From: Vitrella brassicaformis CCMP3155
Lineage: Eukaryota; Protista; Chromerida
Assembly (NCBI GenBank): GCA_001179505.1
Contig: CDMY01000274.1
Span: 62,001-126,000, forward strand
Length of the DNA stretch: 64,000 nucleotides
Direction: 5' to 3'
Shown in pieces: positions 1 to 64,000 of the stretch. The notes beneath the pieces are model-generated. The model saw only the letters and a program-made list of their open reading frames with translations, made no database searches and was not told where the DNA came from. The position numbers and the translations under genes are program-made. Each line of letters starts with the position of its first letter. Position 1 is the stretch's first letter.

Positions 1-720
1 AGAGCACCGGCGCCCGGCGACTGCAGACAGTTGTCAACAGGTTAGCAGAAGTCATGTCACTGACTTAAGCCATGATACTGATCATGATGATCAGAGTGAT
101 GGCGGACGCCCAGTTTGACGCACCTAACATGCTCCATCCAGGCGACCAGTATGCGGCAGGCAAAACAAGTATTTTATATTCTCGTTCATTGCTGATTTGA
201 TCATGCTTTAGTGTGGTGATAAATGTGGAGGAGGTCCGAGAAAAGTTTCCCGAGTTGGCCGATTCGCCGTGATATGTACGAGAAGCCTGCGCTTATGGTC
301 GTGATGTGGTGCTCTTCACTGTTTGGGTGCAGGTCCGGTTGCATGCCTCTCGCCGGCTGCAACAGCGAGTGCCGCGGGCGCACGTGGAAGTGCGAGAAGC
401 GGGCAGTGTGACAGCAACAGCGACACATTCTGAGTCCACGTTCCCCTCGACGCTCACATCACTCTATGCCAACGCCCACCCGCTCCTTGACGGCGAGACA
501 GGAGTACTCGAGGCGGCGATGAAGGATGGCCCGATGGGGGGGCAGTAATGGTGGCCGGTGGGGATCGCTGCCTACATTTTATATTCCGCTGTCCTTTCTC
601 TGCTGAGTTCGTTCAAGTGAGTATGAGGATACATGTTCACGTGGATGCATCCATCTACACCATCTCTCTTTCCCTGAAGGGCTTCGTTGCTGAGGACCGG
701 CGACTTCAAGGCTCACCGCG

Positions 721-1091
721 TTGCTGCAATTGAGCTCCATGCCGAAACCACCGACGTCAGTCTGTTCCAGGTTGACGACAGTCCCTCGAACCCCACGTCG
801 CTGCTCAGAAGACGATCTCGACGACACGCTCATACCCAGCCACTACCTAGAGGCCCTGGGCGTGCATCGGTTCCTCGCGGCGTGTGCGAAAGCCCACGAG
901 CCTGACGGCCAAGACCTGTTCCACGGCGGGGGCACTGGGCAACGGGAGAGACAGCAGGGGAGGTCGTCACGGCCTTTGAGCAGACCGGAAAGGCGGCTGA
1001 GCAGGTCATCGAGGCGTGTCTGTCACTAACGGGACACCTGGCTGGTGACTTATCTGATATACACACGATAGTCACAATCTATTCATCCTGT

Positions 1092-1122
<31 letters not shown>

Positions 1123-3509
1123 CCACAGGCTCGATGCCGTGTTCCAGCGGGGGGCATTCGAGCGCCTGGGACGGGCCCCACGAGTCGCCGGGGTGCCTGT
1201 CATATCAGCCAGCCAACGGGCACTGCACCGGCTGCTGCATCCCAGGATGAACGCCGACACGATGGCCAAACAAGCCAAGGAGGCGCAGTATGAAATATCG
1301 TGGGCGTGAGAGGTGACCGAGGGAACGAACAACACTGAGAGCACCAAGCATGCCATTAGGCCATCATACACTGGTCTTTGCCTTCGCTTGGCTGGTCTCC
1401 CTTCAGCTATCCAGGAGGAGAACGCTCGGGAGGCTCAGGGAGGGGACATAGAGAGGGAGTTTCTCCCCATCCATACACACATGTCTGGATGTGTGTGTGC
1501 ATGCGTGTTGCGTGTGTGTATGGTACTATGGGTTCGTTTGTTCAGGCCATCGCCATGCTGGAGAAAGAAGGTGCAGAAGCTCCCGGCTGCCACGCATGTC
1601 GCCAGCGTGGGTGACCAGGTGTGGGATCTCATACCGACGGATGAGATCAAACGGTAGGTGGGGAGCGGAGCCCACAGAGGCACGGAGAGAGAGGGGACAC
1701 GAGATGCGTTCATTACTCGACCTTTCTGCAGACGCCGGCCAGACATGTCTGTGTGTAAGATACGGGTGCAGCGGCCACTGGAAGTGACACATTTCCTCAA
1801 TGTGAGCGACCAAACCCAACACACACACACACGTGCAGACACACTCTAGCACTACTGTGGAAATGAATACATATGTGTCTCTCCGTTGTCCGTTCATATT
1901 GCTTCATGCAGCAACTGCCGCCTCAAGGAAGCCATCCCCGCCACCCCAAGGTTGACAACAGACGCCCCCCCACATCGACGAAATCAAACGGTAGGTGGGG
2001 GGCATTGCAAAGTGCTTTCATTCTGTGTGGCATCGCTCGCCTGTCAGAGACAAGAGAGCCGCCCTTGTCTATTCTGGGCGAAGGGGGAGTGGTGCCGCCA
2101 TGGCAGCAAGGTGGGAACCGAAGACGCGTCACCCACACACGACACACTCACTCATTCCTCCGCGAGGCATGACTTACGCTGCTGTCCGTGTGTGTGTGTG
2201 GGTTCACTCAGTGCGTTTTCTCGCATGCTGAGAGCTGGCGGTCCAATGGGGGCGCGGTGTTGCTGGCGCAGCTGGACAAGGGCGGCACCCGGCAGCTCTC
2301 ACATCGTGGGTTTGTGGACACTTACCATCCGAGGCCCCCCATCGCATCCAACCGCTACGCCACTGGCGGCAAAGGGCTGCACCGGCCATCGCACGAGACG
2401 CCCTTGTCTGCCTCAAGGAACGACAAGCCAGGCCGCGACGAGAGGGCGAATCGTCCCGTGCACCCAGGCAAGGCCACGCCGGGGCCCCGCTGTGTGCCCT
2501 TTGAGTCACCAATGGGTGCCCTGATCAACCGGAATCTGTCGCTGCTCAAGGCCGCCAGCCGGCGAGCCAGCACCGCTCGGCGTCCGCCCCGCCCTCCTCT
2601 CCGACCGTCCCCCACCCAGCACCGACCCACCACCCCGACGAACACGAGCAGCACCACATCAGCACACTCCGGAGGCCATTTGTTGACACACACCAGCACG
2701 ACATACTGCCGGCCATGTTGTGGACACCCTCATCCCGTGGCTGTGGGCACCGCACACAAGCACACAGTCCAGCGCTTCGATTTTCATTCGAGGTAAGCTG
2801 CATGATGTCGCACATATCGCTACACGCTTTTGTGGTGGTGTACTTGCAGGTAGTTAACATTATTGGTGCAAGACAAAGGAGAGCACCAAGTTAGGGAAGA
2901 GGTCGCCTAGCTGGAGACTCCTCAATTCCATCGCCTTTCGTACCGGAGTCTGCGCCGCCTCCCCTCCCCTCCGCACGTGGTGGACATCGACGACGACGGA
3001 GTCCAACGGCAGGAGAAATTCGCATGGTGGCCTCATGCAATGAGTGGACAGCGGGCAGAATTCCACTCTCGTGTCTCTCCCTTCCCTTTTGCTTCGTTGC
3101 AGCTTCTGCAGCGGAGGTGTCAGGCAAGGCGACGGGCGGGCCCCAGGGCACGACGACTACATGTCTCGGGCCAAGCAGCGCCGACGCGACCGACTCGACC
3201 ACACAGTAGGTCGACCCCGACAGTGGGCCGACACACAAAAACAGAAAGAGTCTTTTGTGTGTGTCGATTCCATGTGATTCCATGCATCCCTCCATGCAGC
3301 TGCTCGACGAGTACATGGACACCACCGCCCCGCCCGACGAGTATAGGTTCCCTTTCCTCTCGCAGCCACCCGCACGCCCACACACCATCCCGACCGCCCG
3401 GCTAATAATGAAGACTCTCGCCAACCGGGACCCCCTGCGCCAGGTGCAGAGGTGGCGAGGCATGTCCCATGAGGACACCAAGTCGTGGCGGAGAGGGAGG
3501 AGCAGATAA
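721..3509 (+). CDS. Multi-exon gene, possibly HAD-superfamily hydrolase-like with a low-complexity C-terminus; 5' end unresolved
   Basis: Coding-like exons bounded by AG/GT: DLDDTLIPSHYLEALG (HAD motif I-like DxD), LDAVFQRGAFERLG, HVASVGDQVWDLIP (motif IV-like GDQxxD), then ...HDDYMSRAKQRRRDRLDHT|LLDEYMDTTAPPDEYRFPFL to a stop at 3509. The family call rests on two short motifs only. Confidence 0.4.
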
Positions 3510-4263
3510 ATGGGGCCATCGAGTCCGTCCTCAACCATCCTCCCGCACAAGGGCCACGCCAACATGGCTCAATCTAGGGAGAGCATCAATCAGTGGGCCA
3601 TCGCAGGGCTGCTCTTAGGTATGACGGGCACACAGTTGCTGTCTGCGGACTGGACGTGTCGCCTTCTGATCAGTTGTGGCAGGAGAGATGCGTTACTCCA
3701 TTGCACCAGACAGGGACATCAAATGGCACAAGAACCGCCAAAAGCACTTCCTTTTCTCAATGCTCCAGCGGCGGAGCAGTATCCAGGTATCTGTAGCTGA
3801 CATCCCAGCGACGGTGAACTGCACGCACGCTCCCCAGCAGCAGAACAACCATCGCTGCCTACATTTTATATTCTGCCGTTGTGTGTGTGAATGAGACACG
3901 GACTGTTGTTAGCAAAGTGCCTGTGACCGATGATGCATGGCTCATATAATGACTGCTAATGGATGGATGGATGGATGGATGGCACGATGGCCGACTTCGT
4001 CTCCCGATCCATGTTATGTGTGAATGATCGACGAGCGCTCATCGGACGACTTAAAACGCCATCGGTCCAATCCAACATATCATCACACATCACCACGTGT
4101 ACGTCAAAATGTGCCGTATGGCAAACATGCAGGTCCTATCCTATTCTCCTCGCCCCTCCCTCCACCAGCTTAGCTACACACACCTTAAACTCGTGCACAC
4201 GAGCACGAACACACTCACACTCTGCACAGCCGCCTGTCGTCTGTCTGTCTGTCTGTCTATCGC

Positions 4264-5421
4264 TCAGTCGGTCTTGTGTGACCTGTTGCTGTTGCTGTCG
4301 CCCTTCCGCCCCTTCTGGCTCCGCTGCACCGCCCAGTGCGTCTCCACCTCCGCCACACGCACAGCGCTCTCGTCCGTCAGCGTCGCCTTCACCACATACA
4401 CACCAGTACCCCCACCGGCACCGGCGCCATGGTGAGAATTCTGGTTCATGTCATGTGCATAGCCGCCATGGCTGCTGTCGTGCTGGTTGTCCGCACAGCA
4501 GGCCTTGATGGCGGCCAGGTCGACCTCGCAAGTGCCGGTGACGGTTGACGTGGCCTTCTTGTGGTAGGTGCATTGGAGGGCCTTCAGAATGGCACGGACC
4601 TTGCCGGGCGGCGGGGGAGGCGGCAGCGGCGCCGTGGCAGCAGTGGCATGCTCCCCACCTTTGGACGCCTCCAGGGCATCCTGGTCGTTGATGAGCTGCG
4701 TCGCAATCACCACACCGGTGCCCCCTACAAGAACCACACGCACACACGACACAGGTGACATCAGTGAGAGCTCGGGTGTGAACGCAGCACGGCTGAGGTA
4801 CCTACCGACGAATTCGCCCAGGTTTGCGAGGGCCGCTGCGTGGAGGCAGTCGAAGGGGTTCCGCAGATAAGGGCGGTTGCGCACCTGACCAACGATCAAC
4901 ACACACACACAGCCATTCATTGCATGGCAGAGAGCAGGTCATGGGCATTGATTGCTTCGCCCGCCTGCCTTCCCGCCTGGCTGGCTGGCTGTGTGGCTGT
5001 CTGCCTGGCTCACCGATGCGACGATGCACAGCGTGTTGCCCTTGACCTCCATCAGCCGCAGGGTCGGGAAGATGCTCCCTGAAACCGCACACGCACACAC
5101 AGCATACACACTCATTCCGGCCCGCCCTTCAATCCGCACTCCACACACGTACCAGTATACGGCGCTACCAAAGAGGTCTGCACACACATTCACACACACA
5201 CAAAAAAAGAGAGAGAGAGAGAGAGAGGGCACACGCAAGCGCATCCACGACGCAGGCACTACCTGCAGACTCTTGCTGCATGCCTTACGATGTTTGACAC
5301 GGCGGCTGGTCCGACGATGGGGAAGGGCTGCAGGCCGTGGAAGATGTCCCACAGGTTGAGCGGCAGCAGCCCCGAGGCCTGGATCTTCCTCACCTGCTGC
5401 AGCAGCAGCCACGGCAGCGCC
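4264..5421 (-). CDS. DUF4442/PaaI-like hot-dog-fold thioesterase, 3' and central exons (5' end cut by gap)
   Basis: Spliced reading SGSIFPTLRLMEVKGNTLCIV|VRNRPYLRNPFDCLHAAALANLGEFVG...KVRAILKALQCTYHKKATSTVTGTCEV...VKATLTDESAVRVAEVETHWAV resembles the hot-dog NxxxxxHAxAxxNLxE motif and terminal strands; stop at 4264. Confidence 0.7.
4857..5421. repeat. 565-bp segment identical to 17523-18087
   Basis: Direct comparison at a constant offset of 12666, including microsatellite lengths; each copy abuts an N gap. Confidence 0.95.
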
Positions 5422-5721
5422 NNNNNNNNNNNNNNNNNNNNNNNNNNNNNNNNNNNNNNNNNNNNNNNNNNNNNNNNNNNNNNNNNNNNNNNNNNNNNNN
5501 NNNNNNNNNNNNNNNNNNNNNNNNNNNNNNNNNNNNNNNNNNNNNNNNNNNNNNNNNNNNNNNNNNNNNNNNNNNNNNNNNNNNNNNNNNNNNNNNNNNN
5601 NNNNNNNNNNNNNNNNNNNNNNNNNNNNNNNNNNNNNNNNNNNNNNNNNNNNNNNNNNNNNNNNNNNNNNNNNNNNNNNNNNNNNNNNNNNNNNNNNNNN
5701 NNNNNNNNNNNNNNNNNNNNN
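5422..5721. other. Assembly gap (300 N)
   Basis: N run; the same length as the other three gaps, so the true size is probably unknown. Confidence 0.99.
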
Positions 5722-6232
5722 GAGGGCGTGTGTGTGTGTGTGTGTGTAGGTTTGTGCATTTGCTGGTCACCTCCATTCTGTTCTGTGTGATGTCTGAGTC
5801 GGGTTCGAGGGCCATCTTCGCATCAAACACCTGCTGAGCCTGCACACAACACACAAACACCAACAGAGAGGAAAGGCAGTTTGTGGCCCTCTCTATCGTG
5901 TTGCGTTCAGCCTCCTCACCTACCTTAGCTGTTGCCTCGTTGATCCAGTTGAGGTGCATCTGGAGCTGCTGAGCCACTGCCTCAAGGGCCATCAACGCGT
6001 CCTCGGGAGCCAACTCAAACACATCCTGACACAACGCATAACACACAGCACAACACACAACACTTTTCCCCTGCCCACGCCCTCGGCTCGTCGCGTTTGT
6101 TGCCTCGTGTGTACCGTACCTCCATTTCGATGTCCTCAGGTGTCACTGGCCCCTTCTTCTTGACCTTCTTGACCTGCTTCTTCTTCTTCCCCTGGTCCTT
6201 TTTGACCACCTTTTTCCCCTCCCAGTCCGACC

Positions 6233-6269
<37 letters not shown>

Positions 6270-6425
6270 GTTGTCAGACGGCTGCCAGTCGCTGAGCATC
6301 TCCACATCGACGGGTTTGCGATCACGACCACCACCACCACCATCACCACCAGCGGCAGCGGCGGCGGATGAGGCGGCCATGGCAGCCTTGCGGACGGGAC
6401 GAGCTGGTCGGTCCTTGACGTCCAT
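5722..6425 (-). CDS. Uncharacterised protein, 5' three exons (paralog of the gene at 6522); 3' part lost in gap
   Basis: ATG at 6425; exons ...EDIEME|DVFELAPEDALMALEAVAQQLQMHLNWINEATAK|AQQVFDAKMALEPDSDITQNRME with GT-AG phase-0 introns. Confidence 0.75.
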
Positions 6426-6521
6426 CGCAGAAAGAAATGGGGACGGTCGTTCCGTTTACCTTTGGTTGGCCAGGTTGTCGCAGGCTTTCTCGCTCTCGTT
6501 CTTCTCGCTCCTTCCGCGGCG

Positions 6522-9500
6522 ATGGCGTCAGAAGGTGTTGAGCATCGCATGACCGCCCGTCAGGCCGCCATTGCCGCGGCTGAGGCTGCGGCAGGTGTGG
6601 GTCAGGAGCGAAAGCCGTCGATGGATGTGGGCGTGAGCAGCGACGGTGAGGAGGAGGAGGATGGGTCAGAGTGGGAGGAGAGGGGCCGCCGCACCACCAA
6701 GGCTGCTAAGAAGAAGCAGCGGGTGGATGAGAAGGACAAGGCGGCTGCCGGCAAGGCCAAGCCCAAGAATAAGGGCGGCAGATCTAAGGCTCAAGCGGCA
6801 GACGAGGACCATCAGATGGAGGTACGCTCGCACCATGTGATGGGAGGGCACACCAGGGACCGGCATGGCTCGGGCATCGCTCATCTATGGCTCGCTGCTG
6901 TCTGTGTTTCGTCTGTTTGCCCGTCAGGATGTGGTTGAGTTGTTTCCTGCCGACCCGATGGAGGCTCTCAAGGCCGAGGCGCAGAAGCTGCAGACGCAGA
7001 TCCAGCGCGTCGAACACGCCAAAGCAAAGGTGAGCGAGAGGGAGAGGGGGGCAGGGTGAGGATCACCGGAGAGGAATGTGTGTGGTGTTGTGTGTGTCGT
7101 CCTGCCTGCGTTCAGGCTAAGGAGTTGTATGAGTTGAAGATGGGCCTCGCCGCACCCGGATCGCACACAGAGCAGAATCGCATGCAGGTGAGGATGACGA
7201 CACGACACACAGTTGACACGACACATCCCCCCTGCTCACTCCTGCGATTTGTTATGTGTATGTGTGTGTGGCTGGCTGATGATGCAGGACGTTGACCGCC
7301 ACTACCGCGTGTTGACAGAGATGGTGACGGCTGATGCTGAGGCCCACGCCACCCACACAGACACCACCGTCAAGCGGCAGCTGGACCGGTGCGTCGCCAA
7401 ACTACAAATCATACAAGACAAAATCGACAAACTACACCAACAGCAGGTCGCGCACCGCACATGGGGCAGACATATCCATTTGTGTGTCCTCCTCGCCCTT
7501 GTTTGGTGTGTGCAGGTGGTTGTGCCGTGCCTTGAGGGTCTGCCTGAGGCCCTCTGGATGAGCAGCGAGGAGAAATTCGGTACGCAAAGGAGAGAGTGGA
7601 CGACGAGTATCCAGGGGACGGGGGTGATGCCATGTGTGTGGTGTGTTGGTGTGTCAGGACTTGGTGCCTTCGTTGGTTTTGTTCCATGTCTGACGTCGCT
7701 GTCGGCTGTGAGCACCCACTTCCACACCCTCACCCAGGACAGCAACATGCACCCCATCATCCAACTCAACACCTCACCTTCCAATGACATCATTGACGAA
7801 CTGCCCGTTGAGCAAAGGGAGGCCTTATGTGCCCGTCTCCGTCTGCGTATCGGTGCTGTGTCTTGATTCAGGTCGTTTCTCGAAGACCAGACACATCCGC
7901 ATCAATCACGCCCCCACGCCCGCCCTCATCCGTCTGCTCGAGAGTTTCAAGGACAGCATCAAGAGCGTCGACCTGCGTGGCGTCAAGAACAAGCCCGACG
8001 ACAACCTGCCCCCTCCCCAGCAGCACATCGTCTTCCCGCAGCTCCACAAGGCGACCGTCCATGGGAAGTGGCATGGCATTGCACGAGATCGCAAGTATAA
8101 ACTCCCGGCCCTCAAGCACCTGAGTACTGCCTCATTCAGCAACCGGGGACCGGGAGCATATTTCTTGCACGTTGGGGTACTCTTGCACACACGGAATATA
8201 TGGATGCATACAGCTCCCCAAGACTGCCATATATGTGTGCAGGCGTGGCAGTGGATCCGCAACGCATCCAGCGGCCTAACATCCATCCATTCAACCCTTC
8301 AACAGGTAGGCAGCACGCGGTGACCGCAGGCAGTGCCCTCAAACCAAGGCTGCCTGGTTGCCCTGTGTGTCCTGCTGTGGTGCATCAGTCGCTCGTGAAC
8401 GTTACTGCCGCCATCAAGGACACACCAACAGGTGAAAGGATTGCAAACCCGAGACACACTTGCAGTTGTCACTACGCCTGCTGCGTCTTGGGATGACAGT
8501 CAAGAGCCTCATTTGCCTCACCGGCTTCACCTTCAGCAGCGACAACCCTTACTTGTACTACCCCTACTATGGCCTTGGTGGGGGAGGTGGCGGCGACAAG
8601 GCGCCCGAGGATGAGCTCATCGACCTCATCGGAGGAGGGCCACAGGGAGGCAAGCTGCGCAAGATCAAGATGCAGCTCCCCGACCTGCCGAAATCCAAAG
8701 TCATCCAGGTGTGTGCGCACATGTGAGGGAGACTTACCGACTCCTTCAAACAACGGCTCATGGATGGTGGTTGTCTGAACCACAGAGGATTCACCGATTC
8801 CGCGCTGCCTGCCTCGCCCCTGACGCCACGGAGATCTACCGCACGACCAACAACCGCATCTCCCTCCAGCTGCCCTTCGACAACGAGTACGGCGTGGGCC
8901 CTCTCGCCCAATGCCTTCCCACCGTGCAGCTGTACTGCGCCAGAGCCAACACCGTGACGCTCAGGTCGCATGCAGGGGGGCCTGAGCTCGGGTCACTCGT
9001 TTTTCCACATGTGAAGGAGCTCACGATCGTGTCGTTCGGGTATGGTGTGCTGCCTTCGTACATAACGTCTGATCCTCGCGCGATGTTCCCCAATGTCAAG
9101 TCTGTCTGGGTCAAGCAGAGGGGACGGGCAGAGTTCTTTGAGGGAGGAGTGGGGCAGGTGTTGGGTGCACTCCCATCCATCGACCATGTCACGTTTGAGC
9201 TGTCTACTCTCGCCAATCCCGATGCTACGCTGTGTCTCGTCCCTGCCGGTGCGGCCCATCTCTGTGCTCAAGGCAGGCGAGATGTCACTGTGTGCGTCAA
9301 GAGTGAGATCGATTTTCCATCCCCTCACTACAACTACACCACACACGAGTATGATCCCCCCCAGAACTACACAGCACAGTGGCGTGTGTACGGTGGGGAG
9401 GGGGACGCAGGCAGAGAGTTCATGGCAAGTCGCGTGTCTCGCCTGAAGATCGACATGAGAGTGCGTCTGTTGCGAAATGGTGACTACGGCATCCCCCCCA

Positions 9501-9932
9501 GAACTACACAGCACAGTGGCGTGTGTACGGTGGGGAGGGGGACGCAGGCAGAGAGTTCATGGCAAGTCGCGTGTCTCGCCTGAAGATCGACATGAGAGTG
9601 CGTCTGTTGCGAAATGGTGACTACGGCCGACGAGGTTTGGCACTTCCTGCTGCCAAGGACATGTGCCGGTCGTTTGCCGACTGTGTCGCTGAGGCCTTCG
9701 ACAACTGCCCTTTCTCTCGTGTGTCGTGCTCGCTCTGCCCGACTGGCGACGTGCTGTGTCTTACATTTCGCTCGTCGATTGTGTGCGAGGGTTTGCCAAC
9801 CGGCGATTCAGAGTGGCCAAAGGGCAGGCAGACAGAGAGGGTCAGAGTGTTGTGTTGCGCCCGAGCCAGGCCAAGCAGAAGATCAAGAAAGAGACACGCA
9901 CCGAGGCAGTCATGAAGACAGAGGAGGAGTAA
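6522..9932 (+). CDS. Lineage-specific multi-exon protein: Lys/acidic N-terminus, coiled coil, F-box-like motif, LRR-like C-terminal region; frame interrupted by a 137-bp duplication
   Basis: ATG at 6522; exons ...EDHQME|DVVELFPADPMEALKAEAQKLQTQ...|AKELYELKMGL...|...CLEGLPEALWMSSEEKF|GLGAFVGFVPCLTSLSAVSTHF; long exon 8711-9900 with LVFPHVKEL and MFPNVKSVWV repeats; stop at 9932. Confidence 0.7.
9354..9627 (+). repeat. Perfect 137-bp tandem duplication (9354-9490 and 9491-9627) inside a coding exon
   Basis: The unit atcccccccagaac...ggtgactacggc is present twice back to back. Confidence 0.95.
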
Positions 9933-9937
9933 GGAGA

Positions 9938-10250
9938 GAAAGGCAGACCGGCCGACTGTTTCGTATGTGTGTTGGTCATCGCATGAATGCGTGGAGTGTC
10001 TACAGTCACGACCACTTTTGGCTTCGCAGTAATGGATGGATGGATTCATGAGGGCCCGTACGTGTTTGGCTTGGATGACAGAGACGACGGACACATGACA
10101 TTCCAGAACTCGTCAGATCAATGAACTTGCATGTGTTTGATGGTCGCTGCTGTATGAAAGCGTCACAGGCTCTCAAATCACACGTATCCACCACCACAGT
10201 TATCGAGCACGGCAGCCAACCAGCCAACCTGTACAAGATACATGGCACCT
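9938..10250. repeat. Diverged non-coding repeat; second copy at 16911-17220
   Basis: Shared blocks gaaaggcagacc...gggcccgtacgtgtttggcttggatg and tgtatgaaagcgtca...gtacaagatacatggcacct, with an internal indel region. Confidence 0.9.
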
Positions 10251-10585
10251 TCGTCCACGCCATGCACTACGTTATCCAGCATCCTGATTAGAGATAAAGA
10301 ATAAAGTATGACTGCTCCATCTCGATGGCAGCAGCCTGAACCAAGGAACAGAGCAACGACACATACAGATGGAGTTCCCATGCACGTGTATGCGCACCCT
10401 GCCGTTGTTTTCCCTGTTGGCTCACTTACCACGGCCCAGTTGTCTACCGCGCTCGACGCATGGTCGGCCTCCCACATATACCATGCCCGTTCCGATACGC
10501 TGCATATGAGAAAAGGACCACAGCAACATACATGTGTGAATGCTGGTGTGCGTCTGCTCCGTCAGTCGTCTGTGTCTCGCCCTCC

Positions 10586-12351
10586 TTACTGCTGGCGCAT
10601 GGTCGTCTGGAGAATGATGCCATCAGTCTGAATGGCCCTCTCAACCACGACAAGGGGCGGGGGCAGCTGGGCGGGCGGCAGGTCAATGACGGCGGGCTGG
10701 GCGCCTGCAGTCAACCAAGGGAGAGACAAATGCGTTCACACACGTCCATCATAATGGATAAATGTCCTTGTTCGGTTGCTCACCATCGTCAGCCACGCCA
10801 TCCTCGGGCACTACCACCTCGCCGTCGTGCCCATTATAGCCCTCCTCCTCATTGACGCCGGCAGGCTCGCCCTGGGCGATGGCAGGGGCGAAAGCCGCTG
10901 CTGCTGCGGAGGACGCACACACACAAGTGAAAGTATCTGTGAGTCCATGTGTAGGCCTGGATGAACGTTCTCCCCTCTCGTCATACCGGGGGCATCCGAG
11001 TCGTCAAAGTGAGCCATATTGGACTCAGGGACCGACTCAAACGCACCAGGCACTGAATACGGACCAACAGACAGACGTATGGCACATGTGGCCATGAACG
11101 TCCCTTCGTTTTTGGCTCACCCGTGTCAGTATTGTTGTCGGCCACAGGGCGGCCATAGCCGAACTCAGCCCCGCAGTGGGCCGGGCTGGTCTCAAACGCT
11201 GAATGACAACGCGGAATGGACAACATGGATGAGTGAGTGAGTGAGTGTCTTTGTTAGTTGCGTGCATACCTGGCTGCCACACCGGCCGGCCCCACGGCGA
11301 CATCTGACTCGGCGCCGCTTCCACCTGTGTAGCATTGACGGGCGGGGGCAGCTGGGCGGGCGGCGGCAGGTCGATGACGGCGGGCTGGGCACCTGCAGTC
11401 AACCAAGAAAGGGGAGATGAATGCGTTCACACACGTCCATCATGATGGATGAATGCCCTTGTTCGGTCGCTCACCATCGTCAGCCACGCCATCCTCGGGC
11501 ACTACCACCTCGCCGTCGTGCTCATTGTAGCCCTCCTCTCCGTAGACGCCGGCCAGGCCCTCGCCGCCTGTCTGCGAATGTGGCTCGCCCTGGGCGATGG
11601 CAGGGGCGGGAGCCGCTGCTGCTGCGGAGGAAGCACACACACAAGTGAAAGTATCAGTGAGTCCATATGGACGTTCTCCCCTCTCGTCATACCGGGGGCA
11701 TCCTGATGGAGTGCCTCCATCATCTCGCAGCGCTTCTTCCACTCGGCCGCCATGGCTTTGTAGTATCTGAACGAATAGTTGCCGTACACGGGGCAAGAGA
11801 GACATGAGAACACAATGTCATATCATGTCGACATGTCTTCTTACTGGATTTGACGGTCCCGCTTGTCGAGCTCGGCCAGGTATTGACTGTGCTGCTGGTC
11901 CTGCATGAAGGACACACACAAAGGGGAAGGATACGTACGTCACATGAATGAGATGAGCGGGCGCTTCGCTCATGAGTGGACACATACCAGCTGTCGCTGC
12001 GTGGAGTATCTGTAATATTCCTTGGCGGCCTCGCTCTTGTTTCTGCATGGACGTCAAAGGAAGGAAAGGCAACACATCCACACCCATATGTACAGACAAC
12101 ATCTACCTTGTCTGTCATACTTACATTTCCTCTCGACAGTACTGAGAGTGGCGGGCGAACATGGCGAAGGTGGGCGCCACGGCGGGCTTGACGGCCTCTG
12201 GCTTCTTGCTGCTCTCCGTCACGGCCACATATACGATGCCGGCCAGTATTGACAGGCCAAGCCCCAGCAGGACGTAGAGCAGCCTCTTGAGCATCCTGTC
12301 GGCGGGGCACTCGGGGCATTGCTGGGCGCTGTACACTGTGAAAGTGGTGGT
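10586..12351 (-). CDS. Single-pass membrane protein, tandem copy 1 (3' part): TM helix, coiled coil, Pro/Ala-rich repeated exons
   Basis: In-frame splicing: RLLYVLLGLGLSILAGIVYVAV (TM)...SQYCREEI|NKSEAAKEYYRYSTQRQL|DQQHSQYLAELDKRDRQIQ|YYKAMAAEWKKRCEMMEALHQDAP|...GAQPAVIDLPPAQLPPP...TTMRQQ*, stop at 10586. Confidence 0.7.
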
Positions 12352-13971
12352 NNNNNNNNNNNNNNNNNNNNNNNNNNNNNNNNNNNNNNNNNNNNNNNNN
12401 NNNNNNNNNNNNNNNNNNNNNNNNNNNNNNNNNNNNNNNNNNNNNNNNNNNNNNNNNNNNNNNNNNNNNNNNNNNNNNNNNNNNNNNNNNNNNNNNNNNN
12501 NNNNNNNNNNNNNNNNNNNNNNNNNNNNNNNNNNNNNNNNNNNNNNNNNNNNNNNNNNNNNNNNNNNNNNNNNNNNNNNNNNNNNNNNNNNNNNNNNNNN
12601 NNNNNNNNNNNNNNNNNNNNNNNNNNNNNNNNNNNNNNNNNNNNNNNNNNNCTCAGGGACCGACTCAAACGCACCAGGCACTGAATACGGACCAACAGAC
12701 AGACACATATGGCACATGTGGCCATGAACGTCCCTTCGTTTTTGGCTCACCCGTGTCAGTATTGTTGTCGGCCACAGGGCGGCCATAGCCGAACTCAGCC
12801 CCGCAGTGGGCCGGGCTGGTCTCAAACGCTGAATGACAACGCGGAATGGACAACATGGATGAGTGAGTGAGTGTCTCTGCTAGTTGCGTGCATACCTGGC
12901 TGCCACACCGGCCGGCCCCACGGCGACATCTGACTCGGCGCCGCTTCCACCTGTGTAGCATTGACGGGCGGGGGCAGCTGGGCGGGCGGCGGCGGGTCAA
13001 TGACGGCGGGCTGGGCGCCTGCAGTCAACCAAGGGAGAGGAGATGAATGCGTTCACACACGTCCATCATGATGGATAAATGCCCTTGTTCGGTCGCTCAC
13101 CATGTCAGCCACGCCATCCTCAGGCACTACCACCTCGCCGTCGTGCTCATTGTAGCCCTCCTCTCCGTAGACGCCGGCCAGGCCCTCGCCGCCCGTCTGC
13201 GAGTGTGGCTGGCCCTGGGCGATGGCAGGGCGGGAGCCGCTGCTGCTGCGGAGGAAGCACACACACAAGTGAGAGTATCAGTGAGTCCATAGGACGTTCT
13301 CCCCTCTCGTCATACCGGGGGCATCCTGGTGGAGTGCCTCCATCATCTCGCAGCGCCGTTGCCACTCGGCCGCCATGGCTTTGTAGTATCTGAACGAATA
13401 GTTGCGGTACCCGAGGAAATAGAGAATTGAGAACACAATGTTATATCATGTCGACATGTCTTCTTACTCGATTTGACGGTCCCGCTCGTCGAGCTCGGCA
13501 AGGTATTCGGCGTGCTGCTGGTCCTGCATGAAGGACACACACAAAGGGGAAGGACACGTACGTCACATGAATGAGATGAGTGGGCGCTTCGTTCGTGAGT
13601 GGACACATACCAGCTGTCGCTGCGTGGAGTATCTGTAGTATTCCTTGGCGGCCTCGCTCTTGTGTCTGTATGGACGTCAAAGGAGCGAAAGGCAACACAT
13701 CCACACCCATATGTACAAACAACATCTACATTGTCTGCCATACTTACATTTCCTCTCGACAGTACTGAGAGTGGCGGGTGAACATGGCGAAGGTGGGCGC
13801 CACGGCGGGCTTGAGGGCCTCTGGCTTCTTGCTGCTCTCAGTCACGGCCACATATATGCAGACGGCCAGTATTGACAGGCCAAGCCCCAGCAGGACGTAG
13901 AGCAGCCTCTTGAGCATCCTGTCGGCGGGGCAATCGGGGCATTGCTGGGCGCTGTATACTGTGAATGTGGT
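11024..13971. repeat. About 1.3-kb near-identical duplicate, 11024-12351 versus 12652-13971, separated by a gap
   Basis: Colinear sequence with scattered substitutions and small indels, for example SILAGIVYV versus SILAVCIYV; similar but not identical. Confidence 0.9.
12352..12651. other. Assembly gap (300 N)
   Basis: N run. Confidence 0.99.
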
Positions 13972-16404
13972 GGTGGTGGTGGTGTCGTATTCGCTGGGTG
14001 GCGCCGAAGGCGTGTCGCCTATCGTGGCCCCCCCGAGCGTACCAGCAGCCTACATACAGGACACACATGATAAGGAACACTCCACAATGCCCCCATCAGT
14101 TCTTCCCTCTCTCAGACCCACCTCCTCCTTGTCGCCTGTTGGCTTGTCGCCCTTGTCCAGCACGTTGCCGCCGTCTTCGTCTCCCTCAACTCCCCCCGTC
14201 TGTGAGTTGCCGCTCACTGACTGCACAGACGCCGGCGTCCGAGTGGTGACGGCCTGGCTGAAAGGGGTGATGGCAGCCAGGTGCCCCCAGAGCCCCGACA
14301 GCGGCTGTATGGACTCTTTGTTGCTGCTCCGTCTCTTGATGACGACGTGCACAGGTAGTTGCTCCGGCGATGTCACCGCTATAAAACGTCTCGTGGTCGG
14401 CGGTGTCTTCTCCTCTACGCACTGAACGCACCACACCAACACAGGTGAGAGAATACACAGCTGTGCGATGCATGAGACATGGATACAGCATTACATACCC
14501 TGACGTTGTTCCTGTCTTTGGGGCGGATGCCTGTATCCTTTGTGGTTTTCTGCCCGCAACTCTTGGTTTTCGAGTTGGATGCACGACACTCGGAGCAGCC
14601 GACGCTGTGTCACACACACAGACCCCACATAGACATACAATGTGCCAGCTGCTCGATTGGGCTGTGCCGTTGGTTGTGTTGTGCTCACCTGCAGAGGACC
14701 TCTTGGGCTGTACTGAACCGATCCAACGCCTCAGTCTGATCCCACATCGCCCCGACCACTGCATCCACGCACACAAACATGAATGGATGTCTCGGTTTGC
14801 CCCTTTATCCATGGCTGCCTTCCCGCTTACACAACGCACCTGTGTCTTCTTGTCTGCAGGGCGTTGCCGAGCCCTCGTCGGCACAGGGCATCGCTTTATT
14901 GCCACTCCACACGAAATCCTGTATCTCGTCATCATCGCCGTGGCTGTGGCCGGCGTGGCTATTGTCGCTCAGCCCCCCACTGCCGCCGCCGTCACCCCAC
15001 AGCGACCGACGCATGTTGTCGGAACTTGCCATGCCCTTCGGACACATCTGTTCATATATATATGGCGTGGTGAGGTGTGGACAAAAGCTGTCTGTCTGTC
15101 TGTCTGTCTGTGTCCGCCTTTACCTGGTACATGTAGCCCTGGTCGTCTGCTGGGTCAGAGTGCTGGAAGCAGTACTCGCTCGTCGCATCGACCTTTCAGC
15201 CACACATATACACGGACACAACGGCGGCAACACATGAGGCACATGACTCCTCAGCCCCTCCAACCCACAAGGAAGGTACCTTGGTGAGTATGTCATGGTG
15301 CAGTGCCCGCAGCGACGTCACAATCGCCCACGGCGTGTGCGTGTTGACTCCAGCTTGTCCTTGCACTCCTGACCACAATTGGTGAGCCAGTCGCGGAAGA
15401 AGCCCACCAGCACGTCGTCCTTCTCGGCCTCGCTTCTCTTCCGCATGTCGGCCTCAGTCCACCCCAACATCTCGAGGTAGGCCGTCTTGCGCGTGGCGTT
15501 AAGGGCTTTGGTGGCGGGGACCAGGTGGGCCTCTAAGACGGACTGCATGGCGATGGTGCGCTTGGCCATGTGGGTGGCGGGGGACCACTGGTGTGCTGGC
15601 GTGGCGTCGGGGGACTGGGCCTTGGCGAGGGCAAAGAGGGCGAAAACTACCTCGGACTTGATGCTCTGTTGCTCCAGGTGAAGCAGATGGCTGCACACAC
15701 ACACACAGAGAGAGATGCGCAAATATGGACAGAGGGAGGGATGCATCGCAGTGTGTCACAAACACACACACACACACACTTACCTGCAGAACTCATCCTC
15801 CGTCTCGCGCATAGGTTTGCCTTTCTGCTGGCGGCCCTCCCGCTCGGCCAGTGCGGCGATGGCCCTGTTCTTGTTGAGCTCCTCATGCTCGACGATCTCC
15901 TCTACGTCGACGGGCGCCACGCCGCCTTTGGTCTGCTCAAACCGCTCATTCAGCCGCCTCTCCACATCCGTCTCGCCAGTGGACGGCTTCCACGGTACGG
16001 CCGCGGTGATGTCGCCGTCCGTGCGCTCGCCCTCCTTCATGTGGGCCAGCTGCTCAGCGGACTGGTCCCCCTCTGTCTTGTTGGGTGACAACGTAGGCTC
16101 CTTGGTCTGCATGGACACATACAAGCCAGGAACGCATCCAATGTCGGTGCATTCCGGCGTGGATCTTTCTTACGAGCTCAGACGTCTTGTGCGCCCCCCC
16201 GCTGCCTTTCTTTTGGAGCATTTGGGCGGTGGCCCTTCCCGGCGGGGTCATGACAAGGTCGGAGAGCCACCCGACCGGCTTACTATCCATCCACTTATCG
16301 ATGTCCGTCAGGTGGACCCTTGGACCGACGCGCCACCACGTGACGGCGAAGGCGCCCAACAGGACGACCAGCAAACTGTGCATCGCGCTGGAATACACCA
16401 TCAT
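12652..16404 (-). CDS. Single-pass membrane protein, tandem copy 2 (signal-like N-terminus through TM and coiled coil; 3' end in gap); possible frameshift near 15330
   Basis: ATG at 16404 MMVYSSAMHSLLVVLLGAFAVTWW (hydrophobic leader); GT-AG exons join in phase (KTSEL|TKEPT, EFCS|HLLHLEQ, NNVR|CVEEKT, AAGTLGG...TTTFTVYSAQQCPDCPADRMLKRLLYVLLGLG). Confidence 0.65.
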
Positions 16405-17222
16405 GCGAATGCTTTCAGCAGGAGAACCTTTCTGAAAGCCTTTGCAAAGTTTTTTTGAAGTCGGATGGACAAGCTCCTTTCAGCTCGCACGATGCTCGAG
16501 ATCCAGGATTTGGCAGATCTCTTTCATAGAAGTGACCAGCATGCTGCCCTGCATCAGCAGAAGGTCGAGCCGACGCTGAGTGTTGTCATTACACAAAGAT
16601 CTGCTTCAAATTGTACGGGGCCCGCACCCCGAGTGGGGATGGATGCAACACAAAGCCAGTCTGTAACTGTACCGCTACCACATAAACCCATTCACACGGG
16701 GACAGCAGAAGGGCAGTACACAGGGCGTGTCCCCTCTTCTCCGCCCCCACTGGCTCCGCCCATCCACAGGCAGCGGAAGAAACCGACACGTACGTCTGGC
16801 CGAGTGGCCAATATATGCGGCAGTGCAGTCCACCTGGCCTCTCTCCCCTTGTCTGTCTGTCTGTCTGTCTGTCTTCTCTCTCCAAATTGGGGGAAAGGGA
16901 TGAGCGCAGCGAAAGGCAGACCGACCGACTGTGTCGTATGTGTGTTGGTCATCGCATGAAATGCGTGGAGTCTCTACAGTCACGACCAGTTTTGGCTTCG
17001 CATCAATGGATGGATGGATTCATGAGGGCCCGTACGTGTTTGGCTTGGATGCCAGTGCGCGTACAGACAGAGTCGACAGACACATTCCATGGGTGTGTGT
17101 GGTCCTCCGTCATTGCCATTCCTGTATGAAAGCGTCAAAGGCTCTCAAATCACACGTATCCACCACCACAAATCGAGCACGGCAGCCAGCCAACCAACCT
17201 GTACAAGATACATGGCACCTCC

Positions 17223-17522
17223 NNNNNNNNNNNNNNNNNNNNNNNNNNNNNNNNNNNNNNNNNNNNNNNNNNNNNNNNNNNNNNNNNNNNNNNNNNNNNN
17301 NNNNNNNNNNNNNNNNNNNNNNNNNNNNNNNNNNNNNNNNNNNNNNNNNNNNNNNNNNNNNNNNNNNNNNNNNNNNNNNNNNNNNNNNNNNNNNNNNNNN
17401 NNNNNNNNNNNNNNNNNNNNNNNNNNNNNNNNNNNNNNNNNNNNNNNNNNNNNNNNNNNNNNNNNNNNNNNNNNNNNNNNNNNNNNNNNNNNNNNNNNNN
17501 NNNNNNNNNNNNNNNNNNNNNN
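17223..17522. other. Assembly gap (300 N)
   Basis: N run. Confidence 0.99.
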
Positions 17523-18158
17523 GGTTCCGCAGATAAGGGCGGTTGCGCACCTGACCAACGATCAACACACACACACAGCCATTCATTGCATGGCAGAGAG
17601 CAGGTCATGGGCATTGATTGCTTCGCCCGCCTGCCTTCCCGCCTGGCTGGCTGGCTGTGTGGCTGTCTGCCTGGCTCACCGATGCGACGATGCACAGCGT
17701 GTTGCCCTTGACCTCCATCAGCCGCAGGGTCGGGAAGATGCTCCCTGAAACCGCACACGCACACACAGCATACACACTCATTCCGGCCCGCCCTTCAATC
17801 CGCACTCCACACACGTACCAGTATACGGCGCTACCAAAGAGGTCTGCACACACATTCACACACACACAAAAAAAGAGAGAGAGAGAGAGAGAGGGCACAC
17901 GCAAGCGCATCCACGACGCAGGCACTACCTGCAGACTCTTGCTGCATGCCTTACGATGTTTGACACGGCGGCTGGTCCGACGATGGGGAAGGGCTGCAGG
18001 CCGTGGAAGATGTCCCACAGGTTGAGCGGCAGCAGCCCCGAGGCCTGGATCTTCCTCACCTGCTGCAGCAGCAGCCACGGCAGCGCCACCACCAGCCCGA
18101 TGCAGCCCAGAAAGCTTCCCAACCAGGTGTCGAATGCACGCACCACCGTCGCATACAT
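17523..18158 (-). CDS. DUF4442/hot-dog thioesterase, 5' exons (complements 4264-5421)
   Basis: ATG at 18158 MYATVVRAFDTWLGSFLGCIGLVVALPWLLLQQ (hydrophobic anchor), then exons identical to those in 4857-5421. Confidence 0.7.
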
Positions 18159-18338
18159 CGTCCGACGCACCTTTCCCTTGACCTCAGGCGAGCTTGTCAG
18201 TGATGTTCTACTGGTGACCTGCCCGACTGCTTATTTGAGTCACACGAGGAAGATCCCTTGTGCATCGTCTTGGGTTGTGTCGTAGAAGCGCTGCGAGTGT
18301 GTTGATATTGGTGACACAGCGATCCCTAGCTCGCTCGG

Positions 18339-21300
18339 ATGCAGCGAAGTTCTTCTCGCGCGCCAGAGGAGAGGAGATCGAGCGAGGAGGTGGCGCAGAG
18401 CGAGCATGGCGCACAAGACACGATAGACACGCGAGATAGCGGCCAGGCCGCCACCAGTGCTGAAGTGTCCGCAGAAACCACGGCCCAGCCACAGCAGAAG
18501 GCCGTATCACCATCCCCTTCCCCCTCCCCCTCCCCTCCCCACCACCCCCCTCACCCCCCTCACCAGTCGTCCGAAGCGTCGGAGGAAGAGACCCTGCTGC
18601 AGAAGTCCAAGTTCCTCTCACAGGACGCCCACGCGCACACGGCGGAGGAGCCGCTACCCGTGGGCGACGGCCACTTCACGCAGCCATCGCAGTTCGGCGG
18701 GGGTGAGTCGCTGAGCCCACTCATGGCGCAGCTCTCGCTTGCCCGCGACCGCAGCGGGCCTGACCCGCATGATGTGTTGAAGTGAGCGCCACACACACAC
18801 ACACACACACAATATACCCGCAAAGATGATGCGTGGTTGTCGGTGTGTGGGGATGTGTGTGATCTGCACACAGGTGGACGGTGGACGACACTGCGTCGTG
18901 GCTGGGTCAGAATTCGCTGGGTTTGCTGGCTGACAAGTTCCGCGAGCACGGTATCTCGGGTGACGTGTTGTTTGAGGTGACCCGTGAGGACCTGGCAGAG
19001 ATGGGCATCACATCGGTGGGCGACCGCCGCCGACTGCTCAGGGCCATCGACCAGCTCAAGATCGACGCAAACGCCAGGGCCAGCTACTCGGTCGACCTGG
19101 CCGTTGTCGGGTGAGTGAGCTGAGGCAGCGAGGAGGAGGAGAAATGACCTGAAATGACCTGACCACACCCCGCACCCCGCTCGATGCACCACGAAGTCTC
19201 GACGTGTGGCTTATGTTTGTGTGATAGGTGTTCGCCGTTGGTGTATGTCGACCCTGGCACAGGGGCGTTCAACCCGCTAGACCTGCTCGACGTGGACAGC
19301 GAGCAGGAGCTGCTCGTCCGGGCCATGACGGACGCAAAGCGGTCGTGCTCATACCTCTTCTCGTACGGCACCGCTGAGTCACTGTCGCACATCATGCAGC
19401 TGGGTAAGTGAGTGAGCACAAGAAGGCGCACAGACGCACGTGGGTGATGGTTTGCTGTGCGTGTATGTGTGCAGGTTGTCAGGTGCTGCATTTCACTGGC
19501 CACACGACGCCCGAGGGCAAGCTGCTGCTCGAGAACTCCTCGGGGGGCGCCACCGAGCTGCAGGCCGACTCACTCTGCGACCTCTTCAGGTGAGATGGCA
19601 GCGGTTTCCAGCCGTCTGTCAGTCAGAATGGGCCTCATGTGTGTTGTGTGTGGGTGGTGTGTTGGTGTTGGTGTTGGTGTCAGGTCGCCTGGCCCGTCGA
19701 GTTTTGTTCAGCGCGGCACGTCGTGCCAGTGCGTGGTGCTCAGCAGCTGCAACTCGCGAGCCGTCGCATCCGCATTGTAATCACCACCACCACCACACAA
19801 CGCAATAAACAAGACCTAGGCAGCAGTCGCGTGTGTGTGTGTGTGTGTGTGGATCGGCCGGTCAGTCTGGATGCGGGAGCTCAGCACGTGGTTGCGGTAG
19901 AGACGGATCAGAAGGTGTTGGACACGGCCGCCCGCAAGTTCGCCTACGCCTTCTACCACTCTTTGTTGGTCGGCAACTCCATCAAGCAGTCCTTCAAGCA
20001 CGCCTGCTGGCTCGTCAGACACTCGCCGGAGATCCCCTCGCCACAGCAAGAGGTACCTACACACCTCTCACACGTGTGCGCGAGGGCATGGTTGATGCGT
20101 GTGCTGTCTGTTTTGGACAGTCGAACAAGTTTGTGTTGCTGCCGGCGGCTGCCGACCACTCGGAGGTGCTCTTCTCATCACTGCCGACGGGGCTCTTCGT
20201 CGACAGGTATATCTGGCGTAAAGTGGTGCTTGTGGAAACGTGTGAATGTGTTGTGTGTGGTGTGGTGTGGTGTGCGCAGGTCGATCCGTCGTGCGACGGC
20301 GAATTTGCCGCACATCAACATGGATTTGGTGGTGGGGCGGCAGGTGGAGATGTGGGAGGTCAGCAGGGCCATACAGTCGCCAAAACGATTCATAGTGGTA
20401 CGTGAGCAACCCCCACCCACACACACTGATGCCCAGAACACTCCTCATCGTTTAGTGTGTGTGTGTGTGTGTGTGTGTAGATTGTGGGTGCTCCAGGCAT
20501 CGGCAAGTCCACCCTTGCATGTGTAGTGGCGCAGTATGCTTGGTACGGCGCACACCACACGCCAGGCACACTCCCTCCCTCCCATAAAGAGCCCGCCTCA
20601 CTGTGCGAGTGGTGTCTGTGTCATGACGTCGTGCCCCACAAACGTCAGGAAGCGGAATTGGTTTCCCGAGGGCGTGTCGTGGATGCCGCTCAAGGGCCTC
20701 AAGTGGGTCGAGGGCGTCAGCGGCACGGCGTGCTCCACTCTGGGGGCGTCGTCTGACCCCGACACACAGCAGCCACTGCCGCACATCAACGGCAAGAGGC
20801 TCATCGTTTTCGATAACGGTGGGTAAAATGCGGTGCGGTGCGCCCCAGGGGTTTGTGCGTGTGTGGTGTTGTATGCTGGATCGGGTGTGTTGTTGGCTTT
20901 GTTTTGTTTCAGCTGAGGATTTGCTGCGTCGGACGCCGCGGCGGTTTCTGGCGTGGGTGGTGCAGCTGCTGGACTCATGCCCGCACCTCAAGATCCTCCT
21001 AACATCGCGACGAATCATCAAACCGGCCGGTCAGACAGACAGACAGACAAACCTACTGTACCGACACAGGGATAACGTGTGTGCGTGTGTGTGTGTGTGT
21101 GCAGATTTGCCCGAGAAGTGTCCGTTGGTTCCGAAGCACATCCATTTGCGTGAGCTGGACCGCACCAACTCTGTCCGGCTGCTGCGGCAGCTCTGCCCCA
21201 ACATGGACGTCGAACCAGCCGCCAGAATTGGAGACCTCTGCGGACACCTGCCACTCGGTAGGTTACCATAACCAACTCACACACACACACACCCCCCACC

Positions 21301-24300
21301 ATCTCCCCCTCTCTCTCACTTGTGTGCTTCATTCATGTGTTCATTCAGCGTTGCGTGTGATCGGCCGTCTGCTGGGCAGCCGTCCTGACATGACGCCTGA
21401 GTCAGTGGCGGCATCGCTTGAGAGGGACTCCGACCACGACCTGACCCTGTCGCTCTCCGAGTACGCGGCCTGCGTGCAGCCGTCGGTGGAGGCCCTCGCG
21501 GAGCCGCTGCGGCAGGCCCTGACGACGCTGAGCATCTTCATCGGGCACTTCACGCTCGAGGGTGCGAGTGCGTTGCTCAACGAGGACTTCGAGCACACCC
21601 GTCAGATCCTGGGCCTGCTTTTCGAGAGCAAGCTGGTCGAGTTCGAGAGCACCATCAACAGCTACTTCGTCCACACGCTCATCCGGATCTACCTCAAGAA
21701 GGCCCCGCTGCCCCAGCAGCCCTCGCTGCGTGCCGAGATCCGCTGCAGGTTCGTCCTCTACATCACTCAGGTCATGTGGCGGGTCGCCCACCACTACGAT
21801 CTCATGACCAAGCAGCAGGCGCACGAGAAGCTCTACACCCACCAGCACCCTCAGACACCCGCCACCACCACCAGCAGCGCAACTGTCGCCCCATCCCCTG
21901 GCCCCGCAGCCACCCCGGGCACCGCCAGTGGCCACCACGGCGGCCCCGCGCCCTCGTCGCCGTGGGCGGCCGGGCAGGCCGCGCTGCGGCTCTTCGATCG
22001 CGAGCGGCCCAACATCGAGCTGGCCCTCGACCTGGCGGGCTTCACGCCTGCCTTTTTCGCGCTGCTGCAGCTGGGCAAGGAGGTGTTCAAGCGGCGCTTC
22101 GAGGCCATGCGGCGGGTGGAGCTGTACGAGCGTGCCTTGGGGATCATCATCGCCGAGCTGATAGGGCAGAAGATGCCGAGTGAGAGGCCGGGAGAGGTGG
22201 CTGGGGGGATGGGGGTGGGGGTGGTGTCCCGTGCGGCAGACCATGAGGGCGCGAGCGACAGGCTGGTGAGGAAAAGCAATGACAGCGCAGGCACTGCCAA
22301 GGCTGCACAGGTGAGAGGGGAGGGAGTGGGGGAGGGTGGACGGGACGGGCCGCAACAGTGCATCTCACTGGTTGGTTCCGTGCATGTGTTTGTCATTCTG
22401 GTCAGAATGAGATCGAGATGGCGAGCCTTGTCAATCCTGACATCGACTACGACCTGCTGGCCGACCTGGCCAGCTCCACCGGGGTGGTGCCGCAGCCCGA
22501 CCCTGCCACCGCCGCCGAACACCCATTCCAGATGAGCAACACCATCCTCGGCAAACTCGACATGTCACAAACGGTGAGCAGCAGAACCGACCATACCATC
22601 AGACAATAGTCGTTCTCGCTCTATGTCTGTGTACCTGTTGATCAATCAGTTGGAGGCGCCCGTCACGTCCCCCTCTCGCGAGATCACCCCCGAGGCGTGC
22701 TTCCCGCCCTCATTCTACCTCCTCTCGCCCTCAGACGAGCTAGACGCCCCGGAAGACCTCCCGCCCCCCGTCGGCGGCCACACACACGCCGGGCAGAAGA
22801 CCACCATCAAGCTGGGCGAGCACCACTACCTCTACCTCCCCTTCCCGGCTGCAGCAGACAGCCACGCCCACGCCCACACCCACACACCACCTGCTGCTGC
22901 TGCTGCTCCAGGGGCTGGTAATGGTGGCGGCCACTCGAGGGACACATCGATGCTGGCGGCTGATGCGCTGGTCAACGCACTGCAGAGCGGCAAGGCCACG
23001 ATGGAGGACGCCTGCCGGCGTGCGGCCGAGGGCACCATGGTCTTCTTGTCGGCGCAGCTTAACGTCAAGCGGCGGCCTGACTTTGACGGCGGGTGCATCA
23101 GCAGCGAGCAGCTCAGCAGGGACAGGCTGCGCAAGACCCTCACCGAGTTCGCCGCCACGTACATGCAGCGGTCCCTCAGCACGGGGGTGGGCGACATCGA
23201 TAGAGACATGCCGCCTCCTCTCTCGCTCGACCGTGACGTGAGCGCCCTTTCTGCGCTGTCAAACCACAGCCGCGTGAGCCGCCTGACCGCGCCGACTGAG
23301 GGATGGTGGTGGGACAGAGACGCCACAACCACAACCACACCAGCAGCCGAGGGGCCTTCCTCTCCCATCCCCGACGAGCCATCCGCAGCCACAGCCACGG
23401 CCACGAGCACGGCCAGCAGTGGGCGGTACAAGGTGTTGTCGGACATCCTGTTCCAGCTGGGCTACGCCTACCGCGACATGGGCCTGGTCTCCCATGCCGC
23501 GGCGCTGGTCAAGGTGGCCATGAACCTCGTCCCAGTCCCCGTCGACACCCTCTCGCGCGAGAGCAGCGACGCCCGACACGACCAGCCGCAGCCGCACCCC
23601 GTCTGCTGCAGCACGGCCATCAGTGGCGCCGGGAGGGGCTCCCCACGACACGGCAGGGACAGGTGCATGCTGGCGGGGCGCCCGGAGATCCATGTCGTCG
23701 CGGCGGAGGAGGAGGCCACCCAGCCGGCGGGGGCTGCCGAGGGCCACGAGGAGCTCGCGCATCGGGGGGTGCACGAGGAGAGGGAAAGCCGCCGCACCGT
23801 CAGCCCGGCCTCCGAGCAGTCGGCCAGGTCGAGCGACGGCGTCCCCGCGACAATCAGCACGGTGGGCGGCGTCGACAGCGAGAGGGAGAGGCGGCGGATC
23901 ATGGCAACGCACCGGTCCGAGATGGCGTCGCTCGAGGCCAAGCTCATGTGCGACCTGGGGTATTATGACGAGGCAGGCCGGTACTTCCAGGAGGCCCTCG
24001 ACATAGTGGAGGCGGTGGGGGCGCCCGTGGCGCAGAGCGAGATGCACGCCCGGCTGCTGTTTGCCCTGGCGGTGTACTGGTGGGACTACCGGCACAACGC
24101 CTCCATGGCCCAGCAGTTCTACCTCAGGTGTCTGGAGCTGCGGCAGCGGCTCAACCCTGGCGGCCTGCAGACCGCCCACACCATGACCAGCTTCGGCGTC
24201 GTCTGCGGCAACTGTGGCGAGCTAGAAGCCGCCAGAAAGTCAGTATGCCGTCGAAACGCCGTACACGCAATCCGTTTTCCACCTCTGTCTCCGTCTGCCC

Positions 24301-26339
24301 CTCTCTCTGTGTGTGTTTGCAGGTTGTTGGAGTGTTCGCTGCAGATCAAGCGTCGCCAGCTGGGCCGCAACCACCCTGAGGTGGGGTTTGCTTACCACGA
24401 CCTCGCGACGGTCATGGTGGCCAAGGGCGACTACCGCAAGGCCGAGTGCCTCTTCAAGAAGTCCCTGGCGCTGAAGCAGCAGGTGCTGCCCGAGTACCAC
24501 CTCAAGATCGCCGAGACCGTGCACAGGCTGGGGCTGCTCTACGAGACCCAGAAGAGATTCAGAGACGCCGTCCCGCTGTTCAGGTGAGCGAGCAGACAGA
24601 CAGCAGACACTGGCTGGCAGGCGGAGAGGGAGGTTTCTGGGCTCATCTGTGGTGTGTGTTCCGTCCCGTCTTGTGTGTGTTTCAGGCAGAGTCTTCGTGC
24701 CTACGAGATCGCAGGGGCGGCAGCGAACTTCGCCGACTCGGCTGCAGAGCTGGGTGCGACCCTGCTGCGGCTGCTGCCGACCCCCTCGTGTGGCGAGGAG
24801 GCGGACGGCCGCGTCCCGCTGGTTATCATCAACACCGTCACAAACGCCACCACGACCCATGACGAGCAGCACACGGAGCGACACACCCTGCTGGAGGAGG
24901 CCTCCCTGCTGCTGCAGAAGAGCCTCGAAGTGCGGGTGCGTGACCAGCCAGCCACACCACACCACACCACACACACAACGCATCGATCGTCCACAGCGCC
25001 ATTTCCTCGTTCGCTGTGTGTGTGTGTGTGTGTGTGTGATGTGCAGCGATCTCTGCGTAAGGACCCCCACCTGGCGCGCCACCCGAGCATCGGCTCCAAC
25101 GACGTCGACGACAGCCTGGTGCTCGCCGCCACGCAGCTCAACGTCGGCTGGATCCTCCTGGAGAAGCACCAGCCCAGAGTGGCCGAGGACTACATCCGCT
25201 CGGCACTCGAGCAGCTCGAGCAGCTCCGCGACTACATCCCCACCATCCTCCCGCCCGCGCCGTCGCCCGAGTTCGGCGCCAGCGCCATCGACCGTGGGAT
25301 GCCCACGCTCGACCTCCCGTCGACCTCGGACAAGGGCGGCGAGGCGGTGGGCGAGGAGATCGACCCGTCGTACTACGACCAGGTGGAGAGGGAGAGGATG
25401 CTGGCCCGAGAGGAGCTCCTCGGCAAGCTCAGGCAGTGCAAGGCCGAGCTCTGCCGTGGCTACTTCCTGCTGGGGCGGTGTCTCTACGAGCCCACCACAG
25501 CCGCAGCCACAACCACCACCGCCCCCAGCTACGCATTCGGCGAGCAGACGGAGGGTCAAACGTTGCCAGGATCCGACGAGTTCCACTGTGCGGGCGAGAT
25601 GCTGTTGGCGGTGTGCCGCGACAACTGTGAGGCGCGCGAGCGGCAGGTGGCGAGGCAGCGGTGCGAGAAGCAGAAGGTGCTGGGGTGGCAGGCCAAGCTG
25701 CAGGCGGTGTTTCTGATCCTCAAGAAGGAACAGGGCCTGGGCAGCATGGCCAAGCTGGGCCCTGTCGAGGAGGACGAGGACGACCATCACCTGGGGACTG
25801 CCGACGGCCTCGGGGGTGGCGGTGGTTTTGGCGGTGGGGGGCCGGCAGAGACTGATGGAGTGGCACCTTTACCGCTAGGTGGGTCACCCAACCAACAGCA
25901 CAGAACCAGTGAGCCCTCGTGTGTCTCATGGTGTGGTGTCTTGTGTGCAGTGTCTGAGGAGATCACTGTGTTGGGCCGGTTTCTCAACCACGACCTCCAC
26001 GCAGCCATCGCAGCCATCATGACGCCCCAACAGACCGACATCGACACCACCGGTGCGGCCACTCTCCAGCTGCCCCAGGCAGCAGCAGAAGCCGAGACAG
26101 AGCGGCCCTCGTCGATCCAAGCAGAGGGGCCGCCTTCTCGGCTGGCCGCTGCGGCCAATGCCGTGCTGTCGCCCTCCAGGGGCTCCTGCGTGCCGCAGTT
26201 TGGTTTGACTGGCCAGCCCACCCCCACACGCACACGGCACCCCGGTGGTGGTGTTGGTCGTGATGCCGTGTTGGTGCCCATGGGTGTGGAGCACCGGCAG
26301 AGCAGCATCGAGGAGGAGCCGGAGGCTGAGAAGGACTGA
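18339..26339 (+). CDS. NLR-like protein: SAM - CHAT (caspase-clan) protease - STAND/NB-ARC NTPase - winged helix - TPR repeats
   Basis: SAM: WTVDDTASWLGQNSLGLLADKFREHGISGDVLFEVTREDLAEMGITSVGDRRRLLRAI. CHAT: VLHFTGH, VVLSSCNS, AFLDAGAQHVVAV, FAYAFYHSLLVG. Walker A: GAPGIGKST. Walker B: LIVFDNAE. Also ILLTSR, CGHLPLALRVIG and YFVHTLIR. TPRs include ECSLQIKRRQLGRNHPEVGFAYHDLATVMVAKGDYRKAE. All junctions read as in-phase GT-AG. Confidence 0.9.
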
Positions 26340-27449
26340 TTGATGGACAGACGACAGAATGTAGTGTAGCTGGCTGCCCAATGAAGTGACGCCTGTCGTC
26401 TGCAGGAGTGCAGGAGAGCAGTGAAGTGTGGATGTGTGTGTGTGCGTGCGTGTGTGTGGTGGGGGTCTGGGTGGAGTGGAGAGGCCATGTTTCGTACTTA
26501 CACACGTGCCCCTAATTGTGTGCGGCAGTCAAGTGAGTGGGAGGGTGTGCACGCTTTCAGAGCGCTCGTGCGCCTTCTCATCGCTTGGCCTGGCTGCTGC
26601 AGTGAGTGCAGTGCGTTGTCTGTCCATTGTACGTGTGTGTATCTTCTTCCTTCCTGTGCCTTTCAAAGAAAGAACTTGAAGACGGAGCGTGTTTGTGTTG
26701 TGTTTGCAGGTAGGTAGGTAGGTGTAGCTTGAGCTTCATGCTGTGCGCTCGGTTGTTCGGTGGCGGCTGGGTGACGCCAGCCTCCCTCCCGTATGGACTG
26801 GGCTCTTTCTTTTCGGCTGGCTGACGGGCACACATGTTCCACAGGGAGGGGAGGAAGGCCACACGCTCACGGAGGTCATGTATGTGCCATGCAGCACATC
26901 CTTTACCCACTCGTCGACGTGTGAGTGTGAGTGTGAATGTGTCTGGGTGTGCTGTACGTTCATCGTGTGTACAGCGACCACATGGATGCCACACATTCAC
27001 ACGCATCCATCCATACATGAGTTGCTGCCTTGCGTGGTGGTGGCCCTCACAAAGTGACCGGCCTGCATGTGGGGGGTGGATGCATCAAAGCGTGTCGATC
27101 TCGTGTGTGTCTGCTGTGTGTTAACGCTCCCGTTCACTGTGTGAGTGTGCATGTGTGTATGTGATGTTGAGCAGACAGATGAGAGCAGTGGAGTTCTGCG
27201 TGTATGCGTATCATCTCTCTGTACGGACACGTGACTGGTTGGCCCGTCGCGATAATCACTACTTGTGACCAGCGGTACGGCCGCCTGCCCATATTAAAGA
27301 AAGAATCGAGACGGCCCCAAATCGGCCCACTCAATAAGCCCCACTTTCCTTCCGTTCGGACATCACCAAAGGCGTTTCAGGTCGGAACACACATCTCGCA
27401 GGCCCCGCCTGTCCTGTGCAGCCAGTGGCACCGCCGGTAGCCTTGAAGC

Positions 27450-27681
27450 ATGACCATGGCCCGCACCACATCCCTCATCGTCGCGGTGTCGCAGCTGAAG
27501 CCATCCTCGGCGCTTCTGTTGGCGCTGATTGTGTCGCTCGTCATCAGTCCGGGCCGGTGTGCGAACCCGAACATCACCCTGCTGGCCATCGACAGCTCTG
27601 ATGGAGACCTACAAAAGTGAGTAAGAGAAATACACAGCCATCCATACGTACCAGTAAGAGAATATAATCGATACGTACTTG

Positions 27682-27712
<31 letters not shown>

Positions 27713-29169
27713 AGTCGCATATGGCCGCTCATCGAGTCGGCATTGGCAGACCTCAACAATCGCACGGACGTCTTGCCGGGCCACCACCTGGTTCTCGAGC
27801 CCGTCAGGCCGGCCAAGTGCCAGATCGGTGAGGGAGGTGCACAGTGTGCTGCACGGAGGCAGACAACAGACAGAGACCCGACACAATTAGGGACACTTCA
27901 CTGAATGTCTGATGGATGGATGGATGGATGTGTCTGTGCCGATTGGTGACTGCAGATAACGTGGCCAACGCGGCAGTGGCGGCCTTCAAGAATGGGTGTG
28001 TGGGCTGGGCAGGGCAGGTGGTGACCTGCATTGCATGCCATCCATGTGTGGTCGGACGGACGTATCCGTTGTGCTGCTGTTGTGTTTTGGCATGTATGTA
28101 TGCAGCCCGACCAAGGTTGGCGTCATCGGCGACAACTGCCCGTACAAGACGATTCAAAGGATCGCTGCAGAATTATTGTGCTGTACGTCACTCACGTGCC
28201 TTTGTTTGTCCATTGATGCAGCGTGGGCTGTTCCGTCATCAGCCCGATAGCCCGAGCGCTCAATGTGCTCGTCAAGGTGACCTGAATGGATTATGGATGG
28301 ATACCCCTTTAATCCACCAGCCATCCAGGCATCCATTTGTCCCTTCTTCCCTTCTTGCTTTCAGAGCCCCTACTGCGCCGACACGACTGTCTACCCCTAC
28401 CTGACCAAGATGCCACCCGACGCAAACAGTGTAAGTGTAAGTGTAGTGTTGGTTTGTCGTGCATCGGTCGTTTGGTGTCCGTGCGTCACGCGTGTGTGTG
28501 TGTGTGTCAGAAAGTGGGTATCGTCAAGGGTATGGTCAGGACATTCGCGTGGACCAGGTTCTTCTGGCTCGTCCAGGTGGGCCGGCCGATGAATGAGTAG
28601 ACACACACACACACACACATCCATATGGGTCAATCCACGTATAATATGTGTCAGGAGGATCCCTTCATGCTAGAGCTGGCAGCCAGCGTCAAAGCCTCCC
28701 TGGTCGAGTATGACGACCACGACATGGGCACCTGGACGGTCAAGGTATCCACTGCTTGACTGCACCGCACCTAACGTGGTGGAAATCTCTTGCCGATGAC
28801 CTACCCTTGTGTGTCTCCTTCACGTATGCAGTCGCCATCGCAAGTCGACGGGCTGATAGACGAGCTGGTGCAGCAGCGGCCCCGCGTCATCATCACGGCG
28901 TGGTTCACCACACTGGGCTCCAACTTCAACTGCGCACTCGTCAGCCAGCCCAGCCAGCCAGCCCAGCCCCCATGAGACACAAGAGACATTATCGACATTC
29001 GCATGCGCACTGTGCCCAAATGTGTGCAGGCCAAGCGGGGTTATTTCGCCAACAACACCCGTGTGGTGCTCATCAGCCTACAGGCTCCCGGGGATGCCAC
29101 AGAGCAGACCGACTGCAGCCAAGCGCAGATCGACAGTGTGCGTCCGTGTCTCCTTGGCGCGCTGGCCTG

Positions 29170-29206
<37 letters not shown>

Positions 29207-32200
29207 CATTCTCCCTCTCTGTGTGTGTGTGCGGGTGTGCGGGTGTCTGCAGGTGATGCCCTTCTACCTGGACATCGATCCGGGTACCTGGCACTATGGG
29301 GGGCCGCCACACGCGGTCTCTAACAGGACTGCTCGAGAGGTGAGAAGAACTGTGCGTCTCTGTGTCTGTCTGTGTGTGTGCTGGTTGACAGCCAGTGTGG
29401 TGTGTGATGACGCCTGCAGGTGTACGACGAGTACGTGCTGTCGTGCATCACGGCTGGCTCCGCCCGCTGCGCCACACAGGCCTCGGCATTCTTCTACGAC
29501 ACCGTCTGGTGGGCATGGTTGCATCACAAACAGATACACATACACACAAAGAGAGACAGAGACAGAGACAGAGAGAGAATGTATGGTCACTCATCAGGGA
29601 GTGGGCGCGAGTTCTCGATGCATGGTTCCGGGACGGAGGCACACTGCAGCAGCTGGTCTGTTGCCACGTGTGGGCTCATGGATGGATGGATGGATGGAAG
29701 TGTGGATGTCGGGTGCAGGAGGAGCCGACGAACAGCACGTTGGAATGGCTGTGGCAAGAAAGCCTCAAGGCCGACTACTGGGGCGTGACCGGCTACGTGC
29801 GCTTCACACCTCGTACCGCCAGCAGGATCGGCAGCTACTTCATCGTCCAAACACAGGCAAGCAACTCACACGCCACTGAGGTCGCCTCGTCAGTCACGTC
29901 TCTCTGCGTGTGTCCCTTTTTATGTGTGTGTATGGGAAAAGGGCGCCACACGGGCGACGGTCAAGCTGGCAAAGTACACAGACGATGGCGGCCTCCAGTG
30001 GGACGCGAGCGCCCCCGTCGTGTGGCCCGGCCCGGAGGGCAGAGTCACCTACCCCGGCCGACCACGCACAAGGCGGCGGAAAGAGGTCAGCGGCATCAGT
30101 TCAATTCCGCCCGACTGCCCGGCCGGACGATACGTCAACACACTGGTACTCAGCCATCCATCCATCCATCCGTCCGTGAGACACATGTCTGTCTGTCTGT
30201 GTGTGTGTGTGTTTTGTGTGTTGTGTGTTGTGTGTTGTGTGTCTGTGTCTGTGGCTGTGGTTGTAGGGTCAGTGTGTGGAGTGTGATGTGGGGACGGTGA
30301 GCTCGGTCCCGAATCAGCTCAGCTGTGTGCCGTGCCGTGAGGGGTTCTTCCAGAACTCGACGGGGCAGACCGACTGTGACGTCTGCCAGGTCAGGCGGGC
30401 GGTGTCAGTCAGGTTGTCTTATCGATCCTGCTTAGTTAGCTGCTGCCCAAATGCTTCCTCGGTTGGCAGATGGGGCACTTCTCCGGCAGCCAGGCCGCCG
30501 AATGCACCCCCTGTAGGTCAGTGAGGAAGGAGACACACACACACAACACACACACACACACAGAGAGAGAGACACACATCGACACAATTCATCCATCCAT
30601 CCATTCATCCATCCATCCATCCATGTGTGTGTTGGGTGTGGTGTTGATCGTCAGCCCAGGGTCGTACCAGGACCTGCCTGGCCAATCGGAGTGCCAGTCC
30701 TGTCCCCCTGGCTCCTTCTCCCAGGCCGGGGGCGCCAGTGAGTGCGATCTGTGCCCCTACGGCACCTTCCAGTCGGCGGCCAACTCGACCCACTGCCTCT
30801 CCTGCCCCGTCAGCAAGACGACCCTCAGCAGGGGCGAGCGTCAGATGGGCAACTGCACCTGTGCGGAGGGGAGCTACCTGGACATCAGCAGCAACAGATG
30901 CACTTGTACGTGGGTAGGACAGCAGTCAGCCGACGACCGACAGCACAGCTAGCTGCCCATCATATCAGCCACACAGCTGTTCAGGCTGCCATGGATTGAT
31001 GTGTGTGTGTGTGTGTGTGTTGGGTGGCGCAGCATGTCACGGCCGCGAGGGCCTGCAATGTCCCGGCTCGCATTCGTATGACCTGCCATTGGTGGAGCGG
31101 GTGCGTCGCTTATCGACCGAGACAAACACAGAGCGGTGAACGGTCCATCCCCTTAATTGTTCGTGTGTGTGTGAACGCATCCGCTCAGAATTACTGGGCG
31201 GCCGAGGTGATTGACAAGTCGTCCTTCAGCGGCCTCGAGATATTCCGGTGCCTGGAGATCGACGCCTGCCCTGGTACGGCAACCCACCGACATAGTCAGT
31301 GGATTGCATGTGGTGCTGTTTGGCAGGTGGCAGCCCGGACCCCTTGCTGGCGGGTGTGATGCCCATGTGCGACGAAGGGCGAGAGGGCATCTCGTGCTCG
31401 TAGGCTGGCCGGACTGGACTGACAGCAGGGGGGCTGGGCACGAGAGAAGGAGAGAAGCACGCCCCTCTCTCTTGTCTGTGTGGACTGGACGTACGTGTGG
31501 GTGTGTAGGTTGTGTGTGGATGGGTACTACAAGACCAACAAGCAGTGCCGCAAGTGCGACAGCAGGCACGGCACGCCCCCCATGCTCATCACGGTGCTCC
31601 TGTTGCTGCTCGCGGGGGCGCTCTTCCACATACTCGTCAACGCACCACAGACCAGAAAGGTCGGAGATATACATAGGGCGAGGGAGGGAGAGGGAGTTTC
31701 TCTCTCTGTGTGTGTGTGTGTGCAGTTGGCAGTGACGCTGAACATTTCGCTCACGCTGGGGATGCTCGTCAACTTTATGCAGAACCTCACCGTCGTACGC
31801 ACACACAGAGACCATCAACAGAGAGACAGAGAGAGAGACAGAGAGAGAGACAATGGGTTAAGGTTGGCCGTGGTGTGTGTGGATGTGTGTGTGTGTGTGT
31901 GTATGTGTGTGCTGCACAGATCGGCACCTTTACCATTGCCTACCCGGAGTACGTCCACGTCCTCTTCGAGTTCACTTCTGTCTTCCGTACGTCACGCCAA
32001 CACACACACACACCACACACCTTTGGTGACACGTGTGTGCAGTGCTGGACATCCAGTGGATTCGTACGGGCTGCATCCTGGGCAATGCCCCGGTGTTCGA
32101 CTACGTCCTCAGGCAGATCTTCCCTCTCTTTCTGGTAGCCATCTTCCTCTCCCTGTGGGCCGTCTGCAAGGCTCTCAAACTCGCCGGAGTCATTCCTGGT

Positions 32201-33368
32201 CAGCCACGCCACACACAACCATCGCATAGACGGATGGATGGATGAATGGATGGATGGACGCAGTGCCCACCGTCGAGGAAGGCCCCAGCGGTGTCTACGT
32301 CGGCAAGCGCTCCTCCCTCACCCGCTTCATGTTTCGCATGGTCAACAGGGAGAACCTTCGCGACGCACTGTCGGAGTTCGCCGAGAGCCGCCGACGGCAG
32401 GGATACATTGCCGGCAGCACAAGGGGCGATGACAGAGAGAGTGTCCGGGGCAGTGTCCGGGACGACTCCACTGAGTGCCCTGATAGCCCTGTCAGCCCGT
32501 TCAAGCGAGACACTGGGTCCATCGAGGGCAGCACTTTGGCGATGGTAAGCGACCTGCTGCAGCACACAGAGGCCGATCAGCAACAGCAGCAGCAGCAGCA
32601 GCAGGGGGATGACATGACTGACCAGAAACAACAGTACCAGCCGGGCAAAGAGACGACGGGCTTTGACAAGGTAAGCCGAGAGAGAGAAGATGGGACGGGA
32701 GGGGAGGCGAAGCAAGATGGTTGGACTGTGTGTACCTCTCTGCTCACCATCAGCAGCAGCAGCAGCGTAAGCAGCTGAGGATCAGCCCTGCCGCGGCAGA
32801 CAACACCACCGACGGCACGGGTGGCGGCCCCAAGAAGTCTCCGAAAAGGGGCTTGACAAGGGCGGTGACGGCCATGAAGCTGCACGTCAAGGAAATGATC
32901 GAGTCCGACGTACGCAAGCATGATCCATGGCATACACGCGGCACCACCCACCTGTGTACAAACGCCTCTCTCTCTCTCTGTGTGTGTCCGTGTCTGGTAT
33001 GGTGCATGCAGATAACGAGTTTCGACAAGTTTCACAACAGCATCGGGCTGATGACACTCATCCTATACGTGTCATTCGTCAACAATGTCTGCAAAGCCTT
33101 CCAGGTGAAAAACTGACTGACGCCCATAGAACCTTCCACTACACAGTCACCAGATCGGTCAGCCCTTTGTGGCTGCGTATGTATGTGTGTGCAGTGCTAC
33201 ATCCACCCGAGCGGCCGTCGGACTCTGCTGGCGTACCCGAGTGTGCTGTGCGATAGCGACCAATGGCGACACGTCTTTCTTCCACTCGGCCTGCTGGGGC
33301 TCTGTGTCTATGTGGTTGGCCAGTCAGCTGGCACACTGAAAAGACAGCCGGCGGGAGGTGTCGAGATG

Positions 33369-33405
<37 letters not shown>

Positions 33406-35737
33406 TGGCTGTGGTTGTTGTGCAGATCGGTGTGTATGTGTTCTTTTCTTACACGTCCATCATGGCCCCATTTCGGTTCCACAGCGCGTCCTTCAGGACA
33501 CGATTCAGATTCCTCGTCTTTCGGTAGGTGAGCCCTTCCTTAGGCACCAACCACACACACACACACACACACAGCCGGCGGGTATGCACTCTCTTTCTCT
33601 GTCTCTTTCTGGTTGCAGGTTTCGGCCCGATGTGTACTGGTATGTATGTGTTTGCACGCAGGCCACTTCCGTGTCTCCTGCCTGATGCCCTGCGTGCGTG
33701 GTGTGTGTGTGGGTGTGGGTGTGGGTGTGGGTGTGGGTGTGTGCAGGTGGGGGGCGTTGCTGATGCTGAGGAATCTGCTCATCGCCACTGTCACCGCAAT
33801 GACGCCCAACGATGGACAGTCAGCCAGCGAGACACCACACCACACACAGAGAGACCTGTGTATTGGCGTGTTGGTGTCTTCGGTGCAGTGTCCAGGTTCT
33901 GGTGACGCTCACGATCCTGATCATCTCCATGGCCCTCCAGGCGAGCACTGCAACACCCACTCACACACACGCACTTTATTACGTGGATGTGTGTGACGTG
34001 CAGGCGTACTTCTGGCCGTGGTTCAGCACAGAGAACAACAGTGAGGCGGGGAGGGACGGAGGGAGAGAGGGAGGGAGGAAAGACACGGAGTGCCACTGTC
34101 TCATGCTACAGAGAGCCACTTGAATGATTCTCGTGCAAGTCCTACTCTCTGTATCTTGTGTCTGTAGTTCTGGACATTATGTTGCTGCTGGGGCTGGCCA
34201 TCATGTGTGTGGCCGGCAGCTACTTCATCGGACGCTCTGACGAAGTGGGCGAGTGGGAGACACAGAGAGAGAGGAGATCGAGCGCCTTCCGACGGACTGA
34301 TGGATGTCTGTCTGTCTGTGTGCTTTGCTTAGAATGAGGCGTTCTTTGCGGCCGTGTTGGTGCTGACCATCTTCCTGAGCGTCTTCTCTGTCGTCTTGTC
34401 GGTGGTGCTGCCCCTCCTCGTGGCCAGCCATCCGACACTCAAGGACCGCCACCACAGGAGAAACAAAAAACTCGCACTCGACATGAAAATCGTCAGTCAG
34501 GGACACACAGACAGACAGACAGACAGACAGACACACAGACAGACAGAGATGCACTCGTGAATTAAGGCTGTCTGTCTTACAACATGTGTGTGCTGCGCTA
34601 TATATAGCTGGGTTACTGCCTGTCCAACACGTCCCGGAAGGCTCTTGAGGCCGACATCGCCGCCATCCCAGCATCAGACAAGTCCAAGCTGCACAGCACC
34701 ATAGAAATGCTCAAGGTATGCAAGCATACCGGCAAGAGAGAGAGAGAGAGAGAGTGGCGTATCCATCTCACCATGGTGTGGATGCAGCTGGAGGTGGTTG
34801 AGCGGTCGGCATACATCAAGGCCCTCGAACACGTCTTCGGCAAAGGCGCGTGGGGCTGGGGATGGATGGATGGATGGTCCATGCAGTGCCTTCGTTCGTT
34901 GCATTGGAGTGTGCAGGCAGCGACACGATCCCCGAGGAAGAAATGCTCAAGGAGTTCGGCATCGGAATGCGATTTAGCAAGTAACTCGGTGTCTCCCTCC
35001 CTCCCTCCCTCCCTCCCTGTCTCCCTGTCTCCCTCCCCCCCTCCCTGTCTCCCTGTCTGTCTGTCTCCCTGTCTGTCTGTCTGCCTTCACCTGTGTTGCA
35101 ATGTCTGCAGGCGTCTGTCCGTCAAGGAGACTGCCTTGAGTGAGGAGCTCGTCGCATCAACCATACAGAACTTCATCCAAGAAAGGTAATCTCGGGTCGG
35201 CCCTACCAAAAAGCGACAACAGTTTGAGTGCATCCATGTCTGCAGGCGCAGCTCCTTGGCTGTGTGTCCCGACCCGCAGCGGCCGGGCACCCGCCGCAGC
35301 TCCCTGCAGCTGAGCATCCCGGAGCAGTACTCGGCTGAACAGCTCGAAGGCGGCGACCCCAACCAGCTCAGCCCACCGCAGGGTAGACGGACAAGCGGCT
35401 CCAGCATGAGCAGCCCGTCTGTGCGGCTGAGTGTGCCTCGCGACCACCAAGAGACAGAGAACGACGTGGCCACAGACAAGGACTTAAGGTAGGAGTCGGC
35501 TGCGTACCGTCTGTGGGCGTCGTAGCTGTCTGTCTGTCTGCCTGTCTGCCTGCCTGCCTGCCTGTCTGTGTGTGTGTGTGTAGGTTTGCTGCTGAGGGTG
35601 CGTTCTCCCACCCTCCGCCCTATGATAGTGGAGATGACGATGGTGCTGAGGTGGCTGCTGATGATGCACTTGTAGGGAAACGCAGTAGCTTCCCCGTCGT
35701 GAGCTGGACGGATGAGGACCTAGAAGGACAGAGATGA
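27450..35737 (+). CDS. Receptor-like protein: signal peptide, ANF-receptor/Venus-flytrap domain, Cys-rich GCC2/GCC3 (ephrin-receptor-like) repeats, multi-pass TM module
   Basis: Leader MTMARTTSLIVAV...LLLALIVSLVISPGRCA. Flytrap motifs ALADLNNRTDVLPGHHL, VGVIGDNCP, YPYLTKMPPD, FFYDTVW, YWGVTGYVRF. Repeats CPPGSFSQAGGASECDLCPYGTFQ. At least 7 hydrophobic segments, with LLAYPSVLC and FLVFRFRPDVYWWGALLMLRNLLI; stop at 35737. Confidence 0.85.
30517..30654 (+). repeat. Representative microsatellite-filled intron: (CA)n, (GA)n, (CCAT)n, then a GT-rich 3' tract
   Basis: Seen directly; similar compound microsatellites fill most introns in the window. Confidence 0.85.
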
Positions 35738-36373
35738 TTGACAGGCGACCGAGAGAGGCCGACAGGCAGACAGACAGACAGATAGACAGGGTCTTGGCTT
35801 GGGGTCTGTTTGAAGTGTCAGTGACGGTGGTGGGGTGGGGTGTAGGGAAGGGAAGGCTGCTTGCCCTGCTCAACATATATACATACATGTGAGAACACCC
35901 GCCAGCCGGCCATCCTGATGGATGGATGGATGCAGTCGTGTACGTCTTTCGGTGTCTCTGGGGATGGATGACGACCGATGCATCACAGACACACAGACAA
36001 GACACGAAGAAAGAATTCTGTCCGTCCGTCCGTCCCTTGTCCGTCTGTCTGTCTAGCATTCATTAGTCTGTCTGCACCCGCTCCGCCGATATACACACAC
36101 ACACACACCTGCGACGACACTGAAGGAATGCAATAATGCGACAATACACACACATACGCATACGCACACGCGACGCGCACCAACTAGTTAGGCAAAAGCG
36201 GTACGTGTGCATCCGTCGAAGCATCCACGGCACCACACCACACCAAAACGTACACACACAGCGCAGCCCACTGTGTGTGGGCAAGCCTGCTAATTGGCCA
36301 GCCGCCCCGCCCCCAATTCAGCCAGCCAGCCAGCCCACGTATACACGTACCTACGCACATACGCACAGACAGC

Positions 36374-36673
36374 NNNNNNNNNNNNNNNNNNNNNNNNNNN
36401 NNNNNNNNNNNNNNNNNNNNNNNNNNNNNNNNNNNNNNNNNNNNNNNNNNNNNNNNNNNNNNNNNNNNNNNNNNNNNNNNNNNNNNNNNNNNNNNNNNNN
36501 NNNNNNNNNNNNNNNNNNNNNNNNNNNNNNNNNNNNNNNNNNNNNNNNNNNNNNNNNNNNNNNNNNNNNNNNNNNNNNNNNNNNNNNNNNNNNNNNNNNN
36601 NNNNNNNNNNNNNNNNNNNNNNNNNNNNNNNNNNNNNNNNNNNNNNNNNNNNNNNNNNNNNNNNNNNNNNNNN
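36374..36673. other. Assembly gap (300 N)
   Basis: N run. Confidence 0.99.
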
Positions 36674-36797
36674 CCCCCCCCCGCGGGCACCCACCCACTC
36701 CACCAAGCGACCCAGCCCTTTTTAGGCTGATCCTGATCCGGCCAGGCCATCTGTGGACCTTGACATCCATCCATCCATCGGCCCATCAGCCCATCAC

Positions 36798-38526
36798 TCA
36801 GTCGGTTTGGTTGCCGTAGACGACAAAGAATGGGTTGAGTGTGTTCTCCTTGTTGTACCGCACCGGCTCGCCCTCTTCACACGGGGAGCCGCCTGTCGCC
36901 TGCAAACAAACATATGCACACACGAGTGAGGTCTGCGTGTGCCTCACGTGTGTGGACATCGATTGTGTATTGGCTGTGTGTTTGCAATTGCGAGTGACCT
37001 GGACGACTCTGCCACCAGCCTCGTTGACGATGGCGTGGGCGGCGCAGGTGTCCCACTCACCTACAGGACGATACACACACACACGATAGAGGGATGGATG
37101 GACGGATGGCATCATTGCTTGTGCATGTGTGTGTTAGGTACACGTGGGTGCGAGTCGTGGGTAGACGTGAGCCGTGCCCTCAGCGACCAGCATCAGCTTG
37201 ATCGACGAACTGATGCAGACAGACACACAACGACACATACACACACACACACACACACAGACACACACATCCACGGTCTCAAGTGGCCGCCCCGCCCCCC
37301 GCCGCTCATCACGCTGTCTACAGTCCTCACTCACTGACCCGAGCGATATGAGTGTGGGGTTTTTGTACTTGCTGATGAACTCCTGGGTCTCGGGCGTGTT
37401 GTGCGACCGCGACGCCACGATGGTGAGGCCCTCGTCGGCCTTGCTGAAGGTCGCCGCCTGGATCTTCCTGACCTCGTCGTTCTCCTCCTTGTAGGCACCT
37501 GACATGCACGGACGACGACAGACACAGACGGAGATCCCCACCAAGCTTCCACAGTGGGAGCTCCGTGTGTCTGTGTGTGTGCATGTTGTGCGTACCGAGC
37601 CCCTCTGCGGCCCAGTAAGCGATGCCCTGTGCCGGGATGGTCACCACCCCAGCGATGGGCGTGGGGCCTTTGCAGATGCCGATGTTGACCGTGAACTGAC
37701 CGTTGCCTAAACACACACACACACACACACGCGCATGAGAAAGCATGAATCACACGTGTGCGAAAAGCTGTCCGTCGATTGCCTACTGACGTTTGATGAA
37801 CTCTTTGGTTCCATCAAGTGGGTCGACGCAGAAGTAGTACTCCCAGTTCTTGCGCTCCTCGTAGGCCAGTTTCTCGTTCTCCTCGCTGACGATGGGCACA
37901 TTGGGGTAGAGGGTCGCCAGCGCCTCACAGATGACCTTGTTGGCCTCCCTGTCGGCGGCCGTCAGGGGCGAGCTGTCGCTCTTCATCTCGACCTCCCATT
38001 TGTCCTTCTCGCCCTCGTAAATGGCCATGATGGCCGCACCAGCACGCTTGGCTATCTTGACGATCTCAAGCACGTCCACCAATGTGCTCCCGCACTGCAC
38101 CTTCATCGTCGACAGCGCCAGGAAATCGCTCGTCGTGATCCCCGTGTTGGGCGCCGGGTAGCTCTTGGCCGAAACAACGGTGGATGATGAGGGGGTGGCC
38201 GATGGTTGTGCAGCAGCTGTCTGTGAAGGGGCCTCTGATGCGGGAGTCGGCATCAATGGACGCGCGAGGGGCTGGAAGAGCGCAGCAGCCTCGGGGAGCA
38301 GGGCGCTTTGACACAAAAGCCGACGGCGGTGGGGCGCTTGGGTGTCCTGGCAAGAGGGGATCTCCCGGCGTCTGCTCCTGCTGCTGCTGCTCCTGCTGCT
38401 GCCTGTGGTGGAGAGAGCGGCAGACGGCCTCGGCAGCACCGAGACGAGGAGAAGGGCGACGATTCGGGCTGAGGCGGCTGCTCCACGGCGAGGCGATGAC
38501 AGGTTTGAAAGAGGTGCCCAATGCAT
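36798..38526 (-). CDS. cysQ: 3'(2'),5'-bisphosphate nucleotidase, CysQ-type (inositol monophosphatase superfamily), with an N-terminal targeting-like leader
   Basis: KSDSSPLTAADREAN, VSEE, CVDPLDGTKEFIK, GQFTVNIG, VASRSH, GSSLKLMLVAEG, YPRLAPT, EWDTCAAHAIVNEAGG, YNKENTLNPFFVVYG*. Confidence 0.93.
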
Positions 38527-38698
38527 AAGCAATGCGCGGCGTTGGGGGTGAGATCTGTCAAGGCTAAGCTTGCAAGAGGCGCTTCCAGCTGCAGTCGGCG
38601 CTTGGCGACTTCGAGTGACGCCCACACCCATCGCTGTAGTGTTTTTGTGAGCAACGAAGAGGCAGCCATTTGATTGAGGCGTCAAAGCATCGCTGCTG

Positions 38699-39802
38699 AT
38701 GTGTGGTTCGGTGCCTGCTGAGCTGTGGCGCAGCGTTGTGCTGCCGTGCCTTCCCGTCTGTGAGCTTGTTGCCGCTCGAGCCACCGACAGATCACACGCA
38801 GCGGTGATCACGGCTGAGTTGCTTCTGCAGCGCATCGACGCCCTCCTCAGCCGCCATGGACTCACTGGCCTTATCGACATCGACCGCACCACGCCCTCTC
38901 TCAATCAGCCCGGAGGCCTTATCGGCATGATTCTTGGCCTGCTGAGGACATGCACGGCTCAGCTGGCCGGCCGACGGCTGACGCGCTTCGGCTACTTGGT
39001 GCGATGCCTTTATGTGCTGGAGCAGGGGGGCAGTGAGTGGCGTGTGATGGGCATGGTTGTCCGGCTGGCCGCCATTTATTGGCTGACGCCCAACGGGCTG
39101 CCCTTGACCATGTGGGTGGCTCACCTGCACAGCAAGTCGGCCTTTGATTCGGTGCCACTTGCCATGGCCATCTATCGGCTGATCGGACACCAACTGACAT
39201 ACAGAGGACAGCGCCTGGCGCTGCGGCGAGCCGCCAACGGAGAGTATCGGATCGGCGATTGGTCGTTTCGGGTGGTGCCGTTGGGCGAGCTGCCGGCCGA
39301 CCATCCCTACCGCAGCACATACAAGGAGAGCGACCCCGTCGTCCGGGACGACAGCTGGCTCCTCCGGTCCTCCACGGCATTCCTCACGTGGATGGTTCTG
39401 ACATGGTGGCCTGGTCATGAGGGAGTGGACTACAAGGTCGTGTCGTGGGGATTCATTGGCCGTGACGACCCCCGCTATCAGAGGCTGCTGACAGCTGGCG
39501 ACATCCCGGAGGAGCTGGGCATCACAGCCGACAACCGGACTGACGACGGGGACTTGAGTCGAGCGGATCCGATTGACTGTCGTTATGTGATTGTGAGCGG
39601 CTTCCGGCCGACCGACACAGTCGCTGCCTTTGTGCGGGTGGGGTGTGGGGGCGTCGGCCTGTTAACGACCGAGCCGGCTGCTGCTGGTGCGTCTGCCTCC
39701 CTCGATGAGATTTTCCCGGTGTCGATGCCCCGGTGGCGCAGTGTGCTGAAGCGCTTCGACCTGCAGAGTGACGTCATCGACAGAGGCCATGTGATGGTGT
39801 GA
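38699..39802 (+). CDS. Intronless lineage-specific family protein with an F-box-like N-terminal motif (member 1)
   Basis: 367-aa single ORF beginning VPAELWRSVVLPCLPVCELVAARAT; homologous to 51209-52264 and 45322-46582. Confidence 0.8.
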   Translation: MCGSVPAELWRSVVLPCLPVCELVAARATDRSHAAVITAELLLQRIDALLSRHGLTGLIDIDRTTPSLNQPGGLIGMILGLLRTCTAQLAGRRLTRFGYLVRCLYVLEQGGSEWRVMGMVVRLAAIYWLTPNGLPLTMWVAHLHSKSAFDSVPLAMAIYRLIGHQLTYRGQRLALRRAANGEYRIGDWSFRVVPLGELPADHPYRSTYKESDPVVRDDSWLLRSSTAFLTWMVLTWWPGHEGVDYKVVSWGFIGRDDPRYQRLLTAGDIPEELGITADNRTDDGDLSRADPIDCRYVIVSGFRPTDTVAAFVRVGCGGVGLLTTEPAAAGASASLDEIFPVSMPRWRSVLKRFDLQSDVIDRGHVMV

Positions 39803-40380
39803 CCGGTCCGACTGATGGCTGCGAGGCTCGCTCAGAACCGTAAGGACATTCTACACGTGTGATTGTGATAATATTTCAGCACTGCCTGCCTTGCCTGTTG
39901 AAGTGTGTTGTACTCGGACTGACGACTCTTCAGCCATCAAGCGAGCCATCATGACTGTCTATGGATCAATGTCCTGCGATGCGTGCGACCGATGCTGGTC
40001 AGTGCGATGCTATGCTTCCCTCTCTCCCTCCCTCCCTCGCTCCCCTTCGGTATATCTATGGCCCATCAACCTGGCCCCTCAGATCAACGTAACAATGCAC
40101 TCGTCGACCATCCACATGTTGATGAAGCCAGGGAGAGACACATGTTGATGCAGCCAGGGAGAGACAAAAATACTCAAAGCACAAAGCCTAAGATACACGG
40201 CGCAGCCAAGCTGCCCCCCCACCCTCGATGCGCAAAGATGGGAAATAACGCCATCCGCTGCATCGTTGCGTCCATCCATCCATCCATGAGGCCAGACACA
40301 CGCAAATGAATACACACACGTACACGACACGAAGGAGGCAAAAAGACATTCGCTCAGCCGGCCACTCAAAATCCCTGACA

Positions 40381-43300
40381 TCAACACACAAACAGAGGAC
40401 GGCAGTGATTTGGTGAGGATGCATGTCTCTCGTGCCGTCCCACTTGATCACTCACTTGTGGGTGTTGCGTGGGTGCACCGGTATCGGTGAGCAGGTGGTA
40501 CGGGCCGCTACTGGCCACTGCGGGCAGCCCGCCCTCGTCCACCTGTTCACTCACGGAATGCGCAATGTCCATCTCGAGATCACTCTGATCGATCAGGCAA
40601 AGACACACATACTCACACAGACAGACAGAGCCCTCCCTCCCTCCCTCCCTGTGTCCCTTGACTCACCATGAACATGTTGCGCAGAATCTCCTCTCTGCCC
40701 AGCATCGCCGACCGCCGGTGCAGCTCGTCCAGCGTGGGGTCGGCACTCGCCCGACGCAAAATCGTCCCGAGGTTGCCCCTCCTCAACGAAGAGGACGGCT
40801 GCCTACCGACACCGACCTCCCCAGCCACTGGCAATGCCGCGCCATTGCGGCCGTTAACCTCTGGCGGCATTTCTCCCAGGAAGTCAGTCTCGCCGACGAT
40901 GACCTCGGAAATGTCCTTGCTGCCGGTGCGCGTCTCGAGTTCTTTCTTCTTTTGGTTTTTGATGCTCTCGAGGGTGACGAAGGCGTCAACAACGGCGGCG
41001 ACGAGGATGTTGAGAATGAGGATGACGCAGATGATGTTGAAGGAGACCGTGTAGAGGCGGCAGAGCTTCCCGGCAGTGACCAGCTCCAAGCCGTCCTCCA
41101 GCACCTGCAGGACATTCAGTCATCACACACTTGTGGATGCGTGTGTGAGTTGTGTTGTGTGTGATGGTTGGTTGTTTGGTTACGTTCCAGTTGTTGACGA
41201 TGAGCATTGAGAAGAGGGCCGTGAGTGCGCCAGGCATGTTGTTGAAGTTGCAGCCCCAAAACTGCGCGTCAGACCTGCACACACGACACACAGATGAGAC
41301 AATCGGGGAGAGAGGTGACTTTCCTATACTCTTTCTCGTCATGTTGCTGACCAGTCTGTGTGTTGCAGCACGGGTGTGTCGGGCCAGATGAGTCCACCGA
41401 ACCATTGGATGCCCACAACGCCGTACACGTAGAAACACACACACAGGATGGAGCTCACTTGCAGGAAGGCACCCGTGGTGAACCATAGCGACACACCTGA
41501 AGACGTACACACACACACACACACACACAATGTAACCACACCAAACAGATCGCACCCGTTCACGATCACACAGAGCGACACGTGTGTGCTTCCTCCCCTC
41601 CCTTCTTACACAGCTGCTCCACCCTGGGAATGTGCCAGAGCACCCGCCCCAGCCGCAGCATCTGCACCACCGCCAGCGTCCTGGTCGAGATCTCCAGGCT
41701 CCATGACACAGCGTCATGCGACCCCTCCCCCCCGCCCCCGGCGGCCGCCGCTCCGGGCGGGAAGAACACCGCCAGAAAGGCCAGGATGGCCGCCTGGGCC
41801 GCGAACACCAGGGTGTCGAACCGGTTGGGTATCTGTGCTGTTCTGTTCCACACCCGCTCAAAGCCCACGCAAAAGAAGGCCGCCAGCAGGTCGATGGCGA
41901 AGGCGCACAGGAGGACCAGCTGCATGATGCCCCAGAAGGGGACATAGGAACCGTAGGGCACCCACACCTGTGTCGTGTGGTAGACAAATCGATCCACAGG
42001 CATACACATACACCATGAGTCGCTTAAGCGGCCTCGTTTCTCTGTCCCTCTTTCTCCCCCCTGTCTCTCTCACTTCGGTGGCTTGCGCGAGGGTCTTGGC
42101 GTTGAGGAAGGAGAGGGTCTGTGCCAGGGTGACCACGGCACTCACGACCACACAGGCGTCCATGACCAGCCCCCAGACGAGCGAGGCCGTCAGGTGCCCC
42201 ACCTGCATCTGGATGCGCCGCAGGATGCCCATCCGCTCCACCGGCGGGTTCTTGACCAGATGCACAGCGGGGTCGGCCATCACCACCGCAAGCCGCAAGA
42301 ACTCATGCAGCTCCAGCAGCCCCGACCTGCACAGCACACACACATCCATTAAGAGAGGACGGAGTGGTTCCTTTCTCCTCCTCACTGCAGACTCACTCAG
42401 TCACTCACCCAGAGAGGTCCATCAGCTCGAATATCCTCTCAGCCCGGCCCGTCTGGTACTCGAGCACATCGCTCTGCAGCGTCTCCTCAATGCTGTCCCG
42501 CTGGGGGTACGCCAGCCGCAACAAGGGACCCCCCACACTCAGCCGACTGGCAGAGGCCAGCCGCGTCAGCAGCGCCATGGAGGGTGTGGGCGCGCCCCTC
42601 TCCCCCTGTGACTCTGGCGCGCTGTCGCTCCGCCTGAATGAGTGGGACCGTCTCCGCCTCTTGATGCACGACCGACAGATGCCGCGCGGCTTAAGGGCGA
42701 GCCGAGGGTGGCTGGTCACTGGCGAGAAGTAGCCGAGGAAAAACTCGACGAATGTCTCGCGGTCGATGCCGTTGCCTTCGGGCGTCTCGGTGCGGAGCAG
42801 ATCGTAGGCGATCTCGATGGAGCGGTCCCGTGACGTGTAAAAGGCGCGCACCTCATCGCCTGACCGACAAGCAGACAGACAGACAGACAGACAATCCATT
42901 CACGGAACGACCCGCATGGCATAACAATGACGGACGAACGCAGCCGCCCACTCACTCACCGAGTTCCTCCCTGTAGTAGTAGTAGAAGGCCGCTTTGAGG
43001 ACGTTGGAGAGGAGGAAGAGGGTGACGACCATGAAGAAGACAAAGTAGAGGGCCGCCCAGCGGTTGATGTTGACGATGGGCATCATCACGTTGGGGAAGT
43101 TGACCGTCGTGAAGGTCACAAAGAGAAGGAAGAACGCCTCTGAGAAACTGACACAACCACACACACACACACACACACAGACAGACAGACAGATAAACAG
43201 ACAGACAGACAGACAGTCAGGTCGTCCAATGGCCACACCACACCATTTTTGTGTGTCCCCATGGCTCCGCACTGACCTCTCAAAGCCCTCCTCTGCCTCC

Positions 43301-44532
43301 CTGGTCCGCGCAAAGATCAGCACGCCGGCCCAGGTGAACAGAAAGAATACCGCGAAGCAGAGCAGGAAGACGTCCAGGGACGTCACGAGGGTGCGATACA
43401 CGCGCACCACCTCCTTCTGCGCCGTCTTGAAGATGAACACAACCATCACCTGGACACACACACATACACACACACACACACACACATCCACCCTGACCTC
43501 TCTCCGGAAAAACTTCCTAACCGGTCTGAACATTCGTGAGATGGTGGGCAGTGAGCCGTAGAGCGCCACCCGCCCCAGCTGCAGGCAGTCCACCAGCAGC
43601 AGCAGCCCCAAAAGGCTCAGGCCGATGATGCGCCTCGGGAAGGTCGTGATGCTCTTCCGACCATAGGTTAGGACACGCATCACAAACCGCGCGCTGAAGA
43701 CCAGCAGGCAGGCCATGTCGAGCGTGACGGACAGCCACCACGGCAGCAGGGGGTAGGTGGGGCTCTCGACGATGCGGCATGACGCCAGGTCTGATGGCGT
43801 CGCGATGAGGCCCCGCATGCACCAGCTGGGGATCTGAAGGAGAAGGAAGCAAAGGAGGAATCATCAGTCCGAGCTGTCGGTGGTGCGTGTGATGATGACA
43901 GACCTCGAAAAAGACCAGTGTGAGGTAGACGACTGTCGCCACAACCAGGAAGGGCTTCAGGCGGCGCTGCACGACGTACCACACGAGCGACCTCTCGTCG
44001 AGCTCCGTGGCCTTATCGTCAAGGCCTCTCCCCTTCCACGCCCTCTCAACCCAAAGAGCCGCCTGAGGCCCTCACGCACCACACCACACCACACATCCTG
44101 ACCTGGAGTGTTCACTCTTCCGTGCACAGCGATACTGCCCACCTTCTGCAGCCTGGCCACCCTCTCAATCTCAGTCTCGTTGCCCCGAAGCCCCCCGCTG
44201 CTGGTGGCCGTGCTGACGCCGCGGTGAAGACCCGCTCTGCCCACATCAGCTTGGTAGCGGTCCTCGGCATCCACCTCGGGAATGGACGCCGGCTGCGCGG
44301 GCAGTGTGGGTGGCTCGGCCGGGATATACGCAGTCGCAGGGAAGACCGTGGTGCTTGACTTCCGGCGAAAGCCGGTGGGAGCGCTGCTGGCGTGTGGAGG
44401 GCGGGCCGGACTGGCAGATGCAGACGAGAATGAAGCACATCGCGCGATGTTCATCGTCGAAGCGTTGGAGGGCTGCACAACCACACGTACGCGATTGGGA
44501 CAATTGAACCACCGAGGAGCATTCATACTCAT
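40381..44532 (-). CDS. TPC: Two-pore channel (TPC): two 6-TM repeats with an EF-hand-like linker; exact start and last exon uncertain
   Basis: Pore I SFSEAFFLLFVTFTTVNFPNVMMP...WAALYFVFF; EF-like RAERIFELMDLSG|SGLLELHEF; S4-II VVQMLRLGRVL; pore II CNFNNMPGALTALFSMLIVNNWNV; S6-II LYTVSFNIICVILILNILVAAVVDAF. Confidence 0.9.
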
Positions 44533-44803
44533 GGAAAGATCTGTGTGTTTGACAGTTTTTTTCGTACCAGATCTGAAAGCTTGTATACAACCAAAGCGGA
44601 CGGCCTCGCTGTTTCCAAGAGATGCTGTTTCCTCTCCCCTGGCAGTTGCGAGCTTTTCTGCGCGCTCAAATGCAAGAAGAGGACAGGTTGGATGCAGTTT
44701 TCTCCTCGCTGGAGTATCGCACTCTGCCCTATCAGCGACGTGCGAGGCGCAATTGCTGCTCCCTGGCGCAATTGCTGCTCCCGTCCATTAGCGTGTGTTC
44801 GAG

Positions 44804-46582
44804 ATGTCTGGTGACGCTGATGGCGGGAAGCGCCAGCGCGTCGACGGTCCGGCTGCCGCAGGTGAGCTGAGGGAGATGGAGAGGATGGGGTGAAGCATGG
44901 TATGAACAGATCATGTGCTGTGTGTTGTCAGATCATGGGATGAGTGGGATGTCATCGCACCAGCAGATGGATGCCGCCCATGACGCATCGGTGGGCGGTC
45001 TGTCCCATACACCTTGGACAGCCCTCTGTGCGCCACCATAACTCTGTCTTCTCTGTCTGTGTGCAGGCGGCCGGCGACAGTCTCAGTTTTGAGGAGCTGC
45101 AGCGGCGCTTCTCAGTACTGCTGGCACAAGTGACACAGGTGAGGACGCGATGACGATACACATCCACACACACAGCTCGGCCTTGTGTTGGTCAGGTGGA
45201 GTGTGATGTGACGACCATTGAAGGCTCGTTCGTCGCCAATGTCGAAGCCCAGGTCAGAGCCTTCATCCCATCACCACCGCCGCCATAACTGGTTCCTCTC
45301 TGTCTGTGTCGATGGCCTCAGGTGCCCTCTGTTGCTCCTCACTGGTCCACCCTCAAGAGCAGCATCTCGGCCGCCTCTGACGCCCTCACCGCCATCACAC
45401 AAGGCATGGCGGCCCCTCACTCACCCCAGGCCCCTCCCTCACACCCCCACCCCTCCCTACCAGCCGCCCATGCCCCCACTCAGACCACAAACAATACAGC
45501 TGCAGACGGCCTGCCGCCTGATGTCTGCCGCGACGTGGTCTACCCGATGCTGTCGGTGGATGAGGCCGTCTGCTCGGCCCGCCGCATCAGTTGGGCACAC
45601 GGCAGACAACTCGTCAATGAGGCCTTCATTCAGAGCCGCGTCGACAAGCACCTCACGGACAACAACCTCACCGGCCTCATCGACATGCAGCGCCCGACAC
45701 TTCAGTACTACACCAAGTGCGCATATGCACTCGAGTACGGCGGGGCGGTGTGGTGTGAGTGGCCCGACTTCATCCGGCTGGCTGACATCTACAAGCTGAC
45801 GCCGTCGACTGGTTTGCTGCCTTTGATCATGTCGCCCCAGTGGATGGCGCAGCACTTCCGCAGCAAGAGGGACTTCCACTCGATGCCCGCGGCCCTCCGC
45901 CAGTACAGCACATTCGGCCACCTCCTCAACTACCGGGGGACCAGCCTGGCGCTCACAAAGGTGGATGAGGCCGGTGATAGCAATGAGGGCAAGAAAGAGG
46001 CCAAGAAGGAGGGGGAGGGTGGGGTGACGCGGCAGCGGTATCGCATCGGAGACGGTGGCGTCACCCTCCATGAGTTCGAGACGGTGCCGCTGTCCGCCCT
46101 CCCTCCCGACAGCCCCGTCCGTGACACATATGATCCCCACAACCCGCCCATCCGCCTCGGTCTCCCCCTCTCCCCTTCGTTCACGGCCTTCATGAAAAGG
46201 ATGGTCTTGGACATGTGGCGTGACCAAGAGAGGGTGGGTCAGAAGCAGGTGTTCCGGGTGGGAGGGGGCGGTGGTCATGAGGGCTATCGGTCGCTGCTGA
46301 CCTGTCCCATCGACGGCCACACCACCATCAACTTTCATCTTCACCGCCGAGGAGGGGGATCGTCGGCGACGGCGACACATCATCCTCAAGGGCATGAGGG
46401 AGGGCGACACCATCTCCGCCCAACTGTACCTGCACAGTGGTCACATCCAGCTCTACACGACCGAGGTGGAGCTCGAGGGCCACACGCGGCTGTCTGACCA
46501 GTTCCCCATCGCGATGTCCCTGGTCCGCCCCCTGCTGACCAAACACGGACTCGCCCACATCATACCCATCATGCCGCAGTAG
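44804..46582 (+). CDS. F-box-like family member 2 with a short coiled N-terminus; apparent +1 frameshift near 46334 (pseudogene or sequencing error)
   Basis: ATG at 44804 MSGDADGGKRQRVDG, three small introns, then a large exon GLPPDVCRDVVYPMLSVDEAV...NNLTGLIDMQR. The family C-terminus (IQLYTTE...FPIAMSLVRPLL) lies in the +1 frame. Confidence 0.7.
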
Positions 46583-48334
46583 AGAAGACCACACAGGTGA
46601 GCCAAGGGGAGGACAACAGGCAGGCAGTGCCACAGATGGTGGTCTGTGTATCTTGTGTGTGTGTCTGCGTGTCTGTGTGTGTGATGGTGTGCAGGTTGAC
46701 TTGTTCCGAGTATTGGCTGAGAGTCTCAAGTAGATGGATGGATGGATGGACCGAGGGGTCTGTTTCGAGTGCCCAGGGGCCGAGAGGCCAGTGGTCGCAT
46801 GGATGGATGGGTGGGTGGGTGTGTACGTGGATCTTCGTTTCAAGCGACACTTTTTCCCAAAGACATCTTGACGACGGCAGACCATTTTCTGCCGACGTGC
46901 GCATCAGAGAGAGAGAGAGAGAGCCGAGAGTTGCGTCGGTTATTTCCCAGCGGTGGACGTCCAGGTCTTTCTGTGTGTGGCGTGCCCGTCTATCTGTCTG
47001 TCTGTCTGTCTGTGTTTCGGAATGACGCGCACGCGTATCTATCAGTTACGTCGGCGGCATGCACCAGTAGGTAGATCTTCTACTAGGCGGCATTGCCAGG
47101 AAAACGACGCCATGTCTGTTTTCTTAGTGCCTGCGTCGATGTGCCTGGTGGTGGTCGTGTGTGTCGTAGGCCTTCCCTCTCTCTCTCTGTCTGTCTGACT
47201 GACTGATTGACTGACTGACTGACTGACTTAATAATCCCTTGCGCGTCTTTTGTGTTGACGCATACGTGAGCGGCACAAAGACCCGATGTCAGCACCGCCT
47301 TGTCCATCTTGTTGTTCTGTGCTGTAACGCTGACTGGTGGGTGGCGTGTGTGCCTTGGTGAAGGAAGCGGCTCAGTGGTTCATTCCATTCCATGGCATTT
47401 ATACACATGTAGGTAGGTATGTATGTATGTATGTGTGCGTCTGTGTGCATACGACACTCACTGGTATGAGACAGACAGACAGACAGGTGGCTGGGCGAAA
47501 GACACACAGGGGAGAGGCCAACACGCGACACATCCAGCCAGCTGTGGCGTGGGGCATGTGTGTCTTCTGCCTTTATCTATATTGTCACTCTCCGACGGCT
47601 TGAAAGTGATTACCGTCCAGCGCTTCTTTGCCGTTTTTGATGGTCTTTGCTCCGTTCCATTCCATCACATCACATACACTTTCAAGGCGCTGTCCGGTGT
47701 CCGCGTGTCATTCACGTGTGTGTGAACGAGACGGACGGCTGAGCGAGGCGCAAAGAGATACATACAGCTGGTGGCTGGGGGGTGCGTGTGAGTGAGAGTG
47801 TGCGTGTCTTCTGCCTCAATGCATCGTCGCTGTGTGTGGTGGTACTCGATCGATCGTTGCATGGTTCGGGGCGGGCGGGTGCACCAGACAGACGGGCGAG
47901 TGCATGGAAGTGCGGCCGCTCTTTTTTCGGCCAGAGAGTGTTGCATGCCTCCCTCACACTTTCTACGCGTCCGCCGATGTGCATGTCTTTATCGTGTACA
48001 GTACGCAGTCGATGAATCACTCCCTACCTGACTTTCTTTGCGCACGACGCTCGGAATTATCATCCCCAGAGACATAAGGCGACAGTTTTCCAGATGTGCG
48101 CCTCCCTGAAACCGCTGTGCCGGACGCCTGAGTCCGAGCTTTTCTCCGAGCTCTCAAGGTGGAGGGATATTCCTGCATCCAGCGTAGTCCTACGCGCACT
48201 CAGGTGAGGCATTTCCATGATTCACATCGCCGGCACACGCCTCGTCCATTGATTGATGATCCTACCAATCTATTATCCCTGGGTCTATCAGTAACGGGAG
48301 ATCAGCAGGACCGGCAGCAGGAGCAGATCACCAG

Positions 48335-50602
48335 ATGGAGCAAGCACAGGTGCGTCTTTCTGGCGCACCCACTCCGTAGCACCCTCACGTGTGGCCTTTC
48401 TGTGCGCCTCCATGTGGTGCAGATGGCAAGCCAGTTTGAGTGCATGGTGTGCAAAGACTCCTGCGAGATCCATGGCTCCTACGAGCTCGAGTGCGGACAT
48501 CGCCTCTGCAGGTGGGAGAGGGCAGGGAGGGGTGGAGCGAGACAAAACGAGATGGCCGTATGTTGATGTGTGTGTGTGTGTGTGTGCCTGTGTGTGGTGG
48601 CTGCCCTGCTGCAGTGATTGTTTCGTCGGATACGTCAAGTCGAAGGTCGACGGGGGCAGAGTCTCTGGTACAGAGAGTCCGCCACCCACCACTGTCAACA
48701 CAAACACGTCTCGTCTGCCACCATCCATATCCATATCATCCACACTAACGACTCCTCCTTATTTGTCTCTCTCTGTGCCGCATTCATTGAATCTCAGCCA
48801 ACGATCTACGGTGCCCTCACGTGGACGAGCAGAACAATCAGTGTCAACAGGTGCGCGCCACTGGTGTCATGTCTGTGTGGACGCCTGACTGATGTGTTGA
48901 TGGGTCTGCCTGCCTGCGTCCTTTCAGGAGCTGTCTTACGACCAGATCGTCGGGGTCCTCTCAGAGGAGGACAAGCAGAAATTCCTCCGCTTTCGGTTCG
49001 CTCGCGTGATAAGTGGAGCGGGGAATAGTGTGTGTGTGTCTTTGTGTGTGCGCGTCGTTCAGTTTGGAGCAGTATCAGCCGGGCGACAACGAAATGAAAG
49101 TGTTAGTCCCACAACACGACAGAACCACAGGAACTCGCATACGTAATCCGTGTGTGTGTGGGGGTTCATGGCTGCAGCACATGCCCCTCGCCCGACTGCG
49201 TCACCTACATCATCGACAAGACGGCCACATCGGTACGCTACACCCAAGCGTGCACCAGCCACACACACACACACGCGAAAGAATCATTGACATTGCGTAT
49301 TAATGATCTAAACAGGTGAAATGCGCCCAATGCGGCCGTAAGTTCTGCCCTCACTGCTTGGAAGAGGTGAGCTCATGCTCTGACGCAATGGATAACACAC
49401 ACACAGAGGGCTGCCATTAACGACCAGGCCCACGAGGGCAGTACGTGTGAGGAGTATCGACGGTGGAAAGAGGAGAACTCTCAGGGCGATGGCGCCTTCA
49501 ACCGACTCGCAGAGCGGGAGGGATTCAGGGTATGGCGCCAGCAGAGGGCACACATGTGGCAAGAACGGACAGATGTGTGCGTGCCATGTGTGCATGTGTG
49601 TTTCATTTGCAGCGTTGCCCGGTGTGCGGCGTCATGTGCGAGAAAGTGAGGGGATGCAACTTCATGACCTGCGAGGTGCGTCGGGATATGCACGTCAATG
49701 GGGGGATGGATGGGCACGTGTCAATCTGCTGCCGATTCTGTCTGTATGTCTGTCTGTCTGTCTGTCTGCAGTCGATTCAGTGCAAGGCCAATAGGGTTCA
49801 TTTCTGCTACATCTGCGGCCAACAGCTGACACGGGCTGACGTATGTCGCCATCAATCACATGATGTGACGCGCACACACTCGTCATGTCACCTATTATCT
49901 TCCTGCTGTCCTCTCTCAGCACTACACGCATTTCGGTGTTCACGGCCCCTTTGGTGACGGCTGCGTCATCGTGCCAAACCCCCAGCAAGGTGGGAATCCA
50001 CACAATGGCACACACACAGCCTGATCAGCAAGACTGCTCATCGTGGCCGTTTTTCCTCCGTTGGTTCAGCCCGTCCGTACATCCATCCCGATGCGCGTGT
50101 CGTGCCTGTCCACCCGCCACGCCCACACCGTGCCTACAGGGGTGGCGCGGCTGCGGCTCCGGCTGCCCCGGCAGCCGGAGGACCAGGACCAGCGCCAGCG
50201 CCCGGCATACCCGAATTCCTCCGCGCCTTTCTTCAAGAACTTCCTGGGGGGATGGAGGTGGCGGCGGCTCAGAGGGAGATGGCCGCCGAGCAGAGGGAGA
50301 TTCAGCGAGCGATGGCCGCCGCGCAGAGGGACATGGCGGCGGCGCAGAGGCAGATGGCCGCCGACCAAAGGGCAGTGCAGCTGGAGGCGGCCGCCGCGCA
50401 GAGGCAGATGGCCGCCGACCAGAGGGCGAGGCAGCTGGAGGCGGCCGCGGCGCAGATGCAGATGGCGGCGGCACAGAGGCAGATGGCGGCCGAGATGGCC
50501 GCCGCGCAGAGGCAGATGGCGGGTGAGCAAAGGGCAATGCAGCGCGAGATGGCACAGATCGCCAGGGCGATGGCCGCGTCGCAGAGGGGGGTGATGGGAT
50601 GA
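48335..50602 (+). CDS. RBR (RING1-IBR-RING2) E3 ubiquitin ligase with a Met/Ala/Gln heptad tail
   Basis: RING1 CMVCKDSC...CGHRLCSDC; IBR CPSPDC...CAQCGRKFCPHC..AHEGSTC; RING2 RCPVCGVMCEKVRGCNFMTC...FCYICG with the catalytic Cys position intact. Confidence 0.9.
50280..50590 (+). repeat. Coding 21-bp tandem repeat (MAAAQRQ-type heptads)
   Basis: Repeated atggccgccgcgcagaggcag variants within the last exon. Confidence 0.85.
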
Positions 50603-51208
50603 TGAGATGACGCAAATGCTCGAGGTTTTCTGCCTGTCACATGCACGGTATGTTGTGCGTACGTGCCTTTCCTCCCTCCATCCACCCACACATGGATCCA
50701 TACATCCATGCCGACTCTTTTATTCAGTGAGTCAGTCATGTCGTTTTCTAGTCGTGCCTGCCACCTTGCCACCTTGCATATATTTTGTCACCTTGCGTGT
50801 CGTCACGTCGATGTCTGCAGACGCTGGTTTTTTCCGACAACAGGTAGTCCTGGTTGTTTGCCCTGCCTGAGGTGCGTGTGTCATGTGTGTGTGAGTGTAT
50901 TGAGTGCCTTTTTTCACTCTGCCACCCACGTGTTGGGTGAATGAGGACGGACACAACAGAAGACTCAGCCAGGTGAGCGCATTGATTTTTCATGATGGAT
51001 GCTGACAAGTCCTCAGTGGCGGCCGACCGGTCAGTGTCAGAACTACTCATACGCACACACACATACACACATAAATACACATGGCGACCACAGGAGCGAG
51101 CTCAGACGGTTTGGCTCCACACACGCACAGGCACTTAAGTCATCGGCACAGGCTCTTCATCCTATCAGGCCCTACTATCTATCTATCTTATCTCATCAGT
51201 ATACTAAC

Positions 51209-52264
51209 TCACACCAAAACCCTCCCGCTCTCGATATCAAAGTGCCCCAGCACATGGCGCCACATCGGCATCGACACAGGGAATCGGACGCTCAGCGGGG
51301 CAGGGGCAGCGGCGGCAGGGATTTCTGTCGTATACAGATGGATCAACGCCTTCGCCACCCACAGCCGGCCAGCCGCACTGTCCTCAGGTTGGAGGCCGCT
51401 GACATACACACGAAGACACCTCCTTGTGATGTCTGCTCGATGCTGCTCGGGAATGTCACCGTCGAGCAGCGACCGATAGACACTGTCTTGAACGGTCATG
51501 GGCGCCCGCAGCGAGATCCAGTGCCTCATCCCCAGGGTGTCCAGGAGAAAGGCCGAGAAGGAGAGATAAACCCAGGGCCCCCATCGGACGACTGGGTCAC
51601 TCTGCTGGTACCCCTCAGCAAAGCGGTGATTCACCGGGAGATCACCCAACGGCACCACACGCAAGAGCACCCGACGGAACGAACGAGTTCCGATTGCATA
51701 CAGCCGATTCTTGAGCGGCTGCAGCGTGAGGCTGTATCCGTTGCATGTCAGCTGATGTGAAAGCAGCTGATAGATCGCCACAGTGAGGGGCACCGAATCA
51801 AAGGCGGCCCGGCTGTGTAGGTGAGCCACTGACAGCACCAGGGGCAGCCCATTGGGGGTCAGCCGACAAATGGCGGCCAGCCGGACAGCCATGCCCATCA
51901 CACGCCACTCACTGCCGCCCTGCTCCAGCACATAAAGGCATCGCACCAAGTAGCCCAAGCGCGTCAGCCGTCGGCCGGTCAACCGTCTTGTGTATGCCCT
52001 CAGCCGCTGCAAGCAGCCCAGAATCACGCCGATAAGGCCGCCGAGCTGATTGAGAGAGGGCGTGGTGCGGTCGATGTCGATGAGGCCAGTGAGTCCATGG
52101 CGGCTGAGGAGGGCGTCGATGCGCTGCAGAAGCAGGTCCGCCGTGATCACCGCTGCGTGTGATCTGTCGGTGGCTCGAGCGGCAACAAGCTCACAGACGG
52201 GAAGGCACGGCAGCACCCCGCTGCGCCACAGCGGATCATCAGCAGTCATGGATGTGGGCGTCAT
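51209..52264 (-). CDS. Intronless F-box-like family member 3
   Basis: 351-aa ORF LWRSGVLPCLPVCELVAARATDRSHAAVITADLLLQRIDALLSRHGLTGLIDIDR, near-identical N-terminus to 38699-39802. Confidence 0.8.
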   Translation of the reverse strand: MTPTSMTADDPLWRSGVLPCLPVCELVAARATDRSHAAVITADLLLQRIDALLSRHGLTGLIDIDRTTPSLNQLGGLIGVILGCLQRLRAYTRRLTGRRLTRLGYLVRCLYVLEQGGSEWRVMGMAVRLAAICRLTPNGLPLVLSVAHLHSRAAFDSVPLTVAIYQLLSHQLTCNGYSLTLQPLKNRLYAIGTRSFRRVLLRVVPLGDLPVNHRFAEGYQQSDPVVRWGPWVYLSFSAFLLDTLGMRHWISLRAPMTVQDSVYRSLLDGDIPEQHRADITRRCLRVYVSGLQPEDSAAGRLWVAKALIHLYTTEIPAAAAPAPLSVRFPVSMPMWRHVLGHFDIESGRVLV

Positions 52265-52363
52265 ATATGGAAGTCGCCAGGCGTCGAAACATGGATGTCA
52301 CAGCCATTGGAAGGGCGAGCTCGAACTTCTTTTTGCGAGCTCAGACCAGAGGCTACGGAAGAG

Positions 52364-55179
52364 ATGAGAGGGCTCTTTGGAGCCGGGGCGGTGGCGCGCC
52401 TTCAACACTCCTGGCAGCGGTGCTCGAAGACGCTGCCAGGATGGTTGTCGCATCGTCGGCTGTCGACGGTTCCTTTGTCGGAGGCGATGAAGCGGAAGAG
52501 GGTGGTGGGGCACTTCGGCGACTCATTCACCGAGCCACAGGAGACGCCCAACGAGGGGATGCACCAGAGGTGAACACGTACACACACTCAACTCAATGAC
52601 TCACAATGATCCATTGATTGATTGACTCATTCACTCATTGATTGTGATGTGTGTGTGATGGTGTGTTTGGTTGCTTTGTGTGAGTCAGGTACGGCCAGCA
52701 GTTCGACAAGGTGAAGCGCATTCTGGCGTCGACCAACATGTTCTCCCACGCCCTCATCGAGGAGGAGTGCCTCGAGTACTACAACAACCTCGGGCTCAAC
52801 GAATACTACTTCCAAACCACCGCACCTGAAATGATCGCCAAAAACCTGCAGGCACACACACATACACAACACACACAAAACGCATGCAGAGACCCCTATG
52901 ACATGGCTGTGGCTGTGGGTGTGGCTCTCTGCGGTGCAGTCGGTGATAGCTGCCAAGATCCTGAATCGTGCGAGCGACAACGACCTGTTTCCGGTGATCC
53001 AGCAGGAGACCGACACGGAGGTCTTCTGGATGGCCCGGTCGTCGCTGCTGAACCGCAAGCAGTCGCAGAACTACCAGGTGGAGCGCATGCTCGAGCAGAA
53101 ATACCTCAACCTGGGCGGGGTGGACGTGGCCGGAAAGGTCAAGCCGTGGAGGCTGCAGTGCTACAGGTGCGGTGGCTGGGTGGGTGAGACGGCGGGCAGG
53201 CGACGTGTGTGTGTATTACGGGTGTTAGGTCGACTGGTTCGATCTATGACGACCCTGAGAAGTACTCTGAGCGGCTGCGGACGTACTTCCTGCAGAGGAT
53301 TGAGTACCCCGAGTACACGCCAGAGGTGAGGAGCGAGCCACAGACAGCCACTCGGCCACACCATGTGTGTGTTGCCTCTGTGTGTGTGTGTGTGTGTGCA
53401 GGAGCTTCAGGGCCTGGAGAACAATTCCGAGCTGAAGCGCATCACAGACGTGTATTTCTACGCCAACAAGAAGGGCACCGCCACCGAGGAGATATTCCAG
53501 AACCTCGTCAACAGAGTCGTCAACGACCCTTCGGGCCTCGGTATCTTCATCAACGTGGTCAGACACAGAGCTGCAACCACCAGATGCAGCCAGGTCACAC
53601 GTCTGCTTTGTGTGTGTGTGTGTGTGCGTGCGTGTGTGGCGTGTTCAGGAGCCGCGCGAGGATGGGTATTTCCGTCTGGACATTGCCTTTCGCCGCCACC
53701 ACATGGTGGCGGACTTCTTCTCGACGGTCGGCGACACCATCGCCATGTGGGGCATGTACTCACAGCGGAAATACGTCGAGCCGCTCGCAAACGGTCCGTC
53801 ACGCAGCCCACCAACAACCCATTGCCTATTGGATCGCCCGAATGGTGCAGGTGTGACGATGATGACGGCCTTCATCCATTTGCTGCCCGACCCGAACGAG
53901 GTGATCCACCCCGAGCTGACGCTCGAGAAGCGGATATCCCGGGTGGTCAAGGCCCTCAAGATGCAGTATCTCCTGCCCAGGAGCCACTTCACTGACCTCG
54001 CACAGGCCCGGCTGCTCAGCGTACACGAGGCCGCATACGCGTACGCCGTCTTCCGCTTCATCTACCAGTTCAGCGGAACCGTCGGACCCGCCTTTGCGCG
54101 GATTGCCAATGTGCTACAAGGTGGGGGGGATGGAAGGAGTCAGAAGGTGGTCCGCTCACCGTGTGTGTGTGTGTGTGTGTGTGTGTGTCATGTGTGCAGA
54201 TTCGGCTGAGGTGTCGAGCCAGGAGTTGTATGAGGTCCGCAGTCGGCTCAAAAGGCCGCCGTTCTCTGAGGAAACGATCGGTGACGCCGTGGCCAAACAT
54301 CCAGACATCGTCAGGAAGCTATACAAAGAGTTCCAGGTTCGTTGGGCAAACCATCGGCAGGAAGGAAGCGCACCCACTGTCTTGCTGCCTCTGTGCGTGT
54401 GTGCGTATATGTGGTGGGCGTGTGCTCAGGAGCTGCACCATCCGACGATATACAAGGCGAATGACAACCAGCTAACCCCATTCAACCCCGCAGCACCCGT
54501 CGCTGCTGACATCGAGCGGCTCGACGACCCTGATAGGGTCAGAATATTCGGGTAAGCGCATACGCGCAGACGACAGACGGACAGGACGCCCCCACCACGC
54601 ACACCTGTCGACATGGGTGTCTGTGTCTTTCCTTCCTGCCTGTCTGCCTGCCTGTCTGCCTGGCAGGATGTTTCGCGAGTTCAATCAGTATGTGGAGAAG
54701 ACCAACTTCTGGAAGGAGAACAAGCTGAGCCTGGCCTTCAGACTCAACCCGTCCTTCCTCCCTGACAGCGACTACCCCGAGAAGCCACACGCCGTCATCT
54801 TCGCAGTCGGCAACGGCCTCTACGGATTCCACACACGCTTCTCAGAGGTCGCCAGGGGCGGCATACGCGTCGTATGGTCCAACTCACAACAGGTCCGGCT
54901 GCACGAACACTTGCATGCCTGTTGACGCCCTCTCCCTCTCTCTCTCTCTCTCTGCGTGTGTGTATGCGTGTGGACGGGGCAATGTGTGTGCAGGCGTACC
55001 TTCAGAACCGGCAGCGCGCGTTTGACGAGTGCTACAATCTGTCCCGGACGCAGCACAACAAGAACAAAGACATCCCGGAGGGCGGCGCCAAGGGGGTCAT
55101 CCTCCTGCCCCAGACGTCCGGCATCGCGGTCAGACATAAGCGCCAACCCACAGAGGCCATGGATATGCATGGAGCCATT

Positions 55180-55219
<40 letters not shown>

Positions 55220-57164
55220 TGTGCAGGAAGCGGCTGCGTTGACGCCAGTGGCGTTCAAGAAGTATGTGGACGGCTTGTTGGACCTGCTGCTTCACGACGA
55301 CCGCATTGTGGACCGGCTGGGGCACCCAGAAGCCCTGTTTCTCGGTCGGTGAGGAGGAATCGACAGCACCACCACCACACAGCCCGGATGCATCTTGGGT
55401 GGGTGATGGGTCCTTCCTGGCCAGGGCCTGACGAGCACACGGGGACGGGCGGGTTGATGGACTGGGCGGCCAACCATGCCAGACACAGGGGCGCCTGGTT
55501 CTGGAAGGTCAGAATACAAAGCTACCGACCATCACACACCGACTGGCATTCACTCTCTCTTATGTCTGTGTCTGTGTCCAGGGCTTCACGACGGGCAAGG
55601 CGCCCAACATGGGTGGCATCCCACATGACATCTTCGGCATGACCACCACGTCTGTCGAAGGTTTCATCAATGGCATCCTGCACAAGCTCGGCAGGAAAGA
55701 GGACGAGGTCACCAAGTTCATGACCGGCGGGCCGGATGGCGACCTAGGATCAAACGGCATACTCATGTCCAAGACCAAGACGGTCGGTATTGTGGACGGC
55801 TCAGGGGTGCTCTACGACCCCAACGGGCTCGACCGCCCAGAGCTCGAGCGCCTGGCGCACAAGCGCTTCGAAGACGGGCCCGACCAGACGTGTGCCATGC
55901 TCTTCGACGCGAGCAAGCTGAGCCCCGGCGGCTTCAAGGTGTCGATTCACGACAAGGACGTCACCTTGCCCGACGGCACATACGTCCCATCCGGCCGCAC
56001 CCTGCGGGACGAGTTCCACCTGACGAGCACGCTGAGGGCCGATCTGTTCAATCCCTGTGGGGGCCGGCCTGAGTCAATCAACGCGCTAAATGTGCACCGG
56101 ATGTTCGACAACGAGGACATCGAGAAGGGGCACCCGCGGTGAGCAGCAAATGTCACCACACACACACACACACATAGGCCATATCGACCTGTGTGCTGTC
56201 GTCCCGTCCCATGTCAGGTTTCAGTATGTGGTGGAGGGCGCCAACGTGTTCATCACGGACGACGCGCGCCGCGTGCTCGAGAAGCGGGGGGTGATCCTGT
56301 TCAAGGACGCGTCGGCCAACAAGGGCGGCGTGACGTCGTCTTCGTTCGAGGTGCTGGCGGCCCTCACCATGACAGACGAGGAGTTCGACCAGCACATGAG
56401 GTGCCCGCTGAAGGAGAACGGCGCCATCGACCTTGACAGAGCCCCCCAATTCTACAAAACGTACTTGCACGAGGACACCGCACGGGCCACCAACACCCAC
56501 AGGACATCTCTCCCCCTCTCTCCCTCTCTCTGTGCGCTTGGTGTGTATGCAGTTATGTGGAGCAGGTGAAGCACAAGATCGAGGAGAACGCGAGTCTGGA
56601 GTTTGAGGCCCTCTGGCGTGAGGGCGAGCGCAGCGGCAAGCCCATCTGCGACCTGACCGACATCCTCTCGAGCAAGATCATCGCACTCGACAACCAGATC
56701 CAGGCACAGGCCAGGGCATCCCGCAAGGGCGGGCGTCCCTCGTCGCTCTGGGGCGACCCCGTGCTGCGCGAGGCCACCCTGCAGGAGGCCATCCCCGATG
56801 CACTGTGCCCCGGACTTGTCAATGTCGAGGGGCTCATGACACGGTGCGTGAATGGGGTGGGAGGTGGGGAGGTACAGATGGATGGATGGATGGATGTGTG
56901 TCCGTGTTCAGGATTCCCGAGTCGTATCTGTTGTCGATCTTCTCCTCCTTTCTGTCTGCCCGCTTCTACTACATCAACGGCATCGAAGCAAGCCCCTTCC
57001 ACTTCTTCGGTCGGTCAGACCACCAACCACGCACGCACCTCCTCTCTGCCTGATTCACTGTGTGTGTGTGTCTTGTCCATCGATCCTCAGACTTTGTTGG
57101 TGCGATCCGCACACGTGGCTGGCAGAGCCTCCGAGAATCCTACAACGAGGACGCCGCCAAGTGA
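52364..57164 (+). CDS. GDH2: Large NAD-specific glutamate dehydrogenase (GDH2-type) with a probable mitochondrial presequence
   Basis: GFHTRFSEVARGGIRVV, TQHNKNKDIPEGGAKGVIL, LFLGPDEHTG, FTTGKAPNMGGIPHDIFGMTT, TKFMTGGPDGDLGSN, VEGANVFIT, KDASANKGGVTSSSFEVL; leader MRGLFGAGAVARLQHSWQRCSKTLPGWLSHRRLS; stop at 57164. Confidence 0.93.
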
Positions 57165-58574
57165 TGGACACACACGTGGATGGATGGATGGATGGATGGA
57201 TGGGCGCCTTCGGTCGGTCTGTATGTCTCTATCGCTCACTAGTCAGCTAGGGGAATGGGTGGCTGCATGGATGGCCCGTTGTGTGTATGCTTTTTTCACT
57301 GTTGTACAGCTACGCTAAGCTCATCCTCGCACAGACAGACAGCCCGGCTTCGCGCTTGTCTTTTCAATTTTCGCCTCAAACAGGCTTATAGGGTGCGAGA
57401 GCCACGCACTGTCGGCTGCATGTGGCGGGTGCGTGTCGGTGTTGTAACCCACATGGGCGTGGGTGCGTTGCGTTGTACAGGTGGGTGGGGGCTGTGTGGG
57501 TGGGTCTACCTTTCGTTTGGGTGAGTCTGTGTGGTGCCTGCCTGCTGGTGCTGTGGTGCCGTTTTTTCCTGTCAACCGCAGATTGGTGCTGCGTGTTGTC
57601 TTGTGGGTGTGTCGGTGTACTGTGTGTGCGACAGACAGACAGACAGAGCGGCAGAGAGAGAGAGGGAGAGAGAGCGGCGGAGAGAGTTAGGTGATGTGGC
57701 ATAGCGTGATACGGTGACCATCTATCCAGTGAATGCACCCACTTGTCACCAAAGTATGCTCTCGAGAGACAACCAATGCAAGATCGCAACAGAGGCGAGG
57801 AAGCCCGCACACCACAATACAGACAAGCCATCATCGGCGACCACCCGTTCTTTCCACACGCACGGGAAACACAGATGGACGGATGACTGCATTGATGGGA
57901 ATGGATCAAAGGGGCAAATTGACTGATTTGCATCTGTATATGCGTCCACGAACTCAGTCAAACACTCCATCGATCGGCCGGCCGTCCAGCCACCGACCGA
58001 CATGCATGGACACCGCACACACACACACATAGCGATCGGTCCCTTCACGTTACACAATATGCATGTTGTTCCAAGTGCACTCCTCTACGACTACCACTGG
58101 CACGTGAGGCATCACCAAGCAACTTGTCACCTAGGTTGCGTGGCTAGCTGTCCTCCACCCACTGACAACGCATCCACACGCCCCTTCTGCCTGTCTGCCT
58201 GCCACACTACAACAGAGTACGTGAGGCCTTCAGATGACCGAGCCAGTCATACGACGTGGCAAAAAAAAGTAGCGTAAGTATGTGCATCGCCATGTACTTA
58301 CATGTGCATCACATCCAATACCCGACACAGCACTATGCTGCAGCCATGGAGAGACAAGAGACGCGTCGATTACACGTCGTGTGTGGTGTGTGTGCACCCT
58401 TGGCTACGCAGATGCGGGCACAGCTGATAGGTCGAGTGTATTCATTGCCCCGTATCACTCACTACTCACTCACTCACAGCACACAGACAACCCTGGCCAC
58501 AAATCGTAAGCTCTCAAAAACACACGTCGACTACGACCTTATGCATACCGCTTCGTCCATTCTACTACACTAAG

Positions 58575-61500
58575 TCACATCTCTCTCTGACGCCTTCTCA
58601 GCCTCCCTCGCCTGTCTGCGCGATTCCAACCAGCTCCGGAGGAGAGACAAGCCGTTCCAGAGCACTGCTGCGGAGGTAAGGACGGCAGAGAGTGTGGTGC
58701 GGACCTGTCTGTCGGCTGTGCTTCGATGCGGGAGACCTCCGACTGATCAAGACCTACATCATCGGATTTCTTGCCGGCCTCCAGTCGAGTGGACACTGAA
58801 CACATCACCATCACATGTGTGTGCGTAGTACATATCACGATGACGTAACAAACCGACCTTCGCTAGAGTTGCGAAATATAGTGGAGAAATCGGTAGTCCT
58901 CATGTCCCGCAATTTCTGCCCAGCCAGCCAAACAAACATCCAGCCGCGGACATGAGCAGGTCCTCCCTCGTTGCCTTGCTTACGGTGGCGCTGCCGTCGT
59001 CGGGTTTCGGCAGGTGGACGACCACATGGCCTCCTCGTCGGCTGCGCGTCTCCACTCGCCTCTGCCGCAGGCTCTGCACCAAGAAGGCATTGCTCCACAG
59101 GAACTCATGGCTGACCAAACCAACACATACACAGACAAATCATCTACTACTGTGCGTGGTGGTGCGTGTGTGTGTATGTGCTTACAAGTCTCCGGGCACG
59201 TCTGTGAGTTTGAGTTTCTCTATGGCTTCCTGCACGGCGGCTGACGTCAGCTGCATGGCCGTCACCACACGATGCACTGGCCGGCCGGCATACAGAGAGG
59301 CAGAAGCAGCAGCAGGGGGGCCGTCAGCGGAGAGGGCCGCGCTGGACCAGTCATAGAAGACTTTGGGTGAAAAGCGCCGTCTGCCTTCCTCTCTGTGGAT
59401 GAGCCACGACACTAGAGGGCCACTCAGACAACCAGAAACAACTCGGGCTGATTGAAATGAGACGACACACGCAGGCTGATGGAACAGAGGATGATGGTTG
59501 TGTGCTCTTCCATTGCCCACCGAAACCCTTTTTGCGGTCGGTGAGGGCCGTGTAGGTGTAGCCCACTTGCAGCAGGCCATACCGACATATCTGCGTGCCC
59601 AGCATGATGTAGTGCACCAGATTAACCGCAATGACTACCAGCACAAGGCCGACCGTCAGATCCAGTGAAGTCCCCTCGGGCAGCATGACAACAAAGTGCA
59701 TGACGAACAGCGACAGGAGCCAGACCAGCAGCCCACGCAGCTCAGACCGATTGAGGATGTCCATGTTGCCACGATCGAACGGCCAAACAGCGAAATGCAA
59801 CGCCAGACAGACCGTGGCGACCACAGTCCAGCTGAGCAGCTATTGGCGGGGCTGCGCCGTCGCTTGCTGTGCGATCAGCAGCACCAATACACGCCGCATG
59901 GCAAAGATGGCGTCCCAATAGTAAAAGTTCTTGCGATACCCGGCATACAGGAAACCCACTCGCCGTCGAGTGTGGTGGTCCTGCAGGCCGTCTCTGTGTC
60001 GCCATAGAAACGCCACGCCGCCAATGACGGGGGCGAATGTCCAGAGCAATAGACCAGCCACGGCAATCCAGAGGAAAGGGGCATGCTCGGCCGACCGACA
60101 GATGACGTGTGAGTCGAGGTCCATTCGGGGACGCATGTCATCCATCGGGTCAATGGGCAGCAGGCTGACACTCTCGCCTGGCGCGATAAATATAACACCG
60201 TCCACATAGGGATACCATCGACACCGCAGGAGGGCCAGCATGTTCTTGGTCACTGTGGGATGAAGAAAGGTGAGGATGACGACCATCATGGTGCCCCGGT
60301 TGTCGAGCCACTGCCGCCATCGGCCGCTCTTGGGCGGCTCCGCTGACGAATGCTGACAGGAGGGACGCGTCACTGGCTCGGTTCGGGAGTCATTCTGGAA
60401 TGTGACCGTTCGCTGGTAAGGGCCGTGTGCGGCGGTGGCGTTGTCGGCTCTGCCATCGGTTACGGACGGCGGTGTCGAGAGGGCTCGGAGGTGGGTGTCG
60501 GTGGCCAATGGAGTTGATTGGTCGCTGCCAATGCGCCGTCTCGACTTGAAGGCATGCCGCGCTTTGTCAAACCCGCTCGCTGCAGCCGTGACACGACAAG
60601 GTGGAAACCACCACAATACGTCGCCCTCTAGGATATGTGTGTATGGTTACCAATGAGGGGCACAGCTGTAAGCCAAATGAGTGGGAGCGCCAGCCACATG
60701 GCATGGCGATATAACACGCATTCGTCGCCCACGTAAGGCCTCAGCACACACTCGCACACCTGTTCGATTGGTGTCCGTGTGTTGTGTTGGTGTGCTGACT
60801 GTGATGTGATCCATGGCTACCTGATAGCTTTGCGCGATGCCGCCATCCCAGGCGAAGAACCTGCCGAGCAGCGACGATATCTGGTCGCCCCAGATGGACG
60901 ACTTGTCAAACGCGAGAAAGGCCAACCCGCACACCTGCACACACACCCCACCAGCAACAACAGAGAGGTGATGAGAGGCGAGTGCACGTCTTTCTGCATC
61001 TCGTAACGTACAGCGGTGATGTGCGAGAGTCCGATTTTGGTCAATTGAGAGGGCACCTCAGCGCCCAGAGACGAAGCCGCCCTGCACACACACAGACACA
61101 CACACATACACACACACACACGCACACGCAACACGAAAATCGATCGACTTAAAAGTCTTGCGTGAGAGGTGGACCGTTCCGCGAGTGCTGTGAGTATGAA
61201 GATGGCCATCAGAGTGGCAACCAGGAGGAGCACATTGACAACCGCAATCTGCCACAGCGGGGCACACTCGGTGCACGGCTGCTGGGGCGTCTGACGCGAG
61301 AAACCCGCCTTGCACCGAGAGCACACAAAACCCTCATGCCCTTCCTGTGTGACACACAAACAAGGCAAGAACGAAAAAATGGCGTTTCTCGGAGGGATGC
61401 AATTGGCTCTTACCGAGCATATGTTGAGGCCATTTGTCTTGTTGGTGCCTATACAGGCCGACGGCAACGGGCACGGCGTCACTATCGGCAACGAGGTCAA

Positions 61501-64000
61501 CCTAGCGCCATATCTGAGAGACACCAAGACCTCGCTCACTTGCCTGCTCGGCAGTCGCCTTTTGTCCTTACGTCGTCACTTCACGAGTGGCATTGTGGGA
61601 TGAGCCAGCCGACTGCAGCTGGACAGTGAGCTGAAAGAAGCCCGGCAGCACGCTCGCATTGTAGTTCACGGGAACGGAGCAGTCCAATCCAGGCAAACAG
61701 TCCTGGCAGATCCAGGCGATGCGACTTCCATCAGCGCCGCCTTTGCGCACGCCGATAGACCCAGCCGTACACGGCTCGCACGGCTCCTCGCCGCGCTGGT
61801 GGCCAAGACGGCAATAGCACGCAGGTGAGCCTTCCTCAGAACCTGCATACACACGCGTAGACCAACAGTGTAAGTCGCAAGGGCTACTGGAATGTGTTTG
61901 TTCCATCTCTGACCTGCATCATCGGGGCATTGTTTGCACGTTTGTGTGCCGATTTCTCTGTTGCTGTATGTGTCAGGGGGGCACTTGGTGCAGTTGATGC
62001 CGGTGCCCTCGTATCCGGGCAGGCACCGACACAGGGCATCCGAGGCGAAGGTGTAGTCGACCTGTGCGAGCAGGGAGAACACTAGTGAGCACAGTGGGTA
62101 CAATCAGCACATGTACTCGTTCTGTGTACTTGACCATACGGAATCTGACCTCAAGCCTGTTGTGTACCGAGCAGAACTCCGTGCATTCGAACCGCTCCTC
62201 ACCGTTCTCCAACGTCCGCACGACATATCCTGCACCAACCATGTCCAACCACATGCACTGATGTGGACTGACGCACTGCAGTGGGTATCTGCTCTCCGTG
62301 TGCTGTGACAAAGGGCCTACTGTACCCTGCGGGTCGGGCACCAGTGGCGTCACGCGTGGATCGTCGTACGCAGTTAATGATGGGCACCGAATGAAGCTTT
62401 GATGCGCACCGCTTGACCGTCGCAGATCATTACACTTCTAAACCACATACACCCCCCACAGACACCGATAGAAACACACATATATCGGCCACCAATACAT
62501 AGGCTCTGCTCTTTTTCTCACCTCGATGGGTGTAAGGCTGATACACACATCGGTCTGCTCACTTCTCAGGTCTGGATTCTGTGTGAACCTCGCGTAGTCG
62601 GATGAAGGCAGCCTAGAGTCGGGCCTTCCCACTCGTCTCAGTGAGTTGTTACGGATGTCGACGTGGTACAGCGGGGACTCAAACGCTTGAAACGTAGCGA
62701 TGGCGGTGATGTTGTTGTTGCTCAAAGAGATTGATCCCAGGTGACGAAATGCTGTCACACTCTCTCTTTCGTCCAAGGAGTCACCCACCTGAGCATACGC
62801 ACAAAAGAGTGCTGGTTGTGCGTTTCTTTGTCTGGATGTGGGATCGGCAATTACCTCTGCGGCGTGGCCAAGCAGTCTACGGGGGAATGTCAAGAAGGCC
62901 TCACAACGCATCGCGCCGTACAGATCGCAATTCGATGCATCCAGCACCACCAAACTATCAGGAATACGAAGACACAGCGCAGAAAGCAAATGCCACAAAG
63001 CTAGCGATCCTCACTTACTTGTTCTGCCATTTGAGAGGCATGAAGAACTCAGTCACGTCGACATTGATTGGGTTGTTTGACACGTCCAGCTCGTACAGAC
63101 TGTCCCAGTCAGGTGGATCCGACGACAGCAAATTCAACAAACGTATCCCGCCCGTATCTAGAGTTTCGTCACACAAATGCACACAAGAGAATACATACAA
63201 ACTCCTGACTACCTGGCTGCCTGCCTGTCTGGATGTAGTGTGTGTGTGTGTGTGTATCAGAGCTCACCCAAGACACCCGGTTTTTTGCAGGCCCCTTCCG
63301 CTGTGGAACCCCACTTGGGCCACTGGCTGATGTGATTGTTGGCGAGGTATAGCTTCTCCAAGTTGGGCATTGAGTGAAAGCCCTCCGGCAGAGTGGTCAG
63401 AAGGTTGTCGCTCAGATCCAAGGAACGCAATCTAAGAGAGATTATCCCCCTAAAATGTTCCTTTTGTGTGAGCAGGCGTGTTTCTCACTGACGATTGTGG
63501 GATGCTGCCGGTGACTCTCGTGATGAGATTATGGTCGAGCCGGGCGTTCTCGAGTTTGGGGAAGACAGACAGGTCAACGGACCCATTCAGACGATTGTGG
63601 TCGACCTGTAACCAGTGAAGGCTCTCGTACCCACGGCCGCGAAGGCTGTGCTCCACAAATCCGACCAGTCTGACGATTCACATGCCCAACCGTTACATGC
63701 CCGCAGCACCTGTATAGCGTACAGCACACCGGTTGTTATCTGCGGTGATTCTACTGAGGTTCTTGAAAGCCGAAAAGCCGACAGGCAGGTGACCTTCGAA
63801 CTGAAACGAAAACCCCAACACACACGCTGACCAGTAGTTATAGCATGTCGGTCCTCACTATTGGTCATACCGAGTTGTTGCCAACCCACAGTCGCCTGAG
63901 GGACGTGAGGTCGCTGAGCGGCTCTAGTGTGCCGGCAAACTTGTTGCTGCCAATATCAAGAGACTCGATCGACTTCAAGCCACTCAATGAGGGCGGCAAC
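58575..64000 (-). CDS. LRR + EGF/GCC Cys-rich + multi-pass TM receptor-like protein (5' end outside window; final exon uncertain)
   Basis: LRRs LPPSLSGLKSIESLDIGSNKFAGTL and LRSLDLSDNLLTTLPEGFHSMPNLEKLYLANN; CRCLPGYEGTGINCTKCPPDTYS; EGHEGFVCSRCKAGF; TM exon with DLDSHVIC and GFLYAGYRKNFYYWDAIFAMRRVLVLLI. Confidence 0.85.

Follow-up and report, generated by a model that had tools for sequence, protein, structure and literature searches.

The window analysed here, a 64,000-nucleotide stretch of the genome of the chromerid Vitrella brassicaformis CCMP3155, contains one intact, spliced and transcribed gene, whose 2144-amino-acid product we regard, with a probability of roughly 60%, as a single-chain signalling protease with an NLR-like switch and a likely role in immunity or cell death. 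From its N- to its C-terminus, the protein combines a low-complexity head, a SAM domain, a CHAT domain, an NB-ARC-type STAND NTPase, a long linker and an array of TPR_12-type repeats, encoded as follows:

18339..18781 (+), exon 1: low-complexity N-terminal head rich in Ser, Pro, Ala and Glu (aa 1-147), no Pfam family
18875..19060 (+), inside exon 2: SAM domain (aa ~149-210), Pfam SAM_2 6.2e-18 and SAM_1 1.1e-15
19228..20206 (+), exons 3-7: CHAT (caspase-fold) module (aa ~228-445), from homologue BLASTP, family profile and the AF2 model of a relative
19501..19503 (+): codon of the predicted catalytic His295, second His of LHFTGH (VLHFTGHT), family His column
19748..19750 (+): codon of the predicted catalytic Cys346, in VVLSSCNS, family Cys column
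20487..20513 (+): Walker A/P-loop GAPGIGKST (aa 488-496), from motif and family alignment
20800..20817 (+): Walker B LIVFDN (aa 557-562), from motif and family alignment
20993..21013 (+): ILLTSRR, an hhhTxR motif, column conserved in the family alignment
21242..21353 (+): GxP motif GHLPLAL (aa 648-654), with the RNA-confirmed intron 21258-21348 inside
21351..22265 (+), exon 13: end of ARC1, winged-helix domain, helical domain and low-complexity insert, from an AF2 model
22406..23945 (+): linker, mostly low-complexity (aa ~959-1446), intron 22574-22649 inside, no recognised domain
23946..25487 (+): TPR_12-type repeat array (aa ~1447-1861), Pfam TPR_12 1.9e-22, four stretches
25488..26339 (+): C-terminal tail, in places rich in Gly and Ala, no recognised domain

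The gene occupies positions 18339-26339 of the forward strand, with 18 exons separated by 17 GT..AG introns:

Exons 1-6 (+): 18339-18781, 18874-19110, 19228-19403, 19475-19589, 19684-19776, 19866-20052
Exons 7-12 (+): 20121-20206, 20280-20397, 20481-20542, 20649-20818, 20913-21029, 21105-21257
Exons 13-18 (+): 21349-22265, 22406-22573, 22650-24238, 24323-24583, 24686-24935, 25047-26339
Introns confirmed by spliced RNA-like contigs (+): 19111-19227, 21258-21348, 22266-22405, 24239-24322, 24584-24685

Splicing yields a stop-free coding sequence of 6435 nt that begins with the ATG at 18339, three codons upstream of which lies an in-frame stop, and ends with the stop codon at 26337-26339. The five GT..AG joints seen in RNA occur in X7 and X1, the RNA-like runs, alone; X3 and X5, the DNA-like runs, follow the window colinearly. 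The remaining 12 of the 17 introns were placed by means of their GT..AG sites, closure of the open reading frame and the alignment to homologues, which is gap-free at the exon junctions, including that leading from the CHAT tail to the P-loop. The stop-free coding sequence, the contrast in GC content between exons (0.66) and introns (0.55), and an E-value of 1e-103 to homologues collectively place this gene far beyond chance. A first-pass annotation had placed the gene's ends, the His and Cys codons and the P-loop at positions that proved exact on the spliced model, where the Walker B and GxP motifs, the winged helix and the TPRs that it named are present too; its reading of an ordered SAM, intact-dyad CHAT, STAND, winged helix and TPR in a single gene is borne out by this model and by the homologues. 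Its description of these elements as all in phase applies to the sequence freed of the 17 introns only, because on the raw DNA the exons occupy all three frames.

When Pfam was run on the raw, unspliced window, the SAM and TPR_12 domains passed with 65 bits (cut-off 20.5) and 79.6 bits (cut-off 30.1), respectively, but CHAT stayed below the threshold (one exon, at E 0.015) and the P-loop exon alone gave weak nSTAND3/NACHT matches (E 0.03-0.05). Several of the eukaryotic relatives likewise score just below the Pfam CHAT gathering score. The CHAT and STAND domains can nevertheless be assigned, since the relatives to which the spliced protein aligns do score above the Pfam thresholds; for residues 220-470 of the spliced protein, BLASTP against the CHAT regions of the relatives gives E-values of 1e-43 to 1e-48. 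A profile of the family's CHAT domains matches the solved SAVED-CHAT protease 8TL0 (E 2.9e-21), and the His and Cys columns of the family align to residues His355 and Cys402 of the 8TL0 chain, which correspond to H375 and C422 of SAVED-CHAT; the spacing of 47 residues and the offset of 20 agree with the published numbering. Mutation of H375/C422 abolishes the activity of SAVED-CHAT (10.1101/2023.06.23.546230). The CHAT domain of one relative was modelled with AF2 (pLDDT 81), and the top Foldseek match of this model is 8tl0 (E 8e-12, TMq 0.60), followed by DdvA, caspase-11 and separase. Both dyad residues, His295 and Cys346, are thus intact in the Vitrella protein, for which we predict protease activity.

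The NTPase continues this picture. An acidic AED following Walker B sits beyond the intron 20819-20912, and ILLTSRR presumably represents the sensor-1-like motif of NB-ARC-type NTPases. Exon 13 encodes a winged-helix domain with LSIFIGHF at 21528-21551 and, within 21660-21695, the MHD-position motif VHT, in which the His of this column is kept (P0003 reads MHD), as well as a helical domain with a conserved block at 21984-22034. The AF2 model of exon 13, computed from the window's own sequence, reaches a pLDDT of 77 and contains a helix-strand-strand-helix wing; among solved structures, it most resembles the NB-ARC regions of plant NLRs, CED-4, Apaf-1, Dark and MalT (Z 10-12.8). The long linker that follows is disordered. 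The TPR array, split by the introns 24239-24322, 24584-24685 and 24936-25046, is colinear with the TPR arrays of the relatives and is also matched by TPR_12 exon by exon; it is short and degenerate beside those of the relatives and degenerates toward the C-terminus, where the last exon retains a weak TPR-like signal only. This architecture includes neither a death-fold adaptor nor an LRR.

Residues 143-660 of the spliced protein are colinear with P0032, P0003/P0040, P0006, P0009 (a protein of the dinoflagellate Tripos fusus) and P0007, with 33-37% identity and E-values of 1e-72 to 1e-103. The eukaryotic relatives, which come from transcript-sized contigs or TSA/MMETSP open reading frames, carry Pfam matches to SAM, CHAT and NB-ARC/NACHT/nSTAND1 as well as TPRs; the SAM-CHAT-STAND-TPR architecture recurs in transcripts of other alveolates. 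Every eukaryotic member found in this analysis carries SAM, and the bacterial ones lack it. Among the latter are P0071, from a Bryobacterales MAG, and P0080, whose cluster includes a Roseiflexus protein and whose gene adjoins a restriction-modification system. Both align over CHAT and the NTPase (28-30% identity; E 3e-31 and 1e-22, respectively), and the CHAT-STAND-TPR core as a whole shares homology with SAM-less bacterial proteins. In agreement with the first-pass annotation, which knew of no such case in alveolate algae, our literature searches found no description or characterisation of SAM-CHAT-STAND-TPR proteins in alveolates.

Each mechanistic step of the switch that we propose rests on analogy, namely with Apaf-1/CED-4, SAVED-CHAT, and plant, fungal and bacterial NLR-like proteins. 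At rest, the protein would be held closed by its ADP-bound NTPase and the TPR array. Binding of a ligand to the TPRs would permit nucleotide exchange and oligomerisation, whereupon the N-terminal CHAT domains would cluster and proteolysis of substrates, in trans or in cis, would be switched on; the SAM domain could provide a second layer of self-association or recruit partners. The likeliest setting of such a switch is immunity or regulated cell death, yet this is also the least supported step, and the inflammasome-like function put forward in the first-pass annotation is one that we only infer from these parallels.

The Apaf-1, CED-4 and Dark apoptosomes share with the Vitrella protein the NB-ARC-type switch (P-loop, GxP motif, winged helix with His at the MHD position), and their structures are among the best matches of the exon 13 model. 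By analogy with the activation of caspase-9, CED-3 and Dronc, the same logic may apply, in which proximity within a STAND oligomer activates a caspase-fold protease. The Vitrella protein, however, carries its protease in cis, this protease belongs to the CHAT branch instead of caspase family C14, a CARD or other death-fold adaptor is missing, and the sensor is built from TPRs and not from WD40 repeats. In SARM1, SAM-driven oligomers organise the effector. The Vitrella protein resembles it in placing a SAM domain beside an enzymatic effector (E 2e-6 to 6e-5 against SARM1 SAM1), but SARM1 possesses two tandem SAMs, a TIR NADase effector and an ARM regulator, and it lacks a STAND NTPase. Among solved SAM domains, the Vitrella SAM is matched best by those of Shank3, Caskin-1, DGK-delta and SARM1, with the first three ahead of SARM1, and polymerisation of the Vitrella SAM is putative.

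SAVED-CHAT (PDB 8TL0) stems from the Haliangium ochraceum type III-B CRISPR/CBASS hybrid. Among solved structures it matches best by both profile and fold, with its catalytic His and Cys aligned, and it is a protease switched on by ligand-driven oligomerisation (10.1101/2023.06.23.546230). It differs by its SAVED sensor, which binds cA3, where the Vitrella protein has a STAND NTPase and TPRs, by its formation of filaments where a ring is presumed for Vitrella, by its known substrate, a second caspase-like protease, and by its size of ~500 residues versus 2144. Csx29, the TPR-CHAT protein of the type III-E CRISPR Craspase, likewise combines TPRs with a CHAT protease whose activity depends on a change of conformation when the target is recognised (compared in 10.1101/2023.06.23.546230); it lacks a STAND NTPase and SAM, carries its TPRs N-terminal to CHAT, and is activated by an RNA-guided partner. 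Bacterial and fungal NLR-like CHAT-STAND-TPR/WD40 proteins, including HET-Q2-like ones that sit beside gasdermins, are close as well, with an N-terminal CHAT, a central STAND and C-terminal TPRs, and with the sequence homology to P0071 and P0080 over CHAT and the NTPase. The precedents invoked in the first-pass annotation do exist: in fungi, a TPR-CHAT protein cleaves the gasdermin that neighbours it, and some HET-Q2-like proteases have an NLR architecture (PMC8851545). The Vitrella protein is set apart by its added SAM domain, its host lineage among dinoflagellates and alveolate algae, a His-Thr at the active site, a very long low-complexity linker, and a neighbourhood that contains no gasdermin or other substrate gene. 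It represents a SAM-fused, alveolate form of the CHAT-NLR-like proteins, which as a kind are already known.

The same architecture and switch might instead serve a housekeeping or developmental role, such as proteolysis in life-cycle transitions, stress responses, or flagellar and ciliary biology, for which the P-loop-TPR protein nephrocystin-3 may be compared; we consider this unlikely, but it is the best of the alternatives. The TPR array gives a match to TPR_NPHP3 and one relative a weak one to NPHP3_N, neither PADLOC nor NCBIfam assigns the protein to a defence family, and such CHAT relatives as separase and HetF have roles in cell division and in development. Moreover, the window holds only one intact copy; large and variable families of paralogues, as immune receptors typically form, were not seen. 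Fragmentary paralogues with 75-85% nucleotide identity are, however, found elsewhere in the genome of Vitrella, in support of the chromerid origin proposed in the first-pass annotation, and these decaying duplicates suggest a birth-and-death turnover. An immune or cell-death role is further favoured by the nearest relatives outside the eukaryotes, which are bacterial CHAT-STAND-TPR proteins (one of them beside a restriction-modification system), and by the order of N-terminal effector, STAND and C-terminal repeats, which is the hallmark layout of conflict and cell-death proteins (PMC8851545; PMC7159879).

More doubtful still is a pseudo-protease scaffold, in which a non-cleaving CHAT domain would offer a surface for interaction or oligomerisation and the signal would pass via SAM or other partners. 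Directly after the catalytic His, all ten eukaryotic members have Thr (as in the Vitrella protein) or Ala, where the three bacterial relatives and 8TL0 keep Gly; the eukaryotic proteins therefore depart from the His-Gly motif of clan CD, which could change catalysis. The dyad is incomplete in two sister sequences, P0010 having Tyr in place of His and P0007 Thr in place of Cys, yet both retain the full architecture, so that part of the family presumably works without proteolysis. On the other hand, His and Cys are kept in the Vitrella protein and in seven of the nine other eukaryotic members at an overall identity of ~35%, the strands and helices flanking the dyad are the best-predicted parts of the relative's AF2 model, and the backbone NH of Thr could still do the job of Gly.

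That the gene model is an artefact, be it of two adjacent genes (SAM-CHAT and NTPase-TPR) or of a decaying pseudogene, is highly improbable: the RNA-like contigs include none that covers SAM through TPR, their depth climbs from 5' to 3' along the gene, a public protein collection returned no annotated product for the locus, and broken copies of parts of the gene exist elsewhere in Vitrella, but the 18-exon reading frame is stop-free with canonical splice sites and aligns without gaps over all junctions to full-length homologues of other species. The TPR half may additionally be present on a separate, shorter transcript. With regard to joint transcription, a 585-nt X7 contig with one listed piece on 20648-20817 fits exons 7-11 joined by its length, and in other species the homologous full-length reading frames each lie on single transcript contigs.

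Vitrella brassicaformis possesses a transcribed gene whose SAM-CHAT-NB-ARC-TPR architecture is conserved across alveolates and whose catalytic and nucleotide-binding motifs are intact. The surrounding DNA is GC-rich and eukaryotic with short introns, and coding pieces without stops are found in all three frames of the forward strand between positions 18339 and 26339 of the window. Joining these exons via GT..AG sites that preserve the frame yields a model with 18 exons, 17 introns (68-140 nt) and a stop-free coding sequence of 6435 nt that specifies a protein of 2144 amino acids. The GC content amounts to 0.66 in the exons versus 0.55 in the introns, and one copy of the gene is present within the 64-kb window. 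On the spliced model, all motif coordinates provided by the first-pass annotation proved to be exact.

Motifs of the window gene (spliced model) and scaffold gaps in the window
19501-19503, + strand, codon of His295, the second His in LHFTGH
19748-19750, + strand, codon of Cys346, within VVLSSCNS
20487-20513, + strand, P-loop GAPGIGKST
20800-20817, + strand, Walker B motif LIVFDN
spanning the intron 21258-21348, + strand, GxP motif GHLPLAL
5422-5721, 12352-12651, 17223-17522 and 36374-36673, scaffold gaps of 300 N each, none inside the window gene

Public sequencing runs match the stretch occupied by the gene nearly word for word. Contigs from the DNA-like runs X3 and X5 are colinear with the window DNA; those from X7 and X1, two runs with RNA-like contigs, omit exactly 19111-19227, 21258-21348, 22266-22405, 24239-24322 and 24584-24685, each of which has GT..AG ends. 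Pieces of X7 contigs furthermore end at most one base from the start of exon 2 (18874), the end of exon 3 (19403) and the two boundaries of exon 10 (20649, 20818). As introns are skipped in these contigs, the window gene is transcribed and spliced; in view of this and of its intact reading frame, we reject a pseudogene. Five of the 17 introns are taken from the RNA-like contigs, and twelve from sequence logic and homology. In a multiple alignment with relatives, every exon junction is gap-free, with the donor at 20543 favoured over that at 20534. This alignment validates the gene model as well as the placement of all domains on one polypeptide, since each relative is encoded by one ORF on one transcript.

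No single contig from the public runs covers the full length of the gene, because the assemblies break at the short repeats 21032-21049, 21278-21292 and 22890-22907. These GACA-, CA- and GCT-type repeats, which lie partly in an intron and partly in the sequence coding for the linker, recur at many other places in the genome, and the depth of the public assemblies spikes there to hundreds. With the third scaffold gap only 0.8 kb ahead of the start codon, part of the promoter and 5' UTR region is missing. The depth of the X7 contigs (window 18740-24739), a quantity that contigs cannot interpret, rises along the gene and is about five- to ten-fold higher in the TPR half than over the 5' exons, and one X7 contig of 4004 nt that starts at 22944 should extend approximately 900 nt beyond the stop codon. 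A bias towards the 3' end, a long 3' UTR, additional exons or a shorter transcript might cause this rise and overrun.

CHAT and the NTPase are split into exons of 20-62 amino acids, five of them for CHAT, and CHAT and the P-loop consequently remain sub-threshold on the raw window: the Pfam CHAT profile (PF12770; caspase-hemoglobinase fold of clan CD) reaches at best E 0.015 (exon 6), below its cut-off, and the P-loop exon alone gives weak P-loop matches (E 0.03-0.05), likewise below threshold. Hence, the CHAT assignment made from the bare sequence failed on the unspliced exons but held for the spliced domain, which aligns with the CHAT regions of its relatives at E 1e-43 to 1e-48; the latter pass the 24-bit cut-off of Pfam in P0003 (38.7 bits), P0071 (41.7), P0080 (60.9) and P0078 (104), all database relatives of the window protein. 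A profile derived from ten CHAT regions also matches, with E 2.9e-21, PDB entry 8TL0, the activated SAVED-CHAT filament of Haliangium ochraceum. In this protease, H375 and C422 are 3.8-4 Å apart, and the double mutant is inactive (10.1101/2023.06.23.546230). In 8TL0, the counterparts of the family's His and Cys columns are residues 355 and 402 of the chain (spacing 47, offset 20 versus H375/C422). As judged from this alignment, His295 and Cys346 of the window protein occupy the positions of the proven SAVED-CHAT dyad, as expected for the intact catalytic pair that had been proposed for them.

The signature His-Gly ... Ala-Cys defines clan CD. The window protein departs from it and reads GHT and SSC; the residue following the catalytic His is Thr or Ala in 10/10 eukaryotic members (window 19501-19506) and Gly in the bacterial relatives and 8TL0, whose motifs are GHG and (A)C. 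An AF2 model (pLDDT 81) of the CHAT domain of the relative P0006 (41% identical) positions His86 directly after strand 78-84 and Cys136 directly after strand 130-134, a neighbouring strand. The top fold match of this model is again 8tl0 (E 8e-12, TMq 0.60), followed by the CHAT anti-sigma factor DdvA, caspase-11, separase, caspase-6 and CED-3. Two sister sequences have lost a dyad residue, P0010 through a change from His to Tyr and P0007 through one from Cys to Thr. Both retain the entire SAM-CHAT-STAND-TPR architecture, and these substitutions suggest a putative pseudo-protease sub-lineage.

Downstream of the protease, the motifs GAPGIGKST, LIVFDN, ILLTSRR, GHLPLAL and FVHTL follow each other as Walker A, Walker B, hhhTxR, GxP and MHD-position His, an order that fits the NB-ARC branch of STAND NTPases. 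FVHTL ends the winged helix, and the same column reads MHD in P0003. NB-ARC regions of plant NLRs/resistosomes, CED-4, Apaf-1, Dark, MalT and an archaeal STAND-TPR protein are the best matches (Z 9.9-12.8) of an AF2 model of exon 13 (pLDDT 77); generic winged-helix regulators score somewhat lower, at about Z 9. According to the model, the NTPase is followed by the predicted ARC winged-helix and helical domains. The succession of P-loop, Walker B, GxP motif and winged helix noted by the first-pass annotation is thereby borne out by both the motifs on the spliced protein and the exon 13 model. The Pfam NB-ARC cut-off (23.5 bits) is passed by P0003 (37.8 bits), P0080 (36.6), P0002 (27.7) and P0007 (24.3). 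The relatives match the nSTAND1 and NACHT families at similar levels; we reject an assignment to NACHT because the structural matches, like the GxP and MHD-type motifs, speak for NB-ARC.

The two ends of the protein carry well-scoring domains. Exon 2 matches SAM_2 (6.2e-18, 65.2 bits; cut-off 20.5) and SAM_1 (58.1 bits; cut-off 23), and exons 15-16 match TPR_12 in four stretches (1.9e-22, 79.6 bits; cut-off 30.1), with 34 and 59 bits for the individual exons. In the last exon, the TPR-like signals are weak in both the Pfam and the Atlas look-alike searches. The closest solved matches of the SAM domain are the polymer-forming SAM domains of Shank3, Caskin-1, DGK-delta and SARM1, which by analogy is only a hint that it may polymerise head-to-tail. 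No Pfam family was found in the low-complexity N-terminal head (147 amino acids) or in the low-complexity linker of roughly 480 amino acids in front of the TPRs, and the Atlas look-alike search returned nothing for the linker. Strictly defined, an NLR combines NACHT or NB-ARC with LRRs; we found no LRR in the exons of the window gene, whose repeats are TPRs, so that the protein can be called NLR-like only under the wider, architecture-based usage applied to fungi and bacteria.

A HMMER search of the full library with exon 13 recovered 36 proteins, several of which have 1382-1838 amino acids and contain SAM, CHAT, a STAND NTPase and TPRs. Over residues 143-660, the spliced window protein and the full-length relatives are colinear and identical at 33-37% of positions (E 1e-72 to 1e-103). 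Besides at least one dinoflagellate, several marine eukaryote transcriptomes show this conserved design. Three proteins of bacterial type, P0071, P0078 and P0080, align over CHAT and NTPase as a unit (approximately 28-30% identity) and are devoid of SAM.

Relatives of the window protein
P0003/P0040, TSA ORFs: CHAT 1e-9, NB-ARC 1.7e-9
P0006, JGI: SAM-CHAT-STAND-TPR relative
P0007, P0010 and P0032, transcript-sized Logan contigs: SAM-CHAT-STAND-TPR relatives
P0009, dinoflagellate Tripos fusus (MMETSP1075): SAM-CHAT-STAND-TPR relative
P0096 and P0097: SAM-CHAT-STAND-TPR relatives
P0002, archigregarine Digyalum oweni: shorter, NB-ARC-TPR part only
P0071, Bryobacterales MAGs: CHAT and NTPase alignment, no SAM
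P0080, cluster including a Roseiflexus protein, adjoining a restriction-modification system: no SAM

A word search with full-length P0003 gave returns dominated by generic TPR proteins. PADLOC and NCBIfam detected no defence family among the relatives, only generic TPR and sub-threshold FxSxx_TPR, AfsR and HaaT matches. A tree of 12 CHAT-NTPase sequences places the window protein together with the majority of the eukaryotic members (SH-aLRT 97). The tree fixes neither the root nor the placing of P0003 and the bacteria and therefore gives no direction of transfer; that a bacterial CHAT-STAND-TPR module was acquired and then fused to SAM is plausible.

Neither the exon 13 search of representatives nor a word search seeded with a Vitrella paralogue returned an annotated protein for the window locus itself. 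Both yielded only fragmentary paralogues, CEM15715.1 and CEM15714.1 of V. brassicaformis CCMP3155, which are the nearest named proteins and neighbours on scaffold CDMY01000468.1. There, positions 5997-13807 of the extracted locus (L003) harbour three or four tandem partial copies of the window gene with 75-85% nucleotide identity, annotated within CEM15714.1 and CEM15715.1, in the latter as a fusion to otubain and W2 domains. These copies span only the C-terminal half of CHAT and the ARC-to-linker parts; SAM, the exon with the His half of CHAT, the P-loop and the TPRs are absent from all of them. From their sequence, they look like decaying segmental duplicates.

By analogy with the apoptosome activating caspase-9, CED-4 activating CED-3, and the cA3-driven filaments that switch on SAVED-CHAT (10.1101/2023.06.23.546230), we infer the following mechanism. 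The window protein would rest in a closed, ADP-bound state; sensing of a ligand by the TPR array would lead to nucleotide exchange and oligomerisation, and the oligomer would activate the CHAT protease by proximity, with SAM serving as an extra self-association or recruitment module. In inflammasomes and the apoptosome, a separate caspase is recruited via a death fold; in the window protein, by contrast, the protease is fused in cis, and no exon of the gene encodes a death-fold domain (CARD/PYD/DD). A gasdermin-protease cell-death pair requires a gasdermin-like substrate that is encoded nearby or shown to be cleaved. No such substrate had been seen in the window, in line with our finding that, on either side of the gene (6-18 kb and 26-38 kb), the ten longest stretches without a stop match no Pfam family, a weak test in a spliced genome.

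With a probability of about one in five, SAM-CHAT-NB-ARC-TPR proteins might represent a single-chain 'cis-apoptosome' of myzozoan alveolates (chromerids, dinoflagellates), its core stemming from bacterial CHAT-STAND-TPR conflict systems and joined to a eukaryotic SAM, in which TPR ligand sensing would build a SAM-reinforced oligomer and CHAT would execute cell death or immune signalling. If true, eukaryotes would have a third NLR-protease death pathway, independent of the others, in a sister lineage of apicomplexan parasites. Should the protein turn out to act only in housekeeping regulation or to be catalytically dead, it would remain one ordinary protein among the many of the STAND-TPR class.

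CHAT-NLR-like proteins are known from bacteria and fungi (PMC8851545; PMC7159879). The view that the architecture is uncharacterised in alveolate algae is sustained by our literature searches, whose coverage is incomplete and leaves absence unproven: they revealed neither a tie between CHAT-STAND proteins and any of Vitrella, chromerids, dinoflagellates or alveolates, nor a description of a SAM-CHAT-STAND fusion. We class the window gene as a SAM-fused alveolate form that is new within a known, CHAT-NLR-like kind. The molecular basis of regulated cell death and innate sensing is poorly understood in unicellular alveolates, which here comprise coral-associated chromerids, bloom-forming dinoflagellates and relatives of apicomplexan parasites. 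A single polypeptide that joins an Apaf-1/plant-NLR-type switch to a caspase-fold protease with an intact dyad offers a compact model for the questions of how STAND oligomerisation leads to protease activation, how bacterial conflict modules are adapted by eukaryotes, here through the addition of SAM, and whether NLR-like receptors serve the 'programmed death' of protists.

At the two bacterial loci that we inspected, small ORFs lie close to the CHAT-NTPase genes. Around P0080 (neighbouring stretches L002:770-3339 and L002:4337-4681), a restriction enzyme of XamI type and a methylase of Eco57I type are encoded, and P0080 itself overlaps an ORF of 114 amino acids; in front of P0071 (neighbouring stretch L001:5046-5980) are ORFs of 82 and 206 amino acids. 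All three small ORFs are without a family match and give no substrate clue; it is possible that they represent candidate partners or substrates of the neighbouring proteins.
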